In this document: positions 1 to 64,000 of the stretch, in pieces
Position numbering within the stretch: the stretch's first letter is position 1
Layout: every line of letters begins with the position of its first letter
Assembly (NCBI GenBank): GCA_963828165.1
Contig: CAWHDR010000001.1
Coordinates: forward strand, 672,001-736,000
From: an uncultured Chloroflexia bacterium
GTDB taxonomy: Bacteria; Chloroflexota; Limnocylindria; Limnocylindrales; CSP1-4
DNA: 64,000 nucleotides
Direction of reading: 5' to 3'
Notes under the pieces: generated by a model
The model's input: only the letters and a program-made list of their open reading frames with translations
Database searches by the model: none
Told to the model about the DNA's origin: nothing
Program-made: the position numbers and the translations under genes

Positions 1-767
1 GGCTGCCCGTGCAGGGCCATCTCGATCAGGCCGTCGCTCATCGGGCCGTCCAGGCGCAGCGGCGAGTTCGTGTTGATGATCGTGATGAGCGACGGCTCGC
101 GCGCGAGGACGTCGCGGTCGATGCCGCGGATGAGCGTCGCCACCTCGATCGCGTCGTCGACGACCGTGGCGCCCGTGCCGAGGCAATGCCACGTCTTGTC
201 GAGCTCGGTCGCGAACGTCCGGTACTGATCGAGGTGGCGGGTCTCGACCGGCAGGTCGGTCGGTTCCAGCGGGCCGCCACCCTCTTGGTGGAGCACGTCG
301 AGGGCTCCGATGAGTCGCACGTAGTCGACGAAGTCGGCGAAGTTGCCCGGCCGCCGACCGCGGTCGAGGTCGCTCACGAACGCCGGCCCACCGACCGCAC
401 AGAAAACCAGGTTCGTGCCGCCGAAGAGCACGTTGCGCTCGGGGTTCCGCGCGTGCAACCGGAACTCGCGCGGAGCCGCCGCCACGAGGGATTCGACCTG
501 CGCGGGATCGACACGGACCATCCGTGTCGCCCGATCCACCTCCGCTCCGGCCCGGGCGAGCGCGTCCAGCGCCCGGTCTCCAAGAACCTCCATCCCGATC
601 TCGGCAAGGATGCGGAGCGACGCGACGTGAATCGCCTCGACCTGGTCGGCCGAGAGGATCTCGATCGGGCGATACGGGTTGACCAGGCGTCGCCACGGGA
701 GCTGGCGGATCCCGGGCGCAGCGCGCCGCGGTCGACGCCGGGAAGCGTGGGGCTCGGGCACGGTCAT
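1..767 (-). CDS. Trimethylamine methyltransferase (MttB/MtgB) family protein, 5' part (runs off window)
   Basis: Manual minus-strand translation from ATG 767: MTVPEPH...NPYRPIEILSADQVEAIHVASLRILAEIGM...FRLHARNPERN...SDLDRGRRPG...IINTNSPLRLDGPM, typical MttB-family motifs. Not in the ORF track because it is truncated. Confidence 0.9.
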   Translation of the reverse strand, partial: MTVPEPHASRRRPRRAAPGIRQLPWRRLVNPYRPIEILSADQVEAIHVASLRILAEIGMEVLGDRALDALARAGAEVDRATRMVRVDPAQVESLVAAAPREFRLHARNPERNVLFGGTNLVFCAVGGPAFVSDLDRGRRPGNFADFVDYVRLIGALDVLHQEGGGPLEPTDLPVETRHLDQYRTFATELDKTWHCLGTGATVVDDAIEVATLIRGIDRDVLAREPSLITIINTNSPLRLDGPMSDGLIEMALHGQ

Positions 768-895
768 GCGCCTTGATGCTACGCGCGACCACGCCCATTC
801 TCACGCCCGTCTCAGAGGCCGCGGCTTCCATGGCGATCTCGGTGACGCCTCCGGCGACCACCGCCGGAGCGGATCGCACTCGGGAAGGGATCGAC

Positions 896-2086
896 ATGAA
901 GCTGAAGCTGGTCGTGCTGGTCGTGCTCGTGGCGGTCGGCGTCGGGGCGCTGGCCGTCACGTTCGGGGGTTTCGGGACGAACGCGGCTGCCAGCACGCAA
1001 TACCTCACGGCAGCAGCCACGGTGGCTGACGTCACCGACGACGTGGCCGCCACCGGCACCCTTGCCGCGGCGGAGTCGTACGGCCTCCTCTTCGGCGCCG
1101 ACCCGTACCTCGTGGGAGCCGATGATTCGGCGCCCACCAGCGAGGGCACCTGGCCCGTTACCGAGGTCACCGCGAAGGTCGGCGACACCGTGGCAGCAGG
1201 CGACATGCTCGCGACGGCGGACACGAGCGACCTCGAAACGGACCTGGCACGGGCGAGGGCCGACGTCCGGTCCGCCAACATCAATGCCCAGATCGCCAAG
1301 GAAGCGCTCGCGGACGCCCAGGACGCGGATGACGCCGACGCAGAACGGCAGGCGCAGCTCTCGGTCTACAGCGCCCAGAACCAGTACTCCCAGGCCTTCG
1401 AGGCACGGCGGACCATCCAGCAGCAGATCGCGGCGGCGTCGCTGAAGGCGCCGATCGCCGGCGTCGTCACGGCGGTCAACATCCGGGCCGGCTTCGACGC
1501 TCCCGCGGCACCGGCGATCGTGATCGCCTCCACGACGTACCAGGTCACGACGGACGTCGTGGAGAGCGACCTCGCCGGCATCCAGCTCGGCCAGAAGGCG
1601 TCCGTCACGATCGACGCGCTCGAGACCGAGGTCGAGGGAAGCGTCACGGGCATCTCGCCGGTGGCCGGCGACGGTTCGTCGGGCGTCGTGGCCTTCCCGG
1701 TCACGGTCACGTTGGCGAACGCACCCCCGGGCGCCCGGTCAGGGATGAGCGCCGACGTGACCGTCACGATCGCCAGTGCGACCGGGGTGCTGACGGTGCC
1801 GAGCAGCGCGCTGCAGGGCAAGAACGGCGACTACATGGTCATGACCCTCGGCGCCGACGGCACGCCGCAAGCCCAGCCGGTGGAGGTCGGGCTTCTGACG
1901 AGCACGACCGCCGAGATCAGATCCGGGCTGGCCGAAGGCACGGCCGTCGTGACCGGCACGGCGTCCGACCTGATCGGCACCGCTAGCCAGGGAAATGGCC
2001 GGTTCGAGAACGGCGGCATCGCGATCCCGGGCGGCGGCCCGGGCGGCAAGATCCGACCGGACGTCGTCGTGGAAGCCAAGCCATGA
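896..2086 (+). CDS. Efflux periplasmic adaptor / membrane fusion protein (MacA-like)
   Basis: N-terminal TM, lipoyl half-motifs (KVGDTVAAGD, LKAPIAGVV), coiled coil, RSGMSA and EIRSGLAEG; purine-rich RBS before ATG 896. Confidence 0.9.
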   Translation: MKLKLVVLVVLVAVGVGALAVTFGGFGTNAAASTQYLTAAATVADVTDDVAATGTLAAAESYGLLFGADPYLVGADDSAPTSEGTWPVTEVTAKVGDTVAAGDMLATADTSDLETDLARARADVRSANINAQIAKEALADAQDADDADAERQAQLSVYSAQNQYSQAFEARRTIQQQIAAASLKAPIAGVVTAVNIRAGFDAPAAPAIVIASTTYQVTTDVVESDLAGIQLGQKASVTIDALETEVEGSVTGISPVAGDGSSGVVAFPVTVTLANAPPGARSGMSADVTVTIASATGVLTVPSSALQGKNGDYMVMTLGADGTPQAQPVEVGLLTSTTAEIRSGLAEGTAVVTGTASDLIGTASQGNGRFENGGIAIPGGGPGGKIRPDVVVEAKP

Positions 2087-2757
2087 CCACGCCCATCATC
2101 TCACTGGAGCGCGTCAGCCGCGTGTACGACATGGGTCGCGTCGCAGTGCCCGCCCTCGACGACGTCAGCCTGGGTGTCCAGCCCGGCGAGTTCGTCGCGA
2201 TCGTCGGCCCCTCCGGCTCGGGCAAGAGCACGATGATGAACATCCTCGGCTGCCTGGACCGTCCGACCCATGGCGCCTATCGGCTGGCGGGCACGCCGGT
2301 CGCGGACCTCGACGACGACGGCCTGGCGAAGCTCCGCAGCCGGTCCATCGGCTTCATCTTCCAGTCGTACAACCTGCTGCCGCGAACGACCGCCCTGGAT
2401 AACGTGGCCGCGCCGCTGCTGTATCAGGGAGTGGGCCGGGCGGAGCGCCTCCGACGCGCGCGGGCGGCCCTCGAGCGGCTGGGGCTGGGTGATCGAGTGG
2501 ACCACGAGCCCACCGAACTCTCCGGCGGCCAGCAGCAGCGCGTCGCCGTGGCCCGCGCCCTCGTCACCGAGCCTGCGTTGATCCTTGCCGACGAGCCCAC
2601 GGGCAATCTCGACAGCCACGCCGGCGCCGAGGTCATCTCGCTGCTTCAGGAGCTGCATCGCGCGGGCAGGACGATCGTGCTCATCACCCACGACCCGGAT
2701 GTCGCGGCATCCGCGGACCGCCAGGTCCACCTGCTCGACGGACGCATCGCGGCATGA
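2083..2757 (+). CDS. ABC transporter ATP-binding protein (MacB/LolD-like)
   Basis: Walker [17 protein letters not shown] signature, [11 protein letters not shown]. Confidence 0.95.
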
Positions 2758-3944
2758 GCCCGGTCGAGCTGCTCAGGCTTGCGCTTTCGCGCCTGCGCAC
2801 GAGCCGGTTGCGCGCGGCGCTGACCATGCTCGGGGTCATCATCGGCGTGGCGTCGGTCGTGGCCCTCGTCGGGGTCGGCCAGGGCACGACATCGAACATC
2901 ACCACCAGCCTCGCGAGTCTCGGGACGAACCTGCTCACCATCAGCCCGACGACCCAGGACTCCGACGGCTCGACCAGTCTCAGCCTGGACGACGCGGACG
3001 CCATCGGCGAGCTCGCCTCGGTCGCCGGTGTCGCGCCCGAAGCCTCGACCAACCTGACCGTACGTGCCGGTGACGAGTCGACCGACACCACCATCGTGGG
3101 AACGACGGCCGAGTACGCGACCGTGCGCGCCCACGACGTCTGGCAAGGCACGTTCCTGACCGACGTCAGCGTGGAGCGCGAGCTGCGCGTGGCGGTCCTT
3201 GGGGCCTCGACCGCCGAGACGCTGGAGCTCGATGCCACCGACATCGGGTCGGAGATCGCGATCGGCGGCATCCCGTTCACGCTGATCGGCATCCTCCAGC
3301 CCAAGGGCGGGGCGTCGTTCCAGGATCCCGACGACCAGGTGGTCGTCCCGATCGCGACGGTGCAGAAGTACTTCGTGGGCGGCGACAGCGTTCGGAGCAT
3401 CGGCGTCAGCGTCGCGGCGACGTCCGACATGACGGCCACGAACACGGAGATCGCCGCGCTCCTGCGCGACCGTCATGAGCTCGCCGCGGCCGATGACGCC
3501 GACTTCGACATCTTCGACCAGACCCAGCTGCTGGACGCCGCGTCGTCGATCAGTGGCACGCTCACACTCCTCCTCGGTGGGATCGCATCGATCTCGCTCG
3601 TGGTCGGTGGCATCGGGATCATGAACATCATGCTGGTGTCCGTCCGCGAGCGGACCCGCGAGATCGGCATCCGAAAGGCCATCGGCGCGCGCGGCCGAGA
3701 CATCCTGGCCCAGTTCCTGGTCGAGGCGCTGACCCTGTCGCTGCTCGGCGGCCTGATCGGCATCGCCGTCGGGCTCGGCGTGTCCGCGCTGATCGGGCAG
3801 ATCGCCGGCTGGGGCTTCGTCTTCGATCCGTCGACCCTCGTGGCCGCCGTCCTGTTCAGCCTCCTGGTCGGCGTCGTCTTCGGCGTTTGGCCCGCCCGCC
3901 AGGCGGCGCGTTTGGATCCCATCAGCGCCCTGCGCTACGAATGA
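2754..3944 (+). CDS. ABC transporter permease (MacB/FtsX family)
   Basis: LTMLGVIIGVASV; GGIGIMNIMLVSVRERTREIGIRKAIGA; ends LDPISALRYE. Confidence 0.95.
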   Translation: MSPVELLRLALSRLRTSRLRAALTMLGVIIGVASVVALVGVGQGTTSNITTSLASLGTNLLTISPTTQDSDGSTSLSLDDADAIGELASVAGVAPEASTNLTVRAGDESTDTTIVGTTAEYATVRAHDVWQGTFLTDVSVERELRVAVLGASTAETLELDATDIGSEIAIGGIPFTLIGILQPKGGASFQDPDDQVVVPIATVQKYFVGGDSVRSIGVSVAATSDMTATNTEIAALLRDRHELAAADDADFDIFDQTQLLDAASSISGTLTLLLGGIASISLVVGGIGIMNIMLVSVRERTREIGIRKAIGARGRDILAQFLVEALTLSLLGGLIGIAVGLGVSALIGQIAGWGFVFDPSTLVAAVLFSLLVGVVFGVWPARQAARLDPISALRYE

Positions 3945-3957
3945 AGGAGACCCTCGG

Positions 3958-4521
3958 ATGACCATGGACCCGACGCAGCCAGTCGACCACGAAACCAGCC
4001 CCTCGCCCGCACGGAGCGCGCCCGTGGCTCCCGTCGCTCCGGTCGTGGCCGTATCGCCGCGCGCGAGATCGGGCGGCGTCCTGAACCTGCTGCTCATCGG
4101 CGCCGCGATCGTGGCCGTGGGCGGCGTGGCCTTCGCGATCGGGCGCTCGACCGCGCCTGCCAGCGCCTTCCCGGGCGTCGGTGGCCTGAACGGCGGACCG
4201 ATCGTGCGGGCCGACGGCAGCTTCGATCCGGGCGCCGGCGGACCCGGCGGCATCGTCCTCGACGGCGGTCTGGCGATCGAAGGGACGGTCGCCTCGGTCG
4301 ATGCCGACAGCGTCACGCTGACACTCGACAACGGCGAGGAGATGACCTTCGCCCTCGACGGCGAGACGACGTACCACGAGTCGACCGATGCCACGCCCGC
4401 CGATGTCTCGATCGGTGACAAGGTGTCGATCAAGGTCGACGGCGGCGGGCGGATCCAGCGCGGCGACGGCGCGCCGACGACGCCGGACCTCAGCGCCCGC
4501 GATATCACCGTCGCCCGGTAG
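3958..4521 (+). CDS. Membrane-anchored small beta-domain protein (DUF5666-like) accompanying the exporter
   Basis: RBS AAGGAG; one TM, Gly-rich linker, IEGTVASVDADSVTL OB-like domain. Confidence 0.65.
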   Translation: MTMDPTQPVDHETSPSPARSAPVAPVAPVVAVSPRARSGGVLNLLLIGAAIVAVGGVAFAIGRSTAPASAFPGVGGLNGGPIVRADGSFDPGAGGPGGIVLDGGLAIEGTVASVDADSVTLTLDNGEEMTFALDGETTYHESTDATPADVSIGDKVSIKVDGGGRIQRGDGAPTTPDLSARDITVAR

Positions 4522-4548
4522 CGCCCGACGAGTTGCTAGGCTCATCAC

Positions 4549-5226
4549 ATGCATCTGCTCGTCATCGAGGACGATCCACGCCTCGGGCGCCTGCTCAAGC
4601 GCCTGCTCGAGGACGACCGGCACGTGGTCGAGCTCGCCACCGATGGCGAAAGCGGTCTCGAGATCGCCGAGGATGCCCCCGGCATCGAATGCGTGATCCT
4701 CGACATCGGCCTGCCCGACATCAGTGGACTCGAGGTCGCCCGGCGGCTGCGCGCAGCGGGCTCCGCCGTGACGATCCTCATGCTCACCGCTCGTGACACG
4801 GTCGGCGACCGGGTCACCGGGCTCGATGCCGGGGCCGACGACTATCTCGTCAAGCCTTTTGCCTTCGAGGAGCTGTCTGCCCGGCTGCGTGCGCTGTCAC
4901 GCCGTGGTGCCCCGGCGGGTCGGCGGACCGCGCCGAAGATCGTCGTGGGTCCGATCACCCTCGACGAGACCGCGCGTCGGGTGACCGTCGAAGGCGCGAG
5001 CGTCGAGCTCAGCCCGCGCGAGTTCTCGCTGCTCGAGTGCCTGCTGCGACACCCCGGCCAGACCCTGACGCGCGACCAGCTGCTGGACCAGGCGTGGCCG
5101 TTCGGTGTCGCGGTGACCCCGAATGCGGTCGACGCGTACATCCACTACCTGCGCGACAAGCTCGGGTCGGCCGGACGTTTCATCCAGACGGTCCGCGGCG
5201 TGGGGTACCGCCTCGCCGATGCCTGA
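4549..5226 (+). CDS. OmpR-family response regulator
   Basis: Receiver motifs IEDD, ILDIGLP, GADDYLVKPF; winged helix ending IQTVRGVGY. Confidence 0.95.
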   Translation: MHLLVIEDDPRLGRLLKRLLEDDRHVVELATDGESGLEIAEDAPGIECVILDIGLPDISGLEVARRLRAAGSAVTILMLTARDTVGDRVTGLDAGADDYLVKPFAFEELSARLRALSRRGAPAGRRTAPKIVVGPITLDETARRVTVEGASVELSPREFSLLECLLRHPGQTLTRDQLLDQAWPFGVAVTPNAVDAYIHYLRDKLGSAGRFIQTVRGVGYRLADA

Positions 5227-6637
5227 CGGCGCGGTCGCCGGGGCGCCCCTTGCCGATCCGCCGTCGGAGGTCACCCCCACGGAGGCCCGGCTCCTCCGCA
5301 GCGTCCGGATCAACCTCGCGCTCTGGAGCGGTGGCATCACGCTGGCGGTCCTGCTCGTGCTCGGTACGGTCCTCTACCTCGCGGTCGAGCGTTCGCTGGG
5401 GGCGACGGGCACGGCACAGCTCGTGGATGAGGCGAACCGGCTCACCGGCGGCCGACGCGATCCGGGCGGAGATCCGCCACAGGGTGGGCTGAGCTTCGGT
5501 GGCCCCAGTTCCGGGACCTTCACGATGGTCCTGGACGACGATGGGCGACCAGTCCGACCCGTCCCGGCCGGCCTGCCCGTGGCCGAATCGTTCCAGGCCG
5601 CCAAGGCTACGGGCGACCGCGACATCCGCTCAGCCACGATCTCGTCGACGAGGTTGACCGCGTTCGTGCCCGGGACCGCGGATGGGCCACCCGACGAGTT
5701 CAACGAGACGACGTTCACGACGCCCGTCCGCGTCCTTACCGACCCTGTCCGCTTCCGTGGCCAATCCTTCTACCTCCAGGTAGTCGGCGACCGCACGACC
5801 GAGGAGCGCACCCTCCGGATCCTCATCGTCGTCCTCGTAGTCGGTGGGCTGGCGGCGCTGCTCGCGGCTTCGGGCGTCGGGGCGGCGTACGCGCAACGCG
5901 CCCTGGTCCCCATCCGCCGCTCGCTCATCGACCAGCGGGAGGCGCTGCGTCGACAACGGGAATTCGCCGCCGATGCATCGCACGAGCTGCGGACCCCGCT
6001 GACCGTGATCCGGGCCAGCGTCGACGACCTGGGCCGCCACGCATCGGAGCCGGTTGCCAGCGTGGGCAGCGCCCTGACCGACATCCGCGATGAGGTCGAT
6101 CACCTGACGGCCATGGTGGACGACCTGCTGTTGCTGGCCCGCTCCGACTCTGGGGCCGTCGCGCTCGAGCGCGTCCCTCTCGACCTCGGCGACATCGCGT
6201 CGACCGCGGCGGTGGCGCTCTCGAGGCCGGCCACGGACCGCGGTGTGGAGGTGCTCGTCGACCCGCAGCCGACCGAGCTCCGCGGCGATCCGGCGCGCCT
6301 CCGCCAGCTCGTCATGATCCTTATCGACAATGCCATCCGCCACTCGCCCAGCGGCGGCCGGGTGCTGGTCCGGGTCCGGACCGAGGGGCCGGACGCGATC
6401 CTCGTCGTGGAAGACGAGGGGCCCGGGATCCGTGACGAGGACCTGCCGCGGCTCTTCGACCGCTTCTACCGCGCGGCAGGCGCGCCGGGTGGCGGCACCG
6501 GGCTGGGTCTTGCGATCGCCGCCTGGATCGCGGAACGCCACGGCGGCCGTGTCTTGGCCGCCAATCGCCCGGAGCAGGGCGCCCGCTTCACGGTCAGGCT
6601 CCCGCTGGCCCGTCCGGAGGCGGCCACCACCGCCTAG
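5219..6637 (+). CDS. Sensor histidine kinase
   Basis: Two TMs, H-box ASHELRTPL, N-box LIDNAIRH, G-boxes DEGPGI and GTGLGL; ATG 5219 overlaps the regulator stop. Confidence 0.95.
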   Translation: MPDGAVAGAPLADPPSEVTPTEARLLRSVRINLALWSGGITLAVLLVLGTVLYLAVERSLGATGTAQLVDEANRLTGGRRDPGGDPPQGGLSFGGPSSGTFTMVLDDDGRPVRPVPAGLPVAESFQAAKATGDRDIRSATISSTRLTAFVPGTADGPPDEFNETTFTTPVRVLTDPVRFRGQSFYLQVVGDRTTEERTLRILIVVLVVGGLAALLAASGVGAAYAQRALVPIRRSLIDQREALRRQREFAADASHELRTPLTVIRASVDDLGRHASEPVASVGSALTDIRDEVDHLTAMVDDLLLLARSDSGAVALERVPLDLGDIASTAAVALSRPATDRGVEVLVDPQPTELRGDPARLRQLVMILIDNAIRHSPSGGRVLVRVRTEGPDAILVVEDEGPGIRDEDLPRLFDRFYRAAGAPGGGTGLGLAIAAWIAERHGGRVLAANRPEQGARFTVRLPLARPEAATTA

Positions 6638-6647
6638 ACTTTCGACG

Positions 6648-8660
6648 GTGAGGTCGACGTCGAAACGCGATGCCCGCTGGCCCATCTTCGGGCGGGATGG
6701 CGACGGCGTCGCATGGCGGCCCGATCCGGCCGCCGCCAGGGCCTCCCGTCTGGCCGGGTTCCTGCGCGCCACCGGCGAGCGTTCTCTCGACAAGCTGCAG
6801 GCGCGCGCCGTCGCGGATCCCGGCTGGTTCTGGGGCGCAGCCGCCGAGGACATCGGCGTCGCCTGGGCACGTCACCCAGCGACGGTCGTGGACCTGTCGG
6901 ACGGTCCCGCGTGGGCACGTTGGTGGATCGGCGGATCGTTCGATTGGTCGTGGGCGGCGACCGGTCCGAGGGCGGCTCATGACCCCGACGGGCGGGCGAT
7001 CAGCTGGGAGGGCGAGGACGGCACGATCAGGGAGCTGACGAACGCCCAGCTCGCGGCCGATGTGGAGGCGGCCGCCCGTCGGCTGACCGAGCTCGGGGTC
7101 GGGCCTGGTGACCGGGTCGGCATCCTGCTCCCGATGCTGCCCGAGACCGTCGTGGCGGTCCTGGCGATCTCCCGGCTCGGCGCGATCTTCACCCCGATCT
7201 TCTCGGGCTACGCCGCTCCTGCGATCGCCGCGCGCCTGGTCGACTGTGAAGCGACACTCCTGATCACCGCGGATGGCTTCCTGCGACGTGGCGCGTGGGT
7301 CGATCTCAAGAGCGTCGCCGATGCGGCCGTGGCAGCGGCGCCGTCCGTCAAGCGGGTGATGGTCGTCCCACGCGCCGGCGAGGCCCTCGACGTTCCATGG
7401 ACGGTCGGGCGGGACGAGTGGTGGGGCATGCCGTCTGCCCTGGACGACGAGCCGGCTGGCCCCGGGCTCGTCGGCCGCGATCCCGAGACGCCCTACATGA
7501 TCATCTACACGTCCGGGACGACCGGCCGGCCGAAGGGCGCCGTCCACGTGCACGGCGGCTTCCCGATCAAGGCCGCCCAGGATCTCGCCCACACCTTCGA
7601 CCTGACCGACGGCGACGCCCTGTTCTGGTTCACTGATCTCGGCTGGATGATGGGGCCGTGGGCCATCGCCGGGTCGTTGCTGCTGGGCGCTCGCCTCGTC
7701 ATCTACGAGGGTGCTCCGGATCATCCCGGCCCGGATCGGCTCTGGGAGATCGTGGCGCGGCACCGCGTGACGCATCTCGGGCTGTCGCCGACGGTCATCC
7801 GCGCCGTGATGGCCCACGGCGAGGCGCCGGTCCGTGGCCACGACCGCTCGTCGCTCCGCGTCCTCGGCTCGACTGGTGAGCCATGGAACCCCGAGCCGTG
7901 GTGGTGGTACTTCCGCGAGGTGGGTGAGGGCCGCTGCCCGATCATCAACTACTCGGGCGGCACGGAGGTGTCCGGCGGGATCGTCGGCGGCAATGTCATC
8001 GGGCCGATCAAGCCGGCGAGCTTCTCGGGCCCGTGCATCGGGACCGCGGCGGATGTCGTCGACGAGACCGGGGCTCCGGTCCGGGGCGCTGTCGGCGAGC
8101 TCGTCATCCGGACGCCGCTGCCCGGCATGACCCGCGGCTTCTGGAACGACCGCTCGCGGTACGAGGAAACGTATTGGTCGCGCTGGCCCGGGACCTGGGC
8201 GCACGGCGACTGGGCATCGATCGACCGCGACGGCTTCTGGTACATCCACGGCCGCTCGGACGACACGCTCAAGGTCGCCGGCAAGCGCGTCGGGCCGGCC
8301 GAGGTCGAAAGCGCCGCCGTGTCCCATCGGTCGGTGCTGGAGGCGGCGGCCATCGGCGTGCCGCACGAGATCAAAGGGGAAGCGATCGTCGTGGTCTGCG
8401 TCCTGCGACCCGGAGAGACGGACGAAGACGCGCTGCGGAGCGACATCGCCGCGACGATCGCGGCCGAGCTGGGCAAGCCGCTCAAGCCTGAGATCGTGGC
8501 CGTCGTCCGCGCGTTGCCCAAGACTCGCTCGGGCAAGGTCATGCGCCGGGTGATCCGCGCGGCCTGGCTCGGCGAGGACCCGGGCGACCTTTCGGCACTG
8601 GACGATCCGGCTGCGGTGGCGGCGATCCGTGCAATGCGTCATCACCCGGGGGTGGGCTAA
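6648..8660 (+). CDS. AMP-forming acyl-CoA synthetase (acetate--CoA ligase family)
   Basis: YTSGTTGRPKG AMP-binding motif, GSTGEPWN, GRSDD, LPKTRSGKVMRR; GTG start 7 nt after a TAGACT -10-like hexamer. Confidence 0.92.
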   Translation: MRSTSKRDARWPIFGRDGDGVAWRPDPAAARASRLAGFLRATGERSLDKLQARAVADPGWFWGAAAEDIGVAWARHPATVVDLSDGPAWARWWIGGSFDWSWAATGPRAAHDPDGRAISWEGEDGTIRELTNAQLAADVEAAARRLTELGVGPGDRVGILLPMLPETVVAVLAISRLGAIFTPIFSGYAAPAIAARLVDCEATLLITADGFLRRGAWVDLKSVADAAVAAAPSVKRVMVVPRAGEALDVPWTVGRDEWWGMPSALDDEPAGPGLVGRDPETPYMIIYTSGTTGRPKGAVHVHGGFPIKAAQDLAHTFDLTDGDALFWFTDLGWMMGPWAIAGSLLLGARLVIYEGAPDHPGPDRLWEIVARHRVTHLGLSPTVIRAVMAHGEAPVRGHDRSSLRVLGSTGEPWNPEPWWWYFREVGEGRCPIINYSGGTEVSGGIVGGNVIGPIKPASFSGPCIGTAADVVDETGAPVRGAVGELVIRTPLPGMTRGFWNDRSRYEETYWSRWPGTWAHGDWASIDRDGFWYIHGRSDDTLKVAGKRVGPAEVESAAVSHRSVLEAAAIGVPHEIKGEAIVVVCVLRPGETDEDALRSDIAATIAAELGKPLKPEIVAVVRALPKTRSGKVMRRVIRAAWLGEDPGDLSALDDPAAVAAIRAMRHHPGVG

Positions 8661-8715
8661 GGTAACGAGGCTTCCGCAACCGGCGGCACTCCGGGATTCG
8701 CACGAGGAGCAGCCC

Positions 8716-10818
8716 TTGCGCCGTCTGCTGACGCTCTCGATGGCCACCGTGCTCAGCCTATCGACGGTCTCCGTCGCGCTCGGTGCGGACCCCGGAGAGC
8801 TTCGAGAGCGCGACGCGGCCAAGGAGGGCCGAGCCCGGGCGGCAGAGGTCCTGGGACACAAGTCGGCTGACCTCCGTGCTCTCACGTACGACGAGCCCAT
8901 CACATCCGTCGGCGGGCGACGTTACTGGACCGGACTGTTCCGAGGGCCAGGTGATGAGCAAGCGTTCGTCGCGGTGGACCTCGCGTCCGGCGAGACCCTC
9001 GACGCCGCCGCCTACCAGGCGAAGGTCGAGCGGGCCATCAGTCGCGAGCCGAAGGTGACGCCGCCGGCCCGCTCGCGCATCGACCAGGCGAAGCGCGCCG
9101 GCGCCTCCCCGCTGCTGGCCTACGTCCTGGCACCCGTGGACTACGCCCCCGCGGTCCGGGCCGTGAAAGCCGCGCACCCCGAGGTCGAGTGGGATGGCGA
9201 TCGCCCGGTCGGAGACGATCTCGAGGTCCTCTCTGCGGTGAGCCAGGAGCTCATCCGCGCGAAGGTCAAGCTCGTGGCCAAACAACGAGGCCCGTTCATC
9301 GAGGAGGCGCAGCGCCGTGGGGCGAGCGACGTGGTGTCGCTGGATCTCGCGCCGATGGTCTTCGCACGGGTTCCGTCCGCGCAGGCCGATGCCCTCGCCG
9401 AGCACGAGTCCGTCCGCCAGGTCCGTGCGCCCGCCGGCTGGGAGCCCACCATGAACACGGCCCACAACGCGGTCGGGGCCAACTGGACCGACAGCAAGGG
9501 CTACACCGGCGGCGGCGTGGTCGTCGGCGTCGTCGAGTACGCACGCGTCGACTACTCGCGCCCGGGGCTTGGGGGCACCCGCCTCGACAGCTACCGGGTC
9601 AGCTCGACCGGACAGTCCTGCGTCCATGCGCGCGGGACCTACAACAACGCCGCGGCCACCAGCCACGTCAGCTGGGCCACGGCCATCGCCGTCGGGCGCG
9701 GCACGACGTACAAGGGCATCGCCAACGCCGCCCGGGTCGTCGACGTGTCGGCCGACTTCAATCCGACGTCGGATGCCGCAGATCCCCGGATCCTCAAGGC
9801 GGTCGACTGCGCGATCGTCGAGGGTGGCGCACACCTCGTCACGATGTCCCTCGTCCAGAACGACGCCAGTCGATTCTCGACCTCGAACGCCTACTTCGAT
9901 GCCGTCGTGTGGGACCACCATCGACTCATCGTCGGCAATGGCGGGAACAATTACGCCGAGTCGAACTCGCACTGCCCGGGGAGCACGGAGCGCGTCCGGA
10001 GCCCGGGGTCAGCATGGAATGTGCTGACGGTCGGCGGGACGTCGAACGACGCGACAAAGCTGTGGTATCGCGGGAGCGGGTCGGAGCCGTCGTATTGCTG
10101 GGAAGATCCACCCGGGCACGCGGGCGACGTCAATGATCGGATCAAGCCCGAGATCGTCGCCCCGGCCCAGAACGTCAGCACCTACTTCTTCAACGGAAGC
10201 GGCGTCTCGGCGTCCACGCCGATGGTCGCGGGCATCGCCGCGGCCCTGCTCGACCAGCGCCCGTCGCTGCTCAACTTCCCCGAACAGATGAAGGCGGTCC
10301 TGCTGGCTGGTTCGCACGCGCGCCACTCGCTCACGCCAGGCGGCAACCGCAGCGTCAGCGCGGAAGGACTCGGGACCGCCTCTGCGAAGTGGGCGAGCCG
10401 GGTAGCGGCGAAGGACACGTCGATCGACACCGGCGGATATGGCGGGATGACCTTCACGGGCATCGAGGACGGCGGCTGCCGGAGGATCGCGCCATCCCAG
10501 ACGATCCACTTCGAGGTGCCGTATGCATCCCGCAAGGTGCGCTTCGTGATCGACTGGATGGCGCACACCGGGAACGCCAACCCGAGCTCCGGTTCGACGT
10601 TCTCGCAGCGCTACGCAGACTTCAACCTCAAGGTGCGGAAGGGCGCGACCACGGTCGGCCTTTCGACGCGCAGCGCTTCCAACGTCGAGTGGGTCGACTT
10701 CACCGGCGCGGCCCTTGGCCCGGGCACCTACACGGCGGTCGTCAGCCCGGTCCGCTGGGGATGTTCGGTAACGACCGAGCCCGTGGGCTGGGCGTGGGTC
10801 AGCTTCACGACGCCGTAG
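8716..10818 (+). CDS. Secreted S8 (subtilase) family serine peptidase with atypical catalytic motifs
   Basis: RBS GAGGAG + TTG, signal peptide, prodomain, GYTGGGVVVGVVE, SHVSW, GNGGN, SPGSAWNVLTVG, IKPEIVAP, GVSASTPMVAG; C-terminal beta-rich domain. Confidence 0.85.
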   Translation: MRRLLTLSMATVLSLSTVSVALGADPGELRERDAAKEGRARAAEVLGHKSADLRALTYDEPITSVGGRRYWTGLFRGPGDEQAFVAVDLASGETLDAAAYQAKVERAISREPKVTPPARSRIDQAKRAGASPLLAYVLAPVDYAPAVRAVKAAHPEVEWDGDRPVGDDLEVLSAVSQELIRAKVKLVAKQRGPFIEEAQRRGASDVVSLDLAPMVFARVPSAQADALAEHESVRQVRAPAGWEPTMNTAHNAVGANWTDSKGYTGGGVVVGVVEYARVDYSRPGLGGTRLDSYRVSSTGQSCVHARGTYNNAAATSHVSWATAIAVGRGTTYKGIANAARVVDVSADFNPTSDAADPRILKAVDCAIVEGGAHLVTMSLVQNDASRFSTSNAYFDAVVWDHHRLIVGNGGNNYAESNSHCPGSTERVRSPGSAWNVLTVGGTSNDATKLWYRGSGSEPSYCWEDPPGHAGDVNDRIKPEIVAPAQNVSTYFFNGSGVSASTPMVAGIAAALLDQRPSLLNFPEQMKAVLLAGSHARHSLTPGGNRSVSAEGLGTASAKWASRVAAKDTSIDTGGYGGMTFTGIEDGGCRRIAPSQTIHFEVPYASRKVRFVIDWMAHTGNANPSSGSTFSQRYADFNLKVRKGATTVGLSTRSASNVEWVDFTGAALGPGTYTAVVSPVRWGCSVTTEPVGWAWVSFTTP

Positions 10819-10844
10819 GTTCGACCGTCAGGCTTCGACGCCCC

Positions 10845-11897
10845 CTGCCGCCGAAGCGCCGGTCGCGACTCGCCCCTCTCGCGGCCTCGTCCCTCGCCCT
10901 CGTGGCCGCGATGGTGAGTGGCTGTGGCCTGGTGGCCCCGACGGGGCCGGCCCATTCGGGAGGTTCGCCGACAGACCCATCCGCAAGCCCTCTCGCGCCG
11001 GTTTCGCCCACCGCCATCGACCCTGGTGTGGGCCGCCTCGTCTGGCTGGTCGACCGCGCCGGACGATTCGGCATCTGGACGACGGATCTCGCCGGCGCGG
11101 ACGTGCGCACGTACCGAGTGGGCCTCGACGAGGTCGGGACGGCGCTTCGTGACGCTCGGCTCGTCGGCGAGGATATCGTCGTCATCCGCGATGGGCCGAC
11201 ATCCGAGCTGTGGCTCCTGTCGCCGACCGCTCCGCCGAGGCTCCTGCTGGACAACGTCAATTCCTTCGTCCAGAGCGGCGCCCGGGAGCTGGTCGCCGTC
11301 CGGGACGTGGGCACGATACGGGCGATCTGGCGCGTACCCCTGGACGGGCTGCGGGCCTCGGTCCTCGCCGAGCTGCCCGTGCCCGACCACGGCCCGCAGG
11401 TGGGCCCGTTCGGGTTCGCGATCTCGCCGGACGGTCGGACCGTGGCCGCGGGCTGGGTGGGTGGACCGGTCGACGTGATCGGGCCCAACCCGTCGACGTT
11501 GCGTGACGTCGGCGCCCCGCTCGTCGTCGGGGACGATGGTCGGATCGTGGCGGTCATGGGCCGTGTCGGTGACGCCTATCTCCTCGAGGGCGACCGACTG
11601 GTCGACCTGGCGGCACCGGAAAGCGACCCATTGGCCGTGCCTGGTTCGGGCCTCGTCGCCTGGGTCTCGATCGGCGACGACGGCGCGCTCGACGCGGTCG
11701 AGGTGCGAGACCTCCTCGCGGGCACCAGCGAGACGTATCCGGCTGGCGGCATCGCGACGAACGTGGTGGCGCTCAGCGCGGACCACGTCATCCTGGAGGC
11801 CACCGCGTTCGACCCGCAGACGCGGACGATCGGCGTGGTCGACCGGCGCAGTGGACGGTTCGAGACCTTCGGGGCATCCGCGCCTGCGGCCGACTAG
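10845..11897 (+). CDS. Putative lipoprotein, beta-propeller-like (start uncertain)
   Basis: Basic N-terminus, hydrophobic stretch and lipobox-like VSGC; FAISPDGRTVA TolB-like repeat. The longer ORF from 10389 overlaps the peptidase. Confidence 0.65.
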   Translation: MPPKRRSRLAPLAASSLALVAAMVSGCGLVAPTGPAHSGGSPTDPSASPLAPVSPTAIDPGVGRLVWLVDRAGRFGIWTTDLAGADVRTYRVGLDEVGTALRDARLVGEDIVVIRDGPTSELWLLSPTAPPRLLLDNVNSFVQSGARELVAVRDVGTIRAIWRVPLDGLRASVLAELPVPDHGPQVGPFGFAISPDGRTVAAGWVGGPVDVIGPNPSTLRDVGAPLVVGDDGRIVAVMGRVGDAYLLEGDRLVDLAAPESDPLAVPGSGLVAWVSIGDDGALDAVEVRDLLAGTSETYPAGGIATNVVALSADHVILEATAFDPQTRTIGVVDRRSGRFETFGASAPAAD

Positions 11898-12098
11898 CCC
11901 GCGCGGGCGAGGACCCCCGCGAGGGCGCCACGCGCCAGACGGCGACGAGCCGCCGCATCCTGCGGCGTTCACCGACAAAGGCCGTAACGGCCCTGTTACC
12001 GTGACCCCGAGGACGGCCGCCACGGACGCAGCCCGCGCTGACCCACGCTCGGCGTCAGCCGGCCATCCGGCCGATGCTGGATCTCGAGGGAGGATGCG

Positions 12099-12905
12099 AT
12101 GTCCGGAGTCACCGACTGGGGCGATGCCATATTCCTGGCGCTCACCAACGCCCTGAACTCATTCCTGAACGCGATCCCACAGGTGATCGGGGCCCTGCTG
12201 ATCATCATCATCGGCTGGGTGATCTCGAATCTCCTGGCTCGGGTCGTTCGCGAGATCCTGGAGCGGGCCGGAGCGGATCGGCTGTTCGCCCAGCACGGCG
12301 GCGCGGTCTACGGGTCGCGATCGAGCGCGTTCCAGCCGAGCGTGGTCGCGGCAGAGATCGTGAAGTGGATCGTCCGCTTCATCTTCCTCGTCGCGGCAGC
12401 CAACGTCCTCGGCATGCCGCAGGTCAGCCAGCTCCTCAATGAGGTGCTGCTGTGGATCCCGAACCTCCTCGTGGCGATGGTCATCCTGCTCGTTGCGCCC
12501 CTCCTCGCGCGCTTCGTCCGAGGCGCGATCGAGGTCGGAGCGGGCCAGATGGGCTTCTCGAATGCGCGCCTGCTGGGGATCATCTCCGAGGTCGCGATCG
12601 TCGCGTTCGCGGTGCTGGTCGCCATCAACCAGCTTGGCATCGCCGCCGACCTGATCAACATCCTGTTCATCGGCATCGTGGCGTCGCTGGCACTCGCGTT
12701 CGGGCTGGCCTTCGGCCTGGGCGGCCGAGAGGTCGCCGCGCGCATCACCCAGGATTGGTACGAGACCATGAGCAGCGCCACAGAGAAGGTGATCGAGGCC
12801 GCGAGCGCCGACGACCCGTCGCCGGCGTCCCCCGCGTCGTCTCGCTCACAGCAGGCCACCCCATCGGCCCAGTTCGAAGCGGAGCGCGGCCCCGACGCGA
12901 TCTGA
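12099..12905 (+). CDS. TM-helix-repeat membrane protein (CmpX / MscS-associated)
   Basis: Two IPxxIxAxxI repeats and ALAFGLAFGLGGRE motif; RBS GGAGG. Confidence 0.85.
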   Translation: MSGVTDWGDAIFLALTNALNSFLNAIPQVIGALLIIIIGWVISNLLARVVREILERAGADRLFAQHGGAVYGSRSSAFQPSVVAAEIVKWIVRFIFLVAAANVLGMPQVSQLLNEVLLWIPNLLVAMVILLVAPLLARFVRGAIEVGAGQMGFSNARLLGIISEVAIVAFAVLVAINQLGIAADLINILFIGIVASLALAFGLAFGLGGREVAARITQDWYETMSSATEKVIEAASADDPSPASPASSRSQQATPSAQFEAERGPDAI

Positions 12906-12940
12906 CCCGCCGCACGGCAGGCTGACGGATCGAGGCCTCG

Positions 12941-14617
12941 TCAGCCGACCCGATCGAGCCCGCGAAGCGGATCGAAGCTTTCGGTCCGCTCGGCGACCGC
13001 ATCACCGCCGATGGCGCTTCGGCCAGCGGCTCCCTCGCCATGGTCGTCGCGACGCGGCGGCTCGCCGACGACCGCCCGCCAGCCGAGGTCGGCCAGGCGT
13101 TCCAGGGTGGCCATCGCCGCCGCGACCATCGCCGAGGCGTGCGCCTCGGCGGCGCCGCTCAGCGGTCCAGGCGTCGCGACCCCGGCGACGTCCGCCGCGG
13201 TCGCGGCGGCGGCGCGGGCCTCCGCAACGGCTCGTCTGGGGTCGGTATGCGACCGGCGGCGCATGACGATCGATTTCGTTCCGGCCCTGGCCAGCGCCGC
13301 GGCGAGGAGGTACGGCCAGGCCGCCACCGCGGCCGATTCCTCCTGCTGCTCGGACGGCTCGTCGAACCGCATCAGGTGGTCCGGAAACGCGCGGCGGCGG
13401 ATGACCACCTCGGCCAGGACGCGCGCCGTCGCAGCGGCCTCGTCCGCCAGCCAGCTCGGATAGGCCCCCACCGCGATCCGCTCGGCGGCGATCCCATCGG
13501 CCCGCGCGAGCGCGACGCCGACAAGCTGAAGGGCCAGCGCTCGACCCGACCGGGTCGCCACGTCCGACGGAACGCCAGAAGCGAGATCCGGCGCCACGAC
13601 CAGCGGCCCCGGGCCGATCGAGATGAGAGTGTCCGCCCGCCGGTGCAGACGCCGGGCGAAGGCGTGGTCCGCCAGCGCGCGATCCGGGTCGACGCCGCCG
13701 GCGACGATCTCGGCGACCGGATCGGCCTCGACGAGATCCACCCGTTCGAACGATGCGACGACGGCGCCCTCCGGTACCCCGAGTGGCGGGATCGCCATGG
13801 CAAGGCGCACATAGCCGCGCCGTTCTGCGGCGACCCCATCGGCGACCCGCCGGAGGCGGGCCAGGGCGCGCTGGCTGCCGGACGGGGCGGACTCCGCCAG
13901 GTCGAGCCCGTCGGCATCGCTCGCTTGACGTGCCGCGCCACTGCGGACGGAGCCCGTGGCCCGAAACGTGGATCGATCGCGCGGGTGCCACTCGGGCACG
14001 TCGAGGCCGGCGTCCTGCAAGCGATCGGCCATCTCACGGCCGATCGGGACCTCCACGCGGAGCAGGTCGTAGCCCGCGGCCGCGAGGACGGCGACCTCGT
14101 CGAGGGCCTCGTCGAGATCCGGCTCGGCGACCGTCGTGCCGAGCCACGGCCGGCGAGCCTCACCGAGCAGGTCCAGGAGTTCGCGCCGCGCGACGCGGTC
14201 CGTGTCCATCCGCTCGATCGCCGCGCCGGCCAGGCGGGCCGCCTCGGCCTCCGCGACGGCGCGTCGATCGGGTTCCCGCAGCAGCTCGGCCTCGAGGGCG
14301 AGGTCGACCGCGCCCGATGCGACGTCCATGGCGAGCTGTTGCGGCTCCAGGTCGTATTCGAGCAGCGCCATCGCAAAGGGCAGGGCCACCCCGCCGCCGA
14401 GCCCGTCGTGGGCGCTCGCGAGCCAGCGGTCGACCGCGCCGCCGGCGAGTGGTCGGCCGGTCCGGTCCAGGCCGTTCACCCCGAAGAGGCGCAGCAACGC
14501 ACGCTCCTGCCCCAGGGTGGTCGATGCTCGCGCGCGGGCGCCCCAGGCGCCGGCCAGCGTTTCGGCGCGATCGGCCAGCCGATCGATCGCATCGATGGCC
14601 GCGGCATTCGGACTCAT
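12941..14617 (-). CDS. Divergent homolog of lysine 5,6-aminomutase alpha subunit (KamD-like TIM barrel), probably inactive
   Basis: STTLGQERALLRLFGVNG, PQQLAMDVASGAVDL, RGYVRL...LGVPE...FERVD and RALADHAFARR track KamD as recalled; PLP-binding motifs are not conserved. Confidence 0.7.
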   Translation of the reverse strand: MSPNAAAIDAIDRLADRAETLAGAWGARARASTTLGQERALLRLFGVNGLDRTGRPLAGGAVDRWLASAHDGLGGGVALPFAMALLEYDLEPQQLAMDVASGAVDLALEAELLREPDRRAVAEAEAARLAGAAIERMDTDRVARRELLDLLGEARRPWLGTTVAEPDLDEALDEVAVLAAAGYDLLRVEVPIGREMADRLQDAGLDVPEWHPRDRSTFRATGSVRSGAARQASDADGLDLAESAPSGSQRALARLRRVADGVAAERRGYVRLAMAIPPLGVPEGAVVASFERVDLVEADPVAEIVAGGVDPDRALADHAFARRLHRRADTLISIGPGPLVVAPDLASGVPSDVATRSGRALALQLVGVALARADGIAAERIAVGAYPSWLADEAAATARVLAEVVIRRRAFPDHLMRFDEPSEQQEESAAVAAWPYLLAAALARAGTKSIVMRRRSHTDPRRAVAEARAAAATAADVAGVATPGPLSGAAEAHASAMVAAAMATLERLADLGWRAVVGEPPRRDDHGEGAAGRSAIGGDAVAERTESFDPLRGLDRVG

Positions 14618-14641
14618 GTCGCCAAGGATAGGGGCGCGCGT

Positions 14642-15484
14642 TCAGCCACCGACGGCCACGGCCAGCCGGTTCATCGCGAGGAACGCGCGAAAGGCCATCA
14701 GGGGGTCGTCGGCCGTGAAGCGGACGGTTCGGTCCCCGACCCGCTCCGCCCCGGGCAGGATCGCGGCGTGGTCGGCGAGGACGCCCAGCGCGAAATCGAT
14801 CTCCACGACGACCGGCGGCCCGATCTGGAGCGGGCGCATCTCGCCCGATGCGGCGCGCCGGACCGCACGCTCCGCGCCCTCGCGCACGCGGTCGGCGGCG
14901 ACCGAGGGATGCACCGATGCGGCGGAATGCCCGCCGTCCGCGGTCTTGACCACGACCCGCTCCGCCCAGGGCAGCCAGTCCGGCACCTCCTCGGCCAGCG
15001 CGTCGTCGCCGGTCACGAGACCCACCGGGATCCCCCAAGCGCCGAGGGCCAGGGCGTTGAGCCCGTACTCGCCCGTCGGCCGGCCGTCGAGGCGGGACTC
15101 GACCGGCGCCCCGGAATAGGTGTGCGCGATCGTGCCGCGCGGGTGGCCGGCGCGGGCGTGGTAACCGACGAAGAGGGCGACGTCGAAGCTTGCGCCACCA
15201 TCCGGCCCGGGTTGCGCACCCGCGACCATCGACCATGCCTTCTGGCCCTGGAGGATCGTCGCCTCGCGATGCATGTCCGCCGGCTTGAGGTTGTACATCC
15301 CGCCGTGACTGTCGTTGACGAGGACGCGCGTAGCACCACCCGACAGGGCGCCCTCGATGGCGGCATTCGTTTCGGCGACCATCAGGTCAACCGCCGCCGG
15401 GTACTTGGCGTCCTTGGACCCGGTCGGCGCCGGGTGGCTGATGCCGCCGATGCCCTCCATGTCCACGCTGATGTAGACCCTCAT
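14642..15484 (-). CDS. dppA: M55 family D-aminopeptidase
   Basis: ISVDMEG, VNDSHG, FVGYHA, AHT, GE and VTGDD metal-site motifs. Confidence 0.92.
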   Translation of the reverse strand: MRVYISVDMEGIGGISHPAPTGSKDAKYPAAVDLMVAETNAAIEGALSGGATRVLVNDSHGGMYNLKPADMHREATILQGQKAWSMVAGAQPGPDGGASFDVALFVGYHARAGHPRGTIAHTYSGAPVESRLDGRPTGEYGLNALALGAWGIPVGLVTGDDALAEEVPDWLPWAERVVVKTADGGHSAASVHPSVAADRVREGAERAVRRAASGEMRPLQIGPPVVVEIDFALGVLADHAAILPGAERVGDRTVRFTADDPLMAFRAFLAMNRLAVAVGG

Positions 15485-16227
15485 CTCCCCTCCGCGCTCG
15501 ATCGCGCCGGGTGGCCGATCCAGACGTGGCCGTCGCTGAAGTGCTCGGCCTTCCAGATCGGCGCACGAGCCTTGGTCTCGTCGATGGCGTAGCGGGCCGC
15601 GGCGAACGCTGCGTCGCGATGGGGAGCCACGGCGACGACCGCGATCGACGTGTCGCCCAGCGGAACCGCCCCGGTCCGATGGACGATGGCCACCCGCTCC
15701 ACGCCAAAGTGCTCCGCGATCTCGTCGGCGATCTCCGCGAGGACCGCCAATGCCATCGATTCGTGCGTCTCGTACTCCAACGATTCGACCGCGCGGCCGG
15801 CGTGGCGGGCGGCCTCCGCCTCCTGGCCGGGCGCCGGTGTGCCCGGCGTGGCACGGGTCCGCCCGAGGAACCCCACGGCCGCCCCGTCCTCCGCGGATGC
15901 CAGACGCTCGGTCAGCTCGCCGAGGACGGCGGCGTCGAATGGGTCGGCGCGAAGCTCCAGGATGCGTATCGGCCCGGGCCGTCCCCCGCCCGAGACCGGC
16001 GGGATCATCGCCACTTCGTCGCCGTCCTGGAGCGCGGTCGTGGCATCCGCGTACGCCCCGTTGCGCGCGAACCGGACGAAGTCGCGGCCGGGGCCGAGCG
16101 CGGGGTACTGCTTCACGAGCGCGTCCCAGGCGTCCGCGACCGTGGCATCGGGCGACACGTCGAGGCCCACCTCGCGCGTCCCGGCGAGCTCGCGCTGGAC
16201 CGCGAACAGGCGGACCCGGATGCGCAT
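15481..16227 (-). CDS. MoaD-MoaE fusion (molybdopterin synthase, MoaX-like)
   Basis: MRIRVRLFA...DGDEVAMIPPVSGG (MoaD) followed in frame by FLGRTR...LEYE...HRTG...APHR...APIWKAE (MoaE). Confidence 0.92.
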   Translation of the reverse strand: MRIRVRLFAVQRELAGTREVGLDVSPDATVADAWDALVKQYPALGPGRDFVRFARNGAYADATTALQDGDEVAMIPPVSGGGRPGPIRILELRADPFDAAVLGELTERLASAEDGAAVGFLGRTRATPGTPAPGQEAEAARHAGRAVESLEYETHESMALAVLAEIADEIAEHFGVERVAIVHRTGAVPLGDTSIAVVAVAPHRDAAFAAARYAIDETKARAPIWKAEHFSDGHVWIGHPARSSAEGR

Positions 16228-16231
16228 CGAG

Positions 16232-16903
16232 CTAGCCGTGCCACGTGGCGATGAGCAGCCCGTCCCCGACCGGCAGGATCGTGGCGGTGAACCGGTCGTC
16301 GCCGAGGACGCGCTCGGAGAACCGGCGGAGCGCGTTCGTGCTCGCGTCGTCGGGCTCCGTCGGGCGCGACCCTGAGACACGACCACTCCACAGGACGTTG
16401 TCGGCGACGACGAGCGCGCCCGGGGTCAGGCGGTTTCCGTCGACGAGAGCATCCAGATACGCCTCGTATTCGGGTTTGAGGGCGTCGATGAAGGCCATGT
16501 CGAACGGGCCGGCGAGTGCCGGTTCCGCCCCGTCAAATGCTTCGAGCGCCTTGGCCGAGACGACCGTGACACGGTCCTCGGCGATCCCGGCATCTCGCCA
16601 CCAGCCGCGTGCGAGGTCCGTCCGTTCGCGATCGGGATCGATCGTCACGATGGTTCCGCCGGCCGGCTGGCCCATGGCCATCCACAACGTCGAGTGACCG
16701 TACGCGGTCCCGACCTCGACGATCCGGCGCCGATCCCCCGCGAGCACCGCGAGCACACGACCGCTGTGACGGTCGACGATCGGCACGCCGAGCGGCTCGG
16801 CCGCGGCCTCGATGGCGAGGACCGCCGCCGGCGGCGGGACGCTGGTCGACTCGATCCAGTCGAGATCCTCCACGTCAGGGATCCAGTCGCGGTCATCCTT
16901 CAC
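16232..16903 (-). CDS. SAM-dependent O-methyltransferase (COMT/CCoAOMT-like)
   Basis: VEVGTAYGHS, FDMAFIDALK, VADNVLWSG, LPVGDGL. Confidence 0.92.
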   Translation of the reverse strand: MKDDRDWIPDVEDLDWIESTSVPPPAAVLAIEAAAEPLGVPIVDRHSGRVLAVLAGDRRRIVEVGTAYGHSTLWMAMGQPAGGTIVTIDPDRERTDLARGWWRDAGIAEDRVTVVSAKALEAFDGAEPALAGPFDMAFIDALKPEYEAYLDALVDGNRLTPGALVVADNVLWSGRVSGSRPTEPDDASTNALRRFSERVLGDDRFTATILPVGDGLLIATWHG

Positions 16904-16915
16904 GGGGCGTCTCCA

Positions 16916-17755
16916 TCACACCAGCAGGCCGAAGCCGAAGTACAAGCCCGCCGCCAGGATCGTGCCGGCCGCGATCGTGCCGACATTGATGTACAGGAGC
17001 CCCGTCGCAGACTCCATCGAGCGGGTCTCGGCCGTCTTGACGGCTGCCCAGCAGACGATCAATGGGAACACGAGCCCGACGATCAAGCGCAGCCAGACGA
17101 ACAGCGCCAGGTCGCCGGTGAGGGCCCCGAACGGCGCGCCGCCCGCGGGTCCGGCACCCGATCCGACCCATGCCACGAACAGGACGAGCTGCACGCAAAC
17201 GACGGCGAGCAGCGTGCGCGACAGCAGGAGCAGGGGCGCCTCCGGGAGCTTCGGTGTGACGAGATACCAGTGGCCCAGGATCATCGCTGCGAAGACGCCA
17301 CCGGTCGCGGCAGTCAGCGCGGTCAACTCGACCAGCAGACCCAGCGTCCCGAGCGATCCGCCGCCCCAGGCGAGTGCGCCGCACGTGAGCGTCAGGATCC
17401 CGGCCGCCAGCGCGAGCAGCTCCAACGGTCCGGCGACATCTGGACGGATCCGGCGGGCGACGAGCGCCAGCGCCGCCACCGCGCAGAATGCCAGCAGGGC
17501 GGCCCGCCGCGGGGCGTCCCACGTCACGTCGAGCGCGACCGGCGACGCGCCGAGCGACGAGGGGAGCGCACCGTCACTCAACCATGCGAGCACCCCGAAG
17601 CCGACCGCGCAGGCCGCCGCAAATGCGAGGAAGCCGCCCGTCGCACTCGAGCGCCGCCGGAGCAGGACGACAGCGGCGTACGAGCCCAGGGCGAGACCGG
17701 TCAGCACGGTCCAGTTGATGAACGCGAGGTTCTGGGCGATCTGCGCGGCGGGCAC
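16916..17755 (-). CDS. Polytopic membrane protein of unknown function (GHWYL motif)
   Basis: About 8 hydrophobic segments; AMILGHWYLVTPKL and SATGLLY; GTG 6 nt after TACACT. Confidence 0.75.
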   Translation of the reverse strand: MPAAQIAQNLAFINWTVLTGLALGSYAAVVLLRRRSSATGGFLAFAAACAVGFGVLAWLSDGALPSSLGASPVALDVTWDAPRRAALLAFCAVAALALVARRIRPDVAGPLELLALAAGILTLTCGALAWGGGSLGTLGLLVELTALTAATGGVFAAMILGHWYLVTPKLPEAPLLLLSRTLLAVVCVQLVLFVAWVGSGAGPAGGAPFGALTGDLALFVWLRLIVGLVFPLIVCWAAVKTAETRSMESATGLLYINVGTIAAGTILAAGLYFGFGLLV

Positions 17756-17825
17756 GGCGCCAGTGTAGGCGGGTGACTCGCATCGGCACGAAGGCGGGCA
17801 GGCGTTGCCGACGCTCGGCGTGGCC

Positions 17826-18893
17826 TCAGGGATCGGCCTCGAACGCCACGCCGACGAGCTTCGCGGTGAGGCCATCGCTGATCGGTGGAGCCCCCGGATA
17901 CTCCGTGTCGAACCCGCGCGTCTGGCCCGGACCCAGCCGCCCGACATCGCTCGGGTCGTACACAGCTCCGAGTGGCCGTCCGTCCTGGGTGAGGACGAGG
18001 GCGCCGGCCATCACCCAGCGGGTCGCGGTCGTGCCCTCGTTCCGGACCCGGCCGGTCACGCGCAGCCCGCCGCCGACGCCGATCGCGGCACGCAGGTCGC
18101 TGACCTCGAGGGTGCCGGCGAGGGGATCCGTAGCCTCCGCGTGCACGTCGGTCTCCACCCTATCCGAGTCGGTCGGATCCACGAACGCGACGCTGACCGT
18201 GTCGACCAGGTAGCCGGTCTCACCCGGCGCGATCGCTGCCGGGAGGGCGGCGGTGAAGATGCCGCCGGCGATTTCCTGGTCATCGGGGTTGACGATCCGA
18301 TAGCTGCTGATCGAGAGCGGCAGCCGGATCCAGCGCTCGTCGTCATTCCGGACGGGCTGGATGATCTGCATGCGCGTCTCCCCGTACGGCCCCTCCCACG
18401 TGCGCACCGCGACCCGTCCCAGGGTCATCGCGGGTTCGCCCTGCGCCACGGCGCTCGGCGTGGATGGGGCCGGGGTGTTCGGGGAGGTCGGGCTCGCCGA
18501 TGGGGCCTGGGATGCCCGTCCAGACGGGACTGGCGCGGATGCACGTGCCTCCGGGCTGCTGTCGCCGGGACCCAGTCCGGTCACCCCCTGGACCGCACCG
18601 TCACCCGACGGCCCGAGAAGGGTCGGCAGCAGCGCCGAGCCGAGGAGCGCGACCACCGTGAGCCCGCTGATGACGGCGACGGCCGGACCTCGCCCGCGGA
18701 TCGATCGCGAGGGCCTCCAGCGTCTGGATGGAGCTGGCGTGTCGGCGCGCACTGTCGCGAGCACGGGCGCCGTCGCGAGCGCTCGACACGTCGGACACAG
18801 GTACACGCCGTCCTCCGTGCGGCGGAGACCACCGCCCTGGAGGCGCTCCAGGAACGGCGGGTAGCGGCCGCAGGATTCGCAATACCCCTTCAC
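17826..18893 (-). CDS. Membrane-anchored protein with N-terminal CxxC...CxxC ribbon and FxLYD-like Ig domains
   Basis: YCESC...LCPTC, TM, P/S/T linker, two beta domains (VRNDD...IAPGET; VTGRVRNEG...LGPGQT). Confidence 0.65.
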   Translation of the reverse strand: MKGYCESCGRYPPFLERLQGGGLRRTEDGVYLCPTCRALATAPVLATVRADTPAPSRRWRPSRSIRGRGPAVAVISGLTVVALLGSALLPTLLGPSGDGAVQGVTGLGPGDSSPEARASAPVPSGRASQAPSASPTSPNTPAPSTPSAVAQGEPAMTLGRVAVRTWEGPYGETRMQIIQPVRNDDERWIRLPLSISSYRIVNPDDQEIAGGIFTAALPAAIAPGETGYLVDTVSVAFVDPTDSDRVETDVHAEATDPLAGTLEVSDLRAAIGVGGGLRVTGRVRNEGTTATRWVMAGALVLTQDGRPLGAVYDPSDVGRLGPGQTRGFDTEYPGAPPISDGLTAKLVGVAFEADP

Positions 18894-20236
18894 GGCCGCC
18901 GCGCGCTCCAGCGGATCGCCGCGAGACCGAGTCCGCCCACGACGAACGCGAGGCCGAGCACGATCGCGATCCACGGAATGCTCTCCGGGGCACTCCGCGA
19001 CGCGTGGTGAAGCGTCGCATCCGTCGGCGGGACCTCCTTGACATCGGTGAACCGGTCCGGGAACTGGTTGGCGATGGCCGTGCCCAGCGCGTCCCCGACC
19101 TCGAACATCTGGGCGTACGCCTCGCGGGTGACCGCGACGGTTCGCTCGTGGTCGCCGGCCGCGGCGGCATCCACCTGGTTGATCAGGGCGGTGACGTGGT
19201 GGCTGATCATGGCCTCGAGGTCCGCCACGGCCAGCGCCGGGATCGCGGCGTTCAGGAACTCGGCGAGGGCGGTGTGATAGGTGTGGAGCGATGCCAGGGC
19301 ATCGGCGCGGGCGGCCTCATCGCCTTCGCGGACCGCCTCGATGTAGGCGAGGTAGGTCGTGATGTGGCGACTCCACAGCTCGTCGAAGGCCGACCCCGCG
19401 TCGGCCCCGAAGATCCGTCCGATGGCGGCGGCCAGGTCCTTGCCGTTGGCGTCGAGGCTGGCAGCCGAAGCGGCCATGTCCGCGCGCTCCGCGAGGCCTG
19501 CCCGCATGGCTTCCGCGGCCACGACCAGGTGCTCACCAAGCAGTCGCCCAAGGTCCAGGCGCAGCGAGGCGCGCGGACTGAATGCGACCGAGCCATCGGG
19601 ATAATGGTCCGGGAACTGCGCGATGATCGCGCGCGCCAGGTCGTCGCCGAAATCGAACATGTGCGCGTAGGCGGCACGTTCGGTCGCGAAGGACTGGGCA
19701 TAGTCCATGCCCACGAACGAGGTGAGCTGGTCCAGGTGCAGCTGCAGGGCGTGCGATTCGGCGTCACCGGAGATCTTCGGATTGGCGGCGGTCAGGAACT
19801 TGCCGAAATCCCTCCGGTATCGCTGCAGGGTCGCGAGGGCCGCATCGGCCGCCGCCGCGTTCCCCGCGGCCGTCGCGCGGGACCAATCGATGAGGGCATC
19901 GATGTGCTGCTGCCAGATCGGCACGAATGCTTTGACGCCGGCGCTGCCGTACACGTGCGCCAGCGCGTCCCGCAAAGCGACGGTGTTGGCCGTCAGGCCG
20001 CTGTTCAGCGCGGTGAAATCCGGGCGCCCCTCCGACGCTGCCCGCATCGCCTCCATCACGAGGAACGCGTGTTCGCCGAGCAGCCGGCCAAGGGCGATGC
20101 GCAGGTCGGCGGAAGCGCGTGTCGTCGGGCTCGCCTCGGCAATGGGACGCCGGTAGTCGACCGAGGCCCCGACTGGTGCAACAAGGGCAAAGGACAGGGC
20201 GATCGCAGCGATCGCCCCAGTAACGCGCGATGCCAT
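18890..20236 (-). CDS. Secreted duplicated helical His-rich protein with C-terminal sorting-signal-like tail
   Basis: Signal peptide; two repeats LRxxLGRLLGEH...WxxHI; ends VPPTDA, TM, WSARRP; RBS GGAG. Confidence 0.8.
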   Translation of the reverse strand: MASRVTGAIAAIALSFALVAPVGASVDYRRPIAEASPTTRASADLRIALGRLLGEHAFLVMEAMRAASEGRPDFTALNSGLTANTVALRDALAHVYGSAGVKAFVPIWQQHIDALIDWSRATAAGNAAAADAALATLQRYRRDFGKFLTAANPKISGDAESHALQLHLDQLTSFVGMDYAQSFATERAAYAHMFDFGDDLARAIIAQFPDHYPDGSVAFSPRASLRLDLGRLLGEHLVVAAEAMRAGLAERADMAASAASLDANGKDLAAAIGRIFGADAGSAFDELWSRHITTYLAYIEAVREGDEAARADALASLHTYHTALAEFLNAAIPALAVADLEAMISHHVTALINQVDAAAAGDHERTVAVTREAYAQMFEVGDALGTAIANQFPDRFTDVKEVPPTDATLHHASRSAPESIPWIAIVLGLAFVVGGLGLAAIRWSARRP

Positions 20237-20428
20237 GGCGATCTCCAGTCGATACGCTGGGTATGTGGTGGCGCCCCCGGGAGCAAGCTCCTCGCCACGT
20301 TTGTCAGAACAAAAGTACACCGCACCGCACCTAACGTAGGCATTGCAGACTGGCTGGTGACCGTGCACGAACCGAAAGGTTCGCTGTGGGTCACGGTCCT
20401 CGAATTTGAAAAACAGGAGGTACACGCC

Positions 20429-21166
20429 ATGGGGCTCCCGGCCGGAACGACGATCACCTGGTATGGCCACTCCTGCATCCGGATCGACACCGCGGGCGGC
20501 AAGACCGTGCTCATCGACCCCTGGTTCGCGAACCCCACGAGCCCGATGTCGGCGGACGCCGTGGAACGCTGCGACCTGTTGCTGGTGACGCACGGCCACT
20601 TCGACCACATGGGCGACGCGATCGCCCTGGCCAGCCGGTTGCGACCGACCTGGCCGTGCATGCACGAGATGAGCCTGTGGCTGGCGCGCCGGTTGCCAGG
20701 CGGCGGCGATGCCGCCATCGGCATGAACAAGGGCGGCACCGTCGAGGCCGCGGGCCTGCACGTGACGATGGTGGGCGCCGATCATTCGGCGGGTGACTGG
20801 AACGCGGGCGGCGAGACCACCTTGTATCTCGGTGAGCCCGCCGGGTTCGTCGTGGAGCTCGAGGACGGCTATCGCGTGTATCACGCAGGCGACACGCAGG
20901 TCTTCGGGGACATGGCCCTGATCCGCGACCTGCACCGCCCGGACCTCGCCATGCTGCCGATCGGCGGGCACTTCACGATGGATCCCACGGCGGCCGCGCT
21001 CGCGGTGGAGCTGCTGGGCGTCAAGGATGTCGTGCCGCTCCATTACGGCACGTTCCCGATCCTGACCGGCACGCCGGACGAGTGGCGCGCCGCGCTGTCG
21101 GCGCGGGGCCTCGGCGATGTGACCGTCCACGCACCGAACCCTGGCGGATCCCTGGGCGGCGGCTGA
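20429..21166 (+). CDS. Metal-dependent hydrolase, metallo-beta-lactamase fold (UPF0173-like)
   Basis: WYGHS, IDPW, THGHFDH, YHAGDT, LPIGGHFTMD, PLHYGTF; RBS AGGAGG. Confidence 0.92.
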   Translation: MGLPAGTTITWYGHSCIRIDTAGGKTVLIDPWFANPTSPMSADAVERCDLLLVTHGHFDHMGDAIALASRLRPTWPCMHEMSLWLARRLPGGGDAAIGMNKGGTVEAAGLHVTMVGADHSAGDWNAGGETTLYLGEPAGFVVELEDGYRVYHAGDTQVFGDMALIRDLHRPDLAMLPIGGHFTMDPTAAALAVELLGVKDVVPLHYGTFPILTGTPDEWRAALSARGLGDVTVHAPNPGGSLGGG

Positions 21167-21339
21167 TCGAACGCTCGATGCGTCGGGTTGGCGGTGACAC
21201 CATTCATGTCGTCGCACACGCACACGCGGCCGGGTCGCGGATATCCCGCTGAAATGGCGCATCGCGTACCGTAGCCCTCCGGCCTGAACGGCCGGCTCAG
21301 CGCTCGCTGCGACTCGGAGGATCCTCGATCAATCCCCTG

Positions 21340-22152
21340 GTGCTCATCGTTCTCGCCGGCTGGGCTGTGGGATTCGGCCTCGCGGGCGGCTGGTATGCCG
21401 CAGCCCGCGGTCGGCGTCCCATCGTGTGGGGCCTGTTCGGTGCGATCCTGGGACCCGTGGCGCTCCTGCTTCTAGCCAAGGCGCCCCCTGGTCGTTGCAG
21501 CGTGTGCCACTCCAGGGTCCAGGGCTGGGCGTGGATCTGTGGGTGGTGCGGAAGCCCGGTCGCCACGACGGTGCCGGCAACACGCGAAGCGCTGCAGGCA
21601 AGGCCCACAGGCACGCCGGCCGCGGATCCCGCGACCGCTGCCCTGCCCGCAGCCACACTGGCTTCGCGAAACCCCGAGTACCTGCGGCGGTCGCCCAGGG
21701 TGGCCATCACGCGTTCGCCGGGTCAGCGCCCGACGGCCCGCCGCGGACGATCGGCGGTGCCCCGGGATGCCGCCGAGCAGCGCAGCATCGAGGCGTCGGC
21801 GGCGGGGCCTCCGGCGTCGGTCGAACCGGTGGAGGGTCCACGGATCCTTGCGTCGGGCGTCTTCGTGAACGGCACGGTCGGGCTGCAGATCGGCTCGCGA
21901 TACCTGATCGCGCTCGCCGACGAGCGGTTGCGGGTACTGGGTCCCGCCGATGAGGATCCGACGTCGGTCGTCTTCGAGCGGTCGGTGCACGAGATGGACG
22001 CGACCGGCTTGAATGAGCGCCTGATCCTGAACCAGCGATCGAACGCGCGAGGTGCGTCGATCCTGGCGTTCATCTCGCTCGCCGGCGGCACCCCGGAGGG
22101 CGTCGCCGAGGAAGTCGTCCAGGCCGCCCTTGCGGTCGGTGCCCAGCCGTGA
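21340..22152 (+). CDS. Hypothetical membrane protein with CxxC-x10-CxxC zinc ribbon
   Basis: Two TMs (WGLFGAILGPVAL), CSVC...CGWC; GGAGG at 21316-21320 sits 7 nt before an in-frame ATC (21328), so the start is uncertain. Confidence 0.65.
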   Translation: MLIVLAGWAVGFGLAGGWYAAARGRRPIVWGLFGAILGPVALLLLAKAPPGRCSVCHSRVQGWAWICGWCGSPVATTVPATREALQARPTGTPAADPATAALPAATLASRNPEYLRRSPRVAITRSPGQRPTARRGRSAVPRDAAEQRSIEASAAGPPASVEPVEGPRILASGVFVNGTVGLQIGSRYLIALADERLRVLGPADEDPTSVVFERSVHEMDATGLNERLILNQRSNARGASILAFISLAGGTPEGVAEEVVQAALAVGAQP

Positions 22153-22811
22153 GCAGTTCCGCTCCCCCGCCGGCGGCCAGGCTCCGTCGGGTCCTCGGTC
22201 CGGAGGTCGTGGCGGGCCTGCTCTCCGTCGTCGTCGTAGCGGTCACCCTGCCGTTCTTGCTGCAAGCCTTGAATACCCCGATGGGCTCCATCCTGCCCGC
22301 GCCGGCTCCGTCGGCGAGCGTGGCCGGCGTCGCCCCATCGGCGAGCTCGAGCCCGGTCGCCCGACCCTCGGCAAGTGGCAGTGCCCTCCCGGCTGCAACG
22401 GCCACCGCAACGGGAGCCGAGGCGTGGGCATCGGAGGCCCGGGTCCTGGTCCAGGCGGCGTCTGGCTTGATCGAGCTGCGCGACGACCTCGCGCGGATCG
22501 TCGATGCGCGCCCGAGCCGGGCAGCCGACATCGCCCGGCAACTGCGCGCGATGAATCCGAGCCTGAGCGCGACGCTCGAGCACCTCGAGGGCATGGAGTC
22601 GAACGGTGCGCCGTCCGATCTGGTCCTAGACGTCCGGAAGCCGATTTCCAGAGCACTCGCGGCGAGCCAGGAGGCGCTGCGAGCATCGCTCCCGAACCGC
22701 GAGGCGTACCGAGCTGGTGCGGCCGAGGTGCTGGAGGCGCTGGAGAACGTCGAAGCCCTGATGGCGCGCGTCGAGAAGGAAGCGGGGTTGGACTCAGCCG
22801 CCTCGCGCTGA
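22149..22811 (+). CDS. Hypothetical membrane-anchored helical protein
   Basis: GTGA overlap with the upstream gene; TM, P/S/A linker, amphipathic helical domain. Confidence 0.6.
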   Translation: MSSSAPPPAARLRRVLGPEVVAGLLSVVVVAVTLPFLLQALNTPMGSILPAPAPSASVAGVAPSASSSPVARPSASGSALPAATATATGAEAWASEARVLVQAASGLIELRDDLARIVDARPSRAADIARQLRAMNPSLSATLEHLEGMESNGAPSDLVLDVRKPISRALAASQEALRASLPNREAYRAGAAEVLEALENVEALMARVEKEAGLDSAASR

Positions 22812-24107
22812 CGCGGCCGGGATCGCCTGCCCGAAGCGTGCGGCCTGTTCGAACCACAGGTCGGTCGCCAGTCGTCCGGGGGGCAACCGCACATCCTCGA
22901 ACGTGATCGCCGCGTCGGTGGCGATGTCGCGAACCAGCTCCGCGCCGTCGGCCAGGCCCATCGGCAGCAGGTTCTCCGATCTCGCGGTGGCGCTGTTGTC
23001 GAGCATGCCGTAGACGGTGAATCCGCCGATCCCGTCGAGGGTCTCCCCGGACCGAAGGTCGCGCTTGGCCAGCGCGACGACCTCCGTGACCGGTGGTCCG
23101 AGTGGCGTGATGGCCGGGTCCCGGAGGAGCACGGCCCGGGCCACGGATTGGACGGTCTCGAGCGGTCCCAGGTGGAAGGGTCGGTAGAACGTGTAGACCG
23201 GCCCGTCGCCCATCTTGTAGAACTTCATGTAGTGGCGGGTCAGCGGATCCTCCTCGTAGCCCAGCACGAAGATGCCGAAGCTCGGCTCCGCGCCGATCAG
23301 GTAATCGACGATGGGTCGCTCGAGCAGCGCCTCGATGTCGAACATCTCGGGTGCCTGCTCGACCCGTTCGGCTCGCGGGCCGGCCATCCCGCGCACCGCG
23401 ACGCCGAAGCCGGTGGCGTTGGCCACGACACCCATCTCCGCGGCGATCTTGGTGCCGTCGGCGAAGGAGGTGATCATCTTGGGCCGCTGCCCGACCGCTT
23501 CCGCGAAGGCGCGCTGCGTCTCCGGTGTCCGGCGATGATCCAGGAGGCTCTTGATGTTGCCGGCCAGGATCGGCCGGAACCCGAGCAGGGTCACCTCGTC
23601 GATCAGGTCCATGATCACGGCGGGCTGGTCGCCGGCCATGTCGGTCAGGATCACGCCAGCCGCGTCGGCTCGTGTCTTCAGGAGGGGTCCAAGCGTCGAG
23701 TCGAGCTCGGCATTGATGAGGATGAGGTCCTTGCCGGCGGCGATGGTCTTGATCGCGACACCGGCGCCGAACTCGACCTCGCCGGTCGCCTCCACGATGA
23801 CATCGATCTCGCTCGCGTCCGTCAGCAATGTCGGGTCGTCCGTCACCGCCGGGCGGCCGGCCGCGATCGCCGTCCCCAGATCGGCCGCGCCATCCACGCG
23901 AACGACGTCGTCGACACCGCCGTCGCGATACGCCCGCTCGGCCTCCGAGATCGTGCGGTTCGCCACCGCGACGATGCGCATGCCGGGCGTTCGCCGCAGC
24001 ACGCGCGCAACGAAGCCACGCCCGGCAAAGCCGGCCCCGACCACCCCGACCCGGATCGGGTTTGCGGCCGACGCGCGTTCCTCGAGGGCGCGCAGGACGG
24101 CGCTCAC
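22794..24107 (-). CDS. NAD(P)-dependent oxidoreductase, homoserine-dehydrogenase-like with C-terminal SAF domain
   Basis: GVVGAGFAG, EATG, AGDQP, FADGTKI, FYRPFHL, AKRDLRSGETLDGIGG (SAF). Confidence 0.9.
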   Translation of the reverse strand: MSAVLRALEERASAANPIRVGVVGAGFAGRGFVARVLRRTPGMRIVAVANRTISEAERAYRDGGVDDVVRVDGAADLGTAIAAGRPAVTDDPTLLTDASEIDVIVEATGEVEFGAGVAIKTIAAGKDLILINAELDSTLGPLLKTRADAAGVILTDMAGDQPAVIMDLIDEVTLLGFRPILAGNIKSLLDHRRTPETQRAFAEAVGQRPKMITSFADGTKIAAEMGVVANATGFGVAVRGMAGPRAERVEQAPEMFDIEALLERPIVDYLIGAEPSFGIFVLGYEEDPLTRHYMKFYKMGDGPVYTFYRPFHLGPLETVQSVARAVLLRDPAITPLGPPVTEVVALAKRDLRSGETLDGIGGFTVYGMLDNSATARSENLLPMGLADGAELVRDIATDAAITFEDVRLPPGRLATDLWFEQAARFGQAIPAASARGG

Positions 24108-24649
24108 GCCGAGACCTCCAGGGCGAGATCGGGCCACGCTCGGTCCTTGTCCGACACGATGACGTCCTCGGTGATCGGCCACTCGATGCCCAGGGACGGG
24201 TCATCCCATCGGATGCCGCGCTCCGCGCCCGGCACGTACGGATGTGAGACCTGGTAGCTCACCTCGGCATGGTCTTCCAACGCCTGGTAGCCGTGGGCGC
24301 AGCCGGCCGGCACGAAGACCAGCGAGCGCGACTCCGCGTCGATGACGTGCCCTTGCGACTGTCCGTAGGTGGGCGAGCCTGGGCGCAGGTCGACCGCCAC
24401 GTCGAAGACGGACCCACGGGTACAGCGAAGGAGCTTCGACTCGCCGTAGGGATCCGGCTGCCAGTGCAGCCCGCGGACGGTGCCGCGATAGCGGTTGTAC
24501 GAGATGTTCGTCTGGACGTTGCGCAGGTCGACGCCCAGGTCGGCGGCCCAGGCATCGTCCCAGATCCGCGCGAAGAAGCCCCGGTCGTCGCCGATCCGCG
24601 TGAGATCCAGGAGGAAGGAGCCGTCCAGGCCGGCGGGTCGTAGCTTCAC
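24104..24649 (-). CDS. rfbC: dTDP/CDP-4-dehydro-6-deoxyhexose 3,5-epimerase family
   Basis: DDRGFFAR, GTVRGLHWQ, DVAVDLRPGSPTYG, GCAHGYQAL, GIRWDDP. Confidence 0.93.
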   Translation of the reverse strand: MKLRPAGLDGSFLLDLTRIGDDRGFFARIWDDAWAADLGVDLRNVQTNISYNRYRGTVRGLHWQPDPYGESKLLRCTRGSVFDVAVDLRPGSPTYGQSQGHVIDAESRSLVFVPAGCAHGYQALEDHAEVSYQVSHPYVPGAERGIRWDDPSLGIEWPITEDVIVSDKDRAWPDLALEVSA

Positions 24650-25740
24650 GCGCTGGCCCCGACGGTCTTGCTCCGCTCCTCGGCCAACAGGCCTTCGCGG
24701 TAGACGGCACCGGGCGGGTCGAGCCAGTAGAACCGTTCGTCGATCTGGCGCGTCGCCAGGAGGTGCTGGATCTGCTTGATCCGGGTGTGGCCGCGGAACT
24801 CGAAGAGCTCGGTGGTCATCTGCACGGCGCGGAAGACGTCGAGGAGCTGCTGCGCGCCGCGGGCGACGTCGTAGCGGCACTCGAAACCGGGTAGTCGCTC
24901 GTGGATCTTGTCGAAGCTGGCCTTGTAATTGCGGTCGTCCCCGGTGCTGTCGCCGATGCTCAGGCGGCAATCCGGGAACGTGGACGAGATGATCTCGGCG
25001 ATCTCGCGGATCTGGTAATTCTGTTCGTTGGTTCCGACGTTGAAGATCTCGCCGTGGATGATGTCGCGCGGCGCGGCGAGCACCGACGCGATGGCCCGGC
25101 TGATGTCGAGGATGTGGACGAACGGGCGCCAGGGCCGGCCGTCGCTGTCCATGCGGATCACCTGCTCGGTCCAGGCGTGTCCCGCGAGGTCGTTGACGAC
25201 GAGATCGAACCGCTGACGCGGTGACGCGCCGAATGCCGTCGCGTTGCGCAGGAACGTCGGAGAAAAGCCATCGTCGGCCATCGGCCGGACATCGCGCTCC
25301 ACCAGGACCTTGCATTGCGCGTAGGCCGTCAGCGGGTGGACGTCGGAGGTCTCGGTGCTGAACGAGTCGCCGGCGGCGCCATACACGCTGCACGACGACA
25401 TGTAGATGAACCGCTCGACTCCGACCTCGCGCGCCAGTGTCGCCAGGCGGACGCTGCCGTGGTGATTGATCTCGAAGGTGATGTCCGGGTTGAGCTGCCC
25501 GACCGGGTCGTTCGACAGCTCAGCCAGATGGACGATGGCGTCGAAACCGCGCAGGTCATCGGCGGTGAGCTGGCGGATGTCCTTCTCGATCCATGCGGGG
25601 GCACGGTCGACACCGTTGTACAGCCAGCCGACACGATGGAAGCCCGTGTCGACGCCGACGACCTCATGGCCATGCGCCATCAGGAACGGCGTCAGCACCG
25701 TTCCGATGTACCCCTCGCTACCGGTGACGAGGACACGCAT
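24646..25740 (-). CDS. NAD-dependent epimerase/dehydratase (extended SDR)
   Basis: VLVTGSEGYIG, HLAELSNDP, SSCSVYG, YAQCK (YxxxK), LRNATAFGASPRQRFD. Confidence 0.93.
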   Translation of the reverse strand: MRVLVTGSEGYIGTVLTPFLMAHGHEVVGVDTGFHRVGWLYNGVDRAPAWIEKDIRQLTADDLRGFDAIVHLAELSNDPVGQLNPDITFEINHHGSVRLATLAREVGVERFIYMSSCSVYGAAGDSFSTETSDVHPLTAYAQCKVLVERDVRPMADDGFSPTFLRNATAFGASPRQRFDLVVNDLAGHAWTEQVIRMDSDGRPWRPFVHILDISRAIASVLAAPRDIIHGEIFNVGTNEQNYQIREIAEIISSTFPDCRLSIGDSTGDDRNYKASFDKIHERLPGFECRYDVARGAQQLLDVFRAVQMTTELFEFRGHTRIKQIQHLLATRQIDERFYWLDPPGAVYREGLLAEERSKTVGASA

Positions 25741-25945
25741 CAGGACCCCACCTTCATCAACATCGATCCACCCCCGCCGCTCCGCGGCCTCTCGCTTGCA
25801 TGCTGCGGCGCGCCGTGACACCACGTGCGTCGCGCTAGGCACGGTACCCGAACTCGAGCTTCAGGGGTTGCATCCGCGATGGAGGCCGTTGCCGTTGAGC
25901 ACCACCACGTCAACCTTCGTACGGGGCACGAACGAGACCGGCACC

Positions 25946-25951
25946 TATAAT
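25946..25951 (+). promoter_or_regulatory. Putative sigma70 -10 element for the wzc-gmd-fcl unit
   Basis: Perfect TATAAT in very GC-rich DNA, about 80 nt upstream of the 26029 start; no good -35. Confidence 0.5.
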
Positions 25952-26028
25952 GCCAACCCGTTGCCCGATTCCCGATCGCCTCCCACGAGGGGGCGCGACC
26001 GCGATCATCACTGGAGTAACCAGGCAAA

Positions 26029-27716
26029 GTGGACCTTCGCCGCCAGATCGGCGTCCTGCGCTCGTGGGCCCGGTGGATCATCCTGGGCACCTTGCTCAGC
26101 GCGCTCGTCGCGCTCGGCATCGGCCTGATCCTGCCGAAGCAATACGAGGCCGACAGCCGGCTGCTGGTCGGTCAGGCCCTCGTCACCTCGAGCCCCAACG
26201 TCGATCAGTTCGCGACGGCCGAGTCGCTGGCGGCGTCGTACGGCGAGCTGGCCAGCTCCCGGCGCGTGCTCGAACCAGTTCGCGCCAAGGTGGGCCTGAA
26301 CGAGTCGCTCGACACCTTCCGCGCCCGGATCACGGTCCGCACGCGAGAACGCCAGCCGTTCATCGACATCACCGCCCGGGGCTCCAGCCCCGAGGAAGCC
26401 AAGGCCATCGTCGACGGGGTCGCGGCTGAGCTTCTCGGTATCGCGGCCGCCGTCGTCCTGCCCCCGGACGACATCACGGCCTTCACGGAGGAGGACCTGG
26501 CGGTCATCCAGACCCAGATCGTCGACACCCGCGCCGAGCTCAACCGGCTGATCGAGATCGCGTCCCCGACGACCGCGCAACAGGATCGCATCGACACGCT
26601 CCAGACTCGGCTGCTCAACCTGCGATCCGCCTACGCAGCACTGCAGGCGGCCAGCCCCGCCGTTCCACTCAACCAGCTGACCGTCATCGACGCCGGCGAC
26701 CTGGCGACGCGTCCGACCTCGCCCGGCCCGATCACCACCTTGCTGATCGGTGCGGTGCTGGGTCTCATCGTCATGATCGCGGCCGCGTTCATCTGGGAGA
26801 CGACCGACGATCGGATCCGGACGGCCGAGGACGTCCAGCGGGTGACCGGCCTGGCCGTCATCGCCCGGATCCTGCGCATGCCCGGTGGGAAGGAGCGCAA
26901 GGAGCTCTACCGATTGGCCACCCTGCTCTACCCTCGGTCGCCGGTCGCCGAGGCCTTTCGCGCGCTGCGCACCAATCTCGAGTTCGCCTCGCTCGATGAG
27001 AGCCACCGGACGATCGTCGTCACGAGCTCGGCCGCGCACGAAGGCAAGACCGTCGTCGCCTCGAACCTGGCCGTGGCGTACGCCCAGAGCGGGCGCAACG
27101 TGATCCTCGTCGATGCCGACCTGCGTCTGCCCGGTGTCCACGTCATGTTCGGCGTGGAGAACGTGCCAGGCCTGACCGACCTCGCCCGATCGGACGAGCT
27201 GGCGATCGAGGACGTCCTTCAGGCCACGGAGGTGCCGGGTCTCAAGGTCCTCACCGCTGGCACCATCCCGGGCAATCCCGCCGAGCTCCTCGGCTCGCTC
27301 CGGATCAAGAACCTCCTGGCCAGCCTCCAGGACCAGGCCGAGCACATCGTCATCGACACGGCCCCGGTTGGCGTCGTGACGGATGCCGCGGTCCTCGCCG
27401 CGTATGCCGACGCGACGGTCTTCGTGGTCCGCGAATCCTTCTCGTCCGAGCGCGTGGTGCGCCGCGGTCGCGATGCGCTGGCATCGGTCAACGCCCACGT
27501 CGTCGGTGCCGTCCTCACGTTCGTGCGGCCGCGCGCCGGCGAGGCCGAACCCTATTTTGCGACCTATGTGGATGACAAGACCATGCACGCCGATGCGCCG
27601 GCGGCGATGCCGTCGGCGAACGGGGCGGGCCAGCCGACCGTGAGCTCGAGCCGAAAACGCCGGGGTGGGATATCGACACGGACGCGATCCCGGACTCCGC
27701 GCCGGGCGGAGGACAC

Positions 27717-27720
<4 letters not shown>
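26029..27720 (+). CDS. Polysaccharide co-polymerase / tyrosine autokinase (Wzz-CpsD fusion, Wzc-like)
   Basis: Wzz N-terminal TM and PKQYEA, second [12 protein letters not shown], Walker A AHEGKT, LVDADLR, VIDTAP. Confidence 0.93.
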
Positions 27721-31252
<3,532 letters not shown>

Positions 31253-31472
31253 CCTGTCGGACCTGCGAGCCGAGCTTGGCACATGGTCTGGGCGACCCCG
31301 TTGCGGCGGTTGGTCGGCGAGTATAGCCGGACCATCGGGAGGCTCCGGAACCACCCCAGACCGGCGCACTCCGCGCCAGTCCGCCCCTCCCACCCGGGCA
31401 CAAGGTCACGCGCCTGCGTGACCTTTTCGCCAGTGACATCCGGGGTTCTCCGGACGATGCTTCCGCAAACGC

Positions 31473-31559
31473 TCTGACCGAACGAGCACACCCGTCGTGA
31501 GGCGGGGCCGCAAAGCCACGGGCCTGCGCGATGCAGGTAGCCGAGTTGCCGAAGCAGAA
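31473..31559 (+). ncRNA. GEMM-I (c-di-GMP-I fold) riboswitch, A20 variant (candidate 3',3'-cGAMP sensor)
   Basis: GAGCACACCCGTC-GTGA-GGCGGGGCCGCAAAGCCACGGGCCTGC-GCGAT-GCAGGTAGCCGAGTTGCCGAA matches the Vc2 aptamer (recalled sequence) in register: P2 with GNRA loop, GCAAAGC, P3, GTAGC, GTTRCCG. It lies in the 5' UTR of the CDS at 31647. Confidence 0.9.
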
Positions 31560-31646
31560 CCGATCCCCGCCCAAGGGATTCCCCGACGCCCCCCGTCGGA
31601 GCCGGCTACCTCGACCCCGCGGCCCAATGACGAGGGAGTCGAGTCC

Positions 31647-33294
31647 ATGCGGAACATCCGGGTTGCCGACCGCGCCGACTGGGTCTTCGAGGCCCCCAAG
31701 CCGACGCCTCCGAAGCCGGGCAGGCGACTCCGCGATTGGCTGGCGACGCTCCCCATGATCCTGCTCATTCCCGCGCTGGTGCTGCCATTCATCGCCACGT
31801 CCGCCGCCGGCGAGGGCACGCTCGTGGTGACGCCGACTACGGTCTCGTCCGGCGATCGCCTGACGGTCCGCGGCGAGAACCTGATGAAGGGCAACGCCCG
31901 ACTCGTCTGGGACGACGACGCTTCCATGTCGACGGCGATGCGAGTCAAGGGCAATGGCACGCTTCGCACCACGATCGACGTCCCAAGGTTCAAGAACGGC
32001 GAGCACAAGTTGACGATCATCTCGGCGAACGCCGCAGCCCCCGCGACGTCGGTGACCGTGACGGTCGTCGCGGCGCCACCGGCTGCCACCCCGGAGCCGA
32101 CGCCGGCTCCAACCCCGACCCCGCGGCCGACGCCGGCTCCCACCCCGACCCCGAGGCCTACGCCGGTACCGACTGCGGTCCCGACTGCGGTCCCGACACC
32201 CGCGCCGACCCCCGTCGCGACACCCGCGCCGACACCCGTCGTCACGCCGGCAGCGACACCGATCGCGACGCCAGCGGCGACACCCGTCGTCACACCTGCG
32301 CCGACACCCCTGGTCACACCTGTGCCGACGCCCGTCCCGACGGCGGTCCCGACGCCCGTCGTGACCCCGCGACCCACGCCGGTGCCCACCCCACCCGACC
32401 CCCATCCCGACGCCCGTCGTGACCCCGCGACCCACGCCGGTGCCCACCGCGGTCCCGACCCCCGTCCCGACGCCGGTCCCGCCCCCCGCGCCGCCGGTTG
32501 GTGATCCCTGGGCCGTCCCGTTCGCGACCCGGCCGGCGTCCGGCCCGATCCGACTGGCGAACTGCTCGAACGTCGTGATCGAGGGCAAGACCTTCAAGGA
32601 TCTCGGCGCCGGGGTCATCGCCATCCGCATCGAGAACTGCTCGAACGTGACGATCCGATCCGTCGACTTCCTGAACGTGGCTGAAGGCGTCTACGCCCTC
32701 AACTCATCGAACATCAAGATCATCGATTCGCGATACAGCAACATCACCGGGCCGGCCCAGCCGCGGACCGGCGCCAACGTCGGGAACTTTGTCCAATTCA
32801 ACAATGTTGCCGGCGGGCTCATCGATCACAACAAGGGCAGGAGCGGTGACACCGAGGACATCGTGTCGGTGTATCAGTCCGATCACGTCATCGTCGAAGA
32901 CAACCATTTCGAGGGCACCAACTGGACGAGCGCATCCGGCTCCGGCATCGCGCTGGCGGACGGTGGCGGCTCGTACAACATCGCACAGCGGAACATCCTG
33001 CTCAATCCCGGTCAGGTCGGCATTTTCATCGCCGGCGGCCTGAACAACAAGATCCTCGGCAACACGATCTACGGCGAGCAGCGCCTCAGGTCGAATGTCG
33101 GGCTCTATGTCTGGAACCAGTCGAGCTCGCCCTGCTCGGGCCAGGAAGTCACCGGCAACCGGGTCTACTGGCGCAATGCCGCCGGCAGCGCGAACCCGGC
33201 GTGGAACGCAGGAAACTGCGGAACGGTCACCGGCTGGTCGGCGAACAACTGGTCCGCGACGTTCGACATCAGCACCCTTCGCGTGCATCTCTGA
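31647..33294 (+). CDS. Secreted protein: signal/TM + Ig-like domain + long Pro/Thr linker + right-handed beta-helix (pectin lyase-like); frameshift near 32390
   Basis: ORFs 31497-32504 and 32419-33294 join across the PT-repeat; C-domain has [36 protein letters not shown] and Asn ladders; RBS GAGGGAG. Confidence 0.8.
32080..32495 (+). repeat. Low-complexity Pro/Thr linker including an exact 44-bp direct repeat
   Basis: (PTPV/PTPA)n; TCCCGACGCCCGTCGTGACCCCGCGACCCACGCCGGTGCCCACC at 32347-32390 and 32405-32448. Confidence 0.85.
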
Positions 33295-33360
33295 TCGAGC
33301 GCTGAGCCCGGCGGCCGCCGGCCGCCGGGCCTCGAACGGGGATGCCGCTATCATCCCCCG

Positions 33361-34401
33361 GTGCCGATCGACCCGCGTTCGCGAATCCCGCTGGTCGTCT
33401 TGGCGTTGATCGCCGTGTCCGCCCTCGCGCTCGTGGCCCTGCCTCGGCTGCGTGGGCCGAGCACGCCGCCCCGGGGGTCCGCCATACCGACAGCGGCGGC
33501 CGAGGTATCGGCATCCCCAGACCCGACCGGGGCGCCCGCCTCTAGAGCTCCAGCGATCGCCTGGACCGTTCCGTTCCTGAGCCGACCGACGTCCTCCGCC
33601 ATCTCCCTCCGGAACTGCAAGGACGTCGTCATCGAGAACCGGACCTTCAAGGACCTCGGGCCGGACGTCGAGGCGATCCGTCTCGAGGACTGTCATGGGG
33701 TGACGATTCGGAACAACGACTTTGCCCGTGTGGCGCAGGCCATCACGGCGACGGACTCCACCGACATCCGCGTCGAGTGGAACCGCTACAGCGAGATCCT
33801 CGGACCGCACGAGCGTGTCGGCCTGAACCGCGCCAACTTCGTCCAGTTCGACCAGGTTCGCGGCGGGTACATCGGCAACAACAAGGGGCGTGGCGGCGAC
33901 ACCGAGGACATCGTCAGCCTGCACGACTCCGGAGGCTCCGCCGAGGAACCCTTGTACGTCGAGTACAACCACTTCGAGGGTGGGGACTGGTCGAGCAAAT
34001 CCGGTTCAGGGATCGCGCTGGGCGATGGCGGATCCTCACATTCGATCGCCCGCAACAACGTCCTGCTCAACCCGGGTCAGGTTGGGATCTTCATCGCCGG
34101 CGGGACGAACCACGCGATCATCGACAACGTGCTCTACGGCGAGCAGCGCCCGTCCTCCAATGTTGGGATCTACGTCTGGAACCAAGGCGATGGAGCGTGC
34201 TCCGGTCACGAGGTGCGTGGCAACAACGTCCATTGGCTGCGCGCCGACGGCGAGCTGAACAGCGGTTGGGATGCAGAGAATTGTGGCCCGATCGCGGGAT
34301 GGTCGACCAACGAGTTCCTGCCGGTCCTCGATCCGGCGCAGCTCACGGTCGACCTCGACGACCCCGCACCGACCGGGGCGTTCCCGGAGCTGGGTCGCTA
34401 G
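33361..34401 (+). CDS. Membrane-anchored right-handed beta-helix protein (paralog 2)
   Basis: N-terminal TM, short linker, same domain: [39 protein letters not shown]. Confidence 0.85.
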   Translation: MPIDPRSRIPLVVLALIAVSALALVALPRLRGPSTPPRGSAIPTAAAEVSASPDPTGAPASRAPAIAWTVPFLSRPTSSAISLRNCKDVVIENRTFKDLGPDVEAIRLEDCHGVTIRNNDFARVAQAITATDSTDIRVEWNRYSEILGPHERVGLNRANFVQFDQVRGGYIGNNKGRGGDTEDIVSLHDSGGSAEEPLYVEYNHFEGGDWSSKSGSGIALGDGGSSHSIARNNVLLNPGQVGIFIAGGTNHAIIDNVLYGEQRPSSNVGIYVWNQGDGACSGHEVRGNNVHWLRADGELNSGWDAENCGPIAGWSTNEFLPVLDPAQLTVDLDDPAPTGAFPELGR

Positions 34402-35078
34402 CCTCCTCGGGGGTCCAGGATCATCTTTCGCGCCGTGAACGCTTCGGCATAGCCGCTCGGCGCGTTCGATTCGATGCCGCGCAGACGGAGGACAGCACGG
34501 AAGGTCTCGTCGCTGTACCAGTGGCGATGGGCCTGGCTCGGGAATGCTCCGAGCAGGTGCTCGATCTTGCGCTCCGCGATCGAGCTCGCCAGCGGGACGT
34601 AGAGGTTGGGCTGGCCGAGGTCCCCTTCGAACTTCGGGATCTCGTACTCGAGCACGAGCGTGTTCCGAAACGTCTGCCATGCGAGTTCGGCGACGACCCG
34701 ATGATCCTGGTGCCGGTCCTCCAGCCTGGGTGCGATCACGAGGTCCGGCGAGACGCGCGTGCCGAGCTCGTCGAAGTGTTCCTTCAGCTCCGGCTGGTGC
34801 GGGAAATAGCGGTCCCGGAAGGTGCTCATCTCGACCTGCAGCTGGACGCTATCGCCGACGAGTCGCTCCGCGCTGGATCGGCCTTCCGCGGCTCGCTCCT
34901 CGTCAGCTGACAGGACGACCCAGAGGAGCTCGAGGCCCGGCCTGGCGGCGGCGAGCTCGAGGAGCAACCCGGCCGCGCCGATCTCGATGTCGTCGGCATG
35001 AGCAGCCAGGGCGAGGACACGGAGGTCGGGGCCCGAGGGGAGCGACAGCCCCGGGCGCCGACGTGAGGGATCGGTCAT
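34398..35078 (-). CDS. PIG-L/LmbE family deacetylase
   Basis: AHADDIE, DRHQDH, YEIPKFEGD, FPSQ, YAEAF; ATG 7 nt after TAGAAT. Confidence 0.9.
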   Translation of the reverse strand: MTDPSRRRPGLSLPSGPDLRVLALAAHADDIEIGAAGLLLELAAARPGLELLWVVLSADEERAAEGRSSAERLVGDSVQLQVEMSTFRDRYFPHQPELKEHFDELGTRVSPDLVIAPRLEDRHQDHRVVAELAWQTFRNTLVLEYEIPKFEGDLGQPNLYVPLASSIAERKIEHLLGAFPSQAHRHWYSDETFRAVLRLRGIESNAPSGYAEAFTARKMILDPRGG

Positions 35079-35224
35079 CCGATGCATTCTAGGGGCGCAT
35101 CGGGCGGACGACGTGGTGCCAGCAGGCCCCGGGTCGCATGCGCACCGATGTCCGTCGACGTCACGTGTATGGCACAATCCGCGCCGGACGCGATCAACCC
35201 CGGGGATGTCAGCCAGGAGCCTTG

Positions 35225-36346
35225 TTGAACCCGTCACTGCGTCGTCGGATCGGATCGACCGACATCCAGATCCCGATCCTTGGGCTCGGCACGGCGCCGA
35301 TCGGGGGACTCTATGGCCCGCCCGTCGCCGATGCCGATGCCATCGCGCTGATCCGCCGCGCCCACGAGCTCGGGATCCGTGCGTTCGACACGGCCCCGAA
35401 GTACGGCAGCGGGTTCGCCGAGTCGCGGCTGGGCGAGGTGCTGCCGGAGCTGCCTCGTGACGAGATCGTCGTCTCGACGAAGGTGGGGCAACCCCTCCGA
35501 CCGATCTCGTTCGCCGCGAAGACGAGGCGCGTGCTGTCGGAGTCGCTGCGCAGCGGCGACGTTCGTCGGATCACGGGTGACACCGTACGGGTCACCAGGC
35601 GCGTGGCGATGGGTCGACGCTCGGGCGTCCAGCTCGGCTTCCCGTTCGATCGCGGGGATGCCGCGATGGAGTCATCGATCGACTTCTCCTATGACGGCGT
35701 GATGCGGTCGGTCGACGACAGCCTCGCCCGTCTCCGACTCGATCGCGTGGACATCCTGTACATCCACGAGCCCGACGACCACTACGAGGCGGCGCTCGCC
35801 GGCGCCTTCAAGGCCCTCGACCGCCTCCGGAGCGACGGCTCGATCGGCGCGGTCGGGGTCGGGATGAACCAGACGAAGATGCTCGTGCGCTTCGCCCGCG
35901 AAGCCGAGGTCGACTGCTTCCTGGTCGGTGGGCGCTACACGCTGCTCGACCAGGACGCGCTCGGAGAGCTCTTTCCGGAGTGCCAGCGGCGCGGGATCAG
36001 CATCATCGCGGGCGGGGTCTACAACAGCGGCATCCTCGCCGACCCGAGACCCGGCGCGAAGTTCGACTATGGGCGCGCGCCAAAGCCGCTGATCGAGCGC
36101 GCTCAGCGTCTCCGCGAGGTGTGCGCGCGCCATGACGTTCCCCTCATGGCTGCCGCGATCCAGTTCCCGCTCGCCCATCCCGTCGTGGCGGCGGTCCTCA
36201 CCGGGGTCCGCACCGTCGGGGAGCTCGACCAGAACCTCGCGATGTTCGGGACTCAGATCCCCGACGCGCTCTGGGGGGACCTGCAGTCCGAAGGCCTGCT
36301 CGCGCCCGATGCTCCCCTCCCGTCGTCACCGCGCGCGGTCGCCTGA
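35225..36346 (+). CDS. Aldo/keto reductase (aldose/L-fucose dehydrogenase-like)
   Basis: LGLGTAPIGGLY, FDTAPKYG, STKVG, DFSYDGV, LYIHEPD, GRYTLL, GGVYNSGIL; RBS AGGAG + TTG. Confidence 0.9.
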   Translation: MNPSLRRRIGSTDIQIPILGLGTAPIGGLYGPPVADADAIALIRRAHELGIRAFDTAPKYGSGFAESRLGEVLPELPRDEIVVSTKVGQPLRPISFAAKTRRVLSESLRSGDVRRITGDTVRVTRRVAMGRRSGVQLGFPFDRGDAAMESSIDFSYDGVMRSVDDSLARLRLDRVDILYIHEPDDHYEAALAGAFKALDRLRSDGSIGAVGVGMNQTKMLVRFAREAEVDCFLVGGRYTLLDQDALGELFPECQRRGISIIAGGVYNSGILADPRPGAKFDYGRAPKPLIERAQRLREVCARHDVPLMAAAIQFPLAHPVVAAVLTGVRTVGELDQNLAMFGTQIPDALWGDLQSEGLLAPDAPLPSSPRAVA

Positions 36347-36383
36347 CGGCCGAAGCGGAAAAGGCCGGCCGTCGAACCCCCAA

Positions 36384-37199
36384 CTACGGAACCGGTATCT
36401 CTCCTGAGGGATCCTCGGTCGGCTTCTGCCAGACCGCCCAGGGCATCTCGCCCGAATTGACCAGATCCTCGAGTCGCTGCAGATCTCGGATCGTGTCCAT
36501 CGGTGCCCAGAACCCGTCGTAGCGATACCCGAGCACCTCGCCCCGCTGGATCAGCCGCGGCAGCACATCCGGGACGAGGTCCTCGCCAGGCCCGATCTCG
36601 TCCAGGACCTCGCGCCGAAACATGAAGTAGCCGCCGTTGAGCCACAGGCCGGCCTTGGCGACGTCCGTCACGTCGCGAACCTGGTGCTTCCCCTCGAACC
36701 GCACGAGATGGAACGTGTACGCGCTCGGTCGGACAGCGACGAACGCGGCCAACTTGCCACTTCGCTTGAACTTGCGGAGGAGGTCCGGCAGCGGCGCGTC
36801 CGTCAGGCAGTCGCCGTAGTTCGCCAGGAAGATGTCCTCGTCGCTCAGCAGTGACCCGACGGCCTTGAGCCGCTGGCCGACGGACGCAGTCAGGCCGGTG
36901 TCCATGAAGGTGATCCGCCAGTCATGGATATCGCTCTTGAGCAGCTCGATCGACTTGCCGCCGTCGGCCAGGACGAAGTCGTTCGAGATCGCCTCGCTAT
37001 ACCGAAGGAAGTAATCCTTGATCACGTCCGCGCGGTAGCCGAGGCAGAGGATGAAGTCCTTCATCCCGTAGTGAGCGTAGTACCGCATCACGTGCCACAG
37101 GATCGGCCGATAGCCCACGGAGATCATCGGCTTGGGCAGCGTCTCCGAATGCGAGCGAATGCGCAGCCCCTGACCGCCGCAGAACAGGACGACCTTCAC
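36384..37199 (-). CDS. rfbF: Glucose-1-phosphate cytidylyltransferase family
   Basis: VLFCGGQGLRI, PKPM, ILWHVMRYYAHYG, DTG, NYGD, NGGYF, GFWAPMDT. Confidence 0.88.
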   Translation of the reverse strand: MKVVLFCGGQGLRIRSHSETLPKPMISVGYRPILWHVMRYYAHYGMKDFILCLGYRADVIKDYFLRYSEAISNDFVLADGGKSIELLKSDIHDWRITFMDTGLTASVGQRLKAVGSLLSDEDIFLANYGDCLTDAPLPDLLRKFKRSGKLAAFVAVRPSAYTFHLVRFEGKHQVRDVTDVAKAGLWLNGGYFMFRREVLDEIGPGEDLVPDVLPRLIQRGEVLGYRYDGFWAPMDTIRDLQRLEDLVNSGEMPWAVWQKPTEDPSGEIPVP

Positions 37200-37343
37200 G
37201 AACGCAACCCCCTGAGCACTGCGGCTCCTGTGGTGGCTGCCGCCCGCCCGATGATACGGCCCGAAAGCGCGGCCGAGGGCTCGGCGGGGGCGTCCTGGCA
37301 ACGGAGATTCCGCTGGGGACCGCCGACGGCCTGGACACTCATC

Positions 37344-38381
37344 TCAGAAGTAGCGCTTTCGCGCCATGAAGAAGCCCTTGACGCGGATGATCACGATCGT
37401 CGGCGCCACGATCGCCGCCGCCGCGCGAACCAGCTGGCGGGGACTGACGAGCCAGCGGCGATCGAACGAGATCGCGCGCAGCAGGTCCCGGATCGCGCCG
37501 CCGCGGCCATGGCCGCCCGGCCGATAGCGCTGTTGCAGTGCTCGCCCCACCAGCTGGTCCGCGACCTGGGTCATCACGTACTTGCGTTCATCCTGGCTCA
37601 CCGGGCGCCGGTGCTCGTGGACGGCGAGCGCTGACACCAGGGCGGCCGCTACCGGTGGCAGCAGGCCCTTTCGGTGGAGGTTCGCTTTGGAGAGTCCCGT
37701 GGTGATCGAGTCGCCACGGACCGTGTAGTGCAGCAGGGGTTCTTCGACATAGCCCACCGGCCCGTAGGCTGCGACGCGCGTGGCCATCTCGAGATCGACC
37801 GTCAATCCCGTCTCCTCGCGGAAGAAGCCGCCCATCACGCGATAGACATCCGCCGAGATGGCGAGCGAGCCGATGTTCCATGGCGGAGCACCCGGGGCAG
37901 CGACCGACCGGAGGAACTCTGCTGGCTCGAGGATCCCGCCGCGCAGCGATTTCAAGCGCCAGGAACCGAAGTAGACCTGCTCGGCGGGCTGCCCCGCGTC
38001 GTCGAATCGAGCGCATCCGGTCAGCACCATGGCGAGCTCGCGACCCGCAGCTTGCGCCTCCTCGACCTGGTTCGCCATCCGTTCCAGGCAGGTGGGCAGG
38101 AGGCGGTCGTCGGCGGACAGGTATTGGAGCCATTCGAACTGGCACAGCCCGATCGTCCGGTTGGCGTTTCCCGCGAAGTCGATGTGCTCGTTCCAGCGGT
38201 GATACCGGATGCGCGGGTCGGCGTAGCGAGCGACGGCCTCCTCGATGCCATCGGTCGAGACGTTGTCGCCGATGACGAGCTCCCAGTCCTGGTGGGTCTG
38301 GGCAAGCAGGCTGTCGATGGCTCCGGGCAGCCAGCGGACGTCGTTCCAGACCGGGATGAACACCGAGAAACGGGTCGTCAT
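37344..38381 (-). CDS. Glycosyltransferase family 2
   Basis: SVFIPVWN, SLLAQT, DNVSTD, LSADD. Confidence 0.92.
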   Translation of the reverse strand: MTTRFSVFIPVWNDVRWLPGAIDSLLAQTHQDWELVIGDNVSTDGIEEAVARYADPRIRYHRWNEHIDFAGNANRTIGLCQFEWLQYLSADDRLLPTCLERMANQVEEAQAAGRELAMVLTGCARFDDAGQPAEQVYFGSWRLKSLRGGILEPAEFLRSVAAPGAPPWNIGSLAISADVYRVMGGFFREETGLTVDLEMATRVAAYGPVGYVEEPLLHYTVRGDSITTGLSKANLHRKGLLPPVAAALVSALAVHEHRRPVSQDERKYVMTQVADQLVGRALQQRYRPGGHGRGGAIRDLLRAISFDRRWLVSPRQLVRAAAAIVAPTIVIIRVKGFFMARKRYF

Positions 38382-39691
38382 GATGCTGCCGCCGACGAGG
38401 CAGCGGAACGAGCGCCGGCGTCTTCCTGTCGTCGGCGCATCGCGATCGCGTAGATCTGCGCCAGACGGGCATAGCTTGCCTCGGCCGTGTAGTTGCCGAG
38501 GTATGCGTGCCGCGCGGCCTTCCCGAGCCCGTCCATCTCCGTGGGATGGGCCTCGGCCCAGGCGAGGGTCGACGCCAGCGCCGACGCGTCACCGGGCTCG
38601 AAGGTGATCCCGGTCTCTCCGTCGCGGACCAGGGTGGCGGCCGCACCGCGGCGGGCCGCGATGACCGGCACGCCGGCGGCAAACGCCTCGAGGATCGTCA
38701 TCGGCATGCCCTCGTACCAGAGCGAGGGGAAGATGAGCGCCCGGCAGCGCTCGAGCTCTCGTCCGACGTCTTCGGGTGCGAGCCGACCCAGTGGCTCGAT
38801 CGAGGGATGCGACTCCGCCGTCGCGAGGAGCCGCCCGGTCTCCGGTCCGTCCCCGGCGACCCGCACGACGATGCCCGGCTCGAGGAGCGGCGCAGCGTCG
38901 ATGACGGTGCCGATCCCCTTCTCCGCCGAGAGACGGCCGACGAAGAGGAAGCCTTCGCGGGGACCCTCGTGCGCACCCGGGTCCGGGCTGATGAAGTTGT
39001 GCTTGACGTGGACCCGATCGGCGGGCAGTCCGCCCTCGGCCAGCTTGGCGGCGGCGAAATCCGTCAGGGCGATGAACGCATCGACATCGCGCCACCCTGG
39101 CCGCACGCGATGGGAGGCCACCAGCGCAGCGACCGGAAGGGTCGCGAGCCTCGACCCGCGGTAGCAGGCGTGCAGGACCGATGGCCACGGGACCGCCCGA
39201 CCGACGCAGTCCTCGCATGGCCGTCCGTCGCGGAAGAGCGTCGCTGCGGGGCACATCGTTCGATAGTTGTGGATCGTCTGCACGACGGCCGCTCCGGATC
39301 GGTGGGCCGCCCCGTAGATCGACGGCGACAGCAAGGGAAACGTGTTGTGGGCGTGGACGATGTCGACCGGGTGTTCCGCAAGCCGTTTCGCGACCAGCCG
39401 CGCCGCGCGTGACGACCAGACGGTCTCGACGGCGAGCCGGGCGCGCTGAGCGAGGCCTGAGTCGTCAGCGATCGAGTCGTTGTCGACGACCAGGGTCGTG
39501 ACGTCGTGGCCCATCCGGCGCAGGAGCGCCAGCTCCGCGTCGAACACCGCGTCCTCACCGGCGCGCTGCCGATAGCGCTCGTGGATCAGCAGGATGGATG
39601 GTCGTACCAGCTTGGCCCCCGTGGTCACCGCCGTCGTCGGGAGCGATGCGCGCGCGGGCCTGGTGGGTGAAACCTCGAATGCGACGGGCAT
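38378..39691 (-). CDS. Glycosyltransferase family 4
   Basis: HAHNTFPLLSPS, HNYR, FVGRLSAEKG, PSLWYEGMPMTILEA. Confidence 0.93.
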   Translation of the reverse strand: MPVAFEVSPTRPARASLPTTAVTTGAKLVRPSILLIHERYRQRAGEDAVFDAELALLRRMGHDVTTLVVDNDSIADDSGLAQRARLAVETVWSSRAARLVAKRLAEHPVDIVHAHNTFPLLSPSIYGAAHRSGAAVVQTIHNYRTMCPAATLFRDGRPCEDCVGRAVPWPSVLHACYRGSRLATLPVAALVASHRVRPGWRDVDAFIALTDFAAAKLAEGGLPADRVHVKHNFISPDPGAHEGPREGFLFVGRLSAEKGIGTVIDAAPLLEPGIVVRVAGDGPETGRLLATAESHPSIEPLGRLAPEDVGRELERCRALIFPSLWYEGMPMTILEAFAAGVPVIAARRGAAATLVRDGETGITFEPGDASALASTLAWAEAHPTEMDGLGKAARHAYLGNYTAEASYARLAQIYAIAMRRRQEDAGARSAASSAAAS

Positions 39692-39857
39692 GGACCGACG
39701 GACCCCCTCCAGGACGACAATGAGGCGGTATGGTACATCGCTGCCCGGCCAGCAGCCGCCACGGCGCCTTGCACCACGGACCGCTCAGCACGCCTTTCCG
39801 GCGCGCCGGCCGGCGGAATCCTCTGACCACCCACACCACTGACCCGATGAGGCCCGA

Positions 39858-40973
39858 GTGCGCATCCTTCATGTCGTGACACGCCTGGGCCTCGGTGGCG
39901 CGGAGCGCGTCGCGGAACTGCTCGCCGCTGCGAGCGCCTCCAGTGGCCACGAGGTGTCGCTCCTGCCCATCGTCGCCGCCCGCGATCACGCCTATCGCGA
40001 TGAGATGACCTCGCGCCTGGCCTCCCGGGGCGTCCACGTCGCCCGGAGCGCCGCCTCATCCACGGCGAAGATCGCGGTCGTCGAGGGCGCCGGTCGACTC
40101 GCCCGAACCGTGGCGTCGATGCGACCGGATGTCGTCCATCTGCACACCGAGATCCCGGAGTTCGCCTGGGCGCTTGCGAGCGTGCCGTCGCGGGGTGTCC
40201 GGACCGTGCCCGTCGTCCGGACCGTCCACAACACGGTGCTGTGGGGTGGGTGGGGGAGCATGGGTCGCTTCGCCGAGCGGCGACTCGCCGATGCCCGGGT
40301 GGCTGCCGTGAGTGTCGCCGCCCGCACGGCCTTCCTGGATTGGCGAGGGCGCGCGGGCCTACCCGTCGACGAGGCCGCCGTGATCTACAACGGCGTTGAC
40401 GCCAGCGGCCTGCCTGATGGCCCGGGTGAGCCTGGCCGGCCGCCGCTGCTCTGCTTCGCCGGGCGCTTCGAGCCACAGAAGGGCATCGACGTCCTCCTCG
40501 AGAGTGTCGCGCGACTGACCGGATCCGATCCTCCGTTCCGGGTGGCAATCTTCGGCGAGGGGTCACACGCGGCCAGCGTCGTAGCGGCTGCCGCCCGCTC
40601 GGATGGCCGCATGCTCGTCAGCCCGCCGGTGGCCGACTTGCGGGCGCGCCTCGGTTCGTTCGACGCGATCCTCATGCCGTCGCGGTTCGAGGGACTGCCG
40701 CTCCTGGCGGTCGAAGCGCTCTGTACGGGGATCCCCGTCTTGGCTACGAAGGCTCCCGGCCTGGACGAAGTGTTGCCCGACTGGTACCCGGGGCTCTGCC
40801 CACCCGGTGACACGACCGAATTCGCCTCGATGATGCGGGCGTTCTTGTCGGATCCCGAGGCATGGCGCGAGGACGCACGGCGCGCCCGCCCAGCAGCGCT
40901 CCAGCGCTTTTCGCTCAAGGCGATGGTGGCGGCCTATGAGCGGCTGTACACGGAGACCCTCGACGCCGCTTAG
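39858..40973 (+). CDS. Glycosyltransferase family 4
   Basis: LGGAER, IYNGVD, GRFEPQKG, PSRFEGLPLLAVEA. Confidence 0.92.
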   Translation: MRILHVVTRLGLGGAERVAELLAAASASSGHEVSLLPIVAARDHAYRDEMTSRLASRGVHVARSAASSTAKIAVVEGAGRLARTVASMRPDVVHLHTEIPEFAWALASVPSRGVRTVPVVRTVHNTVLWGGWGSMGRFAERRLADARVAAVSVAARTAFLDWRGRAGLPVDEAAVIYNGVDASGLPDGPGEPGRPPLLCFAGRFEPQKGIDVLLESVARLTGSDPPFRVAIFGEGSHAASVVAAAARSDGRMLVSPPVADLRARLGSFDAILMPSRFEGLPLLAVEALCTGIPVLATKAPGLDEVLPDWYPGLCPPGDTTEFASMMRAFLSDPEAWREDARRARPAALQRFSLKAMVAAYERLYTETLDAA

Positions 40974-41023
40974 GCCCACGACATCGTTCGCCGTTCGCGA
41001 ATTGGAATGCTCGACTGGCCAAG

Positions 41024-43282
41024 TTACGCGCGGCGGAGGCGCCGTCGGACGCTGCTGAGAAGGGAGGGGCCCCCGGCAGGGCGCTGCAGGACGAGGAATG
41101 TCCCAGCGTTGCGGAAGCCAAGGCTCTCGTACAGCGGTCTCGCCATCGGTGTCGACTCAAGGACGGCATGGCGAACACCTCGGGACCGTGCGTCGCGAAG
41201 CACCTCGACAGTGACCGCCCGCCCGAAGCCCATGCCCCGCGCTGCCGGCAAGGTTGCGATGCCATACAGGCCCACCGTCGACCCGATAACGACTGCTGTG
41301 GCCGTAGCGACTGGTTGGTCCATGTGCCTGGCTACGACCGTTCTGATTCCGGTGTCGGGATCCGCCAGCGATGCCAAGTGCGACGCGAGGATGCGAGCTT
41401 TGCGCGGGCGCGTGCCGAAACCGCGCATCGATAGCGCCTGTGCCTCCGCCATTTCACGCCTATCGGTGACATAGACCAGTTCTACTTGAGAAGTCGGTTT
41501 CATGATCGGCAACGAGCGAAGATCCAGCATCATCGCGGCGGTCGCCTCCGACGGGCTGGCATAGCCAGCTCGCAGCAACGCCTCGGTCAGGCCGCTCGGC
41601 GTTGAGCGCTCATCAAGCCACCAAGACGAGCTGACGCCGGCATGGTCAAAGAGCTCGATGATCGCTTCGATCCGATCAGCGGTTGGCCCCATTCTGGGCC
41701 GCATCACTCGATTGACGACCGCAAGGTCGACCGACGTCACGCCCCAGGCCAGATCCGGCTCCGAATGGACCGCATCAGTGCGAGCCGGAACCAGGGCGCG
41801 CGCGTACGCCAGATACGCTTCGACCAACGCATCGATCGGATCGATCTCGGGCGGAGGCTGGCGGAAGGTCCGGCCACTCGCCTCATAGGGCGGCAGTTCG
41901 CTTCCTCGAGAAGTGGGGAGACGGCCAGGCCGACGGGCCTGGCTTCGGAGTTCGCCGGCAATCAGTGCAGTAACGTCAGGGATGGTGCGCCCCTCCTCGA
42001 GCGCCGGATCGGGTCCCTGCTCGGAGCGATAGGCGCGGAGCCAGATCGTCGTCCAAATCACGTGCGATCCGAACGTCGCAACCATCGCCCCGGCGATCCC
42101 GAACACAATGGTCAGGATGATGCCGACGATCAGCGAGAACGGCACGGCTGCGGCGTAGCCGACGAAAATGGCGCGGGTCTGTCCCTGGACCCTGAGGCCG
42201 ACCGACAAGAGGTGGCTGTGAAAGCTGAAGAGGCGGATCACGGCTGCCGCTGCCACCACCCAGCCGAACGCGGCGTAGGCGTCACCGAACACCAACCCGA
42301 GGATGGGTCCTCCGAACACGGCGGCGACGAGGCAGTAGCCCCCGACGACGGGTATGGAGGCTCCGTACAGCCGTACGAGGTCACCTCGGGCGGCGTGGTC
42401 ACCGTGGCGCTGACGCGAACGGCTCAACTGGATGGGCACCGCCGTCCCGACGGCGAACCAGATGACGTTCAGCGGATTGAGGATCAGGTTCGCCGCCGAC
42501 AGCACGGCTACCGATTCCGGGCCTCTCGTTGCCGCGAGCAAGAACGGGTACGCGCTCGTGCACAGGAAGAAGCCCACTTCCGCTCCCAGCAGCCATCGCC
42601 CGTGTGCGACGTTCCGTCCGACCGCTCCGGGGAGCGGAGGGTGGAATAGGGTCGTCCGAAGCAGGATCAGTCCGACCAGGGCAGCCGCCGCCGCGGTGAG
42701 CCCCGCGGCCGCCAAGCCCGAAGCCACCGTGAACGACCCGGCAGCAGCCAGAGCAACGATGGCTGCGAGCTGACCACCGTAACTGACGACATCGAGGACG
42801 ACTACGGCGATGAGCCTGCCTTCGAAGTAGAGGACCCGGCGTAGGAACTCCTGGGCCTGCCAGGCGATCAACGCAAACCCGAGCGCCATGAGCGTCGGTC
42901 CAGCGCCGGTGACGATGGCGATGAGGCCCGCGATGACGAACGGGATGCCCAGCGCGAAGCACAAGGCCAACTGCATCAACCCGGTCGCGCTCGTATAACG
43001 CCGGTACGCATTCACGTCGGTGTGCGACGCAAGCACGCTGTGGGGCTGGGTGATCAGCGAGGACTGGAGTCCGTTCAGCGCCCACAGCGCGGTATAGGCC
43101 AGGGCGTAGGCTCCGAATTCCGCCGTCGAAAGCACACGGGCAGCGACGACCATCCCGAAGAAGTTCGATGCCGAGATGAGGGCCTGATCGAAGACGACCC
43201 ATCCCGCCGCCCGGACGAATCGAATGGCCGTCTCGACCGGGTCTCGGGAGCGGAGTGCAGGGAACCGCAGGTGTTGGCTCAG
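41024..43282 (-). CDS. Wzx-like polysaccharide flippase fused to a C-terminal GNAT acetyltransferase (start uncertain)
   Basis: DQALISASNF...AEFGAYAL and about 12 TMs, then in frame VGLYGIATLPAARGMGFG...LYESLGF; possible CTG start after AGGAG. Confidence 0.8.
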   Translation of the reverse strand: MSQHLRFPALRSRDPVETAIRFVRAAGWVVFDQALISASNFFGMVVAARVLSTAEFGAYALAYTALWALNGLQSSLITQPHSVLASHTDVNAYRRYTSATGLMQLALCFALGIPFVIAGLIAIVTGAGPTLMALGFALIAWQAQEFLRRVLYFEGRLIAVVVLDVVSYGGQLAAIVALAAAGSFTVASGLAAAGLTAAAAALVGLILLRTTLFHPPLPGAVGRNVAHGRWLLGAEVGFFLCTSAYPFLLAATRGPESVAVLSAANLILNPLNVIWFAVGTAVPIQLSRSRQRHGDHAARGDLVRLYGASIPVVGGYCLVAAVFGGPILGLVFGDAYAAFGWVVAAAAVIRLFSFHSHLLSVGLRVQGQTRAIFVGYAAAVPFSLIVGIILTIVFGIAGAMVATFGSHVIWTTIWLRAYRSEQGPDPALEEGRTIPDVTALIAGELRSQARRPGRLPTSRGSELPPYEASGRTFRQPPPEIDPIDALVEAYLAYARALVPARTDAVHSEPDLAWGVTSVDLAVVNRVMRPRMGPTADRIEAIIELFDHAGVSSSWWLDERSTPSGLTEALLRAGYASPSEATAAMMLDLRSLPIMKPTSQVELVYVTDRREMAEAQALSMRGFGTRPRKARILASHLASLADPDTGIRTVVARHMDQPVATATAVVIGSTVGLYGIATLPAARGMGFGRAVTVEVLRDARSRGVRHAVLESTPMARPLYESLGFRNAGTFLVLQRPAGGPSLLSSVRRRLRRA

Positions 43283-43532
43283 GGCGCGCGCTCCTGGATT
43301 CGCGAGGGGTGAGCGGATCGACCGCCGTACGCCCAGTGGCGCTCGCGGAGGGTACCAGCCGACGGCACGTGGCCCGCGAGCCACACGAATCGCCCAATGC
43401 CGACTGGGGATGGTCGTAGGTCATTCGACAGATCGCCGTGCAGTACGTTGGGACGACACCGACGGAAACCTCCATCCAGCCCAGCGAGTACCCGAGGTCA
43501 ACCGCTTGTCAGGTCATGAAGTCACGCGGGAC

Positions 43533-44432
43533 GTGAACGCGCGTCGGCTCCTGGCCCGGCTCGCACTGATCGCGAACTCGGTCCGAGAGGCGCGGGGATT
43601 CGGGCCGGTGACGATCGCGATCACGCTGCTCGTGATCGCCTGGCACGTCGTGCGCAAGGCAGACTCGATGCAGGACTTCGGTCTGGACGCTCACGCGTAT
43701 TGGGCTTTGGACGTGGCGAACCCGTATCGACTGCCAGCGGGAACGCCGGACGCGTTCCTGTACAGCCCTCCGTTCGTCCATGTCTTCGGCGTCCTGCACG
43801 TGCTGCCGTGGCCGCTCTTCCACGCATTGTGGCTCGGGGTCACGCTCGCCGCGCTGGTGTGGCTGGCCAGGGAGTGGACCCTTCCGATGTTGGCCCTGCC
43901 TCCGGTCTTCAACGAGGTGTTCTTCGGCAACATCAATCTGTTCATCGCGGTGGCGGTCGTGATCGGCCTGCGCCGACCAGCCGCTTGGGCGTTCGTGCTG
44001 TTGAGCAAAGTCACGCCAGGGATCGGTGTCCTCTGGTTTGCGGCACGAGGTGATTGGCGGAGAGTCGCGATCGCCAGCGGGATAACGGCTGGGATCGTCG
44101 CCGTGTCGTTCGCCCTCACCCCCGACCTGTGGTTCGAGTGGCTCGGCACGCTCCGCGCCTCGTCGCTGGTTCCTCCCTCGTCGGACTCGATCGCCATCCC
44201 GCTCGTGCCGCGGCTCGGAGCGGCCCTGCTGATGCTCGTCTGGGCCGGGAGGACCGGACGTCGGTGGCTGGTGCCGATCGCGGTCATGTTGTCGTTGCCG
44301 ATATTGTGGTCGGCGAGCCTGAGCATCCTCGTTGCGCTGGTACCGATCCTCCGTCCCAGGTTCCAGCGGTGGCTGGGGCAGGCACGGGCAGCTCGTACGA
44401 TCTCGAGGGCGCCGGCTTCATCGGGACCGTGA
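43533..44432 (+). CDS. GT87 / DUF2029 family (GT-C) membrane glycosyltransferase
   Basis: DAHAYW, FLYSPPF, GNINL, KVTPG and multiple TMs. Confidence 0.85.
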   Translation: MNARRLLARLALIANSVREARGFGPVTIAITLLVIAWHVVRKADSMQDFGLDAHAYWALDVANPYRLPAGTPDAFLYSPPFVHVFGVLHVLPWPLFHALWLGVTLAALVWLAREWTLPMLALPPVFNEVFFGNINLFIAVAVVIGLRRPAAWAFVLLSKVTPGIGVLWFAARGDWRRVAIASGITAGIVAVSFALTPDLWFEWLGTLRASSLVPPSSDSIAIPLVPRLGAALLMLVWAGRTGRRWLVPIAVMLSLPILWSASLSILVALVPILRPRFQRWLGQARAARTISRAPASSGP

Positions 44433-44781
44433 TCGGCCGCGACAGCCGCCCTGGCACGCTTCGGGAACCTTCGTCACGGGCGCAGGGCTGGTCGGAACCT
44501 GGACGGGCGGATCCTCGAGACCGCCCGATAGGCCCTGCGGGAACGCCCAAACGGCCTTCCCCGGATCGCGGTCTGCCATCCGTCAGAGGAAACCAGTGGT
44601 GCGAGGGTGCACCGAACTGTGGTCCTGTGAGGGAAATGGCACTTTCGTTCCTGGGCTGGGGCACGTATCCTCGACGAGACCGATTGTAGGTTCTGTCTGG
44701 GGAGACCCGCGAGCCCGGCTCATATCGCCGGCCCGGGACCAGCGGGGGATGCCTCAGCGCCGCAACGGTGGGGGAAAACGG

Positions 44782-46185
44782 ATGATTCGCCGACACGCCA
44801 CGGAACTGCGAGCCGCCATGATGCTGGCGGACATCGCGATCGCCGCCTTTCTCGCCATCGCGCTCTCGGACCTCATGTTCCCGGGCGACGAGTCGATGTT
44901 CTGGGCGGTCTCACTGCCGCAGCCCGTCTACGCGCTGGCCCTGTTGGTCAGTGCCTGGGTCCTGACGCTTTGGGTCCACGGCGCCTATCGCCTGCGAGCT
45001 CGCTGGTCGGTCGCCAGTGAGATCCGCGTACTCCTGCGCGCCTTGGTCGTCTTCGGGCTCGTTTCGTTCTCGTTCCTGTACCTGGCCAAGATCCCGGACG
45101 TCAGCCGCGGATACATGATCGTCCTCCTCGGCGTGCTGCTGGCCGGCGCCATCGGGGTGCGGGTTCTCATGCGCTGGTTCTTCGAACGTGCCCGTGTCCG
45201 TGGCAAGAACGTTCGCTCGCTGCTCGTGCTTGGGACCGGCCCGCAGGGCCGAAGCTTCGCGACGAAGCTCGCGGAGCATCCCGAGCTCGGTTTGCGGATC
45301 TTGGGGTTCCTCGGCGAGCCCACCAACGAGTTGCCTGCGCGGTGGCCATATCTGGGAACGATCGACGCGTTGCCGGACTTCATCCACGACCATGTCGTTG
45401 ACGAAGTCGCCGTCTGCCTCGTCACGGAAGACTGGGCCCTCATCGAATCGGTCACGGCGCTGTGCGAGTCGGAAGGCAAGATCGTCCGGATGCCGGTCCC
45501 GATGCCGCGCCTGTCCATCGCCACGAGCCACGTGGAGGACCTCGACGGCACGCCGGTCCTCACGCTGCTGACCGGTCCGCGCTCGTCCCTCGCGTTCGGC
45601 GGCAAGCGAGCACTCGACCTGGTCGGGGGCGCGCTCGGCCTCGCCGTCCTTTCGCCCTTGCTGCTCGGCATCGCGCTGGCGCTGATCATCACGGACGGGC
45701 GGCCGGTGCTCTATCGCCAGGAGCGCGTCGGGCTACACGGCCGGCGCTTCAGCCTGTTCAAGTTCCGGTCCATGGTCAAGGACGCCGACGCCCAGCTGGA
45801 AGGGCTCCGCAGCCAGAACGAGATCAAGGGCCACGCGTTCAAGCTGAAGGCCGATCCGAGGGTGACGAAGGTCGGTCTCTTCCTGCGTCGCTCGAGCCTC
45901 GACGAGCTCCCCCAGCTGCTGAACGTCCTGCGGGGCGAGATGAGCCTGGTGGGCCCGCGTCCGCCGCTCCCGACCGAGGTGCAGGCGTACGACGATTGGC
46001 ACCGCCGCCGCCTCTCGATGAAGCCAGGGATGACCGGGCTCTGGCAGATCGAAGGACGCAATGAGATCGAGTTCGATCACTGGGTCAAGAAGGACCTGGA
46101 GTACATCGATCGTTGGTCGCCGTGGCTGGACATCATGATCATCCTGCGGACGATCCCGGCGATGCTTCGAGCCGAGGGCCGCTGA
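44782..46185 (+). CDS. Priming polyprenyl-phosphate glycosylphosphotransferase (WcaJ/CpsE-like sugar transferase)
   Basis: Four N-terminal TMs, KRALD, FKFRSM, DPRVT, SLDELPQLLNVLRGEMSLVGPRP, KPGMTGLWQ. Confidence 0.95.
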   Translation: MIRRHATELRAAMMLADIAIAAFLAIALSDLMFPGDESMFWAVSLPQPVYALALLVSAWVLTLWVHGAYRLRARWSVASEIRVLLRALVVFGLVSFSFLYLAKIPDVSRGYMIVLLGVLLAGAIGVRVLMRWFFERARVRGKNVRSLLVLGTGPQGRSFATKLAEHPELGLRILGFLGEPTNELPARWPYLGTIDALPDFIHDHVVDEVAVCLVTEDWALIESVTALCESEGKIVRMPVPMPRLSIATSHVEDLDGTPVLTLLTGPRSSLAFGGKRALDLVGGALGLAVLSPLLLGIALALIITDGRPVLYRQERVGLHGRRFSLFKFRSMVKDADAQLEGLRSQNEIKGHAFKLKADPRVTKVGLFLRRSSLDELPQLLNVLRGEMSLVGPRPPLPTEVQAYDDWHRRRLSMKPGMTGLWQIEGRNEIEFDHWVKKDLEYIDRWSPWLDIMIILRTIPAMLRAEGR

Positions 46186-46210
46186 CAGTCGGCGATCCGG
46201 CGACGCTGCG

Positions 46211-46990
46211 TCAGCGAGGTCGCCTGAGCCGCGGGTGCCGCCCGGTCAAGCGGGACTGGACCAGCAAGATCACGAATCGCGTGTTCGTCACGAGGTACCG
46301 TCGCGCCAGCCGTCGCGGCTCCGCCGCCAGTCGGTACAGCCACTCGAGCCCGCGTCGCTGCATCCAGGCTGGCGCGCGGCGCAGCCCACCGCTGTGGAAG
46401 TCGAAGGCTGCACCCACGGCCAGCACGACGGCGGCATCCAGCGCGGGCCGATGGCGGGCGGCCCACAGGTCCTGCTTGGGTGCGCCGAGTCCGACCCACA
46501 CGTAATCGGGGCGAGCGGCGTTGATCAGCGCGACGTCGGCCGCCTCGTCCTCGGCCGACCGGGCACCGAACGGGGGCGAGTAGGTGCCGACCACGTCCAG
46601 GCCTGGATAGGCGGCCTGCATCCGCTCGGCCAGCAGGTCAGCGACCCCCGGAGCACCGCCGTAGAAGTAGTGCCTGGCGTTGGTCGCGCGTGACCGATCG
46701 AGCAGCGCGGGCATGACGTCAGGGCCGCACACGCGCTCCACGGCCCGGCCCTGGACTTTCCCGACCCACATCACCGGCATGCCATCCGGCAACGCCAGCG
46801 AGTCCGGGGCGCTGAACGCCGCGAGGAGGACCGGGTCATCGGCGGCGGCCACGAGGGAATGCACCGTGCAGAAGTGCACGTGGACCCGCCGGCCGTCGGC
46901 CGGGGCAGACGCGAGCAGGAGCAACGCATCCTCGAAGGTGATCGCCGCGATCGGCGTCCCGATGACGGGGTAGCGGGGCGGCGATTCCAC
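46211..46990 (-). CDS. WecG/TagA/CpsF family glycosyltransferase (GT26)
   Basis: PDGMP, RVCGPD, WVGLGAPKQD, VGAAFDF, RAPAWMQ, GLEWLYRL, EPRRL. Confidence 0.94.
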   Translation of the reverse strand: MESPPRYPVIGTPIAAITFEDALLLLASAPADGRRVHVHFCTVHSLVAAADDPVLLAAFSAPDSLALPDGMPVMWVGKVQGRAVERVCGPDVMPALLDRSRATNARHYFYGGAPGVADLLAERMQAAYPGLDVVGTYSPPFGARSAEDEAADVALINAARPDYVWVGLGAPKQDLWAARHRPALDAAVVLAVGAAFDFHSGGLRRAPAWMQRRGLEWLYRLAAEPRRLARRYLVTNTRFVILLVQSRLTGRHPRLRRPR

Positions 46991-47389
46991 GGTGGTTCGT
47001 TCCTTCTTTCCGGTCGATGTCGACGACGACCGACGACGATGCACGGAATGCGGACGGTAGCAGGCGCGGCGGTTCATGGTCAGTGGTCCTGCACTCGACT
47101 GACCCAGCCGAGGGGTGCCCACCACCCCAGACCCTCCCGGACCGGACCGCCCGCGGCGACCGCGCCATGCATCGTGGCGACGACGCCAGACCATCGGGCC
47201 ACAGACGTGGGGCGTGCGAGACGCCAGGGTTGACAGAGCGAGCGATCGATCGGGCTCACCGTCGCCAGGCGGGTCGGACCGGACTGCGGAGCCTGCAACG
47301 CCGGAACCGGTGGAGTCACGTGGAGACCGCAAGGGACTCCAGGGCCGCCGGTCCGTCGACCCCCAACCGCCCGCCGACGAGGTGAAAAC

Positions 47390-48739
47390 GTGCGACGAAT
47401 CGACATCGCGGCTCCGGCCGTCCCGCTGACCCAGGATCCAAATGGTCGGCGTCAGCGGGTCTACCGTGCGCTCGGGGCCCTGGCGATCGCCGTCGCGGTG
47501 ATCGGAGCCCCGGGAGTCGGGCCGCAGCGCGACGGATCGGTCGATGCCGCGTCGACGTGCATCTCGTTCATCGCCGGACGCTTCGACGCATCGGGAGTCG
47601 ATGCGCAGAACCTCAACGGCGAGTGGGTCACGATCAAGAATTCGTGCACCAAGACCGTCTCGCTCTACGGCTGGAAGATCCGTGATCGAGACCGCCACAC
47701 GTACGGTTTCCGTTCTGGCAGGAAGATCTCAGCCGGGGCGGCGATCAAGGTCCACTCCGGCAGGGGGGCCGGCACGGCACGCCACGTCTACATGGGTCGA
47801 CGCACCGTGATGTGGAACAACCGTTCCTGGGAGCGGGCCTACCTTTACAACCCCGCGGGTGCGCGGGTATCGATCTGGCCCCGTACCTCGATCCCAGCGC
47901 CACTGCCGCCACCGCCGACGACGACGACCTCCAATCCATGGTCCGTGGCATTCCTGAGCCGTCCGAACTCCGGCGCGATCCGGAAGACGGGGAACTGCGA
48001 CAACCTGGTCATCCAGAACCGGACGTTCAAGGACCTGGGCGCCGACGTCGAGGCGATCCACCTCGAGAACTGCCACAACGTGACGATCCGGGCGAACGAC
48101 TTCGCGCGAGTCGCACAAGGCATCACGGTGCTCCGATCGACCAACGTCCGCATCGAGTGGAACCGCTATCTCGACATCAAGGGCCCCCACGAGCGCGTCG
48201 GCAAGCATCGCGCGAACTTCGTCCAGCTCGTGGACGTCAGTCGCGGTCGCATCTATCACAACAAGGGCAAGGGTGGGGACACCGAGGACATCGTCAGCAT
48301 GTACCACTCGGGTGGGACGTCGACGTCGCCGTTCATCATCGACCACAACCACTTCGAGGGTACGAACTGGACGTCGTCGTCCGGGTCCGGGATCGCGCTG
48401 GGCGACGGGTCGTCCGCCTATTCCATCGCGCGCAATAACACGCTCCTGAACGTTGGGCAGGTCGGGCTGTTCATCGCCGGTGGGACCCACCACAAGATCC
48501 TGGACAACACCATCTACGGAGAGCGCCGCGACAATTCGAACGTCGGCCTGTACGTCTGGAACCAGTCCGACAGCAGCTGTTCCGGCCACGAGGTCTCCGG
48601 AAATCGGGTCCGATGGCGCAACGAGGATGGCGCATCCAACCCCGCCTGGAACGCGGACAACTGTGGGACGGTTGCGGGCTGGTCGAGCAACAACTGGAGC
48701 GCCCTCCTGGACCTGGCCAAGCTACGCGTCGGCCTCTGA
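47390..48739 (+). CDS. Secreted lamin-tail-domain + right-handed beta-helix protein (paralog 3)
   Basis: Signal/TM; LTD motifs NGEWVTIKN, SLYGWKIRD, VHSG, WNN; poly-P/T linker; beta-helix with GDTEDIVS and GSGIALGDG. Confidence 0.87.
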   Translation: MRRIDIAAPAVPLTQDPNGRRQRVYRALGALAIAVAVIGAPGVGPQRDGSVDAASTCISFIAGRFDASGVDAQNLNGEWVTIKNSCTKTVSLYGWKIRDRDRHTYGFRSGRKISAGAAIKVHSGRGAGTARHVYMGRRTVMWNNRSWERAYLYNPAGARVSIWPRTSIPAPLPPPPTTTTSNPWSVAFLSRPNSGAIRKTGNCDNLVIQNRTFKDLGADVEAIHLENCHNVTIRANDFARVAQGITVLRSTNVRIEWNRYLDIKGPHERVGKHRANFVQLVDVSRGRIYHNKGKGGDTEDIVSMYHSGGTSTSPFIIDHNHFEGTNWTSSSGSGIALGDGSSAYSIARNNTLLNVGQVGLFIAGGTHHKILDNTIYGERRDNSNVGLYVWNQSDSSCSGHEVSGNRVRWRNEDGASNPAWNADNCGTVAGWSSNNWSALLDLAKLRVGL

Positions 48740-48907
48740 CGAGGCGCCGTGGGTTCTCCGCTGCCATCGGAGCGGCATGCACGCGGCAAACCCCAGGGAC
48801 CTCCGGGTCATGCCGTGCGCAACGAAGGTCCGGTGGAACATGAGCGCGGCACCTGCGAGGCTATGTCCGGGCCGGGTCGCACACCCGGCGGATCTCTGAG
48901 GAGAGGC

Positions 48908-49090
48908 ATGGACCTCACGCCGTTCTTCCTGGTCATCGCTGGGGTCAACATCGGCACGCTCGCGGCGGGCACCGCACTGGCCATCTATCGAACGCACCGC
49001 GACGGACGCGTCGACGTGCCTGAGGGCGGCCGTTCACCTGATCGCTCAGCCCGCCGTCAGACCTCCGTTCTGGCAGGCCGATCGGACTGA
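48908..49090 (+). CDS. Small single-TM protein (60 aa)
   Basis: RBS GAGGAG; MDLTPFFLVIAGVNIGTLAAGTALAIYRTHR... Confidence 0.55.
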   Translation: MDLTPFFLVIAGVNIGTLAAGTALAIYRTHRDGRVDVPEGGRSPDRSARRQTSVLAGRSD

Positions 49091-49151
49091 ATTCGCCAAT
49101 AGGGCGATCTCCTCATGGACGGGCGTCCGAGCCATGGCGCAGTATCCAGGC

Positions 49152-49295
49152 ATGGAGATCGCCATCACGGCATTTCTCGTCGCCTCCGCAGCGAGCGCTG
49201 CGGTGCTGGTCATCGGCGTCGGGCTTGCCGTGTATCGTGGCTGGCGGCCCTCCTATCGAAGGCTGAGCAGGCGACGACGCGTCCCGATCGAGTGA
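49152..49295 (+). CDS. Small single-TM protein (47 aa), below the ORF-track cut-off
   Basis: Manual translation MEIAITAFLVASAASAAVLVIGVGLAVYRGWRPSYRRLSRRRRVPIE; resembles the preceding small protein. Confidence 0.55.
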   Translation: MEIAITAFLVASAASAAVLVIGVGLAVYRGWRPSYRRLSRRRRVPIE

Positions 49296-49304
49296 TCGCC
49301 CTAC

Positions 49305-49682
49305 TTGGCTGACTCCGTCCGGGGACGCCGCCCGACACGGATCATCGCCGTTCTCGGATGGGTCGTGATCGGCGGCGTCATGGTCCGAGTCCTATCCGGC
49401 GGGGGCACGGTCCGAGGCGTGGGTTACGTGCTCGGGACGGAACCCGCCGCCCTCGTGGCGCTGCTCCTGGCAAGCCTTGCCGTCGCCGTCCTCGCGATCC
49501 TGGGTCTCGCTCGGGACGCGTCCTGGGCTTTGGACGTTTCCAACGCCGGGGCGGGGATCGCGCTTGCCACGAGTGTTCTCCTGGCACTTGACGGACACGA
49601 TTCCGCGAACGTCGCGGTGCTTGCCGCCGTCGTGGTGCTCGTGACCGGACTCCTCGGAGGGATGCGCACGCGCCACGGCTGA
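49305..49682 (+). CDS. Small 4-TM hypothetical membrane protein
   Basis: Four hydrophobic segments over 125 aa. Confidence 0.6.
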   Translation: MADSVRGRRPTRIIAVLGWVVIGGVMVRVLSGGGTVRGVGYVLGTEPAALVALLLASLAVAVLAILGLARDASWALDVSNAGAGIALATSVLLALDGHDSANVAVLAAVVVLVTGLLGGMRTRHG

Positions 49683-49864
49683 GGCGGACGAATTGGGTGC
49701 CTTCACGCACCGAACGGGCCCCAATGGGCGATGTCTTTCGATCCTCTCCACTACAGTACTTCTGGCGGCGCCACCCAGGAAGGATGCTGTCGGCGCCCTG
49801 TCCGTTGTCGATAACGGATGGGCACGCTCCAACAGCGGGGCACTGATCGTGGGGGAAACGAGTC

Positions 49865-52800
49865 GTGAAGCCGCGAGCACATCCCTGGCCTGCCATCCTC
49901 GCGATGGCCGCGGCGCTGGCCGCGCTGCTGCCGATCGGTACACCTTCGGTCGTCGACGCCCGGGGTCCGGCGGACGGCACCTGCCAGGAACGCCTCTTCG
50001 ACGAGACGGCTTCCCCTCGCGCCGACTGCGTCGAGCTGGAAACGGGCACCGTCGAGGCGACGCTCGATGCGCTCCCGTCCGGCTTCACGGAATCGATCGT
50101 CTTCAGCACTGGCCTGGAGAACCCGACGAATATCGAGTTCGCCGCAGATGGCCGGGTCTTCGTGGCCGAGAAGAGCGGCACCCTGAAGGTCTACGACAGC
50201 GTCGCCGATCCGACGCCGACGGCTTTCACGGACCTGAAGACGAACGTCCACAACTTCTGGGATCGGGGGCTGCTCGGGCTCGCGCTCGACCCGAGCCTGA
50301 CGGACCCCGCGTTGCCATCGCGGCCATGGGTGTATGTCCTGTACACCTACGACCATGTCCTCGGTGGCGGTGGGCCCGTCGGAAGTCGCAACGATGGCTG
50401 TCCGACGCCGCCAGGAGCGACGGCAGACGGCTGCGTGGTCAGCGGCCGGCTCTCGCGGTTCAGTGTCAGCGGGAGCACGATCTCCGGACCAGAGACGGTC
50501 CTCATCGAGGACTGGTGCCAGCAGTACCCGAGCCACTCGGTCGGGGCACTCGGGTTCGGTCCCGACGGGGCCCTCTATGTCAGCGCGGGCGACGGAGCGA
50601 GCTTCAACAACGTCGACTATGGCCAATATGGCGGGACGCTCGGAGGGACACCCACCCCGAAGAATCCATGTGGCGACCCGCCGGCCGACGGGATGGCGCC
50701 GCCGACCGCCGAAGGCGGTGCGCTTCGGAGCCAGGACCTGCGCACGGAGGGACCGACTGATCCGGCGACCCTCGACGGGGCGGTCCTGCGGGTGGATCCG
50801 ATCACCGGCGCGGCCCACCCCGGCAACCCGTTCGCCTCGAGCAGCGACCCCAACAAGCAGCGCGTGATCGCGTACGGCCTGCGCAACCCCTTCCGATTCG
50901 AATTCCGACCTGGGACGGACGAGCTATGGGTCGGGGACGTCGGCTGGTCGGCTCGGGAGGAGATCAATCGGATCGCCGACGCGAATGACGCGACGGTGGA
51001 GAACTTCGGCTGGCCGTGCTACGAGGGGCTGGTCCGCTCGCCCGGCTACGACGGCGCGGACCTGGAGCTGTGCGAGGACTTCTACGCCGAGGGCTCGAGC
51101 GCGATGACGACGGCCGTCTACCAGTACGCCCACAGCGGCCACGTCGTCGCGAACGAGACCTGTCCGACGGGCAGCTCATCGACCACGGGCATCGCCTTCT
51201 ACCCGGAGACGGGCGGCACCTTCCCTGCTGCCTACCGCGGCGCGATGTTCTTCGCCGACCACAGCCGCAACTGCATCTGGTGGATGGCCAAGGGATCCAA
51301 TGGCCAGCCGGACCCTGCGACCCGAGCGGTCTTCCTCGCCCCGGCGGCGAACCCGGTCGACCTCGAGATCGGCCTCGACGGGGCGCTGTACTACGCGGAC
51401 TTCGACTCGAACTCCATCCGCCGCGTGATGTACTCCTCGAACCAGCCGCCGACCGCGGTCGCGGCGGCCGACCCCACCAGTGGGGCAGCTCCGCTGACCG
51501 TGGAGTTCGACGGGACCGGGTCGAGCGACCCTGAGGAAGCCGCGCTGTCGTACGCCTGGGACCTCGATGACGACGGGGCATTCGACGATTCGACGAGCCC
51601 GACGCCGACCCGGGTGTACAGCAGCCAGGCGAGTGTGACCGTCCGCCTTCGCGTGACCGATCCGGCGGGCCTCGCCGACACCGACACCGTCCAGATCTCG
51701 GTCGCCAACACGCCACCCGTCCCAACGATCCAGACGCCCTCGAACGGCACGAAGGCCGGCGCCGGCCAGCAGGTCACGTTCTCCGGATCAGCCAGCGACG
51801 CCCAGGATGGGAACCTCGCCGCCAGCCGACTGTCGTGGCTGCTGCGGATCCAGCACTGTCCTGACAGCTGCCATGCGCACGACATCGAGACGTTCGCCGG
51901 GGTCGCCTCTGGCGCGTTCGTGGCGCCCGATCACGAGTACCCGTCTCATCTGGAGCTGATCCTCACCGCCACCGACAGCAATGGCGCGTCGAACTCGGTC
52001 ACCCGCCAGATCGACTACCGAACGGTTCCCCTGGAGTTCCGGTCCGTCCCGAGCGGGCTGTCGCTCACCGTCAACGGGACCGCCTCCACGACGCCGTTCA
52101 CGCGGACGGTGATCCAGGGCTCCGCGAACTCGGTCTCGGCGACGACGCCACAGACGGTCGGATCGACGACCTACAGCTTCGCCTCATGGTCCGACTCCGG
52201 AGCCGCCACGCACACGATCACGGCCGGGGCGGCCGCCGCGACGTATACCGCCACCTATTCGCATCCCGACGTCACCGCCCCGAGCGGCTCGGTCACGATC
52301 GCGGGCGGCCGGGCCGTGACGGCGACGTCGTCGGTCACGCTGGCGGTGCCGGCGACCGACGCGGACTCGAGCGTCAGCGAGGTCGAGCTGTCCAACGACG
52401 GGATCGCATTCACCAACCGGCCGTATGCCAGCTCGCAGCCCTGGACCCTGCCGGCCACGAATGGCACCCGGACCGTGTACGTCCGATGGAAGGACACGGC
52501 CGGCAACTGGAGTGCCGTCAAGACCGACACGATCGTGCTCGACACGGTCGCCCCGACGGCGACCGAGCCGCGCCGCGGGCTGGTCGCGGCGACGACCATC
52601 GATGCCGGCCGGAGCACCCTGCGCGTGCCCTGGTCGGGCGCGGACGCCACGAGCGGGATCGCCCGTTACGAGCTGCTCCAGAGCACGGACGGCGGTCCGT
52701 GGACGGTCGTATCGACGACGCTGACCAGCCCGACCGCCGACCGCTCCCTCGCCAGCCTGCACACGTACCGCTTCCGGGTCCGGCCAGTCGACAAGGCCGG

Positions 52801-53210
52801 CAACGTCGGAGCGTGGGTCTTCGGCTCCCCGTTCTGGCTGGCCCGCTACAGCGAGTTCAACCGTGCGATCGCCTACAGCGGGCTCGTGGACGACCGTGTC
52901 GGACCCGGCGGCCTACTGGGGCGGCGCGGCCAAGCGCTCGGCCACGGCCGGAGCTCAGGCGACGCTGTCCTTCACCGGGCGCGCAGCCGCGTGGGTCGCG
53001 CGGACCGGGCCCAACCGCGGGGTAGCGACGGTCTATGTCAACGGCACCCAGGTGGCGACGGTCAACCTCAACACGCCCGCCTACCAGAACCAGCGGGTCG
53101 TGTGGGCTCGCAACTGGTCGACCTCGGCCGCCCGCACGGTCACCATCCGCGTGGCCGGCACCCCGGGCCATCCGCTCGTCGATGTCGACGCGTTCGTGTC
53201 CGCGGACTAG
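49865..53210 (+). CDS. Secreted PQQ-dependent sugar dehydrogenase-like (GSDH) beta-propeller + PKD + Ig/FN3 domains; +1 frameshift near 52881
   Basis: DRGLLGLALDP, FGPDGALYVSAGDG, AYGLRNPFR, WVGDVG, NFGWP; PKD (FDGTGSSDPE, YAWDLD). Removing one G of GGG 52880-52882 continues into SWTTVSDPAAYWGG...VDAFVSAD, stop 53210. Confidence 0.85.
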
Positions 53211-54094
53211 GGCCTGACCTGGGGATCCTGATCGACGGTCGTGCCGCCGCGATCGCCCACTTCGCGGCCGCTGTCCGCGAGCCGTTCCTCGTATCGGCGA
53301 TCGCGCCAGGCGAGTGCTGCCTTGAGGCCGTCGCGGCGGACGATCGAGTCCCATTCGCGCTGCTCGGGCGTGTCCGCCGCGTTGATGATCGCGCCCAGGT
53401 CGAGGCCCGCCTCCACGGCGAGGCGGAACCCGGCGACGTCCATGGCTCGATTGAGCATCCGCTTCGTCGGGCCCATGACCTCGGGGGGCGTCCGGGCAAG
53501 GCGGTCGGCCAGGCGATCGACCTCCGCGGCGAGTGCGTCCGCGGGCACGACGCGGTTGATCAGCCCGATGCGTTCCCCTTCCGCGGCGTCGATCAGGTCG
53601 CCGGTCAACAACAGCTCCCGTGTCCGCTTCTGGCCGATCAGAAATGGCATCAGCAGCGTCACGGGCGCCGACCCGTAGCGGATCTCCGGCTCACCGAGTT
53701 TCGTGCCATCGGCGGCGACGACGAGGTCGCAGGCCATTGCGAGCTCGAGGCCACCGGCCAGCGCATAGCCGTGGACCTGGGCGATCACGGGCTTGGGCGA
53801 GTCGAGGAACCGGAGCGTGGCCGCCACATCGGCCGCCAGCAGCTCCCGCCATGCGACCGGCCCACCGATCGCACCCTCGGCTTCCTCGGTGAGGTCGTAC
53901 CCGGACGAGAAGGCCCGGCCGGCGCCCTCGAGGACGATGACTCGGACGGCCTCGTCGGCTTCCGCTTCGTCGAGGGCGGCGACGAGCGCGGCCACGAGCG
54001 CGCCGTTGAGGGCGTTGAGCTTCGCCGGACGGTTCAGCGTGAGTCGGACGCCCCACGGCGTGCGTGCGGTGAGGAGGACGGGCTCGTCAGGCAT
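53207..54094 (-). CDS. Enoyl-CoA hydratase/isomerase family
   Basis: LNRPAKLNAL, AFSSGYDL, HGYALAGGLELAMACD, GEPE. Confidence 0.93.
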   Translation of the reverse strand: MPDEPVLLTARTPWGVRLTLNRPAKLNALNGALVAALVAALDEAEADEAVRVIVLEGAGRAFSSGYDLTEEAEGAIGGPVAWRELLAADVAATLRFLDSPKPVIAQVHGYALAGGLELAMACDLVVAADGTKLGEPEIRYGSAPVTLLMPFLIGQKRTRELLLTGDLIDAAEGERIGLINRVVPADALAAEVDRLADRLARTPPEVMGPTKRMLNRAMDVAGFRLAVEAGLDLGAIINAADTPEQREWDSIVRRDGLKAALAWRDRRYEERLADSGREVGDRGGTTVDQDPQVRP

Positions 54095-56322
54095 CCGTCG
54101 CGATCTCGGGATCCACGAGCGCGGGCGGCGGGGTCAGTACGACCAATGCATCGACCGCCAGGGCGCCACGCGCGGACGCGATGACCGGATTCAGGTCGAC
54201 CTCGGCGACGTCCGGCCGAGCGTCGCCGAGCCGGGAGAGCGCGACGATGAGGTCCGCGACGGCGCCGCGGTCGACCGGCGAGCTGCCGCGCACCCCATCG
54301 AGGAGGCGAGCGCCGCGCAGCTCCGCGAGCATCGCGAGCGCCGTCTCGCGATCGACCGGGGCCAGGCGGATCGCCACGTCGTCGAGCAGCTCTGTGAGCA
54401 CGCCCCCGAGTCCGACGACGACCGCCGGCCCGAACGATGCGTCGCGGCGGAGCCCCACGATGAGCTCGACGCCGGCCTCGGCCATCGGCTCGACCAGGAG
54501 CCCGCGCACGGCCAGGCCGTGGGCACGCGCGGCGACCAGGAGGTCGCCGGCGGCGGCCTTGACCGGCGCATCTCCAGCGAGGCCGAGCCGGACCAAGCCG
54601 AGGTCGCTCTTGTGCGGCCAATCCGACCGCGTCGACCTTGAGCGCAACGGCCCGCCCGCCGAACGATCGGGCGGCCTCGACTGCGGCGGCGGCGTCCGGA
54701 ACCGCCCTGGCCTCGGTCATCGGCAAGCCGGCCTCGCGCAGCAACGCCAGGCTCTCGGCCTCCGACAGGGCGCGCGGAGGGTCGGTCGACCCGGCCGCGC
54801 CCTCCGGATCCAGCCCGTATGCCGTGCGATCCGCGGCGAGCGCCGGCCACCCGGCCCGCCATGGCCCCCGATCGAGCCGTCGGGTCCGCGCCCCCTCCCA
54901 GCGCGCGACCGACGCGATCGCCGTGAAGGCCTCGAGCGCGCCGCGCAGCAGCGGGGCGCCATCACCCAGCTCGTCCAGCACGGCCTTCGTCTCCGGTGGC
55001 GGCTCCCCGGACGTCAATGACACGTACACCGGCAGGATGTGCGGTCGGTCACGGGTCGCGGCCAGGAGCTGGAGTGTCACGTCATTCGCGGTGGCAACCT
55101 CCGCCGGCATCGACTTGTACGGGAAGTCGTGCACCAGCACCAGCACGTCGTAGGCGTCCGACGCCGCCATCGACTCGAAGGCGGCGCCGTAGGCAGTCGG
55201 CGGGTCGGCCGCGCCCCACGGGTCCATCGGGTTCCCCACATAGCCCATCGTCGGGAGGTGCTCGAGGATGCGGGCACGGGCACGCTCGGGCAGCGGCGGC
55301 AGGTCGATCCCGGTCCGCGGCGCGAGATCCGCCACGAGCGATGCCTCTCCCGTGCTGACGGTGACGACACCCGTCCGCCCACGGCCCACCGATCGGCGCG
55401 TCCGGCGGAGTCCCTCGACGAGCTCGGCGGTCTCGAGCAGCTCGTCGAGGTCGGCGCAACGGATCACGCCCGCCGCGTCAAGTGCCGCATCGGTCACGCG
55501 CGTCTCGCCCGCCAGCGAGCCGGAATGCGCGACGGATGAGGCCTGCGCCTGGTCGCTCCGACCCACCTTGACCACCATGATCGGCTTGCCCAGCTCGAGC
55601 GCGCGGTCGGCGAGGGCCAGGAAGCGCTCCGGGCGCTTGAATCCTTCGAGGAAGAGGATGACCGACGTCGTTTCCGGGTCATCCAGGCAATACGCCAGGT
55701 AATCGCAGACGTCGAGGACGACCTCGGTCCCGCAGCTGATGATCCTCGTGAACCCGACCCGCGATCCAGAATGGATGAAGGCGTCGGTGACGGACCCGGA
55801 CTGCGCGATGCCGGCCACGCCGCCGCGCGGGAGGTAGGGCGAGACGTCGCCGATGTACGCCGAGGAATTGACGGTCAGATCCATCACCCCCATACAGTTG
55901 GGGCCGACTAATGCGAGCCCGTGTTCACGCGCGATGTCCGCGACCTCTCGCTGCATCGTGGCGGCCGCTTCGCCACCCTCGACCACGCCGCCGCCGGGGA
56001 TGATCACGGCCGGGATGCCGGCCGCGGCGGCGTCCCGCGTCACCATCGCGGCCCGCAACGGGTTCAGGGCCACGAGCGCGATATCCGGACGTTCGGGGAG
56101 CGCGTCGAGCGTCGGGTAGCAGGGTTGCCCGTGGAGCTCTTCATAGCGCGGGTTGACGAAGTGGCAGCGCGTGGCGCTGCGGGTCGCGCGCAGATTGTCA
56201 CGGACGGTCTCCGCGATCCAGCTGCGCGGCGACGCCCCGACCACCGCGATCGACCGAGGGGCAAACAGGGGCCGGAGGTCGATCGTGCCGGCTGCAGCGG
56301 TCACGTCGGTCACGTCGGTCAC
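54087..56322 (-). CDS. ADP-forming acyl-CoA ligase (CoA-binding + ATP-grasp fusion); +1 frameshift near 54619
   Basis: PRSIAVVGAS, LVGPNCMG, AQSG, AHSGSLAG, NPMD; after removing one base it continues HKSDLGLV...FGPAVVVGLGG...DLNPV. Confidence 0.88.
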
Positions 56323-56332
56323 GTCGCGCCCG

Positions 56333-57511
56333 TCACCCGACCACGCGGTCGACGCCACGCTTCTCGAGCGCACGGGCGATGATCAGACGCTGGATCTCCG
56401 AGGTCCCTTCCCAGATCCGGTCCACGCGGAGCTCGCGGAAGAACCGCTCGGCCGGGTACTCGCGCATGTAGCCCCGCCCACCGAACACCTGGACCACCCG
56501 GTCGGCGCAGCGGAAGGCCGCTTCCGAGGCGAACAGCTTGGCCATGGATGCCTTGGCATGGACCACCTTCGGGTCCGCTCGGCTGTCGGCCAGCCAGGCC
56601 GCCTCGCGGGTGAGCAGCCGCGCCGCCGCCGCGTCGGCCGCCGAATCGGCCAGGGGGAATGACACGCCCTGGAAGTCGAGCAGACGCTGCCCGAACTGGA
56701 CCCGCTCGCCGGCCCACTCGACCGCCAGCGTAAGCAGCCGCTCCATCGCCCCCGTGCAACGGGCCCCGATGTGGATGCGCTCCTCGACGAACCACTCGTT
56801 GGTGAGCTCGTCGGCCGCTCCCACGCCGCCCAACACCGCCGACTCGGGCACGCGGACATCCGACAGCACGAACTGGGGGTGCCGGTCGGCGAAGGTGTGC
56901 ATGTAGTCGGGGTCGTGGGCCATGGTGACGCCCGGAATGTCGTAATCCACGAGGAACAGCGTCGGCAGGCGTTCCGCTCCATCCACGACCAGGCAATGGA
57001 AGATCATGAAATCGGTCTCGTCCGGGGGTCCCGTCACGAACCATTTCTCCCCGTTGAGCACGTACTCCCCCGTGGCCCCGTCACGGACCGCCGTGGCGGT
57101 GAGGGCGCGGGCATCGGAGCCGGCGCCGGGCTCGGTGACGGCGTAGCTCCCGAAGCGCTCCCCGGTCAGGCTCGGGTCGAGGTAGCGTGCCCGCTGCTCC
57201 GGGGAGCTGTGGGTGAGGGCGTTGTACGCCCCGGGGATGAACGACCAGAGACCGCCGGTCGACTGGCCGAGCTGTTCATGCACCAGCACCTGCTCGAGCA
57301 TCGTCCAGCCCTGCCCGCCGACGTCGCGCGGAAAGGACCCGCCCACCAGCCGGGCGGCGAGCGACGCCTCGCGGATCCGGGCCTTGGCCGCCGCTGGCAA
57401 CCGCCCGCCGGCCGCCTCGAACTCGCCCTCGAGCGGCTGCAGGACCTCGCGGGTGAACGCGCGCGCTCGACCCTGGAGCTCGAGCTGGTCGTCGCTGAGT
57501 GTCAGGTCCAC
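56333..57511 (-). CDS. Acyl-CoA dehydrogenase
   Basis: AVTEPGAGSD, LNGEKWFVT, RVQFG, QVFGGRGY, RIWEGTSEIQ. Confidence 0.95.
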   Translation of the reverse strand: MDLTLSDDQLELQGRARAFTREVLQPLEGEFEAAGGRLPAAAKARIREASLAARLVGGSFPRDVGGQGWTMLEQVLVHEQLGQSTGGLWSFIPGAYNALTHSSPEQRARYLDPSLTGERFGSYAVTEPGAGSDARALTATAVRDGATGEYVLNGEKWFVTGPPDETDFMIFHCLVVDGAERLPTLFLVDYDIPGVTMAHDPDYMHTFADRHPQFVLSDVRVPESAVLGGVGAADELTNEWFVEERIHIGARCTGAMERLLTLAVEWAGERVQFGQRLLDFQGVSFPLADSAADAAAARLLTREAAWLADSRADPKVVHAKASMAKLFASEAAFRCADRVVQVFGGRGYMREYPAERFFRELRVDRIWEGTSEIQRLIIARALEKRGVDRVVG

Positions 57512-57636
57512 CCCGCAAGCATGGCGCACGCCGGGGCCGGGACATGACCGCAGTCGCGGGCCGCGGGACGGTCCCTCGAAGCGACGGGATCGCGCGCGCT
57601 CCGGCACCCGCGTGGGGCGGGCGTGAGCCGCCAGCC

Positions 57637-58245
57637 TCACCGATCGGCGAGGGCGAGCCTGCCGGCCAGCACGGCGAACGTGCCGGCGAAGATGCGGCGC
57701 ATCCAGGTCAACACTCGAGGCCGCGAGATCACGTGGCTCCGGATCCCAGCCGCGAAGATCCCGTAGACGACGAAGACGGCGAACGTGACGAGCATGAAGA
57801 CCGCGCTGAGCTCGAGCATGCGCAGCGACGCCCGCGTCTCCGTGGCGCTCACGAACTGCGGCAGGAAGGCGAAGAAGAAGATCGTGAGCTTCGGATTGAG
57901 GATGTTGATCAGGATGCCGGAGGTGATCACCTTCATCGGGGAGATCGGTGGCGACTCCTCGACGCTGAGTGCCTCCTTGTCCCGGAGCGTGCTCCACGCC
58001 ATGAACAGCAGGTAGGCGACGCCCAGGTACTTCAGGATCTCGAACGCGAGGGCACTCGTGTGCAGCAGCGCGGCGAGCCCCGTGATCGCCGCGACCATGT
58101 GCGGAACGATGCCGAGGGTGCAGCCGATCGCGGCGATGACGCTGGCCCTGGCACCGCGCGAGAGGCCGGCCGCCAGCGTGTAGAGGACGCCCGTGCCGGG
58201 CGTCGCGACGACGATGAGCGTCGTCAGCAGGAACTCCGTGCTCAC
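57637..58245 (-). CDS. LysE/RhtB family translocator
   Basis: ATPGTG, KYLGVAYL, NILNPK, AFLPQF. Confidence 0.93.
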   Translation of the reverse strand: MSTEFLLTTLIVVATPGTGVLYTLAAGLSRGARASVIAAIGCTLGIVPHMVAAITGLAALLHTSALAFEILKYLGVAYLLFMAWSTLRDKEALSVEESPPISPMKVITSGILINILNPKLTIFFFAFLPQFVSATETRASLRMLELSAVFMLVTFAVFVVYGIFAAGIRSHVISRPRVLTWMRRIFAGTFAVLAGRLALADR

Positions 58246-58285
58246 CGCGACATTCGGGGCGCGGCGGGGCCGGCAGTCTCGTCGG

Positions 58286-59728
<1,443 letters not shown>

Positions 59729-59810
59729 GCGAGCGGCTCCTGCGAGGGCGATGCGGTACGGTCGCATCATACGTCCGAGCCCCTCGACGCCATCTCCGGA
59801 GGATCAAGCC

Positions 59811-60632
59811 ATGGCCCAGCGGATCGACCTGCGCGATGCCCTCCGGGTGCGTCCCGGCTCTCGAGTCCGACTGGCAGGGCGGGACCATGGTGAGACGCAC
59901 GGTCGGGACAAGGAGACCGCCTCGGTGGCGCTCGCGACGCAGTTGGGCCGGCTGGCCGACCTCCAGGACCGCTTCTGGGCGGAAGGCAAGCGTTCGATCC
60001 TGGTCGTGCTGCAGGGCATCGACGCGGCCGGCAAGGACGGCACGATCAACAAGGTCATGGAGGCGTTCAACCCGCAGGGCTGTCCCGTGACGAGCTTCAA
60101 GGTCCCGTCCGCCGAGGAACTGGCCCACGACTTTCTGTGGCGCGTCCACCACAAGGCGCCGCGCAGGGGCGAGATCGGCATCTTCAATCGATCGCACTAC
60201 GAGGACGTGCTGGTCGTCCGCGTGCATGACCTCGTGCCGCGCAAGGTGTGGTCCGCGCGCTACGACCAGATCAACGACTTCGAGCGGATCCTGGCCGACA
60301 ACGGGACCACCGTGGTCAAGTTCTTCCTTGCCATCGACCAGGACGAGCAGCGGGAGCGGTTCCAGGCGCGCTACGACGACCCGACGAAACGCTGGAAGTT
60401 CTCGATGGGCGATCTCGAGGAACGCAAGCTCTGGGACGACTACCAGGCGGCGTTCGACGACGCTCTCTCGAAGACGTCGACCGCGCTGGCGCCGTGGTAC
60501 GTCATCCCCGCCAACCGGAAGTGGTTCCGGAACCTGGCCGTGGCCACGATCCTCGCCGACACGATGGCCGCGCTCAAGCCGGCCTATCCGCCCGTGGCCG
60601 ACGACGTGCCCGCCGACCTCGTCATCGACTGA
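59811..60632 (+). CDS. ppk2: Polyphosphate kinase 2 family (likely class III)
   Basis: QGIDAAGKDG, FKVPS, FNRSHYEDVL, WKFS, APWYVIPAN. Confidence 0.93.
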   Translation: MAQRIDLRDALRVRPGSRVRLAGRDHGETHGRDKETASVALATQLGRLADLQDRFWAEGKRSILVVLQGIDAAGKDGTINKVMEAFNPQGCPVTSFKVPSAEELAHDFLWRVHHKAPRRGEIGIFNRSHYEDVLVVRVHDLVPRKVWSARYDQINDFERILADNGTTVVKFFLAIDQDEQRERFQARYDDPTKRWKFSMGDLEERKLWDDYQAAFDDALSKTSTALAPWYVIPANRKWFRNLAVATILADTMAALKPAYPPVADDVPADLVID

Positions 60633-60665
60633 GGCGACGGGGGCGACGGGCGGCGCGGGGCGAGC

Positions 60666-61679
60666 CTAAGCCTGGAGCCGGAGCTCCAGACGCTCCACGA
60701 AGTCGACGAGCCAGCCACCGGCGGCTCCGGCGTGCTCACCCATCTCCGCCGGCTCCAGCCCGACCATGGCACGCGACCAGGCCGAGCTCTTGCCGATCTG
60801 GGCAAGGTCCATCGCCAGGCTCGCGACCTCTGCCAGGCCCGAGCGCGGCAGCACGTCGGTCCACGCTTCGGTGTAGGCGTCGCGCACCCGGGCGAGTTCC
60901 GCGCCGTACGGATCCAGTCCCGTGCGATATCCGATCGAACGGAGGGTCGTCGTCAGCGTTCCGAATGGGTGGGCCAGGGTCGCATCGCCCCAGTCGAAGA
61001 ACCGGATGCCCTCCACCCCGGCGAGGATGTTGCCACCATGGAGATCGCCATGCTCGATCGTGGGGCTGATCCCGCTGCTCGCCAGCGTCGCGGACAGGGC
61101 CGCGACGTCCGCCCGACGGCGTACCAGGACGTCGCGCGCCCTGCGGCCGGGTACGACGTCATCGGGGTCGAGCCTGGCCCAGATCGGATCCGATGCGACG
61201 AGTCCGTCGAGGACGGCCGTGAGTCGCGCCGGTCGCTCATCGGGGACGCCAGCCGCTACCAGCGCATCGGCGCGTCCCTCCACGGATCGCTGCAGCTCCG
61301 CGTAGACCGGCATCAGGCGGACCCAGGCATCCAGATCGTGGTCCCCACGCTCATCCGGCGCGAGGTCGCGCAACCTCGGCCCACCGTCCGGCAGGAGCAT
61401 CCACCCCCGGCCGGCGTCCACGGCCAGCGGCAGCAACACATGCCCGGTCCCCCATGTCGCGAACCGCTGCAGCAGCGCGGCCTCGTGTGGCGGACCGGGG
61501 CCGGTGGCCTTGCACCAGAACGGGCCCGCGTCGGTCGGGATGCGGAAGACCGTCGACCACGGCCGGATGTGCGGCTGCTCGACGGCGCCGACGACCCGAT
61601 GGCCGGCTGCCTCGAGACTCGCTGTCGCCCAGGTCAGGATCTCGCTTCGCCGGGCCGGGTCCGCCCAGGGCGTGGGCAC
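60666..61679 (-). CDS. Aminoglycoside-phosphotransferase-like kinase
   Basis: RPWSTV, WCKA, HGDLHGGN, FFDWGDA. Confidence 0.85.
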   Translation of the reverse strand: MPTPWADPARRSEILTWATASLEAAGHRVVGAVEQPHIRPWSTVFRIPTDAGPFWCKATGPGPPHEAALLQRFATWGTGHVLLPLAVDAGRGWMLLPDGGPRLRDLAPDERGDHDLDAWVRLMPVYAELQRSVEGRADALVAAGVPDERPARLTAVLDGLVASDPIWARLDPDDVVPGRRARDVLVRRRADVAALSATLASSGISPTIEHGDLHGGNILAGVEGIRFFDWGDATLAHPFGTLTTTLRSIGYRTGLDPYGAELARVRDAYTEAWTDVLPRSGLAEVASLAMDLAQIGKSSAWSRAMVGLEPAEMGEHAGAAGGWLVDFVERLELRLQA

Positions 61680-61701
61680 GCTCGGGGTCGCGCTCAGCGC
61701 G

Positions 61702-63378
61702 TCAGCGGCCCTTCCCGCCGCCGAAGAGGACGCCGAAGACGCCGCGCACGATGTCCTGGCCGAGCCGTGAGGTCACGACCTTGCCCCCCGTCCGCAGGGC
61801 GGTATCGATGGTCTTCTGGCGCGCCTTCGCGGCGGCCACCGCGGCCTTCTCGTCCGCCTTTCGCTGCCGCTCTGCCTCGCGCTGGGCGCGCACCTCCGCG
61901 GCCTCGATGGCCTTCTGCTGGCGTGCGAGCTCGCGTGCCTGCTGGGCGGGCGTCATGTCGTTGAGGCCACCGGCAGTGGTCGGATCGAGCCCGGCGCGCG
62001 TAGCCGCCTCGACGGCCGCGGTGCGCGCACTGGCGATCCGTGCCGTGATGCGTTCGTGGGCGCTGTCGCGGTCCACGGTGGGGCCGTACTTCGTCTGGAA
62101 GGTGCTCGCAGCCACCGTCGCGGCGAACTCATCAGGTGGCATCTGGGCCATGAGGGAGTCCGGCGGCAGCAGCCGGGTCGCAGCCAGCGGCGTCGGCACG
62201 CCGCGCGGGGTCAAGACCGTCACGAGAGCCTCGCCCGTTCCCAGCGAAGTGATGGTCTTCTCGACGTCGTAGAACTCGGTCATCGGGAACGTCCGCGCGG
62301 TCTTGCGCAGGGCATCGGCGTCGTCCGGCGTGAAGGCCCGCAGGGCGTGCTGCACCCGGTTGCCCAGCTGAGCCAGCACGGACGCCGGAACATCCGTCGG
62401 CGCCTGGGTCACGAAGTAGATGCCGACGCCCTTGGAGCGGATGAGCCGCGCGGTTCGCTCCACCTGGTCCATGAGCGCCTCGGACGCGTCATCGAACAGC
62501 AGGTGCGCCTCGTCGAAGAAGAAGCACAGCTTCGGCTTGGGCAGGTCGCCGACCTCCGGAAGACTCTCGTACAGCTGGGCCAGCATCCAGAGCATGAAGG
62601 TCGAGAACAGTCGCGGTTGGTCCATCACGTCCGAGAGCTCGAGGATGCTGACGACGCCCTGCCCGTCGGGCGTGGTTCGGAGCAGGTCGTCGACGTCGAA
62701 CTCCGGCTCGCCGAAGAACACGTCCGCGCCCTCCTGCTCGAGCACGACGATCGAACGCAGGAGCACCCCGACCGAGGCCGCCGACATCCCGCCGTACTCC
62801 TCGAGGATCGGCTTTCCCTCGTCCGAGGCCAGGAACTTGAGGGTCGTGGCCAGGTCCCTGAGATCGAGGAGCGGCAGGTCGTTGTCGTCGCAGTACTTGA
62901 AGATGAGCGCGAGGATGCTTGTCTGGGTCTCGTTGAGGTCGAGCACCTTGCCGAGCAGCAGCGGTCCGAAGGAATGGACCGTGGCGCGGACCTGAGCGCC
63001 CTGCTTGCCGGTCAGCGAGAGGAACTCGACCGGATGGCCACGGGCCTCGAATTCCCAGGCGAGCGATGTCGCCCGCTCGACGACCTTGGGATTGGCGGCG
63101 TCGCCGGGCAGGGCGATCCCCGACAGGTCGCCCTTGATGTCGGCCGCGAAGACCGGCACGCCGGCCTTGGACAGCTGGCCGGCCAGCAGCTGGAGGGTCT
63201 TGGTCTTGCCCGTGCCGGTCGCCCCCGCGATGAGCCCGTGGCGGTTGAGCATCGAGAGGGCCACCTGGACCCGCGCCTCGTTGACGAGCTCGCCCTCATG
63301 CATCGCGCTGCCGATGACGAGCGTGGGCTCATCGAACGTGTAGCCGGTGGCGATCGCGTCGCGAAACGCCTGGTCCAT
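61702..63378 (-). CDS. HerA-like ATPase (DUF853/YjgR family)
   Basis: NRHGLIAGATGTGKT, FFDEAHLLF, RSKGVG, QLGNRVQHALRAFTP. Confidence 0.94.
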   Translation of the reverse strand: MDQAFRDAIATGYTFDEPTLVIGSAMHEGELVNEARVQVALSMLNRHGLIAGATGTGKTKTLQLLAGQLSKAGVPVFAADIKGDLSGIALPGDAANPKVVERATSLAWEFEARGHPVEFLSLTGKQGAQVRATVHSFGPLLLGKVLDLNETQTSILALIFKYCDDNDLPLLDLRDLATTLKFLASDEGKPILEEYGGMSAASVGVLLRSIVVLEQEGADVFFGEPEFDVDDLLRTTPDGQGVVSILELSDVMDQPRLFSTFMLWMLAQLYESLPEVGDLPKPKLCFFFDEAHLLFDDASEALMDQVERTARLIRSKGVGIYFVTQAPTDVPASVLAQLGNRVQHALRAFTPDDADALRKTARTFPMTEFYDVEKTITSLGTGEALVTVLTPRGVPTPLAATRLLPPDSLMAQMPPDEFAATVAASTFQTKYGPTVDRDSAHERITARIASARTAAVEAATRAGLDPTTAGGLNDMTPAQQARELARQQKAIEAAEVRAQREAERQRKADEKAAVAAAKARQKTIDTALRTGGKVVTSRLGQDIVRGVFGVLFGGGKGR

Positions 63379-63497
63379 GCGCTGTCATCGCCTCCGATGG
63401 GGGTGGTCGGCTGGGAAGCGCAAGGGTAGCATCGGCCCCGTGGCGGGAACCGCGATCGTCACGATCCGGCCGACGGACATGAGAAGGGAGGGTGCAG

Positions 63498-63896
63498 ATG
63501 CTGTCCGAGTTCAAGGGATTCCTGCTCAAGACGAACGCGCTGGCCCTGGCCATCGGCGTGATCATCGGTGCCGCGCTCGGTACCGTGGTGACATCGTTGG
63601 TCGAGGACATCATCATGCCCCCGATCGGTCTCGCCCTCGGCGGCGTCGATTTCGCGGACCTGAAGCTGGTCCTGAAGGACGCCGCGGGCGGCGATCCGGC
63701 GACCGAGGTGGCGATCCGCTGGGGCGAATTCCTCAATGCCGTCATCACGTTCGTCGTGATCGCCTTCGTCGTCTGGCAGATCAGCAAGATGTTCATCAAG
63801 GAAGATCCCGAGGCCGAGGTCAAGACCTGCCCGTACTGCAAGGAACCGAACGCGATCGACGCCACGAAGTGCAAGGCGTGCGCCAGCGCGATCTGA
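63498..63896 (+). CDS. mscL: Large-conductance mechanosensitive channel with C-terminal CxxC-x10-CxxC
   Basis: EFKGFL, LAIGVIIGAA, SLVEDIIMP, WGEFLNAVITF; tail CPYC...CKAC. Confidence 0.93.
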   Translation: MLSEFKGFLLKTNALALAIGVIIGAALGTVVTSLVEDIIMPPIGLALGGVDFADLKLVLKDAAGGDPATEVAIRWGEFLNAVITFVVIAFVVWQISKMFIKEDPEAEVKTCPYCKEPNAIDATKCKACASAI

Positions 63897-63916
63897 TGGC
63901 GCCCTAGGCGTCAGGA

Positions 63917-64000
63917 TCAGGCGTCCGGGCTCGGATAACTGCCCAGGACGCGCGTCATCGTCGTCACGTCGCGGACCTTCTCGAGCGCCGCGGCCATCGC
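63917..64000 (-). CDS. pheA: Prephenate dehydratase, C-terminal end (partial)
   Basis: Minus-strand translation AMAAALEKVRDVTTMTRVLGSYPSPDA*; VLGSYP is the typical PheA ACT-domain ending. Only 27 residues are visible. Confidence 0.7.
   Translation of the reverse strand, partial: AMAAALEKVRDVTTMTRVLGSYPSPDA

Follow-up and report, generated by a model that had tools for sequence, protein, structure and literature searches.

An A20-type GEMM-I riboswitch in a Chloroflexota exopolysaccharide cluster probably senses c-di-GMP with lowered affinity

A GEMM-I riboswitch that carries adenine at the position of Vc2 G20 is probably a lowered-affinity c-di-GMP switch controlling an anchored beta-helix protein within an exopolysaccharide cluster of an uncultured soil Chloroflexota bacterium. 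The riboswitch lies in the window, the whole 64,000-nucleotide stretch of DNA analysed here (C1:672001-736000), which belongs to a 3.31-Mb genome (G000) in 6 contigs that is 87.7% complete and has a G+C content of about 70%. c-di-GMP is the most likely ligand because no route of cGAMP synthesis was found and because relatives of this aptamer swap base 20 freely; we infer the identity of the ligand, the OFF direction at this locus and the substrate of the enzyme.

A cmscan search of the window against Rfam 15 returned c-di-GMP-I (RF01051) as the sole family at gathering level, with a match at 31475-31553 (+) that scores 57.3 bits (E 1.4e-8; cut-off 35 bits) and extends over model positions 1-87 of 87. 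The first-pass annotation, made from the letters of this DNA, had read a GEMM-I riboswitch here in the register of Vc2 and had named a covariance-model search as its check. The match bears this reading out: the RF01051 alignment places all of its coordinates correctly, base 20 (31485, model position 11) is A and not G, and the outer limits that had been given agree with a seven-pair P1 stem. The parts of the aptamer are as follows.

31473-31558 (+), GEMM-I aptamer including the P1 stem, from the RF01051 match; all P1 pairs are standard
31485 (+), A at the equivalent of Vc2 G20, a ligand-contacting base; model position 11, assigned with top posterior probability
31486 (+), equivalent of G21, read from the alignment
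31497-31500 (+), GUGA (GNRA) tetraloop of P2, from sequence and alignment
31509 (+), equivalent of C44, the interhelix position, read from the alignment
31512 (+), A at the equivalent of A47, the base that intercalates in the ligand; model position 38
31549 (+), C at the equivalent of C92, which pairs with the ligand's G-beta; model position 83

A31485 is unpaired and lies directly 5' of the first G-C pair of P2 (G31486-C31511). P3 pairs CCUGC (31523-31527) with GCAGG (31533-31537), and P1 can be drawn as seven standard pairs joining 31473-31476 and 31478-31480 to 31550-31551 and 31554-31558. All helices and conserved junction letters are intact, with one non-standard pair in P3. In GEMM-I aptamers, G20 reads the ligand's G-alpha. 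This aptamer has A31485 in place of that G, a departure that the curated RF01051 family nonetheless includes, and its other pocket letters are those of GEMM-I (A47 is A31512, C92 is C31549 and C44 is C31509); A20 together with C92 on a GEMM-I fold is also the letter combination of GEMM-Ib. The likeness to Vc2 of Vibrio cholerae (RF01051) comprises the three-helix fold, the GNRA tetraloop of P2 and the letters A47, C92 and C44. Unlike Vc2, the aptamer has A for G at position 20, a short P3 without the large internal loop of the model, and the junction GCACA...G(C/U)CGC instead of GCAAA...GACGC. This junction variant, which defines the aptamer subclass followed below, is widespread in records of Chloroflexota, Gemmatimonadota and Actinomycetota. 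Because P3 is short, the top-scoring model of the clan is c-di-GMP-I-UAU (RF03168), at 60.9 bits, below its own cut-off of 65.9; membership was rejected on this score and on the letters at positions 20 and 92, which are A and C, not U and U. c-di-GMP-I-GGC (RF03167), a lower-scoring clan member, was also rejected, as it needs G47 where this aptamer has A31512.

That A31485 stands for a G altered by an assembly or sequencing error appears extremely improbable. An 816-nt soil-run contig of depth 2 (X1 record 1), representing a strain about 95% identical, spans 31000-31515 and has no difference listed at 31485, though just 21 of its 24 differences are shown. The context AACGA followed by GCAC, with A at this site, recurs in six further distinct aptamers outside this assembly (among the matches listed). 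Judged from these sequences, an assembly error is unlikely because A recurs at the position across many independent related assemblies. Most of the relatives' Logan contigs from soil runs match the conserved core 31486-31522 alone. Across soil metagenome runs, a great many contigs from other organisms contain a match to the same core, with a summed depth of about 1900 in run X3; the aptamer subclass is therefore abundant in soils.

Published binding data describe how A20 affects ligand choice in other aptamers. In the available part of PMC6140456, wild-type Vc2 binds c-di-GMP at picomolar levels, its G20A mutant binds c-di-GMP at 53 nM and cGAMP at 120 nM, Gs1761 is reported to be selective (0.53 vs 660 nM), and Cbe 1-2, a naturally occurring A20 aptamer, has affinities of 30 nM for c-di-GMP and 463 nM for cGAMP. 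The same portion calls bispecificity widespread and suggests that P1 stability contributes to selectivity, in agreement with the first-pass annotation, which had cautioned that some such aptamers are promiscuous. The accessible text of PMC6456294 reports that one A20G substitution flips the selectivity of Gmet_0970, and that of PMC4744006 cites another mutation of Vc2 G20 that costs 30,000-fold in affinity. By analogy with these partial accounts, A20 would permit cGAMP binding without establishing it, and affinity for c-di-GMP would be lowered but still usable. The closest functional analogue that can be named is perhaps Cbe 1-2 of Clostridium beijerinckii, likened to our aptamer by A20 and by its published binding: it is a natural A20 aptamer outside Geobacter that binds both ligands and prefers c-di-GMP (PMC6140456, in the part available), although it belongs to another phylum and has another scaffold. 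A20-type GEMM-I aptamers outside Geobacter are thus already in print, as the same part of PMC6140456 attests, and a search for literature on c-di-GMP riboswitches of Chloroflexota found none. In the mechanism we favour, c-di-GMP would pair with a protonated adenine, as described for Vc2 G20A, Gs1761 and Cbe 1-2, and A20 would give nanomolar rather than picomolar affinity, tuning the threshold upward while leaving the signal unchanged. The RNA would probably bind 3',3'-cGAMP in vitro too, in a cell without an evident source of it.

The first-pass annotation had gone further and proposed that the organism may use cGAMP. A20 with C92, in the 5' leader of a cell-surface-related gene, is indeed shared with the Geobacter GEMM-Ib riboswitches (Gs1761 and Gmet_0970). 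Unlike those systems, this one belongs to another phylum, its sister aptamers vary at position 20, the controlled genes appear to encode glycanases as opposed to functions in exoelectrogenesis, and no Hypr GGDEF or CD-NTase was found here. Hypr GGDEF enzymes are marked by Ser348, which replaces the canonical Asp nine residues after Asn339 (PMC6456294 and PMC8835794, in the parts available). The source genome has 18 GGDEF and 7 EAL matches in 3.3 Mb, which has the appearance of a full, ordinary c-di-GMP system, and each of its 15 readable GGDEF domains (those that keep the N-x8 motif) has Asp, with GG(D/E)EF or GPDEF; the mapping of the specificity residue was checked against PleD (chain residues 290-446). 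Asp is likewise present in every readable GGDEF domain (47/47) of three A20-bearing congeners whose genomes are 77-88% complete (18/18 in G017, 16/16 in G019 and 13/13 in G007). The SMODS family of CD-NTases has no match in the source genome (87.7% complete) and exceeded its cut-off in one of the 61 genomes searched; the DncV-like Pfam family PF21654 gave no match in the source genome, and none in any control genome either. The sole genome with SMODS above the cut-off carries it at G083:C227:2442-2810 (L260, 50 bits), and the protein is probably a defence-system cyclase. The first-pass annotation had pointed to Ser or Thr at the specificity Asp, or to a CD-NTase, as the sign of a cGAMP synthase: the count is zero among the readable GGDEF domains and zero for SMODS in the source genome. 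With neither a Hypr GGDEF nor a SMODS CD-NTase found, and with position 20 varying in relatives, the proposed use of cGAMP found no support.

We surveyed related aptamers for the base at position 20. RF01051 is present in 32 of the 61 genomes searched, the source genome included, with 74 matches in total; by group, it occurs in 31 of 36 further genomes of the genus versus 0 of 24 sister-family genomes (about 1 Mb). The 37 sampled genomes of the genus contain 19 aptamers of the subclass, 9 with A20, 8 with G20 and 2 with C20. An exact-pattern scan with one genome per species yielded at least 82 aptamers in at least 80 loci, with the following letters at position 20.

All labels: at least 82 aptamers, G 51, A 26, U 3, C 2 (among the matches listed)
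Chloroflexota: at least 41 aptamers, A 22, G 17, C 2 (among the matches listed)
Gemmatimonadota: at least 21 aptamers, G 15, A 3, U 3 (among the matches listed)
Actinomycetota: at least 11 aptamers, G 11 (among the matches listed)
Dormiibacterota, Omnitrophota, Bacillota and Gammaproteobacteria: at least 9 aptamers, G 8, A 1 (among the matches listed)

Merging the genus aptamers with the Chloroflexota-labelled matches listed (one locus was in both) gave 55 distinct aptamers of the subclass, with A in 29, G in 23 and C in 3 among the matches listed. A20 occurs mainly in two conserved contexts, AAAUA (20/29) and AACGA (7/29, including this aptamer; among the matches listed), which points to selection and not drift. 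The aptamers occur in two types of leader. Leaders of the short type have the start codon within a few bases downstream of the aptamer and encode proteins beginning M-x-F-W-D/N-G; of 33 such leaders, 20 have A, 10 have G and 3 have C at position 20 (among the matches listed). This locus is of the second type, whose spacer measures about 95-125 nt and whose proteins open with (M/V)-R-N-I; the 11 leaders of this type have A in 3 (this locus, L024 and L047) and G in 8. A20, the conservation of which in related loci the first-pass annotation had singled out as informative, is thus not fixed even within this type. The genes controlled by second-type leaders are homologous modules rather than syntenic orthologues, because the Wzy protein encoded beside this locus is unmatched at the others and the N-terminal modules are 38-51% identical: tblastn with the Wzy protein gave no match beside ten sister leaders of this type or beside L135, and the N-terminal 140 aa of the protein encoded here show that range of identity to the relatives' riboswitch-controlled proteins. 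Among the sister leaders, the beta-helix domain was matched only at L024 (tblastn).

These patterns bear on what A20 signifies. The presence of A20, A47 and C92, the conservation of A20 in two fixed contexts (among the matches listed), the coexistence of A20 and G20 aptamers (one each in the source genome, several of both in G012) and the flipped selectivity of Gmet_0970 on A20G change (PMC6456294, in part) would all suit a true 3',3'-cGAMP-selective, GEMM-Ib-like riboswitch fed by a synthase that is neither Hypr nor SMODS, with A20 and G20 leaders dividing the glycanase genes between two signals. We regard this as unlikely, given that the searches of four A20-bearing genomes yielded no candidate synthase, that C occupies position 20 in 3 of 55 aptamers (among the matches listed), which fits no A-specific pocket, and that A20 alone is bispecific, with Cbe 1-2 preferring c-di-GMP, in the available part of PMC6140456. 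A broader version, in which the A20 and G20 forms are two stable aptamer states for two dinucleotide signals and A20 senses cGAMP or another A-G dinucleotide made by an unrecognised synthase, seems hardly likely either. Several of these observations do weigh against c-di-GMP as the ligand. A20, selected in two contexts, could mark a different ligand (among the matches listed); the A20G flip in Gmet_0970 indicates that the base can matter (PMC6456294, in part); and a synthase might be of another kind or be encoded in the missing 12% or so of the genome. In addition, the AAAUA context ends in A-A-U-A, like the pocket listed for the Geobacter cGAMP riboswitch 4YAZ (A11, A12, U13 and A14; PMC7288161, in the part available), whereas the context ahead of A20 in our aptamer reads ACGA.

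The occurrence of A, G and C at position 20, together with a C92 kept in this aptamer, could also be accommodated if another G-containing dinucleotide were sensed (linear pApG, pGpG or a mixed cyclic species) and only the G-beta/C92 half of the ligand were read tightly. We hold this to be quite improbable: the literature consulted contains no precedent in the parts available, the remaining pocket and the fold are canonical c-di-GMP-I (57.3 bits), and this gene family also stands behind many subclass aptamers with G20. A lowered-affinity c-di-GMP riboswitch thus remains our preferred reading. The A20 letter alone is no sound basis for annotating cGAMP signalling, because here it is common (29/55, among the matches listed) alongside ordinary diguanylate cyclases and without a recognisable cGAMP synthase.

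The second GEMM-I aptamer of the source genome lies beyond the window at C1:748380-748455 (-) and has G20, A47 and C92. It is found just downstream of a large GGDEF-EAL gene (GGDEF 750081-750548, EAL 749313-750023), and aptamers of its class also lie between GGDEF genes in G017 and G019.

The riboswitch with A20 precedes a gene set among polysaccharide genes, with these features.

29687-31393 (-), divergent upstream gene for a Wzy_C (O-antigen ligase/polymerase-like) membrane protein, given as context only (Pfam PF04932, 2.6e-14)
31647-32504 (+), controlled gene, first part: short N-terminal tail, one membrane helix, Ig-like module and PT-rich linker, from the translation
32399-32403 (+), C5 run with a +1 frameshift that splits the controlled gene, from three-frame reading
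32419-33294 (+), controlled gene, second part: right-handed beta-helix domain (Pfam Beta_helix PF13229, 4.9e-13; NosD PF05048, 1.8e-8)
33361-34401 (+), next gene downstream, a paralogous secreted beta-helix protein (Pfam Beta_helix, 7.4e-11; NosD, 4.2e-10)

The ATG at 31647 sits 8 nt downstream of the Shine-Dalgarno sequence GAGGGAG (31632-31638). A Pfam search with the first part of the controlled gene (31647-32504) gave no match. We read 31647-33294 as one gene of about 548 codons that has apparently been split by a homopolymer indel, either an assembly error or a genuine break: the frame is lost near 32400, where the C5 run lies between two identical copies of a 36-nt linker segment set 58 nt apart, and the +1 frame leads on into the beta-helix domain. 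Several homologous genes of relatives likewise lose frame in their PT-rich linkers, losses that may reflect assembly errors. The downstream paralogue (33361-34401) is possibly co-transcribed with the controlled gene. Pfam matches among the neighbours include Wzz/tyrosine-kinase-like, GDP-mannose dehydratase, GDP-fucose-synthase-like epimerase, Wzy_C and PIG-L proteins, as well as a nucleotidyl transferase, GT2 and GT1/GT4 glycosyltransferase families and a dTDP-sugar epimerase. On these domain assignments the neighbourhood is an exopolysaccharide or O-antigen-like cluster; together with the G+C content of about 70%, they confirm the surface-glycan setting in a high-GC organism that the first-pass annotation had described.

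Downstream ORFs of the aptamer subclass cluster together, sharing an N-terminal tail, a membrane helix, an Ig-like or other module and a PT-rich linker, and their C-terminal domains vary among Beta_helix, Alginate_lyase (PF05426) and GH16 (PF00722). The beta-helix domain encoded at this locus is of a kind found in glycan-cleaving enzymes; a sequence search of the domain against solved structures gave nothing below E 0.3. A conserved sequence M-(x)-F-W-D/N-G-x-x-W follows right after the start, before the membrane helix, in proteins of L029, L043, L044, L048, L050 and many other loci, and is apparently a conserved cytoplasmic tail motif of most proteins controlled by short leaders. This tail may resemble the motif of Pfam DUF2510.

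We modelled the leader between aptamer and start codon for a possible expression platform, and two elements emerged.

31603-31610 (+), candidate anti-aptamer switching sequence, an 8-nt exact complement of the P3 3' strand (31536-31543), from the unconstrained fold
31610-31643 (+), predicted hairpin sequestering the Shine-Dalgarno sequence GAGGGAG (31632-31638), in minimum-energy and centroid folds

The segment 31603-31610 adjoins the anti-Shine-Dalgarno strand and, in the unconstrained fold, pairs with the 3' half of the aptamer. Comparable exact complements of at least 7 nt occur in 3 of 11 sister leaders, so that the folding models weakly suggest a switching role for this sequence. In the predicted folds, the G residues of the Shine-Dalgarno sequence have a probability of being unpaired of at most 0.07 whether or not the aptamer is enforced; enforcing the aptamer leaves Shine-Dalgarno accessibility unchanged in this leader, and likewise in most of the 11 leaders. 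RNAfold z-scores of the leader are weak (-1.87 and -1.07), and MAFFT with RNAalifold revealed no structure shared by the 11 sister leaders beyond the 3' end of the aptamer. A consensus scan of 31000-32000 found neither a sigma-70 promoter nor an intrinsic terminator. At 31403-31432 (+), about 40 nt upstream of P1, an 8-bp G+C-rich hairpin is followed by TTTT; it was passed over by the terminator scan, which requires 5 T.

The short-leader type is more explicit about the direction of control. Both strands of an extended P1, 5'-CC-N-CG with CG-AA-N'-GG, are carried by 30 of 33 distinct leaders (among the matches listed), and the GG of this extended P1 is the start of the Shine-Dalgarno sequence GGAG. 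At least 3 of the 4 extended-P1 pairs form in 27 of the 30 leaders, and 20 of the 30 have A-U at the variable pair where 4 have U-A, a compensatory change (both among the matches listed). The start codon lies 3-12 nt past the matched motif in 29 of 30 (among the matches listed). Solved structures of GEMM-I show that ligand binding stabilises P1. Leaders of the short type should therefore be OFF switches, because the ligand stabilises P1 and P1 holds the Shine-Dalgarno sequence. For the leader studied here we lean slightly towards the same direction by analogy; the models sequester its Shine-Dalgarno sequence with the aptamer closed or open. Under c-di-GMP control, ligand binding would close P1 and translation would be off at high c-di-GMP, as implied by the sister leaders. 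Such a logic would hold back matrix-degrading enzymes at high c-di-GMP, with a glycan-cutting enzyme controlled from inside the cluster that builds that glycan.

The frameshift at 32399-32403 in the controlled gene, and a Shine-Dalgarno hairpin predicted in both states, might instead be the marks of a leader that is decaying or that acts independently of ligand. This strikes us as very improbable, given that the helices and junction letters of the aptamer are intact apart from one non-standard P3 pair, that the strain about 95% identical keeps the region, and that the frameshift falls in a homopolymer within a repeat, in a linker type that also loses frame in relatives.

The preferred reading, a c-di-GMP switch of lowered affinity, points to c-di-GMP-controlled anchored glycan-cutting enzymes (beta-helix, alginate-lyase-like and GH16) in uncultured soil Chloroflexota, a group whose physiology seems little studied. 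The P1 stem of the aptamer appears to incorporate the ribosome-binding site in many of these leaders. If position 20 tunes affinity, the leaders would form a natural series on the setting of a riboswitch threshold.

Some relatives carry more than one aptamer at a locus. Near-identical pairs of G20 aptamers lie on one strand, about 490-545 nt apart, at L037 (G010:C16), L038 (G008:C27) and L027 (G016:C2), with a small ORF apparently following each aptamer. At L053 (G012:C8:105738-122077), five GEMM-I aptamers, some of them degraded (42-57 bits), occur within about 13 kb; three are of the A20 type and one is a G20 aptamer of the other junction type, in what appears to be a locally expanded set of anchored-protein genes under riboswitch control.
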